NCBI GenBank assembly: GCA_017467335.1
Contig: JAFTSJ010000006.1
Span: 9,847 to 73,846 of the forward strand
Source of the DNA: Alphaproteobacteria bacterium
GTDB taxonomy: Bacteria; Pseudomonadota; Alphaproteobacteria; CAAHEQ01; UBA3637
DNA: 64,000 nt
Reading direction: 5' to 3'
The first letter of the stretch is position 1. The number at the start of each line of letters is the position of its first letter. The translations under genes were made by a program, and so were the position numbers. The notes beneath the pieces are model-generated. The model saw nothing but the letters and a program-made list of their open reading frames with translations. It ran no database searches and was not told the DNA's origin. Shown here piece by piece: positions 1 to 64,000 of the stretch.

Positions 1-1
1 T

Positions 2-397
2 CCTTTTTGGAAAAATGTCATTTTAGATTTTTTAGAATATAAGTTAAAACAACAAGAAGAAAAATTATTTAAACAAAATATTGACCTATTAAATGAATCA
101 AACCGTGTTCTTGAAGATATCAGACGAGAAGAACACAGACAAAAAGAACTAATCAAACAATTTGGGGATCAAGTTGCAAAGGAAGGATTTCATATTGATG
201 CTTACCGACTGATAAAAACTTATTTCAGCATGTATCGACAAGATCCGAAAAAAGCCTATGAAACACTTATTTCCAATCCAGCTTATTTTTCTCACATTAT
301 AACAACCGATAAAGATGATAATATTTTATTAACACCGACAGAAGCAATTGAAGAAAACAAAAAATTAGCCTCTTTTTTGAAAAAACTAAAAATATAG
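2..397 (+). CDS. hypothetical protein, C-terminal part (gene starts left of the window)
   Basis: Frame 2 is open from the window edge to TAG at 395-397 (…LISNPAYFSHIITTDKDDNILLTPTEAIEENKKLASFLKKLKI*). No motif recognised. Confidence 0.4.
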   Translation, partial: PFWKNVILDFLEYKLKQQEEKLFKQNIDLLNESNRVLEDIRREEHRQKELIKQFGDQVAKEGFHIDAYRLIKTYFSMYRQDPKKAYETLISNPAYFSHIITTDKDDNILLTPTEAIEENKKLASFLKKLKI

Positions 398-460
398 CAT
401 TTGACAATCAGATAAAGTATGTTATAATGTAAAAATCATATATTTTTAGAGGAGTGTAAA

Positions 461-2353
461 ATGGCATATTCATTTCTATCTCAAGAAGAAATCGAACGTT
501 TATCCGTTATTTCAAGTGAATCATTTAGTCGTAGTTTGCGTGATTTTAAAGGCTCGTTAGCACAAGAAGAACAAGAAAAAATTGACGAGGCTATTAAATC
601 AAATGATATGGGGAAACTGTCAACAATAATTACAGGATTAAATGGCACATCAGGCATTGATACAAATGCCATTGCTCAAGTACACGCACGCATTCAAGAA
701 AAAAGAAGAATTGACAATGCTATTCAAGCATCAAAAAATTACCATTATATTGCAAAAAAGAAAACAAACGGAACACCTCTAACTGATAGGGAAAAAGCAT
801 TCTGGGACAAGAAAGATGAGTATGCACAACAGGTAGCAGAGGTTCACTCTAAATATTCTAAATATTTTAAACCTGCTGATCATTTTACGGAAAATCAAAC
901 TATTTCATTTTTTAATGAACCGCAACCGCAATACACGACAAGCGTTTCAAATAATACAGTCACTTCTTCACCTGATTTTAACATAACTAATCCGATTCAG
1001 GATGAACCAGAAAAGACAACTGTTCCACATTCGCTTTCAACATTTGATATTTCCAACCCTGATTATCAACCGGAACCATTCCGAATGAGTAATAATAACG
1101 ACCCAAAAGGCGAATCGATTGCTCAAGACGAAACACGAACAATTTCGGCTTCGGACACAGCTATTGAGCAACATTACGACGGTTTACCATTTGGGGATCC
1201 GGACAGATATGATTCGTTTACGGGCGATTCAGATTATGATAATCAGTATCAAAAAGAAGCAAATTTACGTGATGATGCACGTGAAGGAAAACAAACAGCT
1301 CCCCAAAGCATTGAAGATCTTTATAAGGATCGCACTCAAGGTGAATTTGGTTATGCCGGTGATTGGCAATTTTATGAAAAGAAAAAAACAGATTGGCTCC
1401 CTATTTTTGAAAAAACTGTATTGGAACCGATGAAAAAATTCGGCGGTGAAAAAGAAATTGGGGATTTAATTATGAATGTTATGTTCCAAGCATCAATGAT
1501 GCCTTTAGAATTTTTAACAGCATATTTAAAACAAAGAACAGAAAAAAATAAAGAAGCAAAAAAGAAATTTGATGACAGTCGTGATGCTGCCATTGACAAT
1601 AATCTTAAAAATCGGGGTTTATCCCGCAATGATTTAGCAGCACAATTGGCACATCGAGCCAAAAACTGGATTTTGAACGATCCTCGTTATCCGAATTTAC
1701 CTCAAAGAGGACCATACTCAAAATTAGAACAAATTCTTGTCGCTCGCAGGGATTTTGCTCGTTCATTACCACGGACGGCTTCCGGTGATTTAGATTGGGG
1801 AAAAATGACAACAAAACAGCATAAACAATATGCTAAATATGTAGCATCCTACGCTAATTCGCCACAATGGAAAGGCTATGTTTTTGAAATGGCCGGTGTT
1901 CGTTTAAAAAGCGATGAAATGTCAAAACAATCCAAAATTGCTTCTCAAATGCGTGTACGGGATTCATTTGTCAATACAAATCAGCCTGCCACCGTTACAA
2001 ATCAGCCTGCCCCCGTTCAAACACCACCTACCGGAACCCGTACACCCGAAGAAATAAAAATGCGGAACGAAGCATTGCAACGTAAACGGGTTGAAAATAT
2101 TGAAATTGTTGAAGTTGGTGGTAGTTTAAAAAATCCGAAAATCCGTGTCGATGGGCAGGAAATGCGAATTGAAGCGACAACATTGGAGGAATTAAAAAGA
2201 TTGCAAGACAGACTTAAACGGGAAACAGACGCAACGAAAGAATCTCGTGCTCAAATTCATGCTATGCTTAGAAGTGTAGAAGCCGTTCGTAGCGGTCGTG
2301 CTACAACCGTTTCTTTGACACCGACACGCACAAGAACCGGTAATACGAAGTAA
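461..2353 (+). CDS. hypothetical protein (630 aa), charged and low-complexity, coiled-coil-like C-terminus
   Basis: Long ORF with a GAGGAG RBS 6 nt upstream of the ATG. No catalytic motif recognised. Contains a short direct repeat NQPATVTNQPAPV. Confidence 0.55.
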   Translation: MAYSFLSQEEIERLSVISSESFSRSLRDFKGSLAQEEQEKIDEAIKSNDMGKLSTIITGLNGTSGIDTNAIAQVHARIQEKRRIDNAIQASKNYHYIAKKKTNGTPLTDREKAFWDKKDEYAQQVAEVHSKYSKYFKPADHFTENQTISFFNEPQPQYTTSVSNNTVTSSPDFNITNPIQDEPEKTTVPHSLSTFDISNPDYQPEPFRMSNNNDPKGESIAQDETRTISASDTAIEQHYDGLPFGDPDRYDSFTGDSDYDNQYQKEANLRDDAREGKQTAPQSIEDLYKDRTQGEFGYAGDWQFYEKKKTDWLPIFEKTVLEPMKKFGGEKEIGDLIMNVMFQASMMPLEFLTAYLKQRTEKNKEAKKKFDDSRDAAIDNNLKNRGLSRNDLAAQLAHRAKNWILNDPRYPNLPQRGPYSKLEQILVARRDFARSLPRTASGDLDWGKMTTKQHKQYAKYVASYANSPQWKGYVFEMAGVRLKSDEMSKQSKIASQMRVRDSFVNTNQPATVTNQPAPVQTPPTGTRTPEEIKMRNEALQRKRVENIEIVEVGGSLKNPKIRVDGQEMRIEATTLEELKRLQDRLKRETDATKESRAQIHAMLRSVEAVRSGRATTVSLTPTRTRTGNTK

Positions 2354-2372
2354 GAATATTATAGGAGACAGA

Positions 2373-3596
2373 ATGGCAAAGAAAAATAAACTTCATCCGA
2401 TTAAATTGATTTTAACAGGGGTGTTATGGAGTGCTTTTTATTTTGGAATATTTATGGTAGCACTCGGTTGGTTTCTTGATTTTAATTTTTTATCTGCTAC
2501 AAGTTGGTCAGAAAAATATCAAGCATTCATCGATTATCGATGGAAAATCAAAACCGGATTTGATTTTGTTTTATTGTTCTTCATGTTATTTTGGATTCCA
2601 CTGTGGTTGATTGGTTGGCGATTGGTTTATCTTGTAAAATGGGAAAAATTCAAACCATCTCCTCGCCGCCGAACCATTGTGAAAAAAACATTTGAACTGA
2701 ATGAAAACAAACCATTGTATCATATGCCTCGCAAAATGCCGGCAACAGTCCAAGTCCGCCGTTATGTTGCTCCTAAACTACCGAACCAAGTAGAAGAAGT
2801 TAAATCCGGTTCGAAGAGCCATACTAATCTTGTTCAGATGATACGTTTAATTGCAACGTTAGCAAAAAAATACAAAGTTGAAATATTTCAACATATTTTG
2901 TTGGAAGGAAACCGTGTTCCAATGGCTATTTCAACAGATGCACGAGCTGTTTTGATTGAAATTGTTAACCGTAAGAATGTCAATTGGTCAGTCGAATTTT
3001 CAGATGATGTAACTCAAAGCAATTGGTATTCCGAAGGAGGCGTTATGGATAAATTAGCCATGGATTTAGTACGAGCGACTGCTTCACTGGCTAAATCTGA
3101 ACCTAATTCGGAAATTTTATCGGCCATTATTGTAACAGACGGTCGTATTTTAAATACCAAACAAGCGGTTGATTATTTTAAATCAAAAGGCATTTTCCTG
3201 ATTGGGTTTAATAATGCTGAACCAAAATCTGATTTACCTGATTTAGCCTCCTTTTTGAGTGCCTATTTTGATTTAAAAGATGGTGAAACGGATCCAGCCC
3301 CTCATCCGGTTGAAAAAGTGCCACTTAGACAAAAAGAAACAAATCAGGAACAACCTTCTGATAATGTTTCTAATGATATTGAAGATGATGAAACGGATGA
3401 TGAAACAGACGAAGAAATTGAAGAAGATGAAGATGATGATATTGATACGGATGATTCGGATGATTTGGACGACAATGAAGATACAGATATGGACGAAGCA
3501 GAAGATGATACGGATGATATATCTGACGAAACTCAACAATCTCCAAAAATTCGTGCTCCAATGCCAACTCCGTCTAACACAACAACAGATGAGTAA
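2373..3596 (+). CDS. membrane protein with about 70 aa poly-acidic (D/E) C-terminal tail
   Basis: ORF with an AGGAGA RBS. Three or four N-terminal hydrophobic helices. Tail reads DIEDDETDDETDEEIEEDEDDDIDTDDSDDLDDNEDTDMDEAEDDTDD. Function unknown. Confidence 0.55.
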   Translation: MAKKNKLHPIKLILTGVLWSAFYFGIFMVALGWFLDFNFLSATSWSEKYQAFIDYRWKIKTGFDFVLLFFMLFWIPLWLIGWRLVYLVKWEKFKPSPRRRTIVKKTFELNENKPLYHMPRKMPATVQVRRYVAPKLPNQVEEVKSGSKSHTNLVQMIRLIATLAKKYKVEIFQHILLEGNRVPMAISTDARAVLIEIVNRKNVNWSVEFSDDVTQSNWYSEGGVMDKLAMDLVRATASLAKSEPNSEILSAIIVTDGRILNTKQAVDYFKSKGIFLIGFNNAEPKSDLPDLASFLSAYFDLKDGETDPAPHPVEKVPLRQKETNQEQPSDNVSNDIEDDETDDETDEEIEEDEDDDIDTDDSDDLDDNEDTDMDEAEDDTDDISDETQQSPKIRAPMPTPSNTTTDE

Positions 3597-3599
3597 GCC

Positions 3600-4097
3600 A
3601 TGTTACAAAAATTTTCCTTTTTAAAACAAGCACCCCTCGCTGTTAAAATCAATTACGGTATTGCAACCGGTTTGGGAAGCGGTTTATCACCCAAAGCCCC
3701 GGGGACAGTTGGTTCATTTTGTGCCTTATTGCCTATTTGGGGTGCCATCCAATTCGGTAGTATCGGCATTCTTGTATTAACTTTCTTTTTCTTTATAACC
3801 GGTTGGTATGCTACACACGTTGTTTTGTCAACTCAACTTAATAAAGATCCCGGATACGTTGTTATTGATGAATTTGCCGGACAAGCAATTACGTTTTTAT
3901 TTGTCGCATCTTATGTTTTACCGTGGTATTACTACCTTCTAGGGTTTGGGTTATTCCGTTTTTTCGATATTATCAAAATCGGTTTTGTTTCTTATTTTGA
4001 TAAAAAAGTTCAAAACGCCTTTGGTGTTATGACTGATGATATTTTTGCCGGATTATACGCCGGTATTATTTTGTATGGAATTCATTATTTTTTATAA
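3600..4097 (+). CDS. pgpA: phosphatidylglycerophosphatase A
   Basis: Motifs GLGSGLSPKAPGTVGS, VVIDEFAGQ, FRFFDIIK and MTDDIFAGLYAGI line up with E. coli PgpA from memory. Size of 165 aa fits. Confidence 0.8.
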   Translation: MLQKFSFLKQAPLAVKINYGIATGLGSGLSPKAPGTVGSFCALLPIWGAIQFGSIGILVLTFFFFITGWYATHVVLSTQLNKDPGYVVIDEFAGQAITFLFVASYVLPWYYYLLGFGLFRFFDIIKIGFVSYFDKKVQNAFGVMTDDIFAGLYAGIILYGIHYFL

Positions 4098-4109
4098 GGA
4101 GAGTAAACA

Positions 4110-4346
4110 ATGAATGAAAATGAAATTTTAAACAACAATAATCATTTTAAGCATGCTTTAGAATTATATGCCCAATCAAAAGGATATCAATTGACACCGT
4201 TTGCAGATAAAATCATCAATCGTTGTATCAATGCTTGTCAAGGACATTGTCCGTGTGATGTTTCTCGTGGTTTTTGTCCGTGTGGAGAACATGAAAAAGA
4301 AATTGCTGAAAAAGGTCATTGCCACTGCAATTTATTCAAGAAATAA
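4110..4346 (+). CDS. ferredoxin-thioredoxin-reductase catalytic-subunit-like small Fe-S protein
   Basis: CPC…CPC…CHC signature (GHCPCDVSRGFCPCGEHEKEIAEKGHCHCNLF). Strong AAGGAG RBS. Confidence 0.6.
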   Translation: MNENEILNNNNHFKHALELYAQSKGYQLTPFADKIINRCINACQGHCPCDVSRGFCPCGEHEKEIAEKGHCHCNLFKK

Positions 4347-4361
4347 TTTAAAACATTACAA

Positions 4362-4390
4362 AAAAGGAGATTTTTTCAATCTCCTTTTTT
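4362..4390. terminator. bidirectional rho-independent terminator between convergent genes
   Basis: aaaaaaGGAGATtttttcaATCTCCtttttt: an A-run, an 8 bp stem and a T-run. Confidence 0.6.
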
Positions 4391-4433
4391 AATTACCAAT
4401 CAAATATAAAATATTATATTTTATCAAATTCAA

Positions 4434-4895
4434 TTAAGCGTTTAATTTTAATGCTTCTAAAATCTGAATTGTTTCTTGAGAACTTGTATGTAAAATACCA
4501 ATACCACCGGCTTGTTCCCATTGACAAATATTTTTTTTACGGTCATCAATTAAAATATCGCCTTTTTGACAATATAATGACTTATCCTTACTCAAACAAC
4601 AAATAACCTTAATATCGTTTCCTAAATGTTGTTTTACCCACGCTCGTTTTTCAATTTCAGCCGTTTTATATCCTCGTATAGGTAAACCCGTTAAAATTTG
4701 ATATGTTCCTTGTGATAAATAAGATATGAGCATATCAGCATCTGCCATTTTTTTCAAATTCAACCAATAGCCGGATGTTATCGATACAACATCCCATAAT
4801 TCTTTTCGTGAAATTTCAGAAGGTAATTTTCCGGCAATATCAAAAAAACCACCATCAAAATCCGTCAATACCCCATCTAAATCGCAATATATCAT
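4434..4895 (-). CDS. HAD-superfamily hydrolase, 5'(3')-deoxyribonucleotidase-like
   Basis: N-terminal HAD motif I (MIYCDLDGVLTDF). Size and the late …LIDD… motif are consistent with NT5C-type nucleotidases. Confidence 0.6.
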   Translation of the reverse strand: MIYCDLDGVLTDFDGGFFDIAGKLPSEISRKELWDVVSITSGYWLNLKKMADADMLISYLSQGTYQILTGLPIRGYKTAEIEKRAWVKQHLGNDIKVICCLSKDKSLYCQKGDILIDDRKKNICQWEQAGGIGILHTSSQETIQILEALKLNA

Positions 4896-5020
4896 TTTAT
4901 TATCCTCTTGCTTATTTTACTATAATAAATTTAATATTACAAATTCTTTTTGTGGTACCATATAAAATGTCTGATTACAAAAAAATTATTCTTGCAACCA
5001 GACAAAGTATATTCTATCTC

Positions 5021-5278
5021 TTAAAAAACAGATATTTCAATTTTAGCATTAAAATATTTAATAATTTTTAAAATCAATCCAAAATCAATATCATCTTTAT
5101 TTGTATAATTTCCTAACTCAATTCTTTCAATGAGTTTTTTGTCTTCTTGGATAATTTCAGAAAAAGAGTCAAGTGAAAGTTGACGAGCATGTCGCAACAT
5201 ATACAAATTCATACCTAGTCCTTTTAATCCGTCTTCAACAAATAACGAAACAGGAATAATTATCTGTTTATTTTCCAT
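5021..5278 (-). CDS. XRE-family helix-turn-helix transcriptional regulator (small)
   Basis: Pattern LYMLRHARQLSLDSFSEIIQEDKKLIERIELG resembles the HTH_3/XRE fold. 85 aa. Confidence 0.45.
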   Translation of the reverse strand: MENKQIIIPVSLFVEDGLKGLGMNLYMLRHARQLSLDSFSEIIQEDKKLIERIELGNYTNKDDIDFGLILKIIKYFNAKIEISVF

Positions 5279-5705
5279 TTTATGCTCCTTGTTTTAAATA
5301 AAAAAAAGAAACTACGTAATTTCAAAAATCATTTTAATATCGAAATATTATTTTGTCAACATAGCGAATATTTTGAAAAAATTAGATTTTTAATTTATTT
5401 TTTCTAATTGTTTTATAAAGATTAAAATAATACAAAAACAATCAAATTAACCTAAAATACATTTATTTGAATAAATACGTATTAAAATTTTGGGTAAAAA
5501 AAGATTAAAAAATTTCCTTTTTTTTATTATTTTATATAAAAAAGCCAAAATACCTTATTCAAATAACACCTTAATTTTGTTAAGATCGTATAAAATAATC
5601 TTTTTAGGATAACCTATCTGACAAATAAATTTAGTTATACTCATAACCAAAAAATATAGATATTCTTTTATACCAAACTCTTATAAGTTATATGACATCT
5701 GATAC

Positions 5706-5737
5706 AAAAAAAACCACCCTTCGTAAAAAGGGTGGTT
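5706..5737 (-). terminator. rho-independent terminator of the autotransporter gene
   Basis: On the minus strand: ACCACCCTttttacgaAGGGTGGT followed by a T8 run. Confidence 0.7.
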
Positions 5738-5756
5738 TTCAAATCAGAAACAATAA

Positions 5757-8699
5757 TTAGAATTTGTATTTCAAGTTAGCCAAACCTGTATGATTTGTAT
5801 AATCGCCTTTGAACAAACCTTCGTATTCAATTGCAATTTCGGCCTTACGATTGATATCTAAACCAACTTTTGCCCCAACTTCAATACCAAATCTATCCAT
5901 ATTTTCCGTTGTAACTTCATAAACTTTACCATTTAATAAGTTAACACGAGTCTTTGTATCAGGTTCAACAAAGTCATATGTAACAGCGGCTCTTAATTCC
6001 GGATACCAAGACAATGATGGCGATAATGTATATCCAATTGTGTACTGAGCACCCAAAATACCTGTTAATGTTTGACCATCAGCAGAACCGACTTTTTGAC
6101 CTAACGAATCTGTGTATCCGTGTTGTTTTGTGTACAAGTAACGCAAACCTAATTCCGGTTTAATAACACCACTTGCCCAGTTTCCAGATACATACGGTCC
6201 CATTTTCCGTCCCAACATGATTTGAGCACCAACAGCATCAACATCATAATCTGCTGATACGCGATGATTAAATACTTTTTTGGTTTCATCATATTGTGAA
6301 CGTGTGTACATAGCTAACCAGTTAGCATAGAACCGATTCGGATTGTATTCTCCGTAAATCATACCCGTATGTGAATCAATTTCCGTTTCACGACCGACTG
6401 AATCACCATCAGCTTTTGTGTAAGCATAAGAAAGACCCATTCTTAACGCTTCGGAAATATGACCATCAAAACCAACGGCTATACCATGGGTATCCATATC
6501 CCAACCTTTACGAACATCATATTTAGATTTACCGTACAATCCTTGTACCCATAAATTTGATTCATGTCGTGGGAAACGATAGAACCGTTTTCCATTATGA
6601 ACATAACCTGTGCGTTCCATTGAATTGTAGAAACGTTCTGAAACAATGGCAGACAAACGACGTGTAATTTCCGTTGCATGTGCTTGAATCAACGGAGAAA
6701 CATCCGGAGCTAATCCATCCAACGCATCCCGATAACCTGACGGGTTGCTGACAGCGTTTTCCCATAATTCTTGTTGAACTTCTTCGGCTTCAGATCCTTC
6801 CGGCATAAAGTGAAGCGGTGTATCATAAATATCCCAACCTTCAGCCGTGTTTGTTTCATTCGCATCACATCCAGGGCATAACAACGTTCTATCCGGTTCG
6901 TCCGGATTGACAGGCGGATTATCAGGATCAACCGGTTGTGCCGGATAAGAAACTTTATATTCACCATTGCCTAACTTTTCAACGGTATATATCCCTTGAT
7001 TTGTTAAAGCCTGTTCAAAATCACCGCCAACCGTTGTTGCATCTAAAACCTTATAGATATACGAATCACCCGGTTTTAACGCATCCTGAATTTTATAATG
7101 CAATTTCAAAGTCGTATCAGTCGGATTTACAGTAACTGCATTCGCAACAATTTTACCATACTTATCTGTATCACGATTAACATGAGTCCGAATTTCAGAA
7201 CCCGTATTGACATTAACCGTATCTGCATAAATAACCCCTTCACCGGCAACATCATAACCACCTAAATCGATTGTTGCATTATTTAATGTTACATTACCGG
7301 TTTTATTTCTTTGTTTTGAGTTTATACCGTTATGTAATTGAATTTCACTGTTCGTAAAACGCATATTTCCGGCATTATAAATATCACCGGATTGGTCAAA
7401 AATTTGACTGACATTAGCCGGTAACTGTGCATCCGTGAATGGATCGTAATCTAAATCGATATCATCATGAACATCACTAAATACCATTTGAGCATTTTCA
7501 GCGTTATAAGCAATACTTCCCAAATCAGCTGTATTACCAACTATTTTAGTATCACCGGTTATAAACATTGACCCTCGGTTATGTAAGGCACCACCGTTAC
7601 CGGTTGCTTCATTACCGGATAAAGTAACATTATTTAAAACAGCTGTACCAACATTATAAACACCGGCACCTTCTTGAGCTTTATTATTAGATAAAGTTGA
7701 ATTATTGATTGTAACAACACCACCATTCGGACGTTCATTGGTTCGACCGGCATTCGCAATAGCACCACCAACTTCCGTTGCTGTATTACCCGATAAAGTG
7801 GCATTATTTATTTCCATTTCTCCCATATTTAAGACAGCACCACCGTTAGCCGTTGCCGTATTGGATGACAATTCATTGGAAGAACCCGTCAACTTAACCG
7901 TATCAGAATTGTAAATAGCCCCACCTTCTTGGGCTTTATTACCGGTAAATGTTGTATTACCTGCCATATTGACCGTACCATCAAGAACAGCCAAACCACC
8001 ACCGAAACTACCCGTTGTGCCTGTGGCTTTATTGCCGACAAAATCTGTCTTACCTTTAAAATTAACCGTTGAATTATTGGCAACAACAACACCACCACCG
8101 ATTGCACTACCGTTTGTAGCCGTTGCTTCGTTTCCAGTAAATGTAACACCTTGATTAAAATCAACCGTTGCGGGTGAAACAATAGATGTACCCCCAACAG
8201 CCAAAGCCCCAGCGGCAGCGGCATAACTACCACCACTGTTAGATACGCCACTGGTAACAGTATTATTTGTAAATGTCGTATCTCCATTAAATGTTAATTG
8301 ACTGCCACCCGCAGTTAAAACAGCACCGCCAAATTGGGTTAAATCACCTGTTTTACCTGCCGGACGATTATTTTGAACAACCTTGTTGCCCGTAAAATCA
8401 GTCGCACCGTTCATTGTAACCGTGCCTTCATTATGAATGGCACCACCGGAAGCATTTGACGATACACCAGAAGCATCTCCATTAGCCGTATTATTTTTAA
8501 ATTGAACATTATCATATGTTTGCGACTGCCCTTGCTCAATACGAGCAACCCCACCATTTGCCGGATATGCTGCATTTCCGTTGGCGTTTGTTTTATTTTC
8601 GTACGTCGTAGCATACGTTTGAGCAACGACTCCCGAACTGACAACCGTCATGATCGTCGTTCCCAATAAAATTGCATATAAACCCTTGCGTGTGTACAT
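5757..8699 (-). CDS. autotransporter with polymorphic-outer-membrane-protein (Pmp-type GGA[ILV]/FxxN) repeats
   Basis: Signal peptide present. More than 10 repeats such as GGAIHNEG…TDFTGNK, GGAIYNS…, GGAVLNMG…, GGALHNRG…. C-terminal beta-barrel domain ends …LANLKYKF. Confidence 0.8.
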   Translation of the reverse strand: MYTRKGLYAILLGTTIMTVVSSGVVAQTYATTYENKTNANGNAAYPANGGVARIEQGQSQTYDNVQFKNNTANGDASGVSSNASGGAIHNEGTVTMNGATDFTGNKVVQNNRPAGKTGDLTQFGGAVLTAGGSQLTFNGDTTFTNNTVTSGVSNSGGSYAAAAGALAVGGTSIVSPATVDFNQGVTFTGNEATATNGSAIGGGVVVANNSTVNFKGKTDFVGNKATGTTGSFGGGLAVLDGTVNMAGNTTFTGNKAQEGGAIYNSDTVKLTGSSNELSSNTATANGGAVLNMGEMEINNATLSGNTATEVGGAIANAGRTNERPNGGVVTINNSTLSNNKAQEGAGVYNVGTAVLNNVTLSGNEATGNGGALHNRGSMFITGDTKIVGNTADLGSIAYNAENAQMVFSDVHDDIDLDYDPFTDAQLPANVSQIFDQSGDIYNAGNMRFTNSEIQLHNGINSKQRNKTGNVTLNNATIDLGGYDVAGEGVIYADTVNVNTGSEIRTHVNRDTDKYGKIVANAVTVNPTDTTLKLHYKIQDALKPGDSYIYKVLDATTVGGDFEQALTNQGIYTVEKLGNGEYKVSYPAQPVDPDNPPVNPDEPDRTLLCPGCDANETNTAEGWDIYDTPLHFMPEGSEAEEVQQELWENAVSNPSGYRDALDGLAPDVSPLIQAHATEITRRLSAIVSERFYNSMERTGYVHNGKRFYRFPRHESNLWVQGLYGKSKYDVRKGWDMDTHGIAVGFDGHISEALRMGLSYAYTKADGDSVGRETEIDSHTGMIYGEYNPNRFYANWLAMYTRSQYDETKKVFNHRVSADYDVDAVGAQIMLGRKMGPYVSGNWASGVIKPELGLRYLYTKQHGYTDSLGQKVGSADGQTLTGILGAQYTIGYTLSPSLSWYPELRAAVTYDFVEPDTKTRVNLLNGKVYEVTTENMDRFGIEVGAKVGLDINRKAEIAIEYEGLFKGDYTNHTGLANLKYKF

Positions 8700-8895
8700 G
8701 TTTTCCTCCCTAAGGTTTTAACAACTTCCGTCCATATACTACGGAATACTGATGTCATTATAGCACTCATCAAAATAAAAATCCAGTAAAAAATGAAATT
8801 TATTTACCTTTTTTTTACTTTTTAGCAAAATAATATATTTATCATATGGTTAATTTATTTTTCTATACTAAAAAATTATAAACAAATAATAACGC

Positions 8896-8928
8896 AAAAA
8901 AAGGATAAGTTGTGCAACCTATCCTTTT
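8896..8928 (-). terminator. rho-independent terminator
   Basis: On the minus strand: AAGGATAggttgcacaacTTATCCTT followed by a T-run. Confidence 0.6.
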
Positions 8929-8936
8929 AAAACCTT

Positions 8937-9665
8937 TTACCAAGAATGCCCTTGTGGTCCTCTCAGAGCATTTATAGACGGCGTTGGAGAAGTATCAACC
9001 GTACCCAAAGACGCCGTTTTCATTGTATTTAGCAAACCGCCACCGGAATTTCCGCCTAACGCATTAGAAGTCGGCGTTGGTGCCAAACTCACAACAGGTG
9101 TATCAACCGTAAGTGATGGTTGTTGCGAATTTACACTTGTATTTGTACTTGTATTTTCCGTATTAGAAGCAGATGTTTGAGTCTTTGTATCATTTTTTAC
9201 ACTGTGTTGTGATGTCTTCGACTTCCCATTCTTTTTACCAATTATATATCCTAAAAAAGTAAAACCGGCAATAGCTAAAAGCCTAAGCCCCCATTTAAGC
9301 AATGTTCCATCTTCTTCTTGCTGTTGGGCAGCCTGTGCTGTACCAACCTGCTCTCTTTTACGAGCTTCTTCTATTTCTTTTTCAGAAGGAACAAATAAGT
9401 AACTTTTACCGCCGCCCATGTTCCACAAAACACCTTTACCTTCAACATTAGCCTGTTTAACAACATTTTGTTCTTCCGGTGTTAATTGTTTTAAATAAGT
9501 CGAACGATTTTTGGCATTTCGCCCCTTTGCTACAGCATCATAATCTTTGGGACTGTTTTTCTGATCAATAATTTGAAAAGTTCCCCGTGTAACACTATAC
9601 GTACCTTCCGGAAATGGTTTTCCGGCTTCAAGTTGTGTTATTGATTGCAATTTATTGTCTGCCAT
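8937..9665 (-). CDS. hypothetical single-pass membrane protein with S/T-rich C-terminal region
   Basis: ORF with a GAGG RBS. One TM helix (LRLLAIAGFTFLGYIIG). No motif recognised. Confidence 0.5.
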   Translation of the reverse strand: MADNKLQSITQLEAGKPFPEGTYSVTRGTFQIIDQKNSPKDYDAVAKGRNAKNRSTYLKQLTPEEQNVVKQANVEGKGVLWNMGGGKSYLFVPSEKEIEEARKREQVGTAQAAQQQEEDGTLLKWGLRLLAIAGFTFLGYIIGKKNGKSKTSQHSVKNDTKTQTSASNTENTSTNTSVNSQQPSLTVDTPVVSLAPTPTSNALGGNSGGGLLNTMKTASLGTVDTSPTPSINALRGPQGHSW

Positions 9666-9747
9666 ATTTACCTCACTTAAATATATTACTATATCTTCAT
9701 ATTACACGTTTTAATTACAAAAAACAAGAATAAATTTTATTCATCTT

Positions 9748-11862
9748 TTAAACGATATGACCTGTCCCCATACCTTGACCAAGCACATGATTTTCAGTAG
9801 CATCATCAACATAGGAAGATCCTAATTTGTCTTTTAAACCGCCGTGATGAACTACAGCTGACACAGACTCTGATGTTCTTAATGTTGTTTGCAGCGATGA
9901 GTCTTTAACTTCTTCGTCCTTAACTTCTTCGTCCTTAACACACTGAACTGATGTTTTTGTTCCTCTGCCCTTAACATACGGACGAGATTTATTACCATAA
10001 GCCGTTGTTAACCGTTCCGTATTCATCAAAACTTGAGCAATATCTTCCAAATGTTCGTCTTGATACTTACCTGTGCACAACGCATCGAAAACAGCCGCCG
10101 GCGTTCCCAATTGTGGAGTAGACAAATATTTACCATCAATGGCTTGTGCCCCTGCACGCTGTAAATCAGAGGTTTTTAAATCTTCTTCACCGATAGCATA
10201 TTTCAAAACCAAACGCAATTTCCAAAGATAAAATTCAGCATTACTTTCGCCATTCGGTCCTGTTGGTAACAATCCTTCATCTTCCATTTTTTGAATAGTA
10301 GCCAATGCTCTTTCGTATTCGTCGTTTGATCGGAACGAACCGTTTGAATGTTTTCCTTTTTTACGAATATCTTTTGAATTGTGTTTTTTGGCTCGCTCCA
10401 TAATGGCTTCATGATCACCACGACCCGACTTTGATTCAAACTGACGGCGTTTATTGGTATATTTTCCTTCCGGTTGTGTCTGTTCTTTCTGCGCAGGTAC
10501 CGCAGGGTCATCTGTTCCGGATTGCGGTTGTTTGCCTGTCCCACCATCTACCAAACTCTGATTTGAAGAAGTTTCAGCAGATACCACTTTATTTTCACCA
10601 CTAGCTGTATTAACAGGAACAACCGGTTGTTCCTGTGTGCCATTAGTAGAAGAAGCATCCTGATTTTGTTTCGTGGGGTTACCTGCACCTGAATTGTCTT
10701 TTCCATTATCTGTTTCTTCAGATGTCAGTGGTTCTAACGATGTCGCATTTGATGCAGATTTCAGTCTTTCTTCCAATGCGGCTAATCCAGCTTCTAAATT
10801 CCTAACGCTATTATTTAAGTTACTAACTTCCTGATTTAATTTATCAACTTGTCCTCGCAAACTATTATTTTCCGCCGTTAAACTATTATTTTCCGCCGTT
10901 AAACTATCTATTTGAGCTTGTGCTTTGTTTTGTTCGTCTGCACGTGCTTCGTCAATTCTTGCTAGAACCTCTTGTTCTTTCCGTTCAACTTCTGCTTTCT
11001 TTTGAATTTCTACTTCTTTTTGATATGCTGTAATTGCTGCTTTTGCGGACTCGTTATTCTCAGCCAAATTTTCAGCTGTTTTCCCATCATTATTTGTAAT
11101 GGTTAAATCAGCACCGGCTTTAAGAAGAGATGTTACAATGTCACCATGACCGGATTCAACCGCATACATTAACGACGTCATACCCTTATCATCTTGAAGA
11201 TTAACCATGGCTTTACCTTGTGGTGTATCTAAAAGAGCACTAACTACATCCGCATGTCCGTTCCTTGCTGCTGCCATTAAAGCCGTAAGACCTTCATCAG
11301 ATTGACAACTTAAACTGACACGTTTAGACTCAATAAGAGCCTTAACAACTTCTATCCGTCCTTCATTGGCTGCCAACAAAAAACCTTGTTTTATTGCTTT
11401 CGAATTCACTGCATTACAGTCAAGCATTGCTTGAACAGCGTCTATCTCTCCGGCACCGGCTACCAACAGAAAAGCTGTACGTAATTTTTTTTGGTCTAGC
11501 CCGTTCAAATCTACCTTATAGTCTAGCCCGTTCAAATCTACCTTATATTCCACACCATTTATTGTATAACCTTTAAGCAAGGCGGCAATCACATCTGCAC
11601 GTTTGTCCTCAATTGCCCAACTAAAAACTCTCTTAAAGCGTTCTTGTAATGTTTTAGAGGCAGACTGATTCGCCAAGCCAAACATAGAGCTCACATCGTG
11701 TGTTTTTGCAACCTCTCTTGCGTTTACCAGTAATGAATAAACATTTTTTTTTGCCTTTCGGCTTTGCCCAACACTGTCCATCAAATTCATAAAGGTTTCG
11801 GTGCCTGCTTGTTTCGACTGGTTTTTCGAGGGATTTCCTGTTGTAGTCGTTGTATCACTCAT
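9748..11862 (-). CDS. ankyrin-repeat protein with central coiled coil (paralogue A, 704 aa)
   Basis: ANK consensus runs (GLTALMAAARNGHADVVSALL, GMTSLMYAVESGHGDIVTSLLKAGADL). AGGAG RBS. Near-identical to 12039..14105. Confidence 0.85.
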   Translation of the reverse strand: MSDTTTTTGNPSKNQSKQAGTETFMNLMDSVGQSRKAKKNVYSLLVNAREVAKTHDVSSMFGLANQSASKTLQERFKRVFSWAIEDKRADVIAALLKGYTINGVEYKVDLNGLDYKVDLNGLDQKKLRTAFLLVAGAGEIDAVQAMLDCNAVNSKAIKQGFLLAANEGRIEVVKALIESKRVSLSCQSDEGLTALMAAARNGHADVVSALLDTPQGKAMVNLQDDKGMTSLMYAVESGHGDIVTSLLKAGADLTITNNDGKTAENLAENNESAKAAITAYQKEVEIQKKAEVERKEQEVLARIDEARADEQNKAQAQIDSLTAENNSLTAENNSLRGQVDKLNQEVSNLNNSVRNLEAGLAALEERLKSASNATSLEPLTSEETDNGKDNSGAGNPTKQNQDASSTNGTQEQPVVPVNTASGENKVVSAETSSNQSLVDGGTGKQPQSGTDDPAVPAQKEQTQPEGKYTNKRRQFESKSGRGDHEAIMERAKKHNSKDIRKKGKHSNGSFRSNDEYERALATIQKMEDEGLLPTGPNGESNAEFYLWKLRLVLKYAIGEEDLKTSDLQRAGAQAIDGKYLSTPQLGTPAAVFDALCTGKYQDEHLEDIAQVLMNTERLTTAYGNKSRPYVKGRGTKTSVQCVKDEEVKDEEVKDSSLQTTLRTSESVSAVVHHGGLKDKLGSSYVDDATENHVLGQGMGTGHIV
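9905..9939. repeat. in-frame 15 bp x2.3 tandem repeat inside ankyrin gene A
   Basis: ttaacttcttcgtcc repeated, encoding VKDEE x2+. Confidence 0.85.
10861..10902. repeat. in-frame 21 bp x2 tandem repeat inside ankyrin gene A
   Basis: actattattttccgccgttaa occurs twice, encoding TAENNSL x2. Confidence 0.9.
11494..11547. repeat. in-frame 27 bp x2 tandem repeat inside ankyrin gene A
   Basis: gtctagcccgttcaaatctaccttata occurs twice, encoding YKVDLNGLD x2. Paralogue B has a single copy. Confidence 0.9.
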
Positions 11863-11901
11863 TATCTACGCTCCTAATTAAAATTAAACACTACTGATTC
11901 A

Positions 11902-11930
11902 ATGTTACCATATTGTTCTATTCGTGTCAA
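11902..11930 (-). promoter_or_regulatory. sigma70-like promoter of ankyrin gene A (a duplicated copy at 14145..14173 precedes gene B)
   Basis: On the minus strand TTGACA-17 nt-TAACAT. The B copy reads TTGACA-17-TAGCAT. Confidence 0.4.
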
Positions 11931-12038
11931 ACTTTATTTGTCAAATATTGTCTTCATCACATACAAGACACGATAAATACTTCTACAAAAAAGTCACCGG
12001 CAATATACCGGTGACCTAAATTAATAAATGCCATTTTC

Positions 12039-14105
12039 TTAAGCAAGATGTCCAACATCCATTCTTTTTCCCATCAAATTGCTTTCTTCATCATCGACAT
12101 AGGAAGATCCCAATTTGTCTTTTAAACCGCTGTGATGAACTGTAGCAGTGTGCGACTGATCAGATGAAGCCTTTAAACGTTTTGAAAGCGTCAATGAATC
12201 GGATGATACTGGAACATCCTTTACTGTTTGAGTAGAACCAGTAGTATCTTTTCCTCTTCGATTGACATTTTTTCTGCTAATATAACCACCGGAATTTGTC
12301 AAATATACAGTATTCATCAAAACTTGAGCCATATTTTCCAAATCTTCGTCTTTATAGTCTCCACTAAACAAAGCATTAAGAACATCTTCCGGCGTTCCCA
12401 ATTGTGGGGTAGACAAATATTTACCATTAATGTCTTGTGCCCCTGCACGCTGTAAAGCAGAGGTTTTTAAATCCCCTTCATCTATACCATATCTAACAGC
12501 CGCATATAATTTCCACAAATAAATTTCAGCATTACTTTCGCCATTCGGTCCTTTCGGTAACAACCCTTGTCTTTCCATTGTACTCAACACTGCAAGAGCG
12601 GTTTCTAAGTTTCGTGATTCACCCCTACTCCACTTTTTAACATTCCTTTGAGCACGATTTCTAACATTATTATGCTGTTTCATACTTGAACCAAACTGAC
12701 GGCGTATATTGGTATATTCTCCTTCCGGTTGTGCCGGTTCTTGCTGTGCAGGTACCGCAGAGGCATCTGTTCCGGATTGCGGTTGTTCGCCTGTCCCACC
12801 ATCTACCGAACTCTGATTTGAAGGAGTTGCAGCAGGTACCACTTTATTTTCACTACTAGCTGTATTATCAACAGGAACAACCGGTTGTCGCGGTGTGCCA
12901 TTAGTAGAAGAAACACCATTATTTTGATTCGTGGAGTTACCTGCACCTGAATTGACTTTTCCATCTCCTGTTTCTTCAGATGTCAGTGTTTCTGACGATG
13001 TCACATTTGATGCAGATTTCAGTCTTTCTTCCAATGCGGCTAATCCAGCTTGTAAAACCCTAACGTTATCATTTAACGCACTAACTTGCTGATTTAAGTT
13101 AGCAACTTGTTCTCGTAAACTATTATTTTCCTCCGTTAAACGTTCATTTTCCGCCTTCAACCCATCTATTTGAGCTTGTGCTTCCTGTTTTACTTCTTCA
13201 CGTGCTGTATTAACCGCTTCGTTAATTCTTGTTTGAACCTCTCGTTCTTTCCGTTCATCTTCTGCTTTCTTTTGAGTTTCTACTTCTTTTTGATATGCTG
13301 CAATTGCTTCTTTTACGGGCTCGTTATTCTCAGCCAAATTTTCAGCTGTTTTCCCATCATTATTTGTAATGGTTAAATCAGCACCGGCTTTAAGAAGAGA
13401 TGTTACAATGTCGCTATGACCGGATTCAACCGCATGCATTAATGACGTCATACCCTTATCATCTTGAAGATTAACCATGGCTTTACCTTGTGGTGTATCT
13501 AAAAGAGCACTAACTACATCCGCATGTCCGTTCCTTGCCGCTACCATTAAAGCCGTAAGACCTTCATCAGATTGACAACTTAAACTGACACGTTTAGACT
13601 TAATAAGAGCCTCAACAACTTCTGTCCGTCCTTCATTGGCTGCCAACAAAAAACCTCGTTTTATTGCTTTCGAATTCACTGCATTACAGTCAAGCATTGC
13701 TTGAACAGTTTCTATCTCTCCGGCACCGGCTACCAACGGAAAAGCTGTACGTAATTTTTCTTGGTCTAGCCCGTTCAAATCTACCTTATATTCCACACCA
13801 TTTATTGTATAACCTTTAAGCAAGGCGGCAAGCACATCTGCACGTTTGTCCTCAATTGCCCAGTCAAAAACTCTCTTAAAGCGTTTTTGTAATGTTTCAG
13901 AGTCAGACTGATTCGCCAAGCCAAACATAGAGCTCACATCGTTTGTTTTTGCAGCCTCTCTTGCGGTTACCAGTAATGAATAAACATTTTTTTTTGCCAC
14001 TGGGTCTTGCCCAACACTGTGCATCAAATTCATAAAGGTTTCGGTGCCTGCTTGTTCCGACTGGATTGTCGAGGGATTTCCTGTTGTAGTCGTTGTATCA
14101 CTCAT
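12039..14105 (-). CDS. ankyrin-repeat protein with central coiled coil (paralogue B, 688 aa)
   Basis: Same architecture and N-terminus (MSDTTTTTGNPS…) as paralogue A. ANK repeats are identical over long stretches. Confidence 0.85.
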   Translation of the reverse strand: MSDTTTTTGNPSTIQSEQAGTETFMNLMHSVGQDPVAKKNVYSLLVTAREAAKTNDVSSMFGLANQSDSETLQKRFKRVFDWAIEDKRADVLAALLKGYTINGVEYKVDLNGLDQEKLRTAFPLVAGAGEIETVQAMLDCNAVNSKAIKRGFLLAANEGRTEVVEALIKSKRVSLSCQSDEGLTALMVAARNGHADVVSALLDTPQGKAMVNLQDDKGMTSLMHAVESGHSDIVTSLLKAGADLTITNNDGKTAENLAENNEPVKEAIAAYQKEVETQKKAEDERKEREVQTRINEAVNTAREEVKQEAQAQIDGLKAENERLTEENNSLREQVANLNQQVSALNDNVRVLQAGLAALEERLKSASNVTSSETLTSEETGDGKVNSGAGNSTNQNNGVSSTNGTPRQPVVPVDNTASSENKVVPAATPSNQSSVDGGTGEQPQSGTDASAVPAQQEPAQPEGEYTNIRRQFGSSMKQHNNVRNRAQRNVKKWSRGESRNLETALAVLSTMERQGLLPKGPNGESNAEIYLWKLYAAVRYGIDEGDLKTSALQRAGAQDINGKYLSTPQLGTPEDVLNALFSGDYKDEDLENMAQVLMNTVYLTNSGGYISRKNVNRRGKDTTGSTQTVKDVPVSSDSLTLSKRLKASSDQSHTATVHHSGLKDKLGSSYVDDEESNLMGKRMDVGHLA

Positions 14106-14269
14106 TATCTACGCTCCTAATTAAAATTAAACACTACTGATTCAATGCTACCATATTGTTCTATTCGTGTCAAACTTTATTTGTCAAATATTGTCCGTTT
14201 TTTCATTTTTTCACCTCGTCACATCCTTATTATAAAAAAATGTTCAGACACCCAAGCCTGAACATTTTT

Positions 14270-14345
<76 letters not shown>

Positions 14346-14449
14346 AACACAATCGGTTATCGGCATATTAACCCGTTTTTTATATTTTGTCAATATCAAT
14401 TTAATAAACAAAACCTCATCTCTGATAGGTGTCAACAACACGCCGGTCG

Positions 14450-16174
14450 TTACCAGCCGCCGCCACCGCCGCCACCGCCACCACCGCCGGAGCAACCTCC
14501 ACCGGAAGAACCACCACGCCGACTTGACGGTTTGGTTGCTGAACGAGAAAGACTTCTCAACATTTGATTCCTAAAACTCGTTTGATAAAATTCTTGTTTT
14601 AAAACACTTGCAGAAAGTAAATGTCTAAAACGGCGATTCCATTCCTTTCCCAAATCCAACGCAACGGCATACGGATATAAATCTTCAGCATTTTGAGCTG
14701 TAAAGTCAGAAGGTGTTTTAATATCAACAGCCTTCAAAAACATTTCTAACCCCTGTGTTTTGGCTAATTTTTGAGCTCCAATGCGTGATGGTTGATGCAA
14801 TAATTTTTTAAAAAGAAACAACACAACAATAACAGAAATAATAATACCTCCGGCAAAATATAACTCAAAAGGAGAAAACTCTACCAATATTGCAGCCGAA
14901 CTCCACAAACAAATAAAAAAGAGAGGAACAAACATGCCTAAAAAATGTTTTTTTGATTTACTGAAACAAACCATAGCACCAACAATCGCCGTTACTACGG
15001 AACATATTGCTTTTAATGGCATCGGTAATGGCAAAAGCCACAATACACCAATCATGAAAACAATACCCATTCCGACCCAAAATGAATTTGTTTTACATTC
15101 TTTTTTATACAATGCCAATTCTTTTTGATAATATGATTCAACATAACTTCTGATACGTGCATCATACGTTCCGTCCAATTCAAGCGGATAATAAACTTCA
15201 TCATCATAAAATTTTTCATCCTCCGTTTGAGGTTCCTTTTCCGTTCTGCGAAGTTCAACAATTTTATACCCCTTTTGAATATTAACAAACTTATCTTTTG
15301 CTAATGTTATCCAGTGAATCAAACACAATTGCTGAGAATCAACCTCCCCTAAATGTTTCCAAACATGACATTGAGCAGGTGTTAAATCATCCGGAGCTTC
15401 ATATTCAACCATCGCTGCACGACGATATACATCTCTTCCGAATAAAAACCAAATAAAGAAATAATATAAAAATGAAGCAAAGAAAAATAAAAATCCGCTG
15501 AAAATCATTTTTTTTGCTGTTTGTGGGACAACTGTACGTTGAGTGGGATTTGCAATGATACCTTTTGTAAAGCCTAACCCGATTGTTAATTGTTCTCCCG
15601 GTTTTAACATATTCGTTGAAAATTGATTATTTCCATCATATGTAGCAGATAATGTTGAACCGGCCCGCCCTTGATAAGAAGCCTGCTGTATAAATTCTGC
15701 TCCGGCTGGTAATACAACACGAGCAACGGTTTTATGAATAGGATACCCCCATGTACCGGTTACATTCCAATAAACCTCATCATAATTGGAATAACGCCCT
15801 AAGCCTGTATTATGTGCCCGATATTGAATTAAATAAGTTGTCAAAACACCTCGAGGCAACATTTTGTTGGGATTACCGATTTGTATGCGTTTATATCTGC
15901 CTTTTGAAAAATCACGATACTGCTCTGAATGACCATCTCGTTGGACGGATAAAACTTCATAGTATTCCCCCTTTGACGTTGGTAAATCCCGATAAATACC
16001 ACGTTTAATTTGTTGCCCTTCCGGATTAACCGTAATGCGTTCCGTAACCGTTAATGTTGCATCGCGGTTAATTTGTATATGCACATCAAACAATTGAATG
16101 TATTCTGCCGAAAAAGCAGAAACACGCCAAAACAAACAACATAATATACCAATTAAAATACCGATTTTTTTCAT
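14450..16174 (-). CDS. DUF2207-family membrane protein with poly-glycine C-terminus
   Basis: Signal peptide, extracytoplasmic N-domain, several TM helices, and tail …[21 protein letters not shown] typical of the family. ATGA overlap with the upstream LemA gene, which is the classic partner. Confidence 0.75.
14456..14516. repeat. GC-rich (GGN)n simple-sequence tract encoding the poly-Gly tail
   Basis: gccgccgccaccgccgccaccgccaccaccgcc… is a local GC spike in an AT-rich genome. Confidence 0.9.
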
Positions 16175-16725
16175 TGTAAATCCACCTTTACATTTTGACG
16201 TTCAATTTCATCTATTTCAAAAAATGTTCGTTGCCGAAAACGAAACATTTTGGCAACAATACATGATGGAAATGTTTCAACCACCGTATTTAAATTACGG
16301 ACGGTTGCATTATAATATCTTCGTGTCCGTTGCAAATCATCTTCAATATCAATTAACGTATCTTGCAACTGTAAAAAATTTTTATCAGCTTTCAAATCCG
16401 GATAGGCTTCCACCAAAGCAAATAATTGTTTAACCCCTGATATCATTTCATTTTCAAAAACAGCCTTATCTTGGTAAATATCATGAGAACGTGCCTGATT
16501 ACGCATCATAATTATTTTTTGCAACGTTTCTTCTTCATAATGTGCATACCCCCGAACGGTTGCAACCAATGTCGGAATTAAATCATATCGGCGTTTTAAT
16601 TGAACATCTATACCACTCCAGCCTTCATTACATTGGTTATCAAGCCATACAAAACGATTGTATAAAAAAATAACATACCCCAATATACATAAAACAACAA
16701 TTGATACCCCTAAAATAATCGGCAT
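16171..16725 (-). CDS. lemA: LemA family protein
   Basis: N-terminal TM helix followed by …YNRFVWLDNQCNEGWSGIDVQLKRRYDLIPTLVATVRGYAHYE…, which matches the LemA signature from memory. Confidence 0.8.
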   Translation of the reverse strand: MPIILGVSIVVLCILGYVIFLYNRFVWLDNQCNEGWSGIDVQLKRRYDLIPTLVATVRGYAHYEEETLQKIIMMRNQARSHDIYQDKAVFENEMISGVKQLFALVEAYPDLKADKNFLQLQDTLIDIEDDLQRTRRYYNATVRNLNTVVETFPSCIVAKMFRFRQRTFFEIDEIERQNVKVDLQ

Positions 16726-16786
16726 AATTCCCCCTTTATTTTTATTTTGTTGATTTTATCATCTTATTTTATGGATTTCAACATAA

Positions 16787-16821
16787 AAAAAACAGATTGG
16801 ATACACCAACCTGTTTTTTTT
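16787..16821. terminator. bidirectional hairpin terminator
   Basis: aaaaaaaaCAGATTGGatacaCCAACCTGtttttttt. Confidence 0.55.
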
Positions 16822-16834
16822 ATGCTTTATATTG

Positions 16835-17131
16835 TTATTTCGCAATATTTTCAATCGTTTCCTGAACACCTAATTGGTACTGTTCTTCATCTTCCGGTGA
16901 TAAAATTTCCAGTAATTTATATAAACCACCGGCATGTTTTTTTTCATCATCCGTAATTTCACCCAATACATTATGAATAATTTTATTGTCTGTACTATCC
17001 ATTATTTGCTGATAAATTTGTATTGCTTCAAATTCAGAAGCAATTGCAAATTTTATCGCTCTGAGTATTTCGACAGAAGTCATATATTTTTCGGGGGTAT
17101 AAATTGAATCAAGTTTTGCAAATTCAGGCAT
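16835..17131 (-). CDS. small ferritin-like (EncFtn/Flp-type, rubrerythrin-superfamily) protein
   Basis: Start reassigned to MPEFAKLD…, preceded by an AAAAGGAGAA RBS. Di-iron-type motifs SEFEAIQIYQQ…DNK…ITDDEKKHAG are present. 98 aa. Confidence 0.65.
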   Translation of the reverse strand: MPEFAKLDSIYTPEKYMTSVEILRAIKFAIASEFEAIQIYQQIMDSTDNKIIHNVLGEITDDEKKHAGGLYKLLEILSPEDEEQYQLGVQETIENIAK

Positions 17132-17235
17132 ATTTTCTCCTTTTGTTATGGTTGATACACAACAAATAAGATGATATCCCTTGAATATCAATTCATCTTT
17201 GGTTTATACATTGATACAAATTTGATTATTCCGTA

Positions 17236-17280
17236 AAAAAACCTTTTACACGTATTTTGATTGTGTAAAAGGTTTTTTTT
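17236..17280 (-). terminator. rho-independent terminator of mscL
   Basis: aaaaaaACCTTTTACACgtattttgattGTGTAAAAGGTtttttttt, an 11 bp stem. Confidence 0.7.
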
Positions 17281-17299
17281 AAGTGAATCAGATAATTGG

Positions 17300-17773
17300 T
17301 TATTTCAAATCAGATGTACAATTTGGACATTTAACAGCCCCGATTGCAATTTTAGAACAGCAATACGGACAATCTTTTGTTGTCGGAGTTGCCGGTGCTT
17401 CTTCTTTTTTCAAATCCAATTTTTCTTGAATTGTATTCATAACTTTTATCAAAGCAAAAACAGCCATCGCAACAATTAAAAAACTGATAATTGTATTCAA
17501 AAACATACCGACATTTAACGTAACAGCTCCGGCTTCCTGTGCTGCTGATAATGAAGCATATGGAGATGGTGTTTTTGACCCGTCTTTTAAGACAAAGAAC
17601 AAATTAGCAAAATCAATTTGACCCATCAACATACCTAAAAACGGCATAAAAATATCTTTAACAAGCGAATCGACAATTTTACCAAACGCAGCCCCGATGA
17701 TAACACCAACAGCCATGTCCATAACATTGCCCCGCATTGCAAATTTTTTAAATTCCATCAAAATTTTCATCAT
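17300..17773 (-). CDS. mscL: large-conductance mechanosensitive channel with C-terminal zinc-ribbon extension
   Basis: EFKKFAMRGNVMDMAVGVIIGAAFGKIV… is the canonical MscL N-terminus. An extra tail reads CPYCCSKIAIGAVKCPNC. Confidence 0.85.
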   Translation of the reverse strand: MMKILMEFKKFAMRGNVMDMAVGVIIGAAFGKIVDSLVKDIFMPFLGMLMGQIDFANLFFVLKDGSKTPSPYASLSAAQEAGAVTLNVGMFLNTIISFLIVAMAVFALIKVMNTIQEKLDLKKEEAPATPTTKDCPYCCSKIAIGAVKCPNCTSDLK

Positions 17774-17785
17774 GTTATTTTCTCC

Positions 17786-18694
17786 TTACCATAAATTTAA
17801 TAAATTTTTATACGAAATAGATAAACCAATCATAAAATTACTGCCATGCTTTTCAGCTTCACGTGATTTAGCTAAACGATACGATAAATACGGTCCGAAA
17901 GTTAACGTTTTCGTTACATCAACATCCATACGAGCCGTTAAACTTAAATCATATTTTAAATCCGTACCAATGTAATGGCTGTAACTGAAATATTTACGAA
18001 AATATCCGTCTGTTGACATTTTAACCCCATCACGCAACGAATCTTCCAAACGCCATCCGACTTCTCCGGCAAATTTTGAAACATTTTCGGAATATGTCAT
18101 ATCATATTCACCAACACCGGCAATATATAAATCTTTTATCACTTTACCGTTTAATAATTTCATACCGGTCTTACCTCGAAAAACCTTCATACGAGGAGCA
18201 TCTTCATTGCGTGTAAATTCTGTTTGATAAGCAATACTGGCAAACGGACCTAAATCAATATTTTGAAACTTAAACACTTTATAAGTGTAATCAGATGTCA
18301 ATAAAATTTTATCTTCATTTTCTGTTGTTTCTGATGCTTCATTGTAGGCTTTAATTTTGGTTTTACCGTAGTTCATATAGACGCTATTATCCCAACGGCT
18401 CATATCTGTTTCATATTCTAATACAAAATCCAATACACCCCGTATTAAAGTCTGACTGTCAGAATTTAATTGTGACACCGGCGAATTTTGATATTCTTTG
18501 GCATTTGAAACAGATGTTGAAGATACTTCTAATCCCAACCGCCGCAAATTTGCCCGTAACTCACTTGTTTTTTCCACTTGAACCGATTCGGCTTCATTCA
18601 GCGTTTCAGTTGGATTTATTGATTGTTCCGCTTGTGCTGACATCGTAAACAATGTGAGCAAAGCCGTACCAACCGTTAAATACTTTAAATTCAT
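17786..18694 (-). CDS. putative outer-membrane beta-barrel protein
   Basis: Start reassigned to MNLKYLTVGTALLTLFTMSAQA (signal peptide, GGAGGAAAC RBS). Alternating beta-strand pattern. C-terminus ends …YKNLLNLW (aromatic terminal residue). Confidence 0.55.
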   Translation of the reverse strand: MNLKYLTVGTALLTLFTMSAQAEQSINPTETLNEAESVQVEKTSELRANLRRLGLEVSSTSVSNAKEYQNSPVSQLNSDSQTLIRGVLDFVLEYETDMSRWDNSVYMNYGKTKIKAYNEASETTENEDKILLTSDYTYKVFKFQNIDLGPFASIAYQTEFTRNEDAPRMKVFRGKTGMKLLNGKVIKDLYIAGVGEYDMTYSENVSKFAGEVGWRLEDSLRDGVKMSTDGYFRKYFSYSHYIGTDLKYDLSLTARMDVDVTKTLTFGPYLSYRLAKSREAEKHGSNFMIGLSISYKNLLNLW

Positions 18695-18814
18695 AGTTTC
18701 CTCCAAAAACGATAACGAGGCTATATAACCATATAATATTATTATTTGCAAGTTTTTTATTGTTTTACGATATAATTTTTTCTATACTTATTCCGTTATT
18801 AAGGGAGGTTATAC

Positions 18815-19261
18815 ATGTCACATATTGATTTTCTGAAAATCGCCGTTGAAGAAAGTTTACTATCCGTTCAAGCCGGTAGTTCACCTTTTGGAGCCGTCAT
18901 TGTCAAAGACGGAAAAATCATCGCCAAAGCCCACAATCAAGTTGTTTTACTCAATGATCCGACAGCTCATGCCGAAGTACAATGTATTCGTTTAGCTTGT
19001 CAAACGTTAAAATCTTTTGATTTATCCGGTTGTACTCTTTATACATCTTGTGAACCATGCCCCATGTGTTTAAATGCAATTAAATGGGCCAATATAACAC
19101 AGGTATATTACGCCGCAACACGAGATGATGCCGATGCAATCGGTTTTCGTGACCGTGTATTTTATCAAGAAGATCCGATTGAACTCAATCACTTAATTCT
19201 GAATGAGGCACGCTCAGTTATGGATACATGGTATTCACAACAAGACAAAAAACCTTATTAG
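18815..19261 (+). CDS. guaD: CDA-fold nucleoside/nucleobase deaminase, GuaD (guanine deaminase)-like
   Basis: PFGAVIVKDGKIIA…NDPTAHAEV…LYTSCEPCPMC is closely collinear with B. subtilis GuaD from memory. Confidence 0.7.
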   Translation: MSHIDFLKIAVEESLLSVQAGSSPFGAVIVKDGKIIAKAHNQVVLLNDPTAHAEVQCIRLACQTLKSFDLSGCTLYTSCEPCPMCLNAIKWANITQVYYAATRDDADAIGFRDRVFYQEDPIELNHLILNEARSVMDTWYSQQDKKPY

Positions 19262-19626
19262 ATTTGAATACGACCATACCGATCATCAAAGCGTTCAATA
19301 TCGTTTTCATCGAGTGTATCCCCTGTTTGCACTTCAATAAAAACAAGATTTTCATCTGTATCATTGGCAATTCGATGCTTTGTTTCAACCGGAATATAAA
19401 CAGATTCATTTTGCAAAACCGTTTTAATATCATCATTTAAAGTAACCGTTGCCGTTCCTTTAACAATAATCCAATGTTCATTCCGAAAATGATGCAATTG
19501 TAAAGAAACACTTTGTTTCGGATTAATATTCAATCGTTTAACAATATAACTATCTCCAACGGCTAAAACTTCCCATGTACCCCATGGACGAGTGTCTTTA
19601 TCTCCAACTTTATAACAAATACTCAT
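19258..19626 (-). CDS. cupin-domain protein (type II phosphomannose-isomerase C-terminal-like)
   Basis: RPWGTWEVL…KRLNINPKQSVSLQLHHFRNEHWIIVKGTA…IPVETKHRIAN… is typical of the ManC-type cupin. Confidence 0.65.
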   Translation of the reverse strand: MSICYKVGDKDTRPWGTWEVLAVGDSYIVKRLNINPKQSVSLQLHHFRNEHWIIVKGTATVTLNDDIKTVLQNESVYIPVETKHRIANDTDENLVFIEVQTGDTLDENDIERFDDRYGRIQI

Positions 19627-19755
19627 TTTTTTCTCCTTTTACTTTTGATGAGCATAATACCTTTGTCAAAAAACGTCAAGAAGATAAAAAAAACTTGCAT
19701 ATTTATTTTTTTTGCCTATGATAGGGATGTATTTAATTTTTAAAAGGAGTTAACT

Positions 19756-19992
19756 ATGCCATCAGTTGTTAATGGAGATAAATGTATTTTATGTAAAAGT
19801 TGTGTAGAAGTTTGCCCGGTCGGGGCATTTCATGAAGGCGAAACACAAGTTGTCGTTAATCCGGATGATTGTATCGATTGCGGTGTTTGCATTTCAGAAT
19901 GTCCGCAAGGTGCCATTTCATCTGCCGATGAAGCCGATGAAAAATGGATTCAATTCAATGCTCAAAAAGCTACCGAATGGCCAAAAGCCTAA
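19756..19992 (+). CDS. 2x[4Fe-4S] ferredoxin
   Basis: Two CxxCxxCxxxCP clusters (CILCKSCVEVCP, CIDCGVCISECP). AAGGAG RBS. Confidence 0.85.
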   Translation: MPSVVNGDKCILCKSCVEVCPVGAFHEGETQVVVNPDDCIDCGVCISECPQGAISSADEADEKWIQFNAQKATEWPKA

Positions 19993-20004
19993 ACAAATCG
20001 GTTC

Positions 20005-20033
20005 AAAAAAGACGGGATATCCCGTCTTTTTTT
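20005..20033 (+). terminator. rho-independent terminator
   Basis: aaaaaaGACGGGatatCCCGTCttttttt. Confidence 0.75.
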
Positions 20034-20123
20034 ATTTATCATAAGTAATCGAAAAATATCATTTACTTTTCATACAAAATCATGTATAGAGTTACACATA
20101 ATCGTTAATCGAAGGAGATGACA

Positions 20124-22064
20124 ATGAAAGTAACGCTTGACACGCAAGAAATAATTAAATGGTTTTCTGCCCCTTTCAAAAAAAATGTATTTTGGCAATA
20201 CATTGCCGGTAATTTAGATATGATTGCCTCTATTACCGTAACGGTTGCTGCATTTTTATATATCTTCGGTTTACGGGTTCTAAATGTATTTGACACTGAT
20301 TTTGTTGTTATGGGTGGGGATTTTACCGTTTCGTATCTGGGAAGCGTTTTCTATCGATTAGATGAATGGCGTTGGCCATTACTGACACATTTAAATTTGG
20401 CCTATCCTTACGGTATTTCCGTTCACGGGACTGACGGAAGCCCCTTGTTATCTTTAATATTCAAAGTATTCCATAAATTTTTCGGATTGCCGGCAGATGT
20501 CCAATTTGTTGGGGTGTGGATGCTTATTTGTTATGTATTACAATCGGTTTTTTCGGTTCTTATTTTCAGAAAAGCATTTAAAAATCAATTTCTTATTTTT
20601 ATCGCCTCTTTATTTTTCATCTCAGCACCGATTATGCTGATGCGTGTTTTTGTTCATATCAACTTAATGTGCCATTTTATTTTATTGTGGGCTATTTTAT
20701 TGTGGATGAACAACAAATTAACTCGTTCAACATGGATAGCTATGGGCATTTTAATTACATTAGCAACATTAACCTGCCCTTATTTCTTACCTATGATTGG
20801 CGGTTTTTTCGGTATTTTAATTATTCAACAGGTTTTTGTTGAAAAACAAGTATCTTATAAAAAAGCAATTATCGGTATTATTTCATTAGGATTAGTTTTT
20901 GCTTTTTGGTTTTTACTATTAGGCATGGTTGAAAAAGAACAGGTTTTAACCAGCGGTGGTTGGCGTGGTTTAAGTTTGAATTTAACAGCATTATTTAATC
21001 CGATTTGGAGTGAATCACAAGTTTTTGAAAAATTAACCCCTAAGGCAGATTTTGATGCCGATAATTATTTCGGATTCGGATTGTTAATTTTGTTGGCTTT
21101 GATGTTTCCGCACGTCAAACACTTATTCAAGCATGAAAATTTGAAAAAAAACGCTTTAATTTCTTTATTATTACTTGGCTTTACACTGTTTGCTTTGTCG
21201 TCACAAATTAAATTCGGAACAACGGTTGTATTGGATTACAATCCAGGTGAATTTGTCAATTGGATTGGCAGTGTTTTTAGATATTCCGGTCGATTCTTTT
21301 GGCCGATTTGGTATTTACTGGCCTTCTTTATCATTGCTCGGGTTGCTAAGTCATTCCCCAAAGCCGTTTTTGTCTTATTACCGGTTTTATTAGCCATTCA
21401 AATTTGGGATTTATATCCGAATTATGTCAAAAAACACGACTTTGCAGCAACAACATTCAAACCGAAAAATTTTGTTTCAGAAGAATGGAAACGATTGGAT
21501 CGTGATTACAAAAATATCTTTATTTTTGCCCACAATGAAAACTACAAAGATATGTGGCGTTGGGCTATCAAACACAATAAAAACGTTAATTACGGTTTTT
21601 TAAATCGCCCGTCATCTAAAACACAAAAACTCGTCAATGACACAAGGGAGGCTATTTTAGCCGGTTCAGTCCCTTACAAAGATTATTTTTATCTGATTGA
21701 CGGTGATTTAATGAAAAAAATTGAAGATACGGCAAAAATCAATCCGGATGTTATGCGTTTAAAAAGCCTTATCAAAAATATTGACGGGTTCGATATTTTA
21801 GAATATTCCGAAGAACTGGCAAAAACCCAAAAGGAATTTCAGAAAAAAGAAATTTTGGTCAAACACCGTTATTGGGATGATAAAGTCATACAAATTTCTT
21901 CTTATCGTGTTTATCGTGATGTTGAAGGGAAATTCATCGACTATGCAACGATTCTGCGTTTTGATGAAGAAGCCCTTGACTTAAAATGGGATAAATATGG
22001 GGAAGAAAACTTTGTTAAACAATCTGATGGAAAATACCATCAAGTTATCAAAGATAAAAAATAG
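20124..22064 (+). CDS. polytopic membrane protein (GT-C-like glycosyltransferase candidate) with soluble C-terminal domain
   Basis: About 12 predicted TM helices in the first 430 aa. Start moved to the ATG at 20124, giving 6 nt spacing from GGAG. The C-terminal roughly 65 aa module is shared with the GT2 at 37795..38925. Confidence 0.5.
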   Translation: MKVTLDTQEIIKWFSAPFKKNVFWQYIAGNLDMIASITVTVAAFLYIFGLRVLNVFDTDFVVMGGDFTVSYLGSVFYRLDEWRWPLLTHLNLAYPYGISVHGTDGSPLLSLIFKVFHKFFGLPADVQFVGVWMLICYVLQSVFSVLIFRKAFKNQFLIFIASLFFISAPIMLMRVFVHINLMCHFILLWAILLWMNNKLTRSTWIAMGILITLATLTCPYFLPMIGGFFGILIIQQVFVEKQVSYKKAIIGIISLGLVFAFWFLLLGMVEKEQVLTSGGWRGLSLNLTALFNPIWSESQVFEKLTPKADFDADNYFGFGLLILLALMFPHVKHLFKHENLKKNALISLLLLGFTLFALSSQIKFGTTVVLDYNPGEFVNWIGSVFRYSGRFFWPIWYLLAFFIIARVAKSFPKAVFVLLPVLLAIQIWDLYPNYVKKHDFAATTFKPKNFVSEEWKRLDRDYKNIFIFAHNENYKDMWRWAIKHNKNVNYGFLNRPSSKTQKLVNDTREAILAGSVPYKDYFYLIDGDLMKKIEDTAKINPDVMRLKSLIKNIDGFDILEYSEELAKTQKEFQKKEILVKHRYWDDKVIQISSYRVYRDVEGKFIDYATILRFDEEALDLKWDKYGEENFVKQSDGKYHQVIKDKK

Positions 22065-22545
22065 CCCTAAAAATAAGGTTATCCGTTTGGTTACAATCGG
22101 CACTTGGTGTTAAGTATATTCTTATGTCCGATTTTGTAATCAAAATATACAAAAAAAAGAGTGTTTGTAGTTGATATAGCTACTCAGACATCTTTTTTCT
22201 GAACATATCTATTTTCGGTCTAATAATCAGTAACCATGGGTCATATACGAAAATATACTCAAAAAAAGAACCTTTTTCTATCAAAACAGAGCCTGATTGT
22301 GATTAAGAAAAATATTATATTGTTTTTACACCGGAAGACGATATGCTTTAAGACACCTATGTTAAAAAGATAATAAGATAATACAAATACCCCAAATTAA
22401 CCATAGCAAGCCATTAAATCTCTGTTATCAGAATGTAACTATTGAAAAAAAACGCATGTATCTGTTAATTGAGGTATTTTATTATAAAACTTATCTTTTA
22501 TTTTATGTTTTTTTATCTGTTAAGCGACAGACTTATTTAACGTAC

Positions 22546-22570
22546 AAAAAAAAAGCCCAAGAAGGGCTTA
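22546..22570 (-). terminator. rho-independent terminator of tRNA-Asn
   Basis: On the minus strand: AGCCCttcttGGGCT followed by a T9 run. Confidence 0.7.
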
Positions 22571-22576
22571 TTTAAA

Positions 22577-22651
22577 TGGCTCCAGCGGTAGGGCTCGAAC
22601 CTACGACCGATCGGTTAACAGCCGATTGCTCTACCACTGAGCTACGCTGGA
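22577..22651 (-). tRNA. tRNA-Asn (anticodon GTT)
   Basis: Hand-folded 75 nt cloverleaf TCCAGCG…CGCTGGA-G-CCA. Anticodon loop is CTGTTAA. Confidence 0.9.
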
Positions 22652-22796
22652 ACAACAAGATATATGTACACTATATTTTTACAAAAATCAAGTCTTTTTT
22701 TTTATTTTTTTATAATCGCTTCAAAAATGAAGAAAATCAAATAAGAGATCATTCAAAAATGACCTCTTATCGATGAGATACTTTATTAAAGAGAAT

Positions 22797-22925
22797 TTAG
22801 TCAGTTAATGAAGAAGCCGGCATTGGCGGTTTTATTGTATGATTCGTTTCCATTTCCCATGGGGCAAACAGAAAAATAATAAACAAACATAAAACCAAAA
22901 CAAACAATATCCAATATCGATTCAT
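22797..22925 (-). CDS. possible small membrane peptide (42 aa)
   Basis: Below the ORF-track cutoff. MNRYWILFVLVLCLFIIFLFAPWEMETNHTIKPPMPASSLTD, preceded by an AAGGAAGGAG RBS 5 nt upstream. Confidence 0.3.
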   Translation of the reverse strand: MNRYWILFVLVLCLFIIFLFAPWEMETNHTIKPPMPASSLTD

Positions 22926-23138
22926 AATTGCTCCTTCCTTTGTGGAAATGAGCATGAATTGAGCTAATGTCAAATATTTTTTACGTTTTATAGACCATGG
23001 AATTACAAAACAAATACACCCTTACTCATAAAGCAATACGAAACACATTTTTGTATTATATTTCCTCTCATCAGACAAAAAATACCCATATACTTTTTAA
23101 TATATGGGTATTCTTTAACACAGTACAACTCTATCGGA

Positions 23139-26100
23139 TTAGAATAAATATTTATAACCGACATTAACGGTATGACCGGTACTTGTTGAACTGAAATCGT
23201 AATCATATCTTAATTCCAATTCTGACACGTTATAAAGCCACAACAAAGAACCACCTAACGTAAAGACATCTTTATCCGTGTTTATACCGCTAACCGCAAA
23301 TGGCGTATTGTAATTGACAAATAAGCCTCGACCAGTCACAGCCGTATCACCAAATTCATGCGTCCAACGTGCATGAACTTCCGGTTTAAATTTATGGAAT
23401 CCATTTCCGTAATTAAAGGCAGCTTTAATTTCAACCGGCATTTGAATTGATGTCATATCATCGGATTTAACACGCAGTAAAGCCGTTCCTTTTCCCTTTT
23501 CAATAATCTCATCAGCTTCGATTTTTGTATAATCTACACCGATTTTAGGTGTAATAATGATATTTTGTGTTAACGGCATATCATATCCCATATCTGCTCC
23601 GACAGAATATGATGTAACATCAAAATCGGCTTTGGCACTTTCTACAAGTGAGTTAATCTTATGCGTTGATTCATTTTTGGTTTGCGTCCATAATGCATAA
23701 AAATCAAAAAACTGTCTTGTTTTTCTGGGACGATAATTACCGTAAACACCAACACCGTATGTTGTTGTATCTGTATCAATAACTTTATTGCTTTGTTCTG
23801 TCGAACCGGTAGCATACATACCCATCAAACCTAACGACAAAGACCCTAAACGCCGATCAATACCGGCCGTAATACCATAATTTGTCATATCATAACCGGC
23901 CATATTTTCAGTGTCATCTTGTGTCATTGAAACAACAAACGGTTTTGCCCATAATCCCCCTTTATCCGTTCGAGTATGACGCCGTCTATAATTGGCATTA
24001 CTCCAATTGGCATAATACGATTCATACCCCGGACGACCGTAATAATTCGGATTATAAACAGCAGGTACACGTTTCTGATATAAATTTTCAACATCACGAT
24101 ATGTACGCATTGCATCAAGTTCACTGATAGCACTTTGCTTAAATGCTCGTGTCGTCCTTAAAACAGCCTGCTGAGCATTTAAATATCCTTCAGGAGAATA
24201 TTCATCCATCATGCGAACGGCGTTATCGGCTGTTTGAGCATAAAAGACATTATCCAAAAACGGATCAATGGTATTAGAAGCAACGCTGTTATTTATTTGC
24301 GTTAATGCTTGGGCAATATTTCCAACATTTTTAGAATATTTTGTACTAGCAATACCTTCATTCAGCGTTTGAATACCCCCCACCTTCAATGTCAAGGTAT
24401 TATTTTGATTTTTAATTTCTTTATCCGTCCACAAGAAGGAAGTGCTCAATGCTTCCATATTGCCATTCAATTGGGTTGCACTCATCAATTCATATTCCGT
24501 ATTTGTTTGGAGTTCTCGAACAATAATACGAGTACCGTCTGCCAAATTAACCGTACCGGAAACTTCAACTTTGTCTGCTTCGGTTCCATCTGCACGCAAA
24601 TCCAAAATACTGCCTTGCTGCATGTTAATAGTTGCATGACCGCCATCAACAATATCATTTGCATCCGAAAAAGTCTGTTCAGATTGAACAACTTTCATCG
24701 TACCGATAGCTTTTTCATTCGTTAAGTGCGTTGAAACAGATAAACGACCACCCGTATCAATATCCAAAGCCCCTTGTTTTAAATTGATAACACCATCACC
24801 GGATAAATGACCACCCCGAGCGACATGAATACTCTTTCCAATGTTAACCACATTGTCCGTATCTTTATTCATAAATTCAAAAACACCGGATTGAATATTT
24901 AATTTATCAAAATCAGCATTTCGTTCAACACTCAAATTACCACCGGATAAATTTACAGTTGTATTGACAACATTTTCCCCTTGCTTCATAGCCAATTGAT
25001 TTCGAACAATCCGATTAACTTTCACATCTTCCGAAAAGATATTGACTGTTGTATCCGTTCCTAATTCCAAGCCTTGTTCATTGGCACTGGGCATAACGGC
25101 ATTATCGGCCGAATAAGTCGCATCAACGGCATGTTTTACGTTAAAAGTCCCTGACTCAACAACAATTCTGTCTAAATGGATAGTACCGGTTGAATCAATG
25201 CTTTTTCCTTGTCCGGCATCAATATCCAATGTTGTATTGGCGGCATCTCCACCCAATTCAACCATATCACCGACAAAATAATTTCCCTTTAAACGTACCG
25301 TTGTATTGGACCCGAATGTAATCTTTTCGGCTTCAACCGGATTTTGTATTTGTAAACCACCACCCAATAAAACAATATCATCAACCAAAATACTGTTTGT
25401 CGTTTTGTAAAAATGGTCATCACCATCTAAATCAACCAACAATTTTGTATTTTGAGCATTTTCAACTTTTCTAATCGGATCATGTATTATCACATCTGTA
25501 CCGACAAGACGCAACGAAGCATCCGTAGCAATATCAATTTGACCTTTAACATCATCTTGAGCCCATAATTCCCCTTGTTTAACCAAAATACTGTCAACAT
25601 TCATGCCACCGGCTAACCATCCATGATAATAGCCGTTTTCATCTTTTAACCCGACATCGGAAATCAACTGAACTCGATCTGTTTCATTTCTTTTAGTAAA
25701 CCCGCCTGTAAAAGCCCCTGCCGTCGTAAACAACGATTTATCGGCAATATCCGAGGAAGCTGATCCACCTCCTGAAAAAGTAGCAACCGAATTATCACCG
25801 ACAACAACAAACCCTTTAATATTACCGGCTGTATTAACCGTTGCCGTATTTCCCATAGCAATTGTTTCGGCATTTAATGTATGATTATCATTTATCAATG
25901 TACCTTGATGACCAAATTGCAGGATTTTTGTTGTTAATACACCATCTAACGTATTTGTTAATCGACTTGAATCCCCCAATGAAATATAATCTGTTGCCGT
26001 TACATTAGCCTTATTTGTTAATCGACCATTACCGTTAACAGCAATTTGTTTCGTATCAACCGTTCCCGCATTGACTTCAATAACACCACCGGTATCCATC

Positions 26101-27512
26101 GACAAAACATCTGTCTTTAATGTGGGGGCATAAATCGTTGCCGGTTTAACGATTTCTTCTACAACAATCAATTCACCAACACCGGAACTGCTTCCCGTTA
26201 CCGTTGTATCTAATGCAAATTTAGGTTGCATAATATCACCGTGTTCATAGGTGTTAAGTATAATTTGACTGTTTTGTCCCATTTGAAGCGTTGCATTTTG
26301 ACCGGCATTGGACAGATTCAATTGGCTACCGTTTAAATTCAATGTACCGCCACTTTTTAAGACCAAATTTTCACCGACATATTCACTGTTATTATTTAAG
26401 TTAACAGTACTGTTTTCCCCAAGCGAAGCATTTTTAATATTCATTGTCGCTGTTTGGGGAATTGTATTATACATATATTGTTCGACAGTTTGATTTCCGG
26501 CATCATCCTTACGTGTTATTTCTAACATTTTATAGTACGAATCTGCTGATGACATTCCCGAAACAGAATAGTCTGCCCCGTTTGTTAAAGTTGACCGAGA
26601 ACCCATTGCCAAATTATCAACATTTAATATGCTTCCCATCTCATTTAAAATTGTACCATTATTAGCAAATGACAGATTTTTTGTTGTAAATGTTGTCGGT
26701 GCGGAAACAGTCGAAGTTCCTTGCCCAGAACCTGTCCCCATTACGGTATCTAATTCATCAGATAAATTTGTTTCTTCATAAGAAATGGCTGTATTTCGTA
26801 ACGTACCGCTATCGCCGAAAATAAAAGATTTATTATCAACCGTGCTTCTATTATCAAAATAGCCCCCTTGGGCAAATTGAACATTATCCGTTGTCAAAGT
26901 AGCACTTGTATAAACTGGTCGGTATAATGATAACATGGTTGAAACTTCTGAGGAACCGGAATTAGCCAATCCGACATCTAAACGGCTCATAAAAACATTT
27001 CCATTGTAAAACTGACCGTTTCGCCCCAATGATATTAAATTACCTTTTTCCCGATTAACATCCGAAGCCAAATTCGAAAAAGAACCGGAATCATTAAAAA
27101 CACGAGCATTCACACCCAACAAAACAGAACCTTGCATGGACGCATTACTTGATTGATATTTTTCACCGTTTTCTATCAATGTTCCGTCTGTTTCTTCCAA
27201 TTGTACACGTTGAATTGTTCCTGTATTTGTAACATGCACTTTGACCGGTCTTGTTTGATACGGGGTTTCATAAATACCATACCCTTCACCTGTTACCTGA
27301 ATCAATCCGGTATTGATTAACTCCCCTGAAAAACTTTCAATACCGTTAATCCAAACACCATAGCCATCCTTTGTTGAAATCGTTCCGGTATTGGTATGGC
27401 TGGGATTAGTTTTGTTTAACTCAACTTGGGCATCAACTGTTTGAGATAACAAAACCGGTGAATAAAACACCGTACACAATAAACATAATGTTCGGAAAAA
27501 ACGGCTTTTCAT
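23139..27512 (-). CDS. large autotransporter (1457 aa)
   Basis: Signal peptide (MKSRFFRTLCLLCTVFYSPVLLS). Long T/N/G-rich beta-helix-like passenger domain. C-terminal autotransporter barrel ends …GHTVNVGYKYLF. Confidence 0.8.
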   Translation of the reverse strand: MKSRFFRTLCLLCTVFYSPVLLSQTVDAQVELNKTNPSHTNTGTISTKDGYGVWINGIESFSGELINTGLIQVTGEGYGIYETPYQTRPVKVHVTNTGTIQRVQLEETDGTLIENGEKYQSSNASMQGSVLLGVNARVFNDSGSFSNLASDVNREKGNLISLGRNGQFYNGNVFMSRLDVGLANSGSSEVSTMLSLYRPVYTSATLTTDNVQFAQGGYFDNRSTVDNKSFIFGDSGTLRNTAISYEETNLSDELDTVMGTGSGQGTSTVSAPTTFTTKNLSFANNGTILNEMGSILNVDNLAMGSRSTLTNGADYSVSGMSSADSYYKMLEITRKDDAGNQTVEQYMYNTIPQTATMNIKNASLGENSTVNLNNNSEYVGENLVLKSGGTLNLNGSQLNLSNAGQNATLQMGQNSQIILNTYEHGDIMQPKFALDTTVTGSSSGVGELIVVEEIVKPATIYAPTLKTDVLSMDTGGVIEVNAGTVDTKQIAVNGNGRLTNKANVTATDYISLGDSSRLTNTLDGVLTTKILQFGHQGTLINDNHTLNAETIAMGNTATVNTAGNIKGFVVVGDNSVATFSGGGSASSDIADKSLFTTAGAFTGGFTKRNETDRVQLISDVGLKDENGYYHGWLAGGMNVDSILVKQGELWAQDDVKGQIDIATDASLRLVGTDVIIHDPIRKVENAQNTKLLVDLDGDDHFYKTTNSILVDDIVLLGGGLQIQNPVEAEKITFGSNTTVRLKGNYFVGDMVELGGDAANTTLDIDAGQGKSIDSTGTIHLDRIVVESGTFNVKHAVDATYSADNAVMPSANEQGLELGTDTTVNIFSEDVKVNRIVRNQLAMKQGENVVNTTVNLSGGNLSVERNADFDKLNIQSGVFEFMNKDTDNVVNIGKSIHVARGGHLSGDGVINLKQGALDIDTGGRLSVSTHLTNEKAIGTMKVVQSEQTFSDANDIVDGGHATINMQQGSILDLRADGTEADKVEVSGTVNLADGTRIIVRELQTNTEYELMSATQLNGNMEALSTSFLWTDKEIKNQNNTLTLKVGGIQTLNEGIASTKYSKNVGNIAQALTQINNSVASNTIDPFLDNVFYAQTADNAVRMMDEYSPEGYLNAQQAVLRTTRAFKQSAISELDAMRTYRDVENLYQKRVPAVYNPNYYGRPGYESYYANWSNANYRRRHTRTDKGGLWAKPFVVSMTQDDTENMAGYDMTNYGITAGIDRRLGSLSLGLMGMYATGSTEQSNKVIDTDTTTYGVGVYGNYRPRKTRQFFDFYALWTQTKNESTHKINSLVESAKADFDVTSYSVGADMGYDMPLTQNIIITPKIGVDYTKIEADEIIEKGKGTALLRVKSDDMTSIQMPVEIKAAFNYGNGFHKFKPEVHARWTHEFGDTAVTGRGLFVNYNTPFAVSGINTDKDVFTLGGSLLWLYNVSELELRYDYDFSSTSTGHTVNVGYKYLF

Positions 27513-27759
27513 TTAACCTCCTTGGACAATATACTTTTTGTGTTTTAACATACTTTTTACTCAAGTGCAAGCATGAATTGATATTTTTTCAAAAAAATCA
27601 ATCTGTTAACCTTTTATTAACCTCTTAAAGTAATCCATTGAAACAATTAAATATTTTTTCAAAATTAAAACAATATAAAAAATTTTACAAAAAATGATTG
27701 AAAATTTTTGTAAATATGTTAAACTGGTAGAAAGGATATAATTTCAATTGGAGGAACGT

Positions 27760-29805
27760 ATGACAGGTAATCTTGTTGATTTTGCTTTTTACATACCTCA
27801 ACGATGTGAAGCAGGACATACCAGAACATGCTATGAGGAAGCATATGATGATGCAACGGGCAAACCGTTAAGTTCTGGTTCGCCCGTAATAGGAACGCCA
27901 ACTATTGGTTATGGTTTAGCGAAAGGACATAGTGTTATTCCATTTCCTGCCGGCAAGATAACGGAAGAACAAGCCATTGATTTTGCAAAACAAGAATTGG
28001 CATACAAAGTCAATGAAATGTGCCGAAGACAATTTAAAGATTTTGACAATTTACTACCTTGCTACCAAGCAGCCATCTTATATACTACATTTCAAGGAAC
28101 ATGGAAATCCATTCAAGATCTAGCAAATAATGGCGACATGATGGCTGTTCACGAAGCTATTACAAACACACCTAACAAAGAAGCATCAGCCGTTCTGGGT
28201 CGTGCTATTGAAATGGGGATAATGGTTGAATCAGTTAAAAATGCCTATCCGAATGCCGATCCAAGACAAGTTGCTCATATTTTAGCGAACGAAATGATTA
28301 GACGCTATGCTGATTTAAACGGAACGGACTGTGAATTAACTAAGGATGAATTAGCTTTATTATACCGAACATGTATGGCAGCTTGGGGAATAGAAGTTTC
28401 CGAAGCAGAAATTGAACAATTTGCTCTTAGTTTTGAAAATGTTGCCTCAGGTACGGCCGGTATCGGCAGTCAACAGCCGGCAACATTATTTAATGGTCAT
28501 ATTCCACAATTAAGTCCACATCAATTATATCAACCAAGAACACAACAGATACCGGATTTTTATTCACCCCAAAACATTGCACGTATTCAAGGACGATCAT
28601 ATGTAAACGGGCAACCGGGTTCTTTTGGTTCCGGTGATTATCGCAGACCTTATATTTATATTCCGGAAGCCATTGGTCCAAACAAATTTGAACCGGATTC
28701 TAAAAAATTAAAAGTTTCAACTGCTGATACATCCCCTAATTATTCCAGTCGCTGCGGACATCGTCCCAGAATGATTGTTATACATACAACAGGCAGTCCA
28801 CATTATGGAGCAACAAAAAACACTTTTCAGAATCCCCGTTCCGGTGTCAGTGCACACTATGTTATTAAACCGGACGGAAAAATTATGCAATACTTACCGG
28901 AAGGTGTCAGAGCATGGCACGCCGGCGATTCAAATTTTCCGCCATTAGGTTTAAACAACGGTTGTAATGCTGATTCTATCGGCATTGAAATTGAATGTCC
29001 TGACGGACAAAAACCAACACCGGAGCAAATTGCTACAACCATGGCTTTAACTAAAGATATTCAAGAACGCCACGGTCTGGTTAGAGATAATAACGGCAAT
29101 TTGATTAAAATGCCTGTTGTCGGACATTCTGATATTGCCTATGCTCGCAAAGTTGATCCTGGGGAACATTTTCCTTGGGGAGCGTTCGATGCCGAAGGGA
29201 TTTCCAATCCAGCACACCGCTTAGCGACAACACCCCAAAGTAATGATCCAGTATTAAATGCTATTCGTAGTACTGATTGCAACCAATACATTACGAATCA
29301 ACCAGAAGAAACACAAACAACAAATACCCAAACAACGTCTGAAAGCAGTATCGCCCAAGCGGAAAAAGAAAGAAAACGTCAATATGCCGAACAAGCGATA
29401 GCTTCAGCTGCTGCAACAGCGGTTTCTGCCGTACATGCTGAAGAAGCTAAATTAACTTCTCGTCTTCGTGAAGCTGAATTGGCTGGTCAAACACCGGATG
29501 AAACACAATCAGAAAAGGCCATAGCCACAAATACATCAACAGAAGAAGAAACAAAAGAAACAGAAAAATCCGGCAAAAAAACGGCGAAAAGGAAAAAGAA
29601 ATCAGGCGGAAAAAAGAAAGCTCTTGCCAAAAACAATGAAATGGAAGAAAAGCAAACAGATACAGACAAAGAAATCGAAACGGAAAAACAAATGGATGAC
29701 ACACGTCTTGCTGATGCAACTTCCAAAAAACCGATTGGTACACCAATTAAAGATACCCCTCCCGTTGAAAAGACAGTTGCGGATAACGGAAAAGGTATAG
29801 CGTAA
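27760..29805 (+). CDS. fusion protein: lysozyme-like N-domain + N-acetylmuramoyl-L-alanine amidase (amidase_2/AmpD-PGRP type) + K/E-rich tail
   Basis: Start set at the ATG 5 nt after GGAGG. N-domain reads E…YDDATGKP…PTIGYGL (T4/GH24-like spacing). Amidase motifs are IVIHTTGS…SAHYVI…WHAGDSN…SIGIEIE…VVGHSDI…KVDPGEHFPW. No signal peptide seen. Confidence 0.7.
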   Translation: MTGNLVDFAFYIPQRCEAGHTRTCYEEAYDDATGKPLSSGSPVIGTPTIGYGLAKGHSVIPFPAGKITEEQAIDFAKQELAYKVNEMCRRQFKDFDNLLPCYQAAILYTTFQGTWKSIQDLANNGDMMAVHEAITNTPNKEASAVLGRAIEMGIMVESVKNAYPNADPRQVAHILANEMIRRYADLNGTDCELTKDELALLYRTCMAAWGIEVSEAEIEQFALSFENVASGTAGIGSQQPATLFNGHIPQLSPHQLYQPRTQQIPDFYSPQNIARIQGRSYVNGQPGSFGSGDYRRPYIYIPEAIGPNKFEPDSKKLKVSTADTSPNYSSRCGHRPRMIVIHTTGSPHYGATKNTFQNPRSGVSAHYVIKPDGKIMQYLPEGVRAWHAGDSNFPPLGLNNGCNADSIGIEIECPDGQKPTPEQIATTMALTKDIQERHGLVRDNNGNLIKMPVVGHSDIAYARKVDPGEHFPWGAFDAEGISNPAHRLATTPQSNDPVLNAIRSTDCNQYITNQPEETQTTNTQTTSESSIAQAEKERKRQYAEQAIASAAATAVSAVHAEEAKLTSRLREAELAGQTPDETQSEKAIATNTSTEEETKETEKSGKKTAKRKKKSGGKKKALAKNNEMEEKQTDTDKEIETEKQMDDTRLADATSKKPIGTPIKDTPPVEKTVADNGKGIA

Positions 29806-29824
29806 TAAAATAAACAAAATCTTT

Positions 29825-29851
29825 AAAGCTACCGTAATCGGTAGCTTTTTT
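29825..29851 (+). terminator. rho-independent terminator
   Basis: AAAGCTACCgtaatcGGTAGCTTTttt. Confidence 0.7.
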
Positions 29852-30020
29852 GATATTCAATATATACATGTACACGTGGAATAAAATCATAACTTATGCA
29901 AATTTTTTCATTTAAACCGTTTTTATGAAAAAGACAAACTTTCGGATATTTTTCTCTTGATTTTTTGAAAAAATATCGCCATACTACTGCTGTATTTCAT
30001 TTTATTGAAGGAGTTTCACT

Positions 30021-30467
30021 ATGAAAAAACAAATTCTTACAGTCGTTTTATCTTCAACACTTTTGTTATCCGGTTGTGCTAACTGGTGTGATGAATGTGC
30101 TGACGGTTCTTGCGAAGTTACATCACAGGTTGTTTTACCGTCATCTTCAGCTTTATTTGCTTTTGATTCTGCCACATTAACACCGGCAGCTGATCAAGCA
30201 TTAGCTCCGATTGTTGACAGATTACATGCCGAACCGACAGAAAAAGTACAAATTTCCGGTTATACAGACAGCACTGGTCCGGAAGCATACAACTTGAAGT
30301 TATCTCAACGCCGTGCTGATGCAGTTGCTGCTTATTTAGCCGCTAACGGTGTTTCGTATGACCGTATTTCAACAAGAGGTTTCGGTGAAGCTGATCCGGT
30401 TGATACAAATGCAACGGCAGAAGGTCGTCAACAAAATCGCCGTGCAGTTGTTACGACATACAAATAA
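30021..30467 (+). CDS. OmpA-family peptidoglycan-binding lipoprotein (Pal-like)
   Basis: Lipobox LLLSGC. OmpA_C motifs FAFDSATLTP…ISGYTDSTGPEAYNLKLSQRRADAV…NRRAVV. Confidence 0.8.
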   Translation: MKKQILTVVLSSTLLLSGCANWCDECADGSCEVTSQVVLPSSSALFAFDSATLTPAADQALAPIVDRLHAEPTEKVQISGYTDSTGPEAYNLKLSQRRADAVAAYLAANGVSYDRISTRGFGEADPVDTNATAEGRQQNRRAVVTTYK

Positions 30468-30482
30468 GAATATATCTTATAC

Positions 30483-30514
30483 AAAAAAACAGGACGAAAT
30501 GTCCTGTTTTTTTT
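30483..30514 (+). terminator. rho-independent terminator
   Basis: aaaaaaACAGGACgaaatGTCCTGTttttttt. Confidence 0.75.
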
Positions 30515-30652
30515 ATATCTGAAACAACAAAAGACATGTCATTTTCTTCATTTCACATAATAATAAAATTATATGCTTAAATTAAGTTGCTTAAATTAAG
30601 TCTTGACATACAATTAAATAAAATTTACAATGCCCCCAAAAGGGAGAAAAAC

Positions 30653-31318
30653 ATGAAGCAATTATTTTTTATCACATTATTCAGTTCTATTATTTTTTGG
30701 AATACATCTGTTTTATCAAATACTTACTCAGGGGATGACGTCAAGCCGTGTGCCAATGAATCATTATGTGATGCAAGTAATCAACCAATTACCGGTATTG
30801 TTAAATTTTATTATCCGAACGGAAATGTCAAAAAAATCGGATACTATAACAACGGAAAGCGAGAAGGACTGACAAAAACATATTACAAAAACGGTAAATT
30901 ACGCACAGAAGGATATATTAAAGACGGAAAAGAATTGCTAAAAGGATATTACAAAAACGGTAACATGCACGGTGAATGGCATTACAAAGACGGGCAACAA
31001 GAAGGATTAGCAAAAACATTTCATCTCAACGGAAAAATCGAAAGTGAGGTCGTTTACAAAAGCGGTAAACCGGACGGTATTGTCAGAACTTATTACGATA
31101 ATGGTAAACTGGAAAGTGAATCAATGTACCAAAACGGTCAACCAAACGGAATTGCTCGAACATATCTGAAAGATGGTAAACTAAAAATGGAAATTTTATT
31201 CAAAAACAGCATTGCCGTTGCCGGTTATGAATATCAAGACAACACAAAAACGAAAATGTCTCAAACACATTTGGATAACCATCAAAATGGTTTAAAGCAA
31301 ATCAAAACGATTATGTAA
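30653..31318 (+). CDS. MORN-variant (YwqK-type) repeat protein, secreted
   Basis: Start reassigned to MKQLFF… (AGGGAG RBS, signal peptide). At least 6 repeats of the form Y(Y/H)xNGxxxxEGxxKDGKxxG. Confidence 0.7.
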   Translation: MKQLFFITLFSSIIFWNTSVLSNTYSGDDVKPCANESLCDASNQPITGIVKFYYPNGNVKKIGYYNNGKREGLTKTYYKNGKLRTEGYIKDGKELLKGYYKNGNMHGEWHYKDGQQEGLAKTFHLNGKIESEVVYKSGKPDGIVRTYYDNGKLESESMYQNGQPNGIARTYLKDGKLKMEILFKNSIAVAGYEYQDNTKTKMSQTHLDNHQNGLKQIKTIM

Positions 31319-31339
31319 TACGTGATTCAATTTATTGAA

Positions 31340-31371
31340 ACAGCCATGAAAATTTCACGGCTGTTTTTTTA
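31340..31371 (+). terminator. rho-independent terminator
   Basis: ACAGCCatgaaaatttcacGGCTGT followed by a T7 run. Confidence 0.6.
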
Positions 31372-31440
31372 CACCTTGAAAGAAATGAGTTTTACTTTAC
31401 AATTTATGTATTTTATGATACAGTCGTGGCAGAGGTATCA

Positions 31441-33243
31441 ATGGCAAAATCAATGTACGAAATCATTAAAAGACAAAACGGTGAAGCATTTTCCCGTGCC
31501 ATTCGTGACTATGACAGTGGCATTTTTGATATTCCTAATTTACCCCATATCCTGAAACATGCGGGTCGTAATCCCCTTCCCTTACTTCGTTTTCTAACCA
31601 ATCTGAAAACAAAAGAAAAAAGCCTTCATGCTGACACACTCAATCCGTTTGAATTGTTGCAACGAGCCGGATATCGTGCTTTTTATGCTGATACGTTAGA
31701 AAAACAAAATTCAATTGCTCCCTATTTTGCCGATGGAGAAGAATTATGTACCTTTACCGATTCAAATCGTTTTAAAAAATATTATATTATTCATGCGATT
31801 AAAGAAGGGGCTAATACACTTAATCGTTCTGATTTTAACAACAAAGAAAAACGGGAAGATACATATGGTACATCTGTTATTTCCATTCAGATTTTAAAAA
31901 CCGGTGGTTTTATCAAAATTACCAATCGATACAACCATATTGTACCGGCATGTGATAATACATTTAATTCTAATCCGGACAATATTATCCCCGGTTTGTC
32001 TCGAGCCTTAAAAAATTATTTTGAAGTAGATTTTGCTGTCAGCAATATTCATATTCCGGATGGATTTTTATACATTAACAACGACTTATATAAATACGAA
32101 CATGAAGTAAACAACTGTTTCTTCGGTAATGGGTTTTATTTTAAGGATGGAATTATTCATCCGATTGATACAGATTGTCAAATAATTGTCGATGAATTTA
32201 TTATTGATTTAAAAAATAAAAAAATACTAAATCCGGCCAATAGTTCTTCTGTTTTATACCAAGTTCTTCAAAATGAAGCAATAGGGAATGTTTGGCAAAT
32301 CCAAAAACGTTGCAATCGACATGTTTTTTCTATTGATAATAAAGAAATCTTATCTTTTCAAAACGGTGTTTTGAAAACACTTTTTTTAAGAAGAACTGAT
32401 ACTGTTGATTCTTTTTTAACACGACATCCGCATATAGAAGAATTACATGGTTACTCATTATTAAAAATCGGTTCAAAAAGTTTATCGGGTTGTCCGCAAC
32501 TCAGATATGTTCACTTACCTCGTTGTGAACATCTGGAAGAAAATTGTTTAGAAAAAACATCTGCCGAAATTGAAGCCCCTTTATTAAAAAAACAGGGTAT
32601 TTATTTTATTTCCGGATTTGGAATTAACGTTGATAAAAAAGAATTGATTTCTCGAGGTATATTACCACCCAAATTGTATGATTTTTTAAAAAAACATATT
32701 CATACGATATCAAATCTTTGTGTTGTTACCACACAAACCAATCATTATATTTATGCAGATGATAAACTGTTTTTAAAATTTCACGATCAACAATTAGTTG
32801 ATATTCATTTTCCTGATCATATTGAATATATTGAATCCGGTGTACTTATGGATATACTTTATCTGCAAGAAGTATCGGGTATGGGTATCCGTCAAATTGA
32901 AAATGCCAATTTAATCAGATGTCCTCATCTTCAACGGATTGGTTTTCCTCATCTTCAACATTTAGGATTTCATTGTATTGTCAATTGTGATTTAATTGAA
33001 GAACTTTCTTTCCCTGAACTTCAAACTGTACCGACTTGCACATCTATTTGCAATAATAATCACTTAAGATATATCTATGCCCCGTTATTAACAAATATTC
33101 CGGATGTCAAATTATTACCGGCACTGGAACGATTTGATTGTAAAAAAGGATTTTATCTGCGTGAAAAACCGACATGGATTACCACACAATCCATCCCGCA
33201 TAAATTTGTTTTTGTTCCCCAAACAGAACATGATAACAGATAA
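31441..33243 (+). CDS. hypothetical protein with C-terminal leucine-rich repeats
   Basis: Start set at the ATG after GAGG. The C-terminal third holds irregular LRR-like units (…CPQLRYVHLPRCEHLEENCL…, …CPHLQRIGFPHLQHLGFHCIVNCDLIEELSFPELQTV…). The N-terminal 330 aa have no motif. Confidence 0.5.
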   Translation: MAKSMYEIIKRQNGEAFSRAIRDYDSGIFDIPNLPHILKHAGRNPLPLLRFLTNLKTKEKSLHADTLNPFELLQRAGYRAFYADTLEKQNSIAPYFADGEELCTFTDSNRFKKYYIIHAIKEGANTLNRSDFNNKEKREDTYGTSVISIQILKTGGFIKITNRYNHIVPACDNTFNSNPDNIIPGLSRALKNYFEVDFAVSNIHIPDGFLYINNDLYKYEHEVNNCFFGNGFYFKDGIIHPIDTDCQIIVDEFIIDLKNKKILNPANSSSVLYQVLQNEAIGNVWQIQKRCNRHVFSIDNKEILSFQNGVLKTLFLRRTDTVDSFLTRHPHIEELHGYSLLKIGSKSLSGCPQLRYVHLPRCEHLEENCLEKTSAEIEAPLLKKQGIYFISGFGINVDKKELISRGILPPKLYDFLKKHIHTISNLCVVTTQTNHYIYADDKLFLKFHDQQLVDIHFPDHIEYIESGVLMDILYLQEVSGMGIRQIENANLIRCPHLQRIGFPHLQHLGFHCIVNCDLIEELSFPELQTVPTCTSICNNNHLRYIYAPLLTNIPDVKLLPALERFDCKKGFYLREKPTWITTQSIPHKFVFVPQTEHDNR

Positions 33244-33257
33244 CACACCTCTACTGA

Positions 33258-34109
33258 TTATTTATTTTGCGTTCCTAAATAATACCATTCCGTTCCGATT
33301 TCAGCTGAACCATTCGGTAATAAAATATATCCATCCTGTGAAGCAGTTAACACCTCTCCATCATCATATTGGGCAATTTTTTGACCTTTTAAGATACGGT
33401 CTAAATGTTTATAATTCTGACATAAACGTCCGTTTTTTCTTTTAATAATAAATTCAGTTAAATAAATATTTGTTTTACAATGCGATATATGACTTATCCC
33501 ATCAATCATACCATATTGTTTCAATACATTTAACACGGCATTATAAGCAACATCTGTTGCTTTAGGTTCTTTATGGTATCCACATTCCAGCGTTACCCCT
33601 GATTTGTGACAATCATGAGCATATCGTTCTGTTGAATAATCTGTAATATCCGCATGACCACTATAAATTTGAGGCCAACCCAATAAAACATAGTCAACAT
33701 CTATTGCTTCAATCAGTTTCAAATTATCTGATGTCGGATAATCACAAAAAACGAAGGGAACATCTCCTTGACAATGTGTAGAATGCAAATCTAACAATAT
33801 ATCATTTTGTTCAATTAAAGATGATATTTCATTGGCTATCTTTTGTTCATATGTTATCGGATTATCATGATGTTTTATGACACGATTTAAATTTTCATCA
33901 ACTTGACGAACATCTTTTTGATAAGCAATTAAATTACAAATCGGCACAAAAGTCACACATCCTCGTTTTAAATTGATACGATAAGATTGAATATCATCAA
34001 TCACTTTAAAAAGAGCATTCGGACCAGCTGTTTCGTTGCCGTGAACAGCTCCTAAAATCAATATTTTTTTTCCTTGAACAACACCATCAAAAGTTATTTT
34101 TTCAATCAT
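33258..34109 (-). CDS. succinylglutamate desuccinylase/aspartoacylase (AstE/AspA, M14-like) family zinc hydrolase
   Basis: ILILGAVHGNETAG…NLNR…DLHST pattern. Start at MIEKITFDG…, which overlaps the stop of the upstream kinase gene as ATGA. Confidence 0.65.
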   Translation of the reverse strand: MIEKITFDGVVQGKKILILGAVHGNETAGPNALFKVIDDIQSYRINLKRGCVTFVPICNLIAYQKDVRQVDENLNRVIKHHDNPITYEQKIANEISSLIEQNDILLDLHSTHCQGDVPFVFCDYPTSDNLKLIEAIDVDYVLLGWPQIYSGHADITDYSTERYAHDCHKSGVTLECGYHKEPKATDVAYNAVLNVLKQYGMIDGISHISHCKTNIYLTEFIIKRKNGRLCQNYKHLDRILKGQKIAQYDDGEVLTASQDGYILLPNGSAEIGTEWYYLGTQNK

Positions 34110-35029
34110 TTTAAATACTCCGGTAAATAACTTAAATCGGTTTTTAATACACCGCAAGCAATTGTATGCCCTAATTGAACACATTCTGCAATTGATTTAT
34201 GTTGATGAAATGCCGTTAAAAATCCGGCAGCAAATCCATCCCCTGCCCCATTGGCATTTACAATCGTATCTAATGCCGGCAACGGATAAAAAGTCTGTTT
34301 ACTTTTTGAAAAAACAAAGGCACCTTTTTTACCACAGGTTTGAACACATAATGTGGTATCCAATATTTTATTATCAATAGACAATGCTTTCATTTCATAT
34401 TCATTTCCGAACAAAATATCAATATCAGGCAACAATTTTAAAATCAAATCTCGTTTATTTTCAACGCAATGAACATCTGATAACGTTAAATAATTTTTAA
34501 CCCCATATCTTTTAGAGCGATAAATAATATTTTCGATTAAATCAGGTCGTCTGTTAAGCATATATCCTTCCGTTAAAACAGAATACGTATTTTGCAAATA
34601 TCCGTCTTGCACATCATGCACTGTCAACAAATCAGAAGCACACCCTTTAGCACATTGTGTTCTGTCTTTATCGGCATGTACCATAACAACACTGCATCCT
34701 GTTTTATTTTTTTCTGTTTTTAATAAATAGGACCGAACACCATAATCTATTAAACTTTTTTCAAAAAACAAACCGTCTTCATCTTGACCTGTCATACCGA
34801 CAAAACCTGTTTTTTGCCCTAATAAAGCCATATTTCTAACCGTATTGGCGGCAGAACCACCTGCATAATATGAAATCATCGGTTTATTTCGCAAATAAGC
34901 GTGTTCTTCATCTGTAGCAACAAAAAATAATCCTTTAACCGGTAATATTTTGCACATAACGGTATCTGTTTCATCGAATGAAATAACTTTATCTACGATT
35001 GCATCACCAATAGCTAATATATCTAACAT
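34106..35029 (-). CDS. PfkB-family carbohydrate/nucleoside kinase (adenosine-kinase-like)
   Basis: GGSAANTV near the N-terminus and the NANGAGDGFAAGFL ATP-site motif near the C-terminus. Confidence 0.7.
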   Translation of the reverse strand: MLDILAIGDAIVDKVISFDETDTVMCKILPVKGLFFVATDEEHAYLRNKPMISYYAGGSAANTVRNMALLGQKTGFVGMTGQDEDGLFFEKSLIDYGVRSYLLKTEKNKTGCSVVMVHADKDRTQCAKGCASDLLTVHDVQDGYLQNTYSVLTEGYMLNRRPDLIENIIYRSKRYGVKNYLTLSDVHCVENKRDLILKLLPDIDILFGNEYEMKALSIDNKILDTTLCVQTCGKKGAFVFSKSKQTFYPLPALDTIVNANGAGDGFAAGFLTAFHQHKSIAECVQLGHTIACGVLKTDLSYLPEYLK

Positions 35030-35177
35030 CTCATTCCTTAATATTCATTACAAAAGGTATTATGAACAACATTTTATTAAAAGTCCAACAAAAATTGAAA
35101 AAACAACCTGTTATTTTCAATTGACATCTTAATAAAAAAAATACAATATACCTGTATGTATTATGTAAGGTAAAAAA

Positions 35178-36446
35178 ATGGGTATTTTAGGGATTATTTG
35201 TATTTTAGGATTGTGTTTTTTACTATCCAACAACAGAAAAAATATCAACTATCGCACAATTATAGTCGGATTGATTTTACAATTTTCAATTGCGTTTTTT
35301 GTCTTAAAAACACAAATCGGACAATCTGTTTTTAAAGCGTTAGGAACAGGTATTCAAAAAATTTTAAATTTTGCAACCGAAGGCGGAAATTTCGTCTTTG
35401 GTTTTTTAACGGATCGCCCGGAAAAATTAGTTGAAGTCTTCGGAAACGGGGCTGATTTTGTATTTGCATTAACACTTATTCCTGTTTTGATTTTTGTTAT
35501 GGTGTTAGTCAATATTCTGTATTATTGGGGCATCATGCAACGCCTTATTTTATGGTTAGGAAAAGGCATGTACAAACTAATGAATATAACAGGAGCAGAA
35601 GCTATGTCAAATATAGCCAGTGCTTTTATCGGTCAAGTTGAAGCACAAATGTTGATACAGCCTCATCTGAAGAAAATGAGTTTATCTCAATTATTGGCAT
35701 CAATGTCTGGTTCATTAGCCTGTATTTCAGGTGGCATTATGGCTGTTTATATCGGCATGGGCGTACCGGCAGAATATTTATTGGCAGCCAGTTTTATGGC
35801 AGCTCCGGGAGCGTTGGTTGTTTCTAAAATTATTCTTCCGGAAGAAAATAAAACCATTATTGATGAAAAACTGACATTACAACATGATACACGTTCTGTT
35901 AATTTGATTGATTCGATTGCTCAAGGGGCTACGGTTGGGTTAAAAGTATCATTAAATATTATTGCTATGCTTATCGGATTGATTGCCTTAATCGCTTTAT
36001 TTAATTATTGTTTGGGATTATTGGGAATATTTTTAGTACAGGTTGTCAATGTACCATCTCAAATCGGTGCATTAGATATTGCCCATCTGTCATTAAGCGG
36101 GTTACTGGGTATTTTATTTTCCGGTTTTGCATTTTTATTAGGTGTACCCTCACATGAAATTTTGACGGTCGGGTCATTGATGGGAGAAAAATTAGTTTTT
36201 AATGAATTTATTGCTTATCTGCATATGACCGATTTAGAAACACCTCTCTCTCCAAAATCTCTGATTATTGCATCATTTGCTCTATGTGGTTTTGCAAATT
36301 TTGGTTCAATAGCCATGCAGATTGGCGGAATTGGAGAATTAGAACCATCACGACGTTCAGATTTGGCAAAGTTGGGATACAAAGCATTGATTTGCGGTAC
36401 ATTAACATCATATATATCCGCTGCCATGGCAGGTTTACTCTTGTAG
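35178..36446 (+). CDS. nupC: NupC/CNT-family concentrative nucleoside transporter
   Basis: Collinear with E. coli NupC from memory (…FATEGGNFVFG…, …SNIASAFIGQVEA…, …GEKLVFNEFIAY…, …FALCGFANFGSIAMQIGG…). Confidence 0.85.
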   Translation: MGILGIICILGLCFLLSNNRKNINYRTIIVGLILQFSIAFFVLKTQIGQSVFKALGTGIQKILNFATEGGNFVFGFLTDRPEKLVEVFGNGADFVFALTLIPVLIFVMVLVNILYYWGIMQRLILWLGKGMYKLMNITGAEAMSNIASAFIGQVEAQMLIQPHLKKMSLSQLLASMSGSLACISGGIMAVYIGMGVPAEYLLAASFMAAPGALVVSKIILPEENKTIIDEKLTLQHDTRSVNLIDSIAQGATVGLKVSLNIIAMLIGLIALIALFNYCLGLLGIFLVQVVNVPSQIGALDIAHLSLSGLLGILFSGFAFLLGVPSHEILTVGSLMGEKLVFNEFIAYLHMTDLETPLSPKSLIIASFALCGFANFGSIAMQIGGIGELEPSRRSDLAKLGYKALICGTLTSYISAAMAGLLL

Positions 36447-36581
36447 AATCAAGATAAAAAAATTTATTTATCTAGACAAAACCAATAAAAAACATCGTGT
36501 TTTTATTCATTTATCCTGTATAAAAATATAAAATACATCTAAATAGACGTATTTTATATTTTCAAACAAATCAATACACTG

Positions 36582-36950
36582 CTAATAACAAAGAGCCTGA
36601 CTGTAAGTAGCGGTTCGTTCATGCTTGGCTGTCAAACCATAGAACCTGTTAATAATATAGGCTTTATTATCTTCAAATGCTATCGATAACCATACCGATT
36701 GATCTTTACCAATTGCTATATTAGAACACTTTTCTACCCAATTTTGGTTATTACAGGCTTGAGCCATAGTTGCTAATGGTCGTTCATTGGCTTTACACCA
36801 TGCAAACGCACTCCACCAGTTCATTGGTTTATCACTGAGGCAATAAACATGTTTGTTTTTACCTTCTATTTCCGTACTACCATCGCATTTGGCATATGCC
36901 ATGCTCGGTAATACCACTGTTAACGCCAATATCAATAATAATTTTTTCAT
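36582..36950 (-). CDS. secreted C-type-lectin-like domain protein (122 aa)
   Basis: Signal peptide present. Reads MNWWSAFAWCKANERPLATM (the WxxAxxxC…LAxI pattern of CTLDs), …VWLSIAF…, with paired cysteines and a terminal …ALCY. Confidence 0.4.
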   Translation of the reverse strand: MKKLLLILALTVVLPSMAYAKCDGSTEIEGKNKHVYCLSDKPMNWWSAFAWCKANERPLATMAQACNNQNWVEKCSNIAIGKDQSVWLSIAFEDNKAYIINRFYGLTAKHERTATYSQALCY

Positions 36951-36989
36951 TTTTTCCTCCGTTTGTTTTTTGGTTGTTTACATTTTGAT

Positions 36990-37489
36990 TTATTCCACTA
37001 TCGGACATTCTTCCAAATCACCTAAATTGTAATCCACGTCTAAACACACGCCCCAAAGCGGATTACTGCCCTTGTCATCTGCCCTATCGGTACACCCTTT
37101 CGATTTAAACGCTAAATAACAATATTGTTGCCCAACTGCATGAGCATTTGACACATCTCTTTATCAATGTTTTCAACTAAAACAAAGGTGTCTCCGTCTT
37201 CATCTTTTCCGGTTAACATGTTGTACCCGCATTTTGGGGTAAAATTAACGGGAATCCAGTTCATTTCCGTTGCTTCCGAATTGCCTTGGTTATTTGCCCA
37301 AGCCAGATGTGCTTCTTATACCAACAAGTTAGCCGTGTATTTTTTCATGGCATAGGCATAACCGTAAATGCCACCGATACTTAACACCCCGATAAGTGCC
37401 AAAACGCCTAAGATTTCCACCATACTGCGACCTGTTTCAGCTGTTTTTTGTTTAAAATATCCGTAAAAAAAAACGTTTAAAATTTCCAT
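36990..37489 (-). pseudogene. disrupted type IV pilin/pseudopilin-like gene
   Basis: My own minus-strand translation gives MEILNVFFYGYFKQKTAETG|RSMVEILGVLALIGVLSIGGIYGYAYAMKKYTANLLV*, a prepilin-type G/xxxxE5 site followed by a hydrophobic helix. An in-frame TAA sits at 37316-37318, and the same frame continues EAHLAWANNQ…GNNIVI*. A +1 shift near 37110 is then needed to reach …AFKSKGCTDRADDKGSNPLWGVCLDVDYNLGDLEECPIVE*. Confidence 0.6.
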
Positions 37490-37719
37490 AGAGCCCCATT
37501 TTAAAAATGAATAAAATCAGACGGTTATTTTTTAAAAATGTGTTGATTTTGCTGTCTTTTTATTTTTGCTGTTTGAAAAAAACTCAAACGGTTTTTCACA
37601 GAATAATTGATGTAATCATTTAACGATTCGATAAGGTCGTATTCCTTATTGCTTCAAAGAATAATAAGATACTTTTATCAAAAATCTAATAAAAAAGACG
37701 ATAACAAAAAATGTTTCCA

Positions 37720-37748
37720 TTGACAGATAACCAATTTTAAAATAATAT
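37720..37748 (+). promoter_or_regulatory. sigma70-like promoter of the GT2 gene
   Basis: TTGACA-17 nt-TAATAT. Confidence 0.45.
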
Positions 37749-37794
37749 GCCTTTGCTATTTGGGCTATAAATATATAAGTAAAGGATATTTGTT

Positions 37795-38925
37795 ATGAAA
37801 AATAAGATAATTTTATGGTCAATGCTAATCTTTGTTTACATATTGTTTTCTTTTACGTCTTATTATTTATGTCATTATGTACGGAAATTATCTCATAAAC
37901 CGACTATTTCTGTTATTATGAGTACTTATAACCGTACAGATAGCTATGGCGAAGATTTGTTATCCAGATCGGTCAATTCTATTTTAAGACAAACATATAA
38001 AGATTTTGAATTTATTATCATTAACGATGGGTCAGATGATAAAACAGCAGAAGTTTTAAAAAGGTTTGCCCAACAAGATAAACGTATTATTGTCTTAACC
38101 AATCCTCAAAACAAAGGATTACCATATAGTTTAAACAAAGGGTTAGACATTGCCAAAGGAAAATATATTGCCCGAATGGATGACGATGATTTTTCAGTAC
38201 CAAGTCGTTTTGATAAACAAGTTCGTTTTTTAGATGAAAATCCACATATTTCAGCAACGGGGTGTTCTTTAACATTTAATGGTAAAGACCCGCTTCTTTT
38301 TCCATCCGATCCGGATGAAGCCAAAGCCTATACATTTACGAAAGTCCCTGTTTTGCACCCATGTGCTATGTTTAGACGGGATTTTATTGAAAAACATAAT
38401 ATCAGATACGTAAATACATATCCTAATGCGGAAGATATGCCTTTTTGGTACGATTTTACAATCGTGCATAATGGTTTAATTTCTAATCTGCCGGATATGT
38501 TGTTATATAAAAAAGCGAATGCAAAGAAAGCAAAAAACTACGGCTCCATTCAAAATGAATCTGTTCGCCGTTATCAAAATGATGCTTTTAAAAAAATAAT
38601 TAAAGACAAACCATGTAATAATTTTTGTGAATGTTATAAATCACTTGCCAAAAGTGAAGAAATAAAGAAAATAATGGATGTTGAAAAATTAAAAACATAT
38701 ATGAATAAACATTTTTGTCCTTCCGGCAATACGATATTTGTCCACCACCCACAATGGGAAGATTACTTTGTTTTCGATAGCGAAAAACGAATACACCGTT
38801 TTTCAAGTAAAGATAAAGCAACCATTTTAGAAAAAACACCTAAACATATAAAAATTAAATGGGACAAATGGGGTACAGAAACATTTGTTAAAAACAAGGA
38901 TAATATTTACATATTCAAAAAATAA
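37795..38925 (+). CDS. family-2 glycosyltransferase, membrane-anchored, with extra C-terminal module
   Basis: ISVIMSTYNR…SILRQTYKDFEFIIINDGSDD…ARMDDDDF (DxD motif). N-terminal TM helix. The C-terminal roughly 70 aa are shared with the protein at 20124..22064. Confidence 0.8.
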   Translation: MKNKIILWSMLIFVYILFSFTSYYLCHYVRKLSHKPTISVIMSTYNRTDSYGEDLLSRSVNSILRQTYKDFEFIIINDGSDDKTAEVLKRFAQQDKRIIVLTNPQNKGLPYSLNKGLDIAKGKYIARMDDDDFSVPSRFDKQVRFLDENPHISATGCSLTFNGKDPLLFPSDPDEAKAYTFTKVPVLHPCAMFRRDFIEKHNIRYVNTYPNAEDMPFWYDFTIVHNGLISNLPDMLLYKKANAKKAKNYGSIQNESVRRYQNDAFKKIIKDKPCNNFCECYKSLAKSEEIKKIMDVEKLKTYMNKHFCPSGNTIFVHHPQWEDYFVFDSEKRIHRFSSKDKATILEKTPKHIKIKWDKWGTETFVKNKDNIYIFKK

Positions 38926-38989
38926 AAAAAATCACTGTTCAGGCGAATCGTTAATAATCTAAATATGCTCAAATGTTAAGTAAAACATA

Positions 38990-40075
38990 TTATTGATAGC
39001 AACGGATTCCGTGTGCACGACCTTGGAGTAGCTTTTTGATATGATTTGAAGCCAACTTTTGCGTTCTTGTATAGGTTCTAAGTGCCATACGTCTTTTCTT
39101 CCGATAAATCAAGTCTTTTTTAATCTCGGAAATAACTCGTTGAGTTAATCTTTTTAAAATTTCTTCTGTTTTTGGCGTGAGTGCTTCACTCTCACGCATT
39201 TCTCTTAACATCTGATACAAAGAAAAAATCATTTTTCTTTTTTCCTTGGATGATAAATTTGATACATTGAAAGCTACTCTTTTACAAACCGGCTCTATCA
39301 ACGTTCTAGCCAAAAATTTAAATTTCCTTTTCTTATAAGGTTCTTTTGAATATTGTTCTGTCAAATCACTCAATAAAGTGTGATAACTTTTCAAATGTTT
39401 TTCGGTAAACTTTTGATTCGTTGTTGATGCCTCATTCATACGATATTTGTAAAATGGAATAGGTAATAATGTTGATAACACATTATCTTTTAAAATCGTC
39501 AATAACAACTGTGTGTCTTCATAGTACATACCCGGTTTAAAGCGAAGTTCTTTAAATATACTTCTATGGAACAACATTGTTGTTACAACACGAGAAATTC
39601 TGGGTTTGGCATCCTGTGCTGTATATGCCATCAAATCAGCACGAACCAAACTCGGTAATTTTTTGATGTCGTATGTTTCAAATTTTCTATCTTTAAAATC
39701 ACCTGGTTTTTCCTCTTTTTCATAAAGAAAGGCTGTTATTGGTGTTTTGTTTTTCAAAGCATGATGATGAACAGCTTCAAGAGTTTGAGGATGAATAAAA
39801 TCATCAGAATCTAAAAAGAAAATATATTTTCCCTTGGCAAGATCTAATCCCTTATTTCTTGCAGCTGATTGCCCTTGGTTTTCTTGAGAAAAAACTTTTA
39901 TTCTCTTGTCAATTTTTGCATAGGTATTTAAAATATCCAATGAGGCATCTTGTGAACCATCATTCACACAAATAACCTCTAGGTTTTTATGTGTTTGATC
40001 TAATACGCTATCCAAGCACTCTGTTAAAAAATCTTCTGCATTATAAACAGGAATAATTACTGAAATTTTTGCCAT
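38990..40075 (-). CDS. family-2 glycosyltransferase
   Basis: ISVIIPVYNAEDFLTECLDSVLDQTHKNLEVICVNDGSQD…FLDSDDF. Confidence 0.8.
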   Translation of the reverse strand: MAKISVIIPVYNAEDFLTECLDSVLDQTHKNLEVICVNDGSQDASLDILNTYAKIDKRIKVFSQENQGQSAARNKGLDLAKGKYIFFLDSDDFIHPQTLEAVHHHALKNKTPITAFLYEKEEKPGDFKDRKFETYDIKKLPSLVRADLMAYTAQDAKPRISRVVTTMLFHRSIFKELRFKPGMYYEDTQLLLTILKDNVLSTLLPIPFYKYRMNEASTTNQKFTEKHLKSYHTLLSDLTEQYSKEPYKKRKFKFLARTLIEPVCKRVAFNVSNLSSKEKRKMIFSLYQMLREMRESEALTPKTEEILKRLTQRVISEIKKDLIYRKKRRMALRTYTRTQKLASNHIKKLLQGRAHGIRCYQ

Positions 40076-40230
40076 ACCGAACTCCTTTAAACGTCACTAT
40101 AATAAAATACACAACAAAAAAATATTTGTCAATATTTTTTTATTATTTTTCCTAAATAAAATAAAAATTAAGAATTTAAATCAATTATCAGCCCAAAAAT
40201 ACATCGCTAAATATTTGAAAAATAATAAAA

Positions 40231-40295
40231 ACCAACCTCAAAACATAGAGTTGTCGTTTTGGTACTGCGTCCTTAACAAATACCGAATCAATTAT
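40231..40295. repeat. intergenic repeat family R, copy R1 (partial)
   Basis: …gttgtcgTTTTGGTACtgcgtccTTAACaAATACCGAatCAATtAT… matches the core of R2 and R3. It is preceded by CCAACCTC, the reverse complement of the R2/R4 end GAGGTTGG. Confidence 0.6.
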
Positions 40296-40375
40296 ATATT
40301 CAAAGTTAATAATATTTAACTTTATTTCTTGCAACGATATATTTTTAATGATATTTTGATTTTAGGAGAAAAAAC

Positions 40376-40774
40376 ATGAATTATACAATAAAAATTGGCA
40401 ACGATATTAACACAAAGGATATAGATGATTTTTATCCGTTAATTGATTTTAATATATATAAATCAAAAGACTGGGAAAAAATCCGTCAAAGGTCAACTTT
40501 TATTGTTCAAATACAAGATAAAGGGAAAACCATCGGATGGGGACGATGCGTAGATGATGGCACATTTTGCATGATTTATGATATGGCAGTTCATCCCAAT
40601 TACCAAAGACAAGGCATTGGCAAAACAATCATGGATGAAATTAAAAAATACGTCGCACAAAATGATTTTTATTCAGTTAGTTTGTTCTATAATCCATATA
40701 ATCCAACGGTAAAAGAATTTTATCAAAAGTGTGGTTTTTATGAATTACCAATTGCCATGAGATTAAAAAAATAA
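40376..40774 (+). CDS. GNAT-family N-acetyltransferase
   Basis: Acetyl-CoA motif A: VHPNYQRQGIGKTIMDEI. 132 aa. Confidence 0.8.
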   Translation: MNYTIKIGNDINTKDIDDFYPLIDFNIYKSKDWEKIRQRSTFIVQIQDKGKTIGWGRCVDDGTFCMIYDMAVHPNYQRQGIGKTIMDEIKKYVAQNDFYSVSLFYNPYNPTVKEFYQKCGFYELPIAMRLKK

Positions 40775-40828
40775 TCCTCCTAAAAAATAAAGGAAAATCA
40801 GTAATTTTGATTTTTTGCACTACAAATC

Positions 40829-40853
40829 TTTCGAATACCGAACCAATAATCTC
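40829..40853. repeat. repeat family R, copy R5 (short core fragment)
   Basis: tTCGAATACCGAaCCAATAATctc. Confidence 0.45.
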
Positions 40854-41162
40854 AAAAAAAATGGTCTTTATGGCGTATTGTCATAGCAAAATCAATATAT
40901 AATTTTTTAACTTAAATCGGATAAATAATAGATTGTTTCATAAGAATATTCATCCCAGAAGTTCGATAAATGAGAAAAATGAGCCCTTTTAGAAAAGGCA
41001 ATTATCGAAGCGGCACAAACGCTTGAAATACAATTAAAAAACAAAGTGTTTTTTAATAATGTTACCATTTTTTGTATTTTACATAAACAGGAATCTACTC
41101 TTGACAATTATCCAAATAATCGCTCAAATCATCCGTTTGTCACAAAGTCTTCTTAAATTCAT

Positions 41163-41546
41163 TTACATTCTAAAAGGTTTACATCTTTTAGGAATATACC
41201 AAATATTTTCATCAAGTTTTTCACAATTATCCAATGAAAAATCAACATCACAATATCCACCCTCTATTTTTTCGGGCAGATCATTATTTAAACAAATTTC
41301 ATGCCACATTTCATCAGATATTTCTTTTGTTTTTTTATAAGAATCAGTTTGGGCTTTCGTCATACGAATACATCCATTTATTTTACTGATTGTTAAACAA
41401 TCACTGCGGCATCTTTTATTCTTTTCATCCCATACTTGCCCCAAATCATAGCATGAAGAAACAACAAAATACTCATACCCACATCTAAAAAGTGCACATA
41501 ATAATAAAATTAACACCACAAAGAAATATTTATTTTTTTTCATCAC
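41163..41546 (-). CDS. small secreted cysteine-rich protein (127 aa)
   Basis: Signal/TM N-terminus and 10 Cys. ATGA overlap with the upstream SAA-like gene. No motif recognised. Confidence 0.5.
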   Translation of the reverse strand: MMKKNKYFFVVLILLLCALFRCGYEYFVVSSCYDLGQVWDEKNKRCRSDCLTISKINGCIRMTKAQTDSYKKTKEISDEMWHEICLNNDLPEKIEGGYCDVDFSLDNCEKLDENIWYIPKRCKPFRM

Positions 41547-42226
41547 ATACCCCTTTTTAGATTACCAATATTTTTAGGGAATTTATTTAAATCTTTTGGT
41601 CTATAATCAGCACAGGCATCTTTTGCATTTTTATATGCACCGGATAATCCTTTTAAGATACCAACTTCATTAACTTTTTTATCATGCATTTTATCTTTTA
41701 AAGCTTCTTCTTTTGATAAGCCTTTATTCCATATATTACGATAAAAGTCAATATCTTCTTTTATATCTCCCAATAATTTTGCTGTTTTAGCTCCGTATAA
41801 CCCCCTATCAGACGCATTGTAATTTGCTTTACAATGATGATAATCATCTAACCCAATATAATTATGTTCTTTCATTTTAAAATATTCACTCCCCATATCC
41901 ATAATAGCTCCAAAAATTTGAGATATTGGATTTGATGTATTTGTTTTTTTTAAATCCTTAATATTTTTAGAGATATTTGAATTTCCAAAACCATAGTTAT
42001 TCTCTGACGATCTTCCCCAAAAATTGGTGCCATACTGCGTATAAGAATCATTTAAACCTATTGAATCTTCTTGCGCCATTAATTCATTTTCTTTTTCATC
42101 TCTTGCAAATTGATATTCAAGTTCGTCTCTTGTTGAAAAACCTGAATGATCGACACCGTATGAATCAATTTGATTTTGAAACATTTGATACCCTAACGGA
42201 GATTTTAATTTTTTGTAAAGTGGCAT
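41543..42226 (-). CDS. serum-amyloid-A (SAA)-like domain protein
   Basis: …EHNYIGLDDYHHCKANYNASDRGLYGAKTAKLLGDIKEDIDFYRNIW… aligns with vertebrate SAA …[44 protein letters not shown]… (recalled sequence). Later …VNEVG…YRP… aligns with …ANEWG…FRP…. Confidence 0.65.
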   Translation of the reverse strand: MPLYKKLKSPLGYQMFQNQIDSYGVDHSGFSTRDELEYQFARDEKENELMAQEDSIGLNDSYTQYGTNFWGRSSENNYGFGNSNISKNIKDLKKTNTSNPISQIFGAIMDMGSEYFKMKEHNYIGLDDYHHCKANYNASDRGLYGAKTAKLLGDIKEDIDFYRNIWNKGLSKEEALKDKMHDKKVNEVGILKGLSGAYKNAKDACADYRPKDLNKFPKNIGNLKRGM

Positions 42227-42351
42227 TGGTTATCCTTTCAGTTAAATTTCATTACATATAAAAAATATAACAAATTTTTCTTTCACATAACATCAGCCAT
42301 AACAGGCAAAAAAAAGCTTTTACTAGCAAAAGCTTTTTATTTTTTTTAATT

Positions 42352-42528
42352 ACAAATAAAAAAACAACTCCCGAAATGGGAGTTGTATGTTTTGGGACAG
42401 CACGCTTAGCGAATGCCGAGCCAATTATTACAAAGAAATTGATAATTTGTATCGTTTAATTGAAAGCCTTTCCTTTCAATCACAACTTGAACAAGTCATC
42501 TAAACCTGCCCTTAGGGCTGGAGGTTGG
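42352..42528. repeat. repeat family R, copy R2 (full length, about 177 bp)
   Basis: Hairpin aaCAACTCCCgaaatGGGAGTTGt, then the core TTTTGGgACAGCaCGCTTAgCGAATgCCGAGCCAATtAT, then a 100 bp extension shared with R4 containing ATTGAAAGcctttcCTTTCAAT and AACCTGCCCttaGGGCtGGAGGTT hairpins. Confidence 0.85.
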
Positions 42529-42598
42529 TTTTAACTTTTTTGATTGCTTTACATTAACGATTATGATATATTTTTTTATATTGATCAACGAGGAATTT

Positions 42599-43783
42599 AT
42601 GATACGCAGAAACATCCTATTATTTAAAATAACACAATTTTTTGGTGGATTGTGGTTTTTGGCGCCATTGGCTATTGTTTATTTTGAAACAATAACACAA
42701 TCATATGCTGTGGCCATGTCTGTTTTTGCCGTTTCATCACTTTCTACTACATTTATGGAAATTCCCGCCGGTTTATTTTCTGACAAAATAGGTCGGCGAA
42801 AAACATTATTATTTTCTCCATTACTTATTTGTTTGGCTTTTTTATTATGGGCATTGGCAGGAAATTTTCACTGTTCGTCTTTATTATTCATCGGGGCTTT
42901 TTTATACGGAACCGCCGATGCTGTTAGGTCTGGCACAGATGAAGCTTTAATCTATGAAACAATGGAAGAATTGGGCGAACAAGAAAATTTTAAAATCCAA
43001 TATGCAAAAAGTCGTGGTTGGGGACAAACAGGTGCAACTGTTAGTGCTATTCTTGCAGCTTTAATTTCATACTACTTCTCACTACAAATATTAGCTTGGA
43101 CATCCATTATTCCGTTTATTGCACAATTAATCGCTGTATGGCTTTATATTGAACCAAAACGCTCACAAAAACCTAAAAAAGCAAATTCTTGGATCAATTT
43201 TCAACTGGCTTTCAAGAAATTATGGCAAAATCGGAAATTACGTTTTTATACAAGTATTGAAATGATTGATACTGCTTTTGGAACTGCTACCTTTCGCTTT
43301 GAAGGTGCATATTATCAAACATTGATAACACAATGGGGCGTAAATATCGTCCGTTTTTCAAAACATATTTTAGGAATAATCGGCTTTTTTATTGTTCCAT
43401 ATTTTCGTAAAATTAATATCGTTAAACTGTTTTTTGGTTCAATGATTGGAAACGCTTTTGTCAGATTGATTGGAGTAATTTTAAACAACACCTTTGCCCC
43501 TTTTATTATGGCAACCGTCAGTTTATTTTATGGTACAGAAAGAACAAGTTGTGCCAATATCATGCAAAATGAATTTTCACCCGAACAACGTGCAACAATG
43601 AAATCCATTATTTCATGCCTATCCAGTATTTTTGCAGCATTTGTACTTATCTTAATGGGATGGATTGCTGATATTTATGGTGCCAGAACAGCTATTTTAA
43701 TAGCAATTTTAGTAAAGATTGCTGTCATTATCTGCTCTCTCATTATTTTAAATAAAAAAAAGTTCGATAAATTGGAAAATTAA
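42599..43783 (+). CDS. MFS transporter
   Basis: About 12 TM helices. MFS loop motif GLFSDKIGRRKT between TM2 and TM3. Start moved to the ATG after GAGGA. Confidence 0.75.
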   Translation: MIRRNILLFKITQFFGGLWFLAPLAIVYFETITQSYAVAMSVFAVSSLSTTFMEIPAGLFSDKIGRRKTLLFSPLLICLAFLLWALAGNFHCSSLLFIGAFLYGTADAVRSGTDEALIYETMEELGEQENFKIQYAKSRGWGQTGATVSAILAALISYYFSLQILAWTSIIPFIAQLIAVWLYIEPKRSQKPKKANSWINFQLAFKKLWQNRKLRFYTSIEMIDTAFGTATFRFEGAYYQTLITQWGVNIVRFSKHILGIIGFFIVPYFRKINIVKLFFGSMIGNAFVRLIGVILNNTFAPFIMATVSLFYGTERTSCANIMQNEFSPEQRATMKSIISCLSSIFAAFVLILMGWIADIYGARTAILIAILVKIAVIICSLIILNKKKFDKLEN

Positions 43784-43830
43784 ACCCATCAAAATCGAGC
43801 TATTATCGAACCAGCATAAATGTTTGAAAT

Positions 43831-43911
43831 ACAAATAAAAAACAACTCCCGAAGTGGAAGCTGTATGTTTTGGTACAGCGTGCTTAACGAATACCGAGCC
43901 AATAATACAAA
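43831..43911. repeat. repeat family R, copy R3 (hairpin + core, no extension)
   Basis: acaaataaaaaaCAACTCCCgaagtGGaAGcTGtatgTTTTGGTACAGCGTGCTTAACGAATACCGAGCCAATAAT. Confidence 0.8.
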
Positions 43912-44004
43912 TGAATTAATAAAAGATATAATACAAATTAAAAATTTCTATTTAAAATAAATATTTATATTGATTTTTCATTTAATTTATGCATAATGAT
44001 ACAT

Positions 44005-44160
44005 TAGAGGCTATGATTCTGCGACACAGAGGAGCCAAAGGAAGAAAGAGCCAAAAGCTTGATTAGAACCTTTCGGGAAAGCCCGTAACAGCTTTAAATA
44101 GACAAAAGTAAGGTTGGCACCACGAACGAAATTCGTCCTTACATAAACCAAAAAAATAAA
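44005..44160 (+). promoter_or_regulatory. T-box-like leader upstream of aspS (candidate tRNA-sensing riboswitch); putative promoter at 43970-43997
   Basis: 44108-44142 reads GUAAGG-UUGGCACC-ACGAA-cgaaa-UUCGU-CCUUAC. That is an antiterminator-type fold with a UGGNACC bulge, matching the T-box consensus …GGGUGGNACCGCG…. N=C would pair with a G73 discriminator (Asp/Asn tRNAs). A GAC-A triplet lies at 44101-44104. I could not convincingly fold Stem I, and there is no U-tract terminator. Confidence 0.45.
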
Positions 44161-44169
44161 GGTGTAAAA

Positions 44170-45468
44170 ATGTTACAAAGAACATATATTAAAAATCTAA
44201 AAAAACATATTGGTGAAGAAGTTCTTATTAAGGGCAGCATTTATGCATTGCGTGCTCAAAGTAGTGTTTCATTCATCGTTTTAAGAGATATCACCGGTAC
44301 TGCTCAAGTTGTTATTGTAAAAAATTCAACACCGGATATCTTTAATTTAGTTAAATCATTGTCTTTAGAAACAGCAATTTCCGTTCAAGGTATTGTAAAG
44401 GCTGAAGACAAAGCGCCAAATCATGTCGAGATAGAAGCTTCCTCTATTTCAGTTATCTCCCCATCATTACCGGAATTGCCAATTCCTGTTTATGAAAAAG
44501 GATCTGAAACAACGTCAAATTTAAGGCATCAATACAGATTTTTAGATATCAGGAAACCCAAGAATGCTTTAATTATGAAATTATCCGGAGCATTTGATAG
44601 GTATTATCGTGAATTTTTAACACAGCAAGGTTTTATAGAAATTCACACACCGAAATTAATGCCTACTCCAAGCGAAAGCTCTTCAGATTTGTTTGAAGTC
44701 AATTATTTTGATAGAAAAGCTTATTTGGCTCAATCTCCTCAACTATATAAACAAATGGCTATTGCTGGTGGTTTAGAAAAGGTTTTTGAAGTCGGCCCCA
44801 TTTTCCGTGCCGAAAAATCCTTTACAACCAGACATGCAACCGAATGTACCTGTTATGACGTTGAAATGGCCTACATTAAGGACCATGAAGATATTATAAA
44901 GCTTGAAGAAAATATGATTGCATTCATTTTGACAAAAATGAAAGAAGAATATGGTGATGAAGTCAAACAATTATATGGTATTGACATTAAAGTACCAGAA
45001 ACACCATTCCCTCGCATTACAATGAAAGAAGCCAAGCAATTATTAGGAAGCTTTGATGATGGTTCTGACTTATCTTCCGAAGAAGAAAAAGCTTTGGGGG
45101 ATCATTTTGCAGCCAAAGGACATGATTTTGTTTTCTTAACAGATTTCCCCATTACGGCTCGCCCTTTTTATCATAAATATTATGAAGACAAGCCTTGTAC
45201 AAAATCTGCTGATTTAATCTACAAGGGAGTGGAAATTACAACCTTGGCTCAACGAGAAGAACGACCAGATGTTTTAGTAAAACAATTGATTGCAAAAGGA
45301 CTTGGAACAACTGATATTCAATGGTATTTAGACTTCTTTAAATATGGCGTTCCACCACATGGCGGTTGGGGGCTTGGTGGCTCTCGATTCTTAAAACAAA
45401 TGTTAAATTTAGAATCAATCCGTGATACGATGTTCTTATTCAGAGGGGTCAACCATCTTAACCCATAG
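44170..45468 (+). CDS. aspS: aspartyl-tRNA synthetase, short archaeal/eukaryal-type (type 2, no GAD insertion)
   Basis: 432 aa class IIb enzyme: an N-terminal OB fold, AQSPQLYKQ (the AspRS-type QSPQxxKQ), motif 2 FEVGPIFRAE, and motif 3 GGWGLGGSRF…FRG. Bacterial-type AspRS is about 590 aa. Confidence 0.75.
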   Translation: MLQRTYIKNLKKHIGEEVLIKGSIYALRAQSSVSFIVLRDITGTAQVVIVKNSTPDIFNLVKSLSLETAISVQGIVKAEDKAPNHVEIEASSISVISPSLPELPIPVYEKGSETTSNLRHQYRFLDIRKPKNALIMKLSGAFDRYYREFLTQQGFIEIHTPKLMPTPSESSSDLFEVNYFDRKAYLAQSPQLYKQMAIAGGLEKVFEVGPIFRAEKSFTTRHATECTCYDVEMAYIKDHEDIIKLEENMIAFILTKMKEEYGDEVKQLYGIDIKVPETPFPRITMKEAKQLLGSFDDGSDLSSEEEKALGDHFAAKGHDFVFLTDFPITARPFYHKYYEDKPCTKSADLIYKGVEITTLAQREERPDVLVKQLIAKGLGTTDIQWYLDFFKYGVPPHGGWGLGGSRFLKQMLNLESIRDTMFLFRGVNHLNP

Positions 45469-45492
45469 TGGAAAAATAATTGATTTTAAAGG

Positions 45493-45536
45493 TGGATGTC
45501 GCGATTTCAAACTTTTGAATACGGCATCCATTTTTT
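45493..45536 (+). terminator. rho-independent terminator of aspS
   Basis: TGGATGtcgcgaTTTCAAActTTTGAAtacggCATCCA followed by a T6 run. Confidence 0.65.
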
Positions 45537-45557
45537 AGATATACTTAACTCTACACA

Positions 45558-45671
45558 CTCCGAGCCAATAATATCAAAGAAATTGATAATTTGTATCGTT
45601 TAATTGAAAGCCTTTCCTTTCAATTACAACTTGAGCAAGTCAGCTAAACCTGCCCTAAGGGCCGGAGGTTG
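45558..45671. repeat. repeat family R, copy R4 (core 3' end + extension); direct repeat of 42416-42528
   Basis: About 113 bp with roughly 10 mismatches by eye to R2 (CCGAGCCAATAAT…AAAGAAATTGATAATTTGTATCGTTTAATTGAAAGCCTTTCCTTTCAAT…GGAGGTTG). Confidence 0.85.
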
Positions 45672-45842
45672 AATCGGATGAGAATTCAACCTTTACCTAT
45701 AAGGGGATAAAAGTTGGATGTAAATTTTATTTTGATTTTAAATCCAGTTCAAGTTGCGGCTTTTGTCTTAAAAATTTTCTTTTACATTGGCTACAATAAG
45801 GTAATCCTATCTTGCTATTGTATTAAAGAATTAGAGGCGGAT

Positions 45843-46454
45843 ATTGGCTACATCAGAGTTTCAACAGATAAACAAACATGTGAACATCAAAAATATGAAA
45901 TTAAACAATTCGCAAAAGCTCAAAAAGTCAAAATTACGCATTGGATTGAAGAAACTATTTCATCCGGAAAATCTTTAGATAAAAGAAAATTAGGAAAATT
46001 ACTTCAAAGTATGAAAGCCGGAGATATCCTGATTTCTTGTGAAATATCTCGTTTGGGGCGTTCCATGTTAGAGGTTATGCGTATATTGGAGACTTGTTTA
46101 AACAAAGAATGTCAGGTCTGGACGATAAAAGAAAATTTTAGACTAGGTGCAGATATTCAATCAAAAGTAATGGCGTTTGCGTTTGGTATATCAGCCGAAA
46201 TTGAACGCAGTTTAATATCACAACGGACAAAATCATCTTTGGCAAACATAAAAGCCAGCGGTAAAAGATTGGGGCGTCCATTCGCGGCAACAAGTAAAAA
46301 ATTAAAACTGTCAAAGAACTCAAAACGAGTCAAAGATTTATTGGATAAAGGCGTTTCAAAAGCTCAAATTGCTAAAGTTATGGGTGTTGGACGCACAACG
46401 CTTCGGCGTTTTATCTCGTCAAGGATGGACTTAAAATGTATTCACTCTCTTTAA
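45843..46454 (+). CDS. small serine recombinase (resolvase/invertase family)
   Basis: Catalytic N-terminus IGYIRVSTDKQ…, …ISRLGRS…, and a C-terminal HTH (GVSKAQIAKVMGVGRTTLRRFI). No ATG/GTG/TTG lies at the expected position. Coordinates assume an ATT start 5 nt after GAGGCGG. The only canonical in-frame start is TTG at 45714, which would add an implausible 43 aa extension. Confidence 0.7.
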   Translation: MGYIRVSTDKQTCEHQKYEIKQFAKAQKVKITHWIEETISSGKSLDKRKLGKLLQSMKAGDILISCEISRLGRSMLEVMRILETCLNKECQVWTIKENFRLGADIQSKVMAFAFGISAEIERSLISQRTKSSLANIKASGKRLGRPFAATSKKLKLSKNSKRVKDLLDKGVSKAQIAKVMGVGRTTLRRFISSRMDLKCIHSL

Positions 46455-46733
46455 CTTCTTGCCCTAAGAAGTGTTTATAGATTTATCCAAAGAATGGGAA
46501 GAAAACAAAATTGTTAATGTAATTTCCTAAAAGTTAAAGTTAACTATGCTGTCACTATGGAAAATTAGCCTGTTTTTTATCGGGGTGACAAAAAGTTTGT
46601 GTACATTCTATCCTAAACAAATTATAATATAAAAAAGTGTGATGCAAGTGTGATTCATTTATATATAAACGACAGGAAATAAAATGTTAAAAAGCTTAAA
46701 AATCAATACTTCTAATGAAAAATGGAACGAGCC

Positions 46734-46951
46734 CCTTCACCCGCTCCAAAATTTAAACGGTTACCATTTGGTGGCCGTTAAATTTTTGAGTGGGCAAGGA
46801 GTAAGGACCCGAGCAGAGGGTTCGGTGAACGAGGGCGATACTTTGCCTGAGTGAATGACGTTGTGCGTCAGCAAACGATCGTGCGGATTGCCCAGAGGGC
46901 AACCAAACGATAAATTGTGCGAAGTATGAGCCAATTTACAATCCCTTCACC
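46734..46951 (+). ncRNA. candidate structured non-coding RNA, class unknown
   Basis: Local G+C is about 50% against about 30% in the flanks. Hand-folded helices are: A 46734-46746/46788-46799; B 46749-46760/46775-46785; C 46805-46810/46818-46823; D 46824-46835/46943-46951; E 46838-46846/46919-46927; F 46856-46860/46866-46870; G 46888-46893/46897-46902. Three G:U pairs work only on the plus strand. Confidence 0.5.
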
Positions 46952-47004
46952 TGTCTTCCGAATTCTTTTATCGGCAAAAGATATACAATATTTTTACAAT
47001 CCGG

Positions 47005-47715
47005 TTATTTTCTAGAATAAGATAAATCTTTCTTACCACAACACACCAAAAGGTTATGATATCTTTTCTGATGAAAAAAATATTTATTATAACCATGCTT
47101 TTCCATATACATCAAAAGGTTATAATATCCTCTAGGTGTTGGAGTCGGCCATAAAACCCCTTCTTCCGGTAATGTTATGACTGTATCAACAACAGCACCT
47201 TGTTTCTTAGCCTCCTTTAAAGTAACTTGATTACTCATAACTTTCAAAAATAGGTCTTGTTCCATCATAATAATTGCAGGATTATCCCGAGGAACCATAT
47301 TTTCCGGCTTTAATAAATTTGACCGGTAAACAAAAACATAAGTATAATCTTTTCTACCAGGTTCGGATTTCTGATTTTTAAAGATAAATTCCGGCAAACC
47401 ATAAGGTGCATTTTTGATCTCGGTAAAAATAATGCTATTTTTAGTAATAATCGGAATAGATGTTTTTTTATTGGGAACAATTTCACAATCGCATCCGATT
47501 TCTTCCTTGCATTCTCTTGCAAGTGCTGAAAGCAATCCTTCCCCCTGTTCCACTTTACCGCCAATCCCACCAAAAGGTAATATAACTTGCCCAAAATCAT
47601 TTTTAATCCATCTTTTTTCAGGTTGAATAACAAAACAAAGTTTATCCCCAACCATAGCAATCATTGCAACAGATAAATCCGCTTTCGGATCGTCAATTAA
47701 TTCTTTAAAATTCAT
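47005..47715 (-). CDS. Nudix-family hydrolase
   Basis: Nudix box GKVEQGEGLLSALARECKEEIGC fits GX5EX7REUXEEXGU. It is the last gene of the three-gene operon, 2 nt after the upstream stop. Confidence 0.75.
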   Translation of the reverse strand: MNFKELIDDPKADLSVAMIAMVGDKLCFVIQPEKRWIKNDFGQVILPFGGIGGKVEQGEGLLSALARECKEEIGCDCEIVPNKKTSIPIITKNSIIFTEIKNAPYGLPEFIFKNQKSEPGRKDYTYVFVYRSNLLKPENMVPRDNPAIIMMEQDLFLKVMSNQVTLKEAKKQGAVVDTVITLPEEGVLWPTPTPRGYYNLLMYMEKHGYNKYFFHQKRYHNLLVCCGKKDLSYSRK

Positions 47716-47717
47716 TA

Positions 47718-48908
47718 TTAACTACCTTCGTTCAAATATGTTTTCTTTTGTAGCGGGCACCTTGGATCAATAGGTGTCTTTGTTGCTAATCTAACACTGG
47801 GGCACCCACCTTGACAAGCATTTACATATGCACAATGTGAACATTTGCTATTCTTGTTTTCAGTTTTGAAATATTCTCTTATTTTTTTAAAATTATAACC
47901 ATTTTTCCAAAGCATTTTAATATCTGTCCCCTTTAATGTTTCAGACGGGAAGTAAGAATCTATAAAACCGCATGGAGAAAAATGACAATTCCAATCAATA
48001 TATGCCGATCTGGTTCCGGCAGCGCAATCTAACTTTTGTCCAAAAACAGAATAATGAGCAGATGAATCATAGCAAAATACTTCTTCTAAATTGATAAAAG
48101 GATTATCATTCCTTAGTTTTCTAACAGCATCATAAAAAAACCAATATTTTTCATCCGGAAACAGAGTAGACAAATTAGAAACCGCTGCCCTTCCTTTAGG
48201 TTTTACACTTCTAATTCTAATTGGCACTTCCAGTTTCTTGCTGATTTTATCCAACTCAAATATCTGATCATATGATTCTTTTGTATTAATAATAGTTGAT
48301 CTTAATTCTGTTTTAATTCCGTTTTCTTTCAATGTCTTAACTGATGATATAGCAATTTTAAATAAACCAGGAAAACATCTTGTTTTATCATGGTATTGTT
48401 CTCCACCATCTAAACTAATAGATACTTTTACTCTGTTTTCCCTTAAAATATTTAATTTTTCTTGTGTTATCGTAGGGAATGTAATTCCAGAAGTACTTGT
48501 TGAAACTGATATCCCGGAATTATTGAATTTTTTAATTAAATCATAAAAATATGGATATACGAACGGTTCTCCGCCACCAATTTTGACCTTTAAAACACCA
48601 AAATCTATAATTTGATTTGAAAGCCTTTCTATTTCTGCTTCATCTATACCTTTTGTATTTGCGGAACCAGAATCAGATAAGCAAAATGGACATTTCAATG
48701 GACACTTTGTACTTGGATCAAGAAAAATTTTTATGGGAGCAGAAAAGGCATCAAGAACTTCTTCATTCCTAATAATTCTTGTTCTGGAATCAAGTTGGGG
48801 TATAGTTTCATTTTGTTTTGTTAATACCAATTCTCCATCCGTAGTAATTCCGATTCCACGAATACCTGCATAATTATACTCATATCTATATATTGCTAAT
48901 TGTTTCAT
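47718..48908 (-). CDS. radical SAM enzyme with C-terminal SPASM-type auxiliary cluster domain
   Basis: CPLKCPFC (CX3CX2C), GGGEP, and C-terminal CAAGT…CGF…CSHCAYVNACQGGCPSVRL…CPL. Confidence 0.8.
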   Translation of the reverse strand: MKQLAIYRYEYNYAGIRGIGITTDGELVLTKQNETIPQLDSRTRIIRNEEVLDAFSAPIKIFLDPSTKCPLKCPFCLSDSGSANTKGIDEAEIERLSNQIIDFGVLKVKIGGGEPFVYPYFYDLIKKFNNSGISVSTSTSGITFPTITQEKLNILRENRVKVSISLDGGEQYHDKTRCFPGLFKIAISSVKTLKENGIKTELRSTIINTKESYDQIFELDKISKKLEVPIRIRSVKPKGRAAVSNLSTLFPDEKYWFFYDAVRKLRNDNPFINLEEVFCYDSSAHYSVFGQKLDCAAGTRSAYIDWNCHFSPCGFIDSYFPSETLKGTDIKMLWKNGYNFKKIREYFKTENKNSKCSHCAYVNACQGGCPSVRLATKTPIDPRCPLQKKTYLNEGS

Positions 48909-48909
48909 T

Positions 48910-50949
48910 TTATATTGAGCCTGTCCTAGATTTTATTGAAAAAACAGGTATTCCAATTTGAGCGGAAAATTCATTAATATGTCTTCCGCTTAAATCAAAA
49001 CCACCTCTAGAAATCATCGCATTCGACACAAAAATAGAATCGATAGGCGTGTTTTCCTTTTTTAGTTTTAGATAATGATTAAGCAAATCATGAAAAACAA
49101 GTAATCCAGCAATCCCGACATTACCACCAAAATGTTCATTTTTAACAGAGGTTATTTTAAGATTTTTAACTTCTTCCTCCGGTTTTAAACAATTTAAAGC
49201 CTCTTGAAAAAACGGCTCAATAATCTCGCCTGTAAAAATATGCGGATAACTTAAATGATGTTTTTTTTGTAATTTCGAAATTTCTTTAAAAATTCCATAA
49301 TCCACATCATCATGCAAAAGTATTCCAAACAATCCAACCGCTCGTTCTCCTGCGTATCTGGGATCTTGTATTTGTTTTGAAGCATCAACAAATATTTGTT
49401 TGATTTTTCCGTCATTGTCTAAGATATCAAGTATAAATTTTGATTTTTCCCCTTCTTTCCATTTATCGGTTAAAATTAAATTAGCCTCAGTTCTGGAACG
49501 TATAGGCATATCATCAATTTTTAATATTATATCACCTTGTTTTATTCCACAAATATCTGCTAAAGAATTTGGAATAACATCTTCTATTTTCGCCTTTAAT
49601 CCTTTTCTATTGATTAATCCAACTGTTGTGATAATCGGCGTTTTAATTTCTTTTCTAAGAGAACAAATTGTATCATCAATTACGCGTAATTCTGAAACTG
49701 TTTGATATACCTGTGGATTATGATGTTTTGTTGCTGTTGGAAGTGCCACACGGATATAGGTATGCGGATTATACTTATCAGCATATCTGACTGTTTCTAT
49801 CACATCCTCAATCGGTATGATTTTGATTGCTGCCACTATAGAAACATCAAACTTTATCCCCAGATCATGCATTAACTTTATAGATGAAATAGCATTTTTA
49901 TGTTCTTCTATTTTTGCCCCCGGCATAATTTTCGAACGCCAATATACATTAGCACTATTCAATGAAACCTGAAATAAGACATTATCTTTTAATTTTTCAT
50001 CTTTTGCAACTTCTTGTAATAGTTCACGAGTTAAATTTCCGCCATGTGTGATAATTGGAATTTGCTGGTCAGGTGTTTTTTGAGCAATCAGTTTCAAAAT
50101 TTTTAAAAAGTCAGGATGTTCTGTCGGTTCCCAATCCATCATAGCAAACCGCAATATCGGATGTGCTCTGCCTGTTTGAGGATCATAATCTTCTAATAAT
50201 GCAGACATATCTTCTAATTTTCTATTCCAATTATAAGGATATTTTATTGTTGATAAATTCCTATCCACATAACAAAAACGACATCCTTGTTTACAATTAT
50301 TAAAAACAAAAGGAGTAATAGCCCTTTGAGCAGAACTCGCATTAACTCTAAAAAAATTCCTATCTATTATCTTTGCTTGGTATGACTGTAAGTCAAATTG
50401 CACATAATTACTCAAGTATCCGTATAATACTTGTAAAAAGTCAGCAGATACACCCTCTGTTTGTATTTCTTTTTCCTCTTTCAAGGTATTTCCGACATAT
50501 TGATTTTCTATAAATTTAATTGTTTTTGGTTCAATATTCTTTTGATTAATATCATATAATGATACCACATTCAAAAGAGTATTCATGACATCATTAAAAC
50601 TATATCTTTTATTTGTCGGTTTAAATGCAGGATATTTTTTTAATGTTTCTAAATAGTTTGAAATGACTGAAATTATAGGTAAATCTTGCGAAAACAGAAT
50701 TTCTGAATATGATTTTGAATCTTGATATGTCGGTATATCCGAACACACGGATATCACCTCGGCTTTATTAATGCTGATATAACTAGGAATTACTTGCTTT
50801 CGATTATTATCATACATTTTAACAAGTATAAGTAAGGAATTTATAAGTCTTCCTTCTGTATTTTTCTGTTCAATCGGATTAGAAAAGTCATTACCATTAA
50901 TGATATCCAAGTAACTGGAAAAATTAGAATCTTTTAATCGAATAGCCAT
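48910..50949 (-). CDS. radical SAM enzyme with internal PDZ domain and DUF512-like C-terminus, plus unknown roughly 200 aa N-domain
   Basis: Start set at MAIRLKD… (GGAGGAAG RBS). Contains CKQGCRFC (CX3CX2C). PDZ-like segment reads …SLADICGIKQGDIILKIDDMPIRSRTEANLIL…. C-terminus reads …HFGGNVGIAGLLVFHDL…ISRGGFDLSG…. Confidence 0.75.
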   Translation of the reverse strand: MAIRLKDSNFSSYLDIINGNDFSNPIEQKNTEGRLINSLLILVKMYDNNRKQVIPSYISINKAEVISVCSDIPTYQDSKSYSEILFSQDLPIISVISNYLETLKKYPAFKPTNKRYSFNDVMNTLLNVVSLYDINQKNIEPKTIKFIENQYVGNTLKEEKEIQTEGVSADFLQVLYGYLSNYVQFDLQSYQAKIIDRNFFRVNASSAQRAITPFVFNNCKQGCRFCYVDRNLSTIKYPYNWNRKLEDMSALLEDYDPQTGRAHPILRFAMMDWEPTEHPDFLKILKLIAQKTPDQQIPIITHGGNLTRELLQEVAKDEKLKDNVLFQVSLNSANVYWRSKIMPGAKIEEHKNAISSIKLMHDLGIKFDVSIVAAIKIIPIEDVIETVRYADKYNPHTYIRVALPTATKHHNPQVYQTVSELRVIDDTICSLRKEIKTPIITTVGLINRKGLKAKIEDVIPNSLADICGIKQGDIILKIDDMPIRSRTEANLILTDKWKEGEKSKFILDILDNDGKIKQIFVDASKQIQDPRYAGERAVGLFGILLHDDVDYGIFKEISKLQKKHHLSYPHIFTGEIIEPFFQEALNCLKPEEEVKNLKITSVKNEHFGGNVGIAGLLVFHDLLNHYLKLKKENTPIDSIFVSNAMISRGGFDLSGRHINEFSAQIGIPVFSIKSRTGSI

Positions 50950-50969
50950 ACTTCCTCCTTCTGTCAAGG

Positions 50970-50998
50970 ATTTTAATACAAACACAACAAAATGTCAA
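50970..50998 (-). promoter_or_regulatory. near-consensus sigma70 promoter of the radical-SAM operon
   Basis: On the minus strand TTGACA-17 nt-TAAAAT, about 20 nt upstream of the RBS. Confidence 0.6.
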
Positions 50999-51013
50999 GA
51001 AAAATTTATTTTT

Positions 51014-51214
51014 TCATGTAGACACGTCATCAATTTTTAATATTATATCCTCTTGTCTTATTCCAAGAATATCTGCTAAAGAATTTTCACAACAACTTTT
51101 TTCACTTTTGTTTATGACTATCGTATACGCATTTTTTAATAAATATTTATTTGTTTCAAAAATGATTGTTCCAAAATCGTTTGTTTTTACAGTATCGGCA
51201 AAGATTCTTCTGTT
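51014..51214 (-). pseudogene. fragment of a paralogue of the PDZ/radical-SAM gene
   Basis: 51020-51085 is about 90% identical by eye to 49508-49573. It translates as …TIVINKSEKSCCENSLADILGIRQEDIILKIDDVST*, compared with the intact …NSLADICGIKQGDIILKIDDMP…. There is no start codon. Confidence 0.65.
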
Positions 51215-51231
51215 TTATTACACTTATTTAA

Positions 51232-51423
51232 AAAGGCATTTTATCAGATATAGCCTTAAATGCAAAAGGAATCTTCAAAAGTTCGATAAATGAAGAAAAA
51301 CACAAAATTTTAAAACTGATTTTATCGAACTCGGTGGTCGATGGAAAAAATCTTTATTTTTCAATAAATAAACCCTTCGATAAATTGCTTTTTTCGAAGG
51401 GTTGTAAGACTTGGTACCTCTAG
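51232..51423 (+). pseudogene. possible C-terminal remnant of a (large serine?) recombinase abutting tRNA-Leu
   Basis: Start-less open frame GILSDIALNAKGIFKSSINEEKHKILKLILSNSVVDGKNLYFSINKPFDKLLFSKGCKTWYL*. It resembles C-termini of 'recombinase family' proteins as I recall them. This is unverified, and it overlaps the tRNA terminator hairpin. Confidence 0.3.
51362..51403 (-). terminator. terminator hairpin downstream of tRNA-Leu
   Basis: AACCCTTCGA-12 nt-TCGAAGGGTT (10 bp stem), followed on the minus strand by TTTATTTATT. Confidence 0.55.
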
Positions 51424-51498
51424 CCGGACTTGAACCAGCATGATCTTGCGATCAACAGATTTTGAGTCTGTCGCGTCTACCAATTTCGCCATAGAGGC
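51412..51498 (-). tRNA. tRNA-Leu (anticodon CAA), class II with long variable arm
   Basis: GCCTCTATGGCGAAATTGGTAGACGCG-ACAGA-CTCAAAA-TCTGT-…GCTGGTTCAAGTCCGGC-TAGAGGT-A-CCA. The acceptor stem has G1:U72 instead of G:C. Confidence 0.85.
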
Positions 51499-51519
51499 AT
51501 ATTTTCACTAGACAAATCG

Positions 51520-51547
51520 ATTATATCACTTTATAATCGGTTGTCAA
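51520..51547 (-). promoter_or_regulatory. sigma70 promoter of tRNA-Leu
   Basis: On the minus strand TTGACA-16 nt-TATAAT. Confidence 0.6.
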
Positions 51548-51593
51548 GCACTTTTTTACATTTTTTTATTTTTTTTATTTAAAGGACTCTTTT

Positions 51594-52376
51594 ATGACTA
51601 TTAAACAACATTTTTCCCCCTTCAAATCCATCTTAATCACAGGTGCTTCCAGTGGTATCGGAGCCGCTCTTGCCAAACGTTATGCTCAAAAAGATGTTTT
51701 TCTCTTTTTATGTGGACGAAATAAGCAACGCCTTGAAAAAGTTGCAAATGAATGTCGTACTCTCGGTGCACATGTAACCATCTTTTCTTTCGATGTAACG
51801 GATGCCGATGCAGCCCACGAAGCCGTTAATTCAGCCAATTCCATTCAACCACTTGATTTAGTTATTGCTAACGCCGGAGTTTCAAGCGGTATTATCGGTA
51901 TGCCTGAAAATACAAACGCAACAACAATGATTATGAAAACCAATATTTTTGGTGTTGTACATACAATTTTACCAGCCATCGAAATATTTAAAGCCCAAAA
52001 GCAAGGTCAAATCGTCCTAATGAGTTCCATGGCCGGTTATCGTGGACTAAGCAGTTGCCCGGCCTATTCTGCTTCCAAAAACTGCGTTAAGGCCTGGGGC
52101 GAAGCATTACGAGGCTTTTTAGCCAAAGATAATATTAAAGTTAATGTTATTTGTCCCGGCTTTATTAAAACACCATTGACAGATGTAAATGCTTTTCCTA
52201 TGCCTTTCTTAATGCAACCGGAAAAAGCAGCCCGCATTATCGAATCCGGCATACGCAAAAACAAACCAATTATTGCTTTCCCTCATATCATGGTGTTTTT
52301 GGTTTGGTTTTGTTCCATTCTCCCATCTTTTATTTTTCATCCGATTTTAAAACTATTACCACAAAAAGAAAAATAA
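51594..52376 (+). CDS. short-chain dehydrogenase/reductase (SDR)
   Basis: ITGASSGIGAALAKRY (TGxxxGxG), NAG, and YSASK catalytic motifs. Confidence 0.8.
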   Translation: MTIKQHFSPFKSILITGASSGIGAALAKRYAQKDVFLFLCGRNKQRLEKVANECRTLGAHVTIFSFDVTDADAAHEAVNSANSIQPLDLVIANAGVSSGIIGMPENTNATTMIMKTNIFGVVHTILPAIEIFKAQKQGQIVLMSSMAGYRGLSSCPAYSASKNCVKAWGEALRGFLAKDNIKVNVICPGFIKTPLTDVNAFPMPFLMQPEKAARIIESGIRKNKPIIAFPHIMVFLVWFCSILPSFIFHPILKLLPQKEK

Positions 52377-52446
52377 AACATTGCATTTATGTTTAAATAT
52401 TGCTATAAACAAAAGATAAATATCAATTTAAGCAAAGGATAATATA

Positions 52447-53127
52447 ATGAAAAAACAACTACCTGATGAAGCTGAACGGATTCAACAAGCCATTTTAGAA
52501 CGTGAAGTTGAAGAAGAATTACAAAAAGAACGTTTAATGAACTTTTGGAAAAAGTATCGTTTTGTGATTATCGGCGGTCTTTTTCTGATTATCAGTTTCA
52601 CTGTTGGAACAGAAGTATATAAAAGTTGGTATAACAAAATCCGCATTGCTGAATCAAATCAATTTGAACAAGCTGTTTTATTTGACTACACAAGCGAACC
52701 TGAAAAAGCAAGTCAATTATATAGTGAGTTATCTCAAAATGCACGTACCGGCTATCAGTATTTAGCTCAAATGCGTTTAGCACAAATGGCTTTTGGAAAA
52801 AATGATACAAGTAACGGAATACAAATTTTAACCAACCTGATGAATAACAGCGCTGCACCGGAAGAATTACGTGATGTTGCCCGTTTGTCTGTTATCGGTC
52901 ATCAAGTCGGGACAACCGATTCGAATGAATTGTTAAAATTGTTACAACCATTGCTCAAAAAACAAAACTCTTTTTATGCCTCTGCAGTAGAATTACAAGC
53001 CATTTTATTGTTGGAACAGAAAAAAAATGATGAAGCAAGCCAAATTTTAAATACGGCATTGGGTTTGCCCACTCTTTCGGAACAATCTAAAAACAGATTA
53101 AAAGAATTATTATCTATTATTCAATAA
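52447..53127 (+). CDS. YfgM-like TPR membrane protein
   Basis: One N-terminal TM helix followed by a TPR-like helical domain. Its position immediately upstream of bamB-der matches the conserved yfgM-bamB-der arrangement. Confidence 0.6.
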   Translation: MKKQLPDEAERIQQAILEREVEEELQKERLMNFWKKYRFVIIGGLFLIISFTVGTEVYKSWYNKIRIAESNQFEQAVLFDYTSEPEKASQLYSELSQNARTGYQYLAQMRLAQMAFGKNDTSNGIQILTNLMNNSAAPEELRDVARLSVIGHQVGTTDSNELLKLLQPLLKKQNSFYASAVELQAILLLEQKKNDEASQILNTALGLPTLSEQSKNRLKELLSIIQ

Positions 53128-53184
53128 CACCGTTACAGGTATCATATCGGTTTATCATTATCTAAGACCAAAAAAGGGATTGAA

Positions 53185-54453
53185 ATGAAAAAATTATGTT
53201 GTTTACTTTGTGTTATGTTATTGTTAACCGGTTGTGGAACAGATAAAAAGATGGCTCCCAAAGAAGGGCGTATCTCCATACATTCTGATTCACACCATCA
53301 GCTTGTCAAAACACAAGATCCTGTATATCTGGACGAAGTTCATTCTGATATATCATGGCAACAGGCCAACGCAAATGCCCAAAATCATATACCACATGGA
53401 CAAATCGGTACACATATTGCCAAAAAATGGTCTCGAAATGTCGGCAAAGGGTTATCAGACGATTATTTTGTTTTACCTGAACCTATTATTGTCAATCAAA
53501 AAATTTACGTTTTGGACAGTGCTTTACGTTTAACTGTTTTAGATGAAAATACCGGTTCTCAAATCAATCAGATACAATTGCCTTTATCCGAAGATATGGG
53601 CATGAACAGTATCGGATTATCATCTGACGGCGAACAAATCTATATCGTTTGTGGAAATGGTATCGTATATGCAACTGATTTATCAGGAAAAATTATATGG
53701 GAATATAATACGCACGCTATTTTACGTTCTGCCCCCACTGTTGCCAATAATCTCATTTTTATTTTATCAGGAAACAATGAATTATTTGTCTTAAATGCAA
53801 AAGACGGTACGGAAAAATGGCGTTATAAAAATATAAAAACAGATACAAATCTTTTTGGTATGGGGAAAGTAGCCGTTTCCAAGGGAATTGCTATTGTTCC
53901 ATTTTCCAGTGGTGAAATTATTGCTTTTGATATTCAAACAGGTATGATACAATGGGCGGATACATTATTGTCATACCGAACGTTCAGCCCGATTGACGAT
54001 TTGTCGCATATCGTTGCCTCGCCCGTCATTGTTAACGATACCGTTTATTTGGTTGGCAACGCAAAAAAAACAGGTGCCTACGCATTACAAACAGGTGATG
54101 TCCGATTTATACAAAATATCGGCGGTCAAAATACACCCGTTGTTAATGGGAATGCCTTATTTATGATTACAACACAAAATACCCTTATTGCCTTAAATAC
54201 AACAAATGGTCATACTGTATGGGAAACAAATCTTACATCAAAGGAAATGAACGGTATTGCATGGAAAGGACCTGTTTTAATTAACAATCAACTTGTGATT
54301 GTTTCAAATAAAGGTGACATATTGTTTATAGATGCTTTAAATGGTAGTCTGAAACAACACCTCCAAAATGAATCATTTTCAAACAAACCCATTTTGGGAA
54401 CAAACAAAGTCATTTTTTATACAAATGATGCTGATTTAATTGCTTATCAATAA
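53185..54453 (+). CDS. bamB: outer-membrane protein assembly factor BamB (PQQ-like beta-propeller lipoprotein)
   Basis: Lipobox LLLTGC. Repeated …G(K/T)xxWxxx… blades. Synteny with der. Confidence 0.75.
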   Translation: MKKLCCLLCVMLLLTGCGTDKKMAPKEGRISIHSDSHHQLVKTQDPVYLDEVHSDISWQQANANAQNHIPHGQIGTHIAKKWSRNVGKGLSDDYFVLPEPIIVNQKIYVLDSALRLTVLDENTGSQINQIQLPLSEDMGMNSIGLSSDGEQIYIVCGNGIVYATDLSGKIIWEYNTHAILRSAPTVANNLIFILSGNNELFVLNAKDGTEKWRYKNIKTDTNLFGMGKVAVSKGIAIVPFSSGEIIAFDIQTGMIQWADTLLSYRTFSPIDDLSHIVASPVIVNDTVYLVGNAKKTGAYALQTGDVRFIQNIGGQNTPVVNGNALFMITTQNTLIALNTTNGHTVWETNLTSKEMNGIAWKGPVLINNQLVIVSNKGDILFIDALNGSLKQHLQNESFSNKPILGTNKVIFYTNDADLIAYQ

Positions 54454-54461
54454 GGAATATC

Positions 54462-64000: not shown

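Follow-up and report, generated by a model that had tools for sequence, protein, structure and literature searches.

RtT RNA and the tyrT repeats came to light when tRNA genes were first being sequenced, and another E. coli RNA, 3'ETS-leuZ, is a stable by-product of the processing of a tRNA operon trailer/spacer. RNAs of the 3'ETS-leuZ type are short, unstructured sRNA sponges and have neither the multi-hairpin core nor the tRNA 3'-end copy that mark the units described here. RtT is described as being released from tRNA operon transcripts, and its Pasteurellaceae members neighbour tRNA genes for Asn and Lys (PMC4986893); the E. coli RNA has been reported to be stable and processed (PMC4986893; bioRxiv 10.1101/2024.07.17.603846). 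A covariation analysis of RtT with CaCoFold recovered a helix framing a tandem GA (PMC8250186).

Here we describe a relative of these RNAs in a 64,000-nt stretch of DNA (the window) from a low-G+C gut 'Alphaproteobacteria'-type genome. A first-pass annotation made from the letters of the window had proposed a single, plus-strand RNA of about 220 nt, seven helices and unknown class between a serine recombinase gene and a radical-SAM/Nudix operon. We consider it likely that the block is instead a tRNA-Gly remnant followed by its terminator and by one RtT-type trailer unit, the whole abutting a mobile module; it is not a new RNA class. Judged by sequence and structure, the window unit is homologous to the 178-bp tyrT repeat and the rttR units of E. 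coli (RF00391). Across its family, as in E. coli, most units lie directly behind a tRNA gene, on its strand, and close with a repeat of its 3'-terminal sequence; of both features the window copy retains a part. The order of elements is shared: a G-rich 5' strand, a GAACC...GGUUCG hairpin, a small hairpin framed by tandem G.A, a pair of neighbouring hairpins of which the second is CCC-GNA-GGG, a hairpin that varies, then GAGUAAUCC and the tRNA-like end. The window copy differs in being tied to tRNA-Gly, whereas the E. coli units are tied to tRNA-Tyr, in residing in an 'Alphaproteobacteria'-type genome and not in Gammaproteobacteria, in its length (~170 nt, with P3, P5 and P6 enlarged), in being single where E. 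coli has four units in tandem, and in lacking the tRNA and part of the 3' mimic.

A GC-rich, structured block

The block at 46731-46955 has about 50% G+C in surroundings of about 30%, and the G+C fraction of 200-nt windows rose to 0.49 at 46700-46899 and 0.455 at 46800-46999, compared to 0.26-0.33 on either side, which confirmed the GC-rich island seen at first pass inside an AT-rich intergenic region. On the plus strand, 46725-46960 folded with a minimum free energy (MFE) of -91.4 kcal/mol, relative to a mean of -64.7 kcal/mol for dinucleotide shuffles (z = -6.2, none of 200 shuffles as good), and the minus strand gave z = -3.6, values that bear out a plus-strand, multi-helix RNA-type structure. 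Among the helices that had been drawn by hand, A (46734-46746/46788-46799), B (46749-46760/46775-46785) and C (46805-46823) all lay within the MFE fold. Helix D (GGUGA.../...UCACC) was partly present in that fold but is specific to the window copy and not conserved, and helix E (46838-46846/46919-46927) formed if the core was folded alone and was absent otherwise.

When the block was scanned against 4227 Rfam models, no family reached its gathering score and nothing meaningful appeared at E ≤ 10, the best matches being miRNA models on the long hairpin at 21-23 bits, far under threshold. At threshold, no riboswitch or other described Rfam family fits. The label "unknown class" had to be given up, since the 3' part of the block is a distant relative of RtT RNA (RF00391). 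Neither ARAGORN nor Rfam called a tRNA or tmRNA at 46700-46960, where only 16 nt are tRNA-derived, and blastn of the block against phages and plasmids gave no match. A pattern scan of viral contigs returned 0 matches, and a second such scan returned eight (L047-L054), none of which matched any unit by nhmmer.

Several other element types were considered and rejected: a two-piece (permuted) tmRNA, as neither ARAGORN nor Rfam called one, the units occur in several copies and the leader has no T-arm; a MITE with a 9-bp target duplication, as the repeat is tRNA sequence; and an integron-like cassette array, as intact arrays begin with a normal tRNA gene.

A tRNA-Gly 3' end and its terminator

The proposal of one continuous seven-helix RNA failed at the 5' third of the block, which consists of a tRNA-Gly 3' fragment and a terminator hairpin and is the very place where homology between loci breaks off. 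The fragment is an orphan 3' end of 16 nt (46733-46748, plus strand) made up of the T-stem 3' strand CCCTT, the acceptor 3' strand CACCCGC, the discriminator T and CCA. An intact tRNA-Gly(GCC) gene in locus L157 has the identical 3' end, and the motif likewise closes intact tRNA-Gly(GCC) genes in L120, L153 and L123. The body or 5' part of a tRNA-Gly was absent from the whole 64-kb window, both strands searched.

Downstream, an intrinsic-terminator-like hairpin with a T-run, corresponding to helix B, occupies 46756-46789 on the plus strand (terminator scan: 46756-46779 plus AAATTTTTGA) and is the native terminator of the displaced tRNA-Gly gene. Every locus carried a different hairpin and T-run at this position, whether after the tRNA or after the fragment, and the changes in the terminator stem between the window and a sister strain (L004) were compensatory. 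Helix A exists because the 5' strand of the unit is complementary to the tRNA-Gly 3' end, an intact copy of which lies upstream at 46733-46748, across the terminator. The repeated element CCCTTCACC was again found twice, at 46733-46741 and 46943-46951, the first position being 2 nt off the earlier coordinate, and this duplication results from the tRNA mimicry of the unit.

A divergent, orphaned RtT-like unit

We built a covariance model (R1) from 16 units, leaving out the window, L004 and E. coli. It matched the window over the full model at 46788-46957 on the plus strand (25.5 bits, E = 4e-5, the lowest score among full-length matches), matched the L004 copy at 33.4 bits, and matched the four units of the E. 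coli tyrT-tyrV-rttR region at 54, 48.4, 46.3 and 45.9 bits. An HMM made without the window or E. coli found an E. coli unit at E = 9e-6, the L004 copy (97.5% identical to that of the window) at E = 5e-6 and the window copy at E = 0.006 (nhmmer). The Rfam model RF00391, whose gathering score is 45 bits, gave no match on the window copy even at E ≤ 10; against the L153 and L120 units it aligned over the full model with 30.7 and 30 bits (E = 1e-4 in a 149-nt search), these hits sharing GAACC..GGUUCG, AGCGAnAG, CCCGnAGGGCGA and CGAGUAAUCC.

The window unit is a long variant of ~170 nt, in which the P1 5' strand (46788-46799) is followed by P2 (46805-46823), P3 with its tandem G.A internal loop (46828-46853), P4 (46857-46869), P5 (46876-46911), P6 (46912-46937) and the tRNA-mimic 3' end AATCCCTTCACC (46940-46951), all on the plus strand; this end spans the 3' half of the T-loop, the 3' strand of the T-stem and the beginning of the acceptor strand. 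P2 to P6 were all placeable, and P3 keeps G.A/A.G between canonical pairs, matching the tandem GA that CaCoFold recovered in RtT (PMC8250186). Other long variants occur behind intact tRNAs in L077, L096, L115 and L129. After CCCTTCACC/AATCCCTTCACC the window reads TGTCTTCC (46952-46959) where CGCTCCA is expected, and we take TGTCTTCC to be a degraded CGCTCCA. The P1 5' strand gave a duplex energy of -21.2 kcal/mol with an intact tRNA-Gly-type 3' end and -9.2 kcal/mol with its own. Upstream of the unit there are only the last 16 nt of tRNA-Gly and the terminator, with no intact tRNA, and no second unit was found in the 64-kb window; relatives occur in tandems of two or three. The window copy thus belongs to the RtT tRNA-trailer family as a divergent and orphaned member, placed beside a tRNA-Gly remnant and terminator, and is probably a decaying copy of a known type.

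Two further observations concern the variation of this copy. The P3 loop AUACUU (46838-46843) and the P6 loop AAGUAU (46922-46927) are perfectly complementary, only in this variant, which accounts for helix E and makes a kissing interaction a possible candidate. All 10 differences between the window and L004 (411 nt, 97.6% identical) fall in the stem of the terminator, in the 5' strand of P1 or at the first pair of P2 (window 46756-46808, L004:5073-5124), and this clustering suggests patch-wise gene conversion over scattered mutation.

Units follow tRNA genes and copy their 3' ends

A metagenome scan with the conserved hairpin pattern yielded 105 loci, and R1 run over 728 kb yielded 77 matches; 70 units were full-length in the covariance-model search, and unit size in the family ranged from ~115 to 170 nt. 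A same-strand tRNA gene lay within 600 nt upstream in 51 of the 70 full units, namely Ser-GGA (24), Ser-GCU (6), Ser-CGA (1), Gly-GCC (10), Gly-CCC (2), Tyr (4) and Asp (4), and 34 of these 51 reproduce the 3' end of their tRNA at 11 or more of 12 nt. Eight of the remaining units sat at the edge of the searched DNA and 11 were without a tRNA, 9 of which, including the window, were recombinase-linked gut loci. The link once sought with the recombinase or with the Nudix/radical-SAM operon thus gave way to the tRNA gene as the real partner.

Intact tRNA-Gly arrays contained one to three units, each closing in AAATCCCTTCGCCCGC(TCCA). In L120, L153, L123 and L157, the order was tRNA-Gly(GCC), terminator, unit, terminator, unit, with a 168-nt period, and the array period was strictly 168 nt in L109, L136 and L157. 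The tRNA-Ser loci L109 and L092 had the same layout, the unit there closing in tRNA-Ser 3' sequence.

A second unit type was also seen, ending in AATCCAGCCAGCCCAGCCA (L012:4900-5160; L013:4899-5089 and 7261-7450; L015:108-241; L045:524 and 1284-1464). Its end resembles what we take to be a tRNA-Gln 3' end (U1-A72, discriminator G), and it is preceded by another mobile-element junction, ..GTCCGTGTATTACCAGACCTCTCCAGCCAA, and a terminator.

A shared structural plan with covariation

Single-sequence folds of about 25 diverse units, E. coli included, converged on one plan. In this plan P1 is a closing helix between the 5' strand and the tRNA-like 3' strand; P2 reads GAACCC-GAGCAGA-GGGUUC or GAGCCAAC...GUUGGUUC; P3 contains an internal purine-purine run (A.G, A.G, G.A); P4 is a hairpin next to P5; P5, directly adjacent, reads GCCC-GNA-GGGC with variants and is once flipped to GGGC-GAAA-GCCC; P6 is a variable hairpin; and the 3' part carries GAGU/GAAU and then AAUCC. 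Hairpin-anchored counts gave at least 90% canonical pairs and 3-7 pair types per position in P2, P4, P5 and P6, although this parse leans towards structure by construction. On a model-fitted alignment (A4), 80.1% of cells were paired compared to 67.9% in shuffles, and the covariation score was 0.229 compared to 0.098 in shuffles (0 of 500 as high) and 0.045-0.066 in slid controls. Double changes numbered 23 and 19 at the two pairs of P3a and 12, 20, 15 and 3 in P5. P4 and P6, both outside the model and poorly registered, were only 51-57% paired on A4. These alignments indicate that P2, P3 and P5 covary, and the conservation and covariation in relatives that had been named as a check on the first proposal were both seen.

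For P1, the duplex energies of own versus foreign pairings were decisive in about half of the units; the rest are ambiguous, since any tRNA end rich in C and U can pair with a G-rich strand, and P1 as a family-wide helix is not proven by this modelling. The MAFFT alignments A1-A3 were structurally inconsistent, their helix registers being out by 1-2 columns, and RNAalifold could draw nothing useful from them.

The RtT architecture is found far beyond Enterobacteria and Pasteurellaceae, behind several tRNA species, with a 3' end that consistently follows the neighbouring tRNA. The much broader set of units now available for comparison should help to define the real structure, and it suggests that selection acts on the mimicry of tRNA ends.

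How the unit may be made, and what else it may be

On the preferred reading, the plus strand carries first the mobile module (an Mpi-family invertase gene and a 280-nt leader with an outward promoter-like site), which closes at the last 16 nt of a tRNA-Gly gene whose body is gone, then the intrinsic terminator of that tRNA, and then one RtT-type unit. Such units are encoded directly behind tRNA genes, often in tandem, with a P1 5' strand complementing the tRNA-like 3' end, five hairpins (P2-P6) extending from a junction, and a 3' end repeating the T-loop, T-stem, acceptor and CCA of the preceding tRNA. Most likely the unit would be made as a 3' trailer and trimmed by the tRNA-processing machinery, since its 3' end resembles a tRNA end, as in E. 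coli, where the homologous unit leaves the primary transcript of tyrT as stable RtT RNA; such processing by tRNA-end mimicry is the best-supported account of how RtT-type RNAs are made. The orphan in the window could be transcribed only by read-through from the module promoter, and its acceptor-mimic end has decayed.

A broader version, which we hold to be rather doubtful, would make the RtT-type units one family spread over Gamma- and Alphaproteobacteria as well as uncultured bacteria of sea and soil, placed in the trailers of Ser, Gly, Tyr, Asp and probably Gln tRNAs, always acquiring the 3' end of that tRNA and doubling as pseudo-attachment sites for recombinases (here the Mpi-type module). 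The long variant of the window, with its P3/P6 loops AUACUU/AAGUAU, would then be functional and specialised and not a relic.

It is unlikely that the units are DNA-level scars, either att-site duplications or miniature integrative elements, with incidental structure. A duplicated tRNA 3' end is a classic integration signature, the module junctions fall exactly on tRNA ends or unit ends (46733 in the window; the junctions of the second unit type in L012, L013 and L045), and the strict 168-nt arrays would fit as well. The tRNA 3'-end duplications of attL and attR do resemble the 16-17-nt direct repeat that marks the module edge at 46733-46748, but here the second copy of the repeat is part of a conserved structured unit, not of an island's other end, the recombinase belongs to the small Mpi-type invertases and not to the tyrosine or large serine integrases, and no intact tRNA is regenerated nearby. 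Against the scar reading, units from E. coli, gut Alphaproteobacteria and marine metagenomes share the hairpin core, with stems that change by compensatory and G-U substitutions, the strand of the unit is always that of the tRNA, and in E. coli RtT has been reported to exist as a stable RNA produced by processing (PMC4986893; bioRxiv 10.1101/2024.07.17.603846).

Quite unlikely, too, is a cis-acting switch in which the 5' strand of the unit pairs either with the upstream tRNA-type end (helices A and B) or with its own 3' end (P1) and so controls read-through or processing. The mutually exclusive pairings suggested by the first-pass annotation are real as complementarity, in the window and in native arrays, and a terminator-like hairpin lies between both partners. 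This dual complementarity, however, arises because both 3' partners copy one tRNA sequence, so the duplicated tRNA 3' end explains what had looked like a switch; in addition, no conserved junction resembling a ligand pocket was identified, the pairing with the own 3' end is weak in the window (-9.2 kcal/mol), and there is no downstream gene to control because the next gene is convergent.

The recombinase module and its junction

Upstream of the tRNA-Gly remnant lies a 5'-truncated copy of the gene for a 200-aa serine DNA invertase of the Mpi family (45836-46454, plus strand, Pfam Resolvase and HTH_7), contained within the listed ORF 45714-46454; it has neither the ATG nor the upstream region that the intact form has. 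An intact homologue (L007:4149-4751) scored 270.2 bits on the NCBIfam model NF009949, 'master DNA invertase Mpi family', for which the cutoff is 272. Homology of the window to L007 and L009 begins at 45836, and the sequence upstream of the invertase has been replaced at a 10-bp direct repeat, ATTGGCTACA (45786/45843). The listed 246-aa recombinase ORF opens at an upstream TTG (window 45714-45852) and is probably a pseudogene or fusion. Behind the gene, an AT-rich 3' leader of ~280 nt (46455-46732, plus strand), 95-99% identical in L006-L009, L014 and L042 in unrelated contexts, holds a 19-nt recombinase-site-like motif (46592-46610) and an outward-pointing promoter-like site at 46600-46628, where the promoter scan matched the previously noted TGTACA-17-TATAAT at 10 of 12 positions.

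The ~1-kb module with the invertase was 95-99% identical in at least eight other contexts. The shared homology spans 45836 to 46751/46756 and ends right after CCCTTC[A/G]CCCGCTCCAA; in the comparison of the window with these loci, its end falls exactly after CCCTTC[A/G]CCCGCTCCA(A). Past this point each locus has its own distinct hairpin and T-run, followed in some loci by a structured unit closing in a second copy of the CCCTTC-type motif. As homology stops within the 220-nt block, the block straddles a recombination or homology boundary. The A/G polymorphism in the tRNA fragment tracks the tRNA-Gly variant of the host, which places the crossover left of the polymorphic site. How the module came to join the tRNA end we can only infer. 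A recombinase-based genome scan gave 37 loci, nearly all in gut 'uncultured Alphaproteobacteria' MAGs and often in several copies per genome.

By analogy with RNA-guided recombinases, the unit could be imagined to serve the serine recombinase next to it as an RNA partner, as a guide or as a regulator, given that it lies ~330 nt downstream and co-directional in the window, L004, L007, L009 and L014. We regard this as highly improbable and already largely refuted: the conserved module stops before the unit, the module copies in L008, L042 and L010 have no unit after them, 51 of the 70 units follow tRNA genes, and the Mpi-type invertase has DNA inverted repeats of its own and a demonstrable inverton. 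Since its conserved region stops before the unit and a native inverton is present, the module is not the partner of the RNA but a neighbour that uses the tRNA 3' end as a junction and merely abuts it. For the window itself the message is modest, the element being probably a decaying copy of a known type and not a recombinase partner.

Relatives had first been found by a protein search with the translated 56-aa ORF at 46684-46854, after which the contigs were compared. That the G+C rise reflects this ORF as a small protein gene has next to no probability: it is called in ENA/Logan assemblies and has 'homologues' (P0001-P0006), but the similarity is limited to the module leader and tRNA fragment, beyond which sequences are unrelated and of different lengths, Pfam returned nothing for it, more than half of the structured block lies outside the ORF, and stem substitutions are compensatory, not synonymous. 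The 'homologues' are artefacts of the shared leader and tRNA fragment and the ORF is spurious, so the original view of the block as non-coding stands. For annotation, tRNA-linked units of this kind account for GC-rich 'orphan ncRNA' islands and spurious small ORFs near tRNA genes and mobile-element junctions in AT-rich gut genomes.

The intact relatives of the module revealed an invertible segment. About 146 bp upstream of the invertase gene are inverted in L007:3955-4100 relative to L010:836-981 with identical flanks, and the same inversion separates L009 and L013 from L011, L012, L014 and L015; the segment is absent from the window. Its junctions read ..CCAACGAT on one side and ATCGTTCT on the other. 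By this comparison, the segment before the intact invertase gene is a genuine inverton and looks like a promoter-type one in gut 'Alphaproteobacteria' MAGs. The 19-nt motif TAGAATGACCACAAACGTT, whose partner lies at L007:4082-4100, has a third, inverted copy at window 46592-46610 (L007:4909-4927), 158 nt past the invertase stop codon and overlapping the -35 of the promoter noted earlier, so that in intact loci the invertase gene is flanked by inverted repeats, as in the Hin system. At the joint of module and tRNA fragment, a 26-bp dyad, TGGAACGAG-CCCCTTCA-CCCGCTCCA (window 46723-46748), contains AACGAG, which resembles the inverton core AACGAT and the tRNA T-loop TTCGAAT, and this may suggest an illegitimate invertase-mediated joint. 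In L006:1-500, the AT-rich module end and tRNA-Gly fragment run into DNA that seems, by eye, far more G+C-rich, as either an assembly chimera or a transfer into a very different genome would produce.

A variable island around the locus

By Pfam, the block is flanked by the resolvase-type gene on the plus strand (45714-46454) and by a minus-strand operon (47005-50985) encoding a Nudix protein, a radical-SAM/SPASM protein and a radical-SAM protein with PDZ and DUF512 domains; the SPASM protein is nearest to NCBIfam peptide/cofactor maturases, far under cutoff. The Nudix gene and the two radical-SAM genes are convergent with the block. The stretch from AsnRS to tRNA-Leu (51412-51498) appears, from strain comparison, to be a variable island. 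A synteny search with the Nudix protein found near-identical strains only. In the sister strain L004 (387-3839 and 6033-7106, compared with window 45469-45713 and 47718-51400), both radical-SAM genes are absent, and a restriction-modification cluster of two DNA methylases and a BpuJI-like gene lies between AsnRS and the recombinase.

Follow-up and report, generated by a model that had tools for sequence, protein, structure and literature searches.

What does an operon that combines two radical SAM enzymes with a Nudix hydrolase act on? Such an operon lies in a 64,000-nt window, the whole stretch of DNA that was analysed, from contig JAFTSJ010000006.1 of an alphaproteobacterium (assembly GCA_017467335.1, positions 9,847 to 73,846). 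Our ORF reading of the window placed its three genes, here called g1, g2 and g3, on the minus strand, where only 1 and 2 nt separate them. The features are given below; the limits of the g1 core, PDZ and cobalamin-binding (Cbl) domains are approximate, as they were set by eye from predicted secondary structure.

51019-51086, minus strand: relic copy of the g1 PDZ-coding segment, 68 nt at 88% identity, upstream of the promoter (context, not a working part)
50970-50998, minus strand: sigma-70-type promoter, TTGACA-17-TAAAAT, 11/12 matches
50954-50958, minus strand: GGAGG ribosome-binding site, 4 nt ahead of the g1 ATG
48910-50949, minus strand: g1, 679 aa counted from the ATG
50335-50949, minus strand: g1 N-terminal domain, aa 1-205, family-specific, fold not recognised
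49630-50334, minus strand: g1 radical SAM core, about aa 206-440, with C219-x3-C223-x2-C226-Y227 and a DWEPTEHP (GGE-like) motif
49360-49629, minus strand: g1 internal PDZ domain, about aa 441-530, RseP/HtrA-like (Pfam PDZ_6, Foldseek)
48913-49359, minus strand: g1 DUF512 cobalamin-binding domain, about aa 531-679, with a GGN-x3-AGLL motif
47718-48908, minus strand: g2, 396 aa
47005-47715, minus strand: g3, 236 aa
46723-46748, minus strand: terminator-like hairpin, ~260 nt 3' of g3, within a structured GC-rich stretch

The three genes form a single operon, and the compact layout, promoter and ribosome-binding site agree with what an earlier note on this DNA had described; its domain calls for the three genes are likewise borne out by Pfam. 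The promoter looks constitutive. An alternative GTG start for g1 at 50985 was rejected because it falls within the promoter and because, in an alignment of homologues, the other proteins begin at the position of the ATG.

The first enzyme, g1, belongs to the DUF512 cobalamin-binding class (class 2, Mmp10-type). Its 200-aa N-domain is followed by the radical SAM core (Pfam Radical_SAM, residues 215-389, 46 bits), a PDZ domain (PDZ_6, residues 455-488, 31 bits, over the cut-off) and the Cbl domain (DUF512, residues 563-672, 38 bits against a cut-off of 25). Work from 2024 established that B12-dependent radical SAM enzymes of the Mmp10 type (“class 2”) bind cobalamin through DUF512; all four DUF512 proteins assayed bind the cofactor, split SAM to give 5'-dA, and form both MeCbl and SAH (PMC11659888). 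The earlier note had been right to call the tail of g1 DUF512-like, but it missed this cobalamin-binding role. The g1 profile matches PDB 9cg2 and 9cg1, two solved DUF512 proteins, and the best Foldseek matches of its AF2 model (pLDDT 86) are 9cg2, 9cg1 and Mmp10. Across 15 g1 homologues, CKQGCRFC (C219/C223/C226) is unchanged and Y227, the aromatic residue after the third cluster cysteine, is invariant. In the GGN-x3-AGLL motif of the Cbl domain, G609, N610 and A614-L617 are invariant and G608 nearly so; the motif aligns with the one that carries the lower-axial Leu in pfDUF512, the g1 equivalent being L616. The enzyme is probably a B12-dependent radical C-methyltransferase, with the methylation chemistry being what we infer.

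Like csDUF512 (9cg1), pfDUF512 (9cg2) and Mmp10 (7qbs), its best sequence-profile and fold matches, g1 has a radical SAM core and then a C-terminal 4-stranded cobalamin-binding domain, and it shares with class-2 enzymes both GGN...AGLL with the lower-axial Leu and the aromatic residue after the third cluster cysteine. Unlike them, it has a private 200-aa N-domain. Its PDZ domain lies between the radical SAM and Cbl domains, whereas that of csDUF512 is N-terminal (permuted) and pfDUF512 and Mmp10 have none. This order had been noticed from the sequence and stands, as the PDZ is N-terminal in csDUF512/TIGR03279 (PMC11659888); TIGR03279, the cyanobacterial PDZ-RS-DUF512 model, scores only 20.7 on g1 against a cut-off of 574.7. 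The g1 PDZ resembles those of RseP and MucP (target-normalised TM 0.7-0.8, Foldseek), the RSRTE motif at the start of its helix alpha-2 is invariant in the homologue alignment, and R448 and L451 of its R-x-G-L loop are invariant too. The N-domain (AF2 pLDDT 77), in which no motif had been recognised before, has no significant fold match in the PDB (best E 0.79), and an RRE-like fold was not found in the same structure search. Of 1.84 billion representative clusters, its profile retrieved only 9, each of them g1-like or a fragment.

The second enzyme, g2, is a radical SAM enzyme (Pfam Radical_SAM, 69 bits) whose SPASM domain is complete, with 7 Cys for two auxiliary Fe-S clusters, although the Pfam SPASM score of 20.9 bits falls just below the cut-off of 21.5. 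Across 22 homologues, C69/C73/C76, GGGEP and the seven SPASM cysteines never vary. Among curated models and PDB entries, g2 best matches MftC (118 bits), then PapB, PqqE, SuiB and SkfB, with which it has the radical SAM core and 7-Cys SPASM domain in common; identity is only about 26%, and the MftC score lies far under the cut-off of 265. Neither g1 nor g2 reaches the cut-off of any curated family, and g2 forms a small separate family. What sets g2 apart from the SPASM maturases is a Nudix partner, either fused to it or encoded next to it, and a conserved N-terminal R-x-E-Y-G-Y-A-G-I motif peculiar to it; unlike in mycofactocin, it is accompanied neither by an MftA/MftB-like precursor or chaperone nor by an RRE.

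The third gene has a canonical Nudix box, G53-x5-E59-x7-R67-E68-x2-E71-E72, that is invariant in 9 homologues (Pfam NUDIX, 29.7 bits), and it is predicted to encode a Nudix pyrophosphohydrolase. A tie between g3 and g2 is seen in long forms of g2 (573-636 aa), whose 230-aa C-terminal extension is homologous to g3 (hhalign 93% probability, E 2.5e-7). Pfam NUDIX weakly matches the extension in 8/9 members, and the [RK]EIxEE glutamates are kept. As the fused box is degenerate over its first half and has 3 residues inserted there, the fused domain could bind instead of hydrolyse.

Other phyla have this gene set too, so the trio is far beyond chance. We found the module in 8 of 185,579 species and in 6 metagenome loci, and g1 and g2 are adjacent in every informative locus but one (Bdellovibrionales). 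The pair adjoins in alphaproteobacterial, gammaproteobacterial, Roizmanbacteria and other CPR-like loci, with g1 identity of only 38-55%. In the CPR and gammaproteobacterial versions, g2 carries a g3-like Nudix domain as a fusion and a PIG-L/LmbE deacetylase is added to the set; loci L009 and L024 have separate Nudix genes. The deacetylase, closest to BshB2, adjoins the g1-g2 pair in about eight distinct loci and in two different arrangements. In locus L023, g3 orthologues at 69% identity adjoin dCMP deaminase and ThyX. The trio is thus evolutionarily linked, a genuine module that turns up again, at times in fused form, in a few uncultured bacteria only distantly related to one another, and it is very rare, horizontally mobile and conserved.

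In the window, the locus is accessory: it lies in a variable region beside an Mpi-type serine invertase (45714-46454, 272.1 bits against a cut-off of 272) and a tRNA-Leu(CAA) gene (51412-51498), and the module is absent from the equivalent tRNA-Leu site of a related species. The recombinase, paralogue debris and tRNA that the earlier note had taken as signs of an accessory region correspond to this invertase, the 68-nt g1 copy and the tRNA-Leu gene.

We tentatively favour, with a probability of about 0.4, the reading that the operon sequentially tailors a nucleotide-linked small molecule. The Nudix fusion to g2 and the recurrent PIG-L tilt the case towards a nucleotide-linked substrate, and PIG-L beside the g1-g2 pair implicates an N-acetyl group. 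Candidates for the substrate are NTPs, dNTPs and nucleoside-diphosphate-X compounds, for instance of the UDP-N-acetylhexosamine type. On such a substrate, g2 may perform a radical oxidation, rearrangement or C-C/C-X bond formation, after which g1 would methylate an unactivated carbon via methyl-cobalamin, its PDZ and private N-domain holding the substrate or a partner enzyme. Cleavage of the pyrophosphate bond by g3 would then release or activate the product, and in sister lineages the PIG-L/LmbE deacetylase could perform a final de-N-acetylation. We infer the shared substrate, its nucleotide linkage and the order of the steps.

OxsB, which acts with OxsA on dATP, and Fom3, which acts on CMP-linked HEP, are B12 radical SAM enzymes with nucleotide-linked substrates, and BlsE and PolH/NikJ act on nucleosides. 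The tun cluster encodes the radical SAM enzyme TunB, the N-deacetylase TunE and the pyrophosphatases TunH/TunN (PMC6965331). The likeness of the module to the tunicamycin (tun), oxetanocin (OxsB/OxsA) and fosfomycin (Fom3) pathways is an analogy of gene content only (radical SAM enzyme, pyrophosphatase/phosphohydrolase, N-deacetylase). Unlike nucleoside natural-product pathways, the module has no glycosyltransferase, epimerase or acyltransferase, nor does it contain a kinase or transporter that would complete a pathway. Its B12 enzyme is class 2, not class 1 as in OxsB/Fom3-type pathways, and its hosts are uncultured reduced-genome bacteria, not actinomycetes. Among the library papers that mention DUF512, or radical SAM, Nudix and SPASM together, we recognised no such trio from title or abstract, as the earlier note had also held, and the module is an undescribed variant assembled from known enzyme kinds.

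Some observations count against a nucleotide-linked substrate. The window version has no PIG-L, so the N-acetyl argument comes from other loci; g3 homologues and distant g2 homologues also stand alone; and, among characterised enzymes, those most closely related to g2 mature peptides. The usual ligands of PDZ domains are peptide C-termini. Mmp10, a class-2 enzyme and the only one with a known substrate, methylates a protein arginine (PMC11659888), while the substrates of other DUF512 proteins are unknown (PMC13331322).

The points on maturases, PDZ domains and Mmp10 bear on modification of a peptide or protein, which we consider possible but doubtful. The target, a peptide or a housekeeping protein whose gene lies elsewhere, would dock on the PDZ by its C-terminus; g1 would C-methylate a side chain as Mmp10 does, g2 would cross-link or make an MftC-like C-terminal oxidative change, and Nudix and PIG-L would play an accessory part, such as taking off a nucleotide or acetyl handle. 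The Mmp10 precedent, the maturases led by MftC as best g2 matches, the full SPASM domain, the RseP/HtrA-like PDZ with its R-x-G-L loop and invariant RSRTE in the binding helix, and a distant collinear g1 homologue of Sinorhizobium sojae, set among B12 radical SAM enzymes, a methyltransferase and a 2OG oxygenase, all favour it. However, comparison across homologous loci revealed no conserved small, precursor-like ORF, and no precursor peptide, RRE, leader peptidase or other protease, or exporter was found at the module loci. The g1 N-domain lacks an RRE fold, only about 55 residues precede the cluster motif of g2, and every curated maturase model scores far under its cut-off. We also know of no RiPP precedent for a Nudix-SPASM enzyme fusion with a recurrent LmbE-type deacetylase. 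The earlier note had left peptide- and nucleotide-modifying modules side by side, unweighted; both are kept here, with the nucleotide-linked molecule preferred.

An anti-phage or conflict system, in which the radical SAM enzymes would make a modified, chain-terminating or toxic nucleotide analogue as viperin does and the Nudix enzyme would process or detoxify it, is improbable. The accessory site with its recombinase and tRNA gene, empty in a related species, would suit such a role, as would the patchy phyletic distribution of the module and the type I R-M system directly beside it in CPR-like locus L025. Beyond that R-M system, no defence-gene neighbours were noted in the homologous loci examined, no relatives were found in phage or viral collections, and the constitutive-looking promoter comes with no sensor or regulator. 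The viperin-type link proposed earlier reflects generic similarity: weak PADLOC matches to pVip and the Nudix candidate PDC-S07 span only the generic radical SAM core and Nudix box, and the NCBIfam viperin model reaches 18 bits against a cut-off of 180. The chemistry would overlap that of the preferred reading, with the biological role alone differing. Many radical SAM enzymes modify RNA (RlmN/Cfr, MiaB, TYW1), but tRNA or rRNA modification by g1 and g2, with the Nudix enzyme acting on an RNA 5' end or a nucleotide cofactor, is quite improbable. Stand-alone g2 homologues of CPR genomes do lie between metK and a SpoU methylase gene, and the module occurs in reduced genomes, whose retained genes are often informational. 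Yet no RNA-binding domain was recognised, the fold search with the N-domain gave nothing significant, an accessory module of such extreme rarity is unlike housekeeping RNA modification, and PIG-L and PDZ are left without an obvious role. That the three genes are unrelated neighbours without a common function, as solitary g3 and distant g2 homologues might suggest, is very improbable; the 1-2 nt gaps behind one promoter oppose it, and it is contradicted by the conservation of g1-g2 adjacency across phyla at about 40% identity and by the physical fusion of a g3-like domain to g2.

The S. sojae homologue is encoded on pSJ05684b (NZ_CP023068.1, about 1,490,628-1,492,826) and is collinear with the g1 core, PDZ and Cbl domains (23% identity, E 3e-26), without the g1-type N-domain. 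Its neighbours include two class-1 B12 radical SAM enzymes and an aldo-keto reductase besides the methyltransferase and oxygenase, with no g2, Nudix or PIG-L gene at the locus. It keeps the C-x3-C-x2-C-Y, VS(I/L)NSAN and GGN motifs in common with g1, which indicates that the internal-PDZ order exists beyond the g1 clade, in a cultured organism.

The operon consists of three open reading frames on the minus strand, separated by gaps of only 1 and 2 nt. Our ORF calls agree exactly with the layout described in the earlier note, and its main features are as follows:

50998-50970, minus strand, promoter TTGACA-17-TAAAAT (11/12 consensus match)
48910-50949, minus strand, gene 1 (g1), radical SAM, PDZ and DUF512 protein of 679 aa counted from the ATG
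47718-48908, minus strand, gene 2 (g2), radical SAM and SPASM protein of 396 aa
47005-47715, minus strand, gene 3 (g3), Nudix protein of 236 aa

This promoter is the sole strong promoter-like site directed at the operon, and the g1 ATG is preceded by GGAGG at a distance of 4 nt, so the expression signals proposed earlier hold as well. A longer GTG start for g1 was rejected, as that ORF runs over the -10 box and the homologues start at the ATG. Pfam agrees with the domain calls made from the sequence alone (radical SAM, PDZ, DUF512, SPASM and Nudix), with SPASM falling 0.6 bits below its cut-off. None of the three proteins reached the cut-off of any curated NCBIfam model, and PADLOC returned only weak generic matches to the operon proteins.

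Several lines of evidence assign g1 to a known enzyme class. Its Pfam domains are Radical_SAM at residues 215-389 (PF04055, 46 bits against a cut-off of 29.5), PDZ_6 at 455-488, and DUF512 at 563-672 (PF04459, 38.2 bits against a cut-off of 25). The C-x3-C-x2-C cysteines are invariant among homologues, and DWEPT is found where g2 has GGGEP. In the C-terminal region, a profile of 15 g1 homologues matches the solved class-2 B12 radical SAM proteins pfDUF512 (PDB 9cg2, E 7e-8) and csDUF512 (9cg1), and a Foldseek search with the AlphaFold model of g1 (pLDDT 86, pTM 0.86) returned 9cg2 first and 9cg1 second, with Mmp10 (7qbs) also found. The g1 segment FGGNVGIAGLL aligns with FFGGNIGTAGLL of pfDUF512, which bears the lower-axial Leu L286. 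All 15/15 sequences keep both L616 and Y227, the residue that comes straight after cluster cysteine three. Together with the profile and fold matches, this makes g1 a member of the class-2 (DUF512/Mmp10-type) B12 radical SAM enzymes that is predicted to be cobalamin-dependent. T573, which does not vary either, is a candidate for the Thr or Ser that hydrogen-bonds the DMB tail; judged by spacing, it precedes L616 by 43 residues, as T323 does L366 in csDUF512. Four DUF512 proteins have been reported to bind cobalamin, to make methyl-cobalamin and SAH from SAM, and to cleave SAM to 5'-deoxyadenosine, and the crystal structures 9cg1 and 9cg2 identified DUF512 as an Mmp10-type cobalamin-binding domain (Wang et al. 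2024, PMC11659888). With these results, the label "unknown function" no longer fits DUF512. A 2025 review places ~6000 sequences in "class 2" of the cobalamin-dependent radical SAM enzymes, with a substrate known for Mmp10 only, and explicitly lists the reactions of DUF512 enzymes as an open question (PMC13331322).

The layout of g1 is unlike that of every solved class-2 member. As the earlier note had observed, the PDZ follows the radical SAM core; Pfam and the model place it at residues 441-530, where it is RseP/HtrA-like and sits between a near-complete radical SAM core and the cobalamin domain. In the PDZ-radical SAM-DUF512 proteins of the csDUF512/TIGR03279 type, by contrast, the PDZ is N-terminal and completes a shortened radical SAM barrel. 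The TIGR03279 model accordingly scores only 20.7 on g1 (cut-off 574.7), and the DDD motif of that type is absent, with MDWEPTEHP found instead. In a set of 1.84 billion proteins, the 205-residue N-terminal domain of g1 is confined to 9 representative clusters, every one of them g1-like, and a Foldseek search of the isolated domain against the PDB found no fold relative (best E 0.79). A beta3-alpha3 run at positions 43-104 of the model is PqqD-like by look, but this same search led us to reject it as a RiPP recognition element (RRE). A 68-nt direct-repeat copy of the PDZ-coding segment (49503-49570), with 88% identity, lies just upstream of the promoter at 51019-51086 and translates to ENSLADILGIRQEDIILKIDDVS followed by a stop. 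It is probably what remains of a former copy of g1 or the trace of a recombination event. We dismissed the idea that the adjacent invertase uses this relic for a programmed inversion of g1, since the repeat is direct rather than inverted, and a "DUF512" match in an inversion paper proved to be DUF5127.

A distant relative of g1 is found on pSJ05684b, a chromid of the cultured rhizobium Sinorhizobium sojae (NZ_CP023068.1, 1484474-1499790). Its predicted radical SAM-PDZ-cobalamin domain order is collinear with that of g1 at 23% identity, and the internal PDZ is thus not unique to the g1 family. Genes for two class-1 B12 radical SAM enzymes, an aldo-keto reductase, a SAM methyltransferase, and a 2OG-Fe(II) oxygenase come after the Sinorhizobium gene, and this unannotated tailoring cluster adjoins an ISL3 transposase.

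The second protein, g2, belongs to a small family of radical SAM enzymes (PF04055, 69 bits, cut-off 29.5). Its radical SAM cysteines, its GGGEP motif, and all seven cysteines of the SPASM cluster seen in the initial reading (C295, C313, C356, C359, C365, C369, and C384, including C-x2-C-x5-C-x3-C) are invariant over 22 homologues. PF13186 (SPASM) falls slightly short on the g2 of the window, at 20.9 against 21.5, and TIGR04085 scores 38.3 (cut-off 27) on the g2 orthologue of locus L009. About 38 clusters score above 250 bits, after which scores drop to 161-211 bits (four clusters) and then to ~97 bits, where mycofactocin maturases appear. The nearest solved structures are SuiB, SkfB, BlsE, and PqqE. 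The mycofactocin enzyme MftC differs from g2, as TIGR03962 reaches 117.8 bits against a cut-off of 265, and mft-like neighbors were found in none of the loci, save for weak glycosyltransferase matches at 38990-40075. On three CPR-like contigs (L017, L018, and L019), lone g2 homologues (38-40% identity) keep the same place, flanked by metK on one side and by a convergent gene for a SpoU-family methylase on the other; genes for thioredoxin reductase and DsbA-like proteins are close by.

The Nudix box of g3 (G-x5-E-x7-R-E-U-x-E-E-x-G-U, G53 to C75), which had been read as clean, is complete and invariant among homologues, and the protein matches Pfam NUDIX; beyond the box, we found no likeness to characterized Nudix enzymes. 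The long forms of g2 (573-636 aa) carry an extra 230 residues that are homologous to g3 (hhalign probability 93%, E 2.5e-7, 134 columns), and therefore g3 represents, as a separate protein, a domain that is fused to g2 elsewhere. Pfam NUDIX weakly matches this C-terminal extension in 8/9 members, and the fused domain has a 3-residue insertion in the box and retains the invariant glutamates of [RK]EIxEE. In this strain, a 66-nt in-frame tandem duplication at the 3' end of g3 (47043-47129; 21-nt cores 90% identical, 66 nt apart) adds a 22-residue insertion near the C-terminus that is missing from the 203-214-aa homologues. L023 (8868-10633) and L020 (10001-10612) each carry a g3 orthologue (69% identity) with neither g1 nor g2. 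One of these lone orthologues directly follows a dCMP deaminase gene and thyX, which suggests a role of this Nudix family as a pyrimidine (d)NTP pyrophosphatase.

To determine whether the three genes co-occur in other genomes, we compiled the loci one by one, and found g1-g2-g3 or g1 with a fused g2 in several lineages. The arrangements are as follows:

Form A, g1-g2-g3: the window and alphaproteobacterial MAGs, the latter adding a 343-348-aa protein
Form B, g1, then a 573-636-aa g2, then a PIG-L/LmbE deacetylase: L003, L009, L010, L029, and L030
Variants of form B: PIG-L divergently upstream in L025/L026 and L027; L024 stops at the contig edge
Form C, g1 alone: Bdellovibrionales

Encoded after g3 in the alphaproteobacterial loci but missing from the window, the 343-348-aa protein matches nothing in Pfam, NCBIfam, or the PDB. 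The fusion of g3 to g2, a Rosetta-stone link, and the retention of g1-g2 adjacency at only 38-55% g1 identity make it very likely that the trio is a conserved module with a shared function, and it is highly improbable that the three genes are merely adjacent. The association is imperfect, as g3 orthologues (69% identity) and g2 homologues (~40% identity, CPR) also stand alone. The g1 family is tiny, with 16 clusters among 5.8 billion proteins, members in 8 of 185,579 species genomes, and 6 loci in 241 million metagenome records, and its hosts are uncultured organisms only. Members of the g1 family were found in alphaproteobacterial and gammaproteobacterial MAGs, Roizmanbacteria, Saccharibacteria, and one Bdellovibrionales MAG. 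Carriage by phages or plasmids was rejected because no g1 relative was present in phage records or viral contigs and the plasmid collection held a single distant homologue, on a chromid. Two copies show signs of decay or assembly error: in L014 (3626-7408) g1 is split by a frameshift and g2 is fragmentary next to an intact PIG-L gene, and in L012 (10001-12006) g1 changes frame at about residue 290.

A putative function of the module can be read from the company that its genes keep. The fusion of a Nudix domain to a radical enzyme and the recurrence of an LmbE-type deacetylase point to a nucleotide-linked substrate, and our leading reading, to which we give a probability of about 0.4, is that a single substrate, carrying a nucleoside di- or triphosphate, is processed by the enzymes one after another. 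In this scheme, g2 would carry out a radical oxidation or rearrangement of the substrate, g1 would transfer a methyl group via methyl-cobalamin to an unactivated carbon, the Nudix domain would cleave the pyrophosphate, and PIG-L, where encoded, would deacetylate. The deacetylase is closest to bacillithiol BshB2, and its recurrence suggests an N-acetylated moiety, such as a HexNAc, in the sister lineages. Pyrimidine (d)NTPs are hinted at by the lone g3 orthologue beside dCMP deaminase and thyX. Radical SAM enzymes are found alongside nucleotide hydrolases in OxsB/OxsA, Fom3, and BlsE, and the tun cluster, which combines a radical SAM enzyme with an N-deacetylase and pyrophosphatases (PMC6965331), is a precedent for their pairing with both nucleotide hydrolases and a deacetylase.

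The earlier note had left the choice between a peptide- or protein-modifying module and a nucleotide-modifying, defence-like one; of these, we weight the nucleotide-linked substrate higher, and the viperin-type link was not borne out. Modification of a peptide or protein would fit the affinities of g2 to peptide maturases, the PDZ domain of g1, and the precedent of Mmp10, but we consider it rather doubtful: it leaves the Nudix fusion unexplained, and a locus-level search for RiPP hallmarks found no conserved small ORF, no RRE fold in the N-domain of g1, and no peptidase or exporter in the operon. When 818 small ORFs from the flanks of nine loci were compared all against all and also inspected by eye, the sole cross-locus match was a GIY-YIG nuclease fragment, and a cis-encoded precursor was rejected on this basis; it is possible that a precursor peptide is encoded away from the locus. 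A role in defence is improbable. The accessory context, an adjoining restriction-modification system at one locus, and the weak PADLOC matches would favor it, but the viperin model clearly fails on g1 (NF038283, 18.2 bits against a cut-off of 180) and the PADLOC matches to prokaryotic viperins (25-40 bits) are confined to the core. We regard RNA modification as quite improbable.

It is also conceivable, as a long shot, that the module makes or reshapes a compound with both a nucleotide link and a peptide, such as a UDP-MurNAc-peptide-type or peptidyl-nucleotide molecule. The PDZ would then hold a free peptide C-terminus, the Nudix domain would hold or cut the nucleotide diphosphate, PIG-L would take off an N-acetyl group, and the two radical SAM enzymes would contribute a C-methylation that depends on B12 and a cross-link or oxidation by radical chemistry. 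If true, this would provide the first substrate class for a bacterial class-2 B12 radical SAM enzyme, and with it, in CPR and endosymbiont-like bacteria, an envelope-precursor or antimetabolite chemistry not known before. Only the CPR-like locus L024 (6093-7982) hints at a connection to peptidoglycan precursors: immediately upstream of its g1 are two ordinary Nudix genes of the MutT-like kind, a gene resembling that of an S66 muramoyl-tetrapeptide carboxypeptidase, and a GNAT gene. In the Bdellovibrionales MAG (L001/L013), g1 is followed by glyQS and then by a separate cluster (L013, 15131-19953) encoding a 366-aa radical SAM enzyme, two dCTP-deaminase-like (DCD) proteins, a 363-aa class II aaRS-like protein (AlaRS catalytic core), an alpha/beta hydrolase, and a Nudix protein. 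This cluster looks like a nucleotide or aminoacyl-nucleotide pathway, but it could not be tied to g1.

Every catalytic domain of the module falls within a known superfamily, and for this reason we do not see in it biology of a new kind. Three features, namely the architecture of g1, the SPASM-Nudix fusion, and the module of g1, g2, and Nudix (with or without PIG-L), appear to be undescribed in the literature that we searched, in line with the initial impression that no described system has this trio. The module is a rare system of uncultured organisms with a putative function, and it gives a DUF512 enzyme unusually informative conserved partners, namely a SPASM enzyme, Nudix-fused in some lineages, and an LmbE-type deacetylase. 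These partners narrow the substrate search to nucleotides, NDP-N-acetyl-sugars, and peptidyl-nucleotides, and the module is therefore a concrete experimental handle on what DUF512 enzymes do. It also places a predicted cobalamin-dependent enzyme in CPR and in low-GC, host-associated-looking bacteria, in which, to our knowledge, B12 synthesis would be unexpected.

The operon is flanked by an Mpi-type serine invertase gene (45714-46454) and tRNA-Leu(CAA), and shows no anomaly in GC content. In the gap from g3 to the invertase gene, a minus-strand stretch (46715-46960) has 46% GC against ~33% locally, folds far better than shuffled sequence (z = -3.9), and is closed by a terminator-like hairpin. 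It had only chance-level scores in Rfam and no second copy in the window or the fetched loci, and no riboswitch or other known RNA reached gathering score anywhere in the window. Two contigs from other genomes, L037 and L038, carry an AspRS gene near-identical to that of the window, and since their core genes are only 64-75% identical they come from another species. There, the equivalent site has the tRNA-Leu but neither invertase nor operon; this empty site, the cassette surroundings, and the PDZ relic bear out the earlier view that the locus is accessory. From 40200 to 45700, up to the serine recombinase gene, gene cassettes are bounded by related 80-110-nt repeats (40208-40296, 40959-41044, 42344-42527, 43760-43922, and 45560-45671, with a short match at 51276-51300). 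The neighboring 432-aa aaRS was considered as a self-resistance copy against an aaRS inhibitor, but it scores as an ordinary non-discriminating AspRS (453 bits, cut-off 353). L037/L038 have the MFS and AspRS cassettes too, at 97-99% identity and in swapped order, and at least 23 contigs, with varied surroundings, encode exactly this AspRS protein. This region may represent a mobile system of cassettes with a housekeeping-type aaRS among its cargo.
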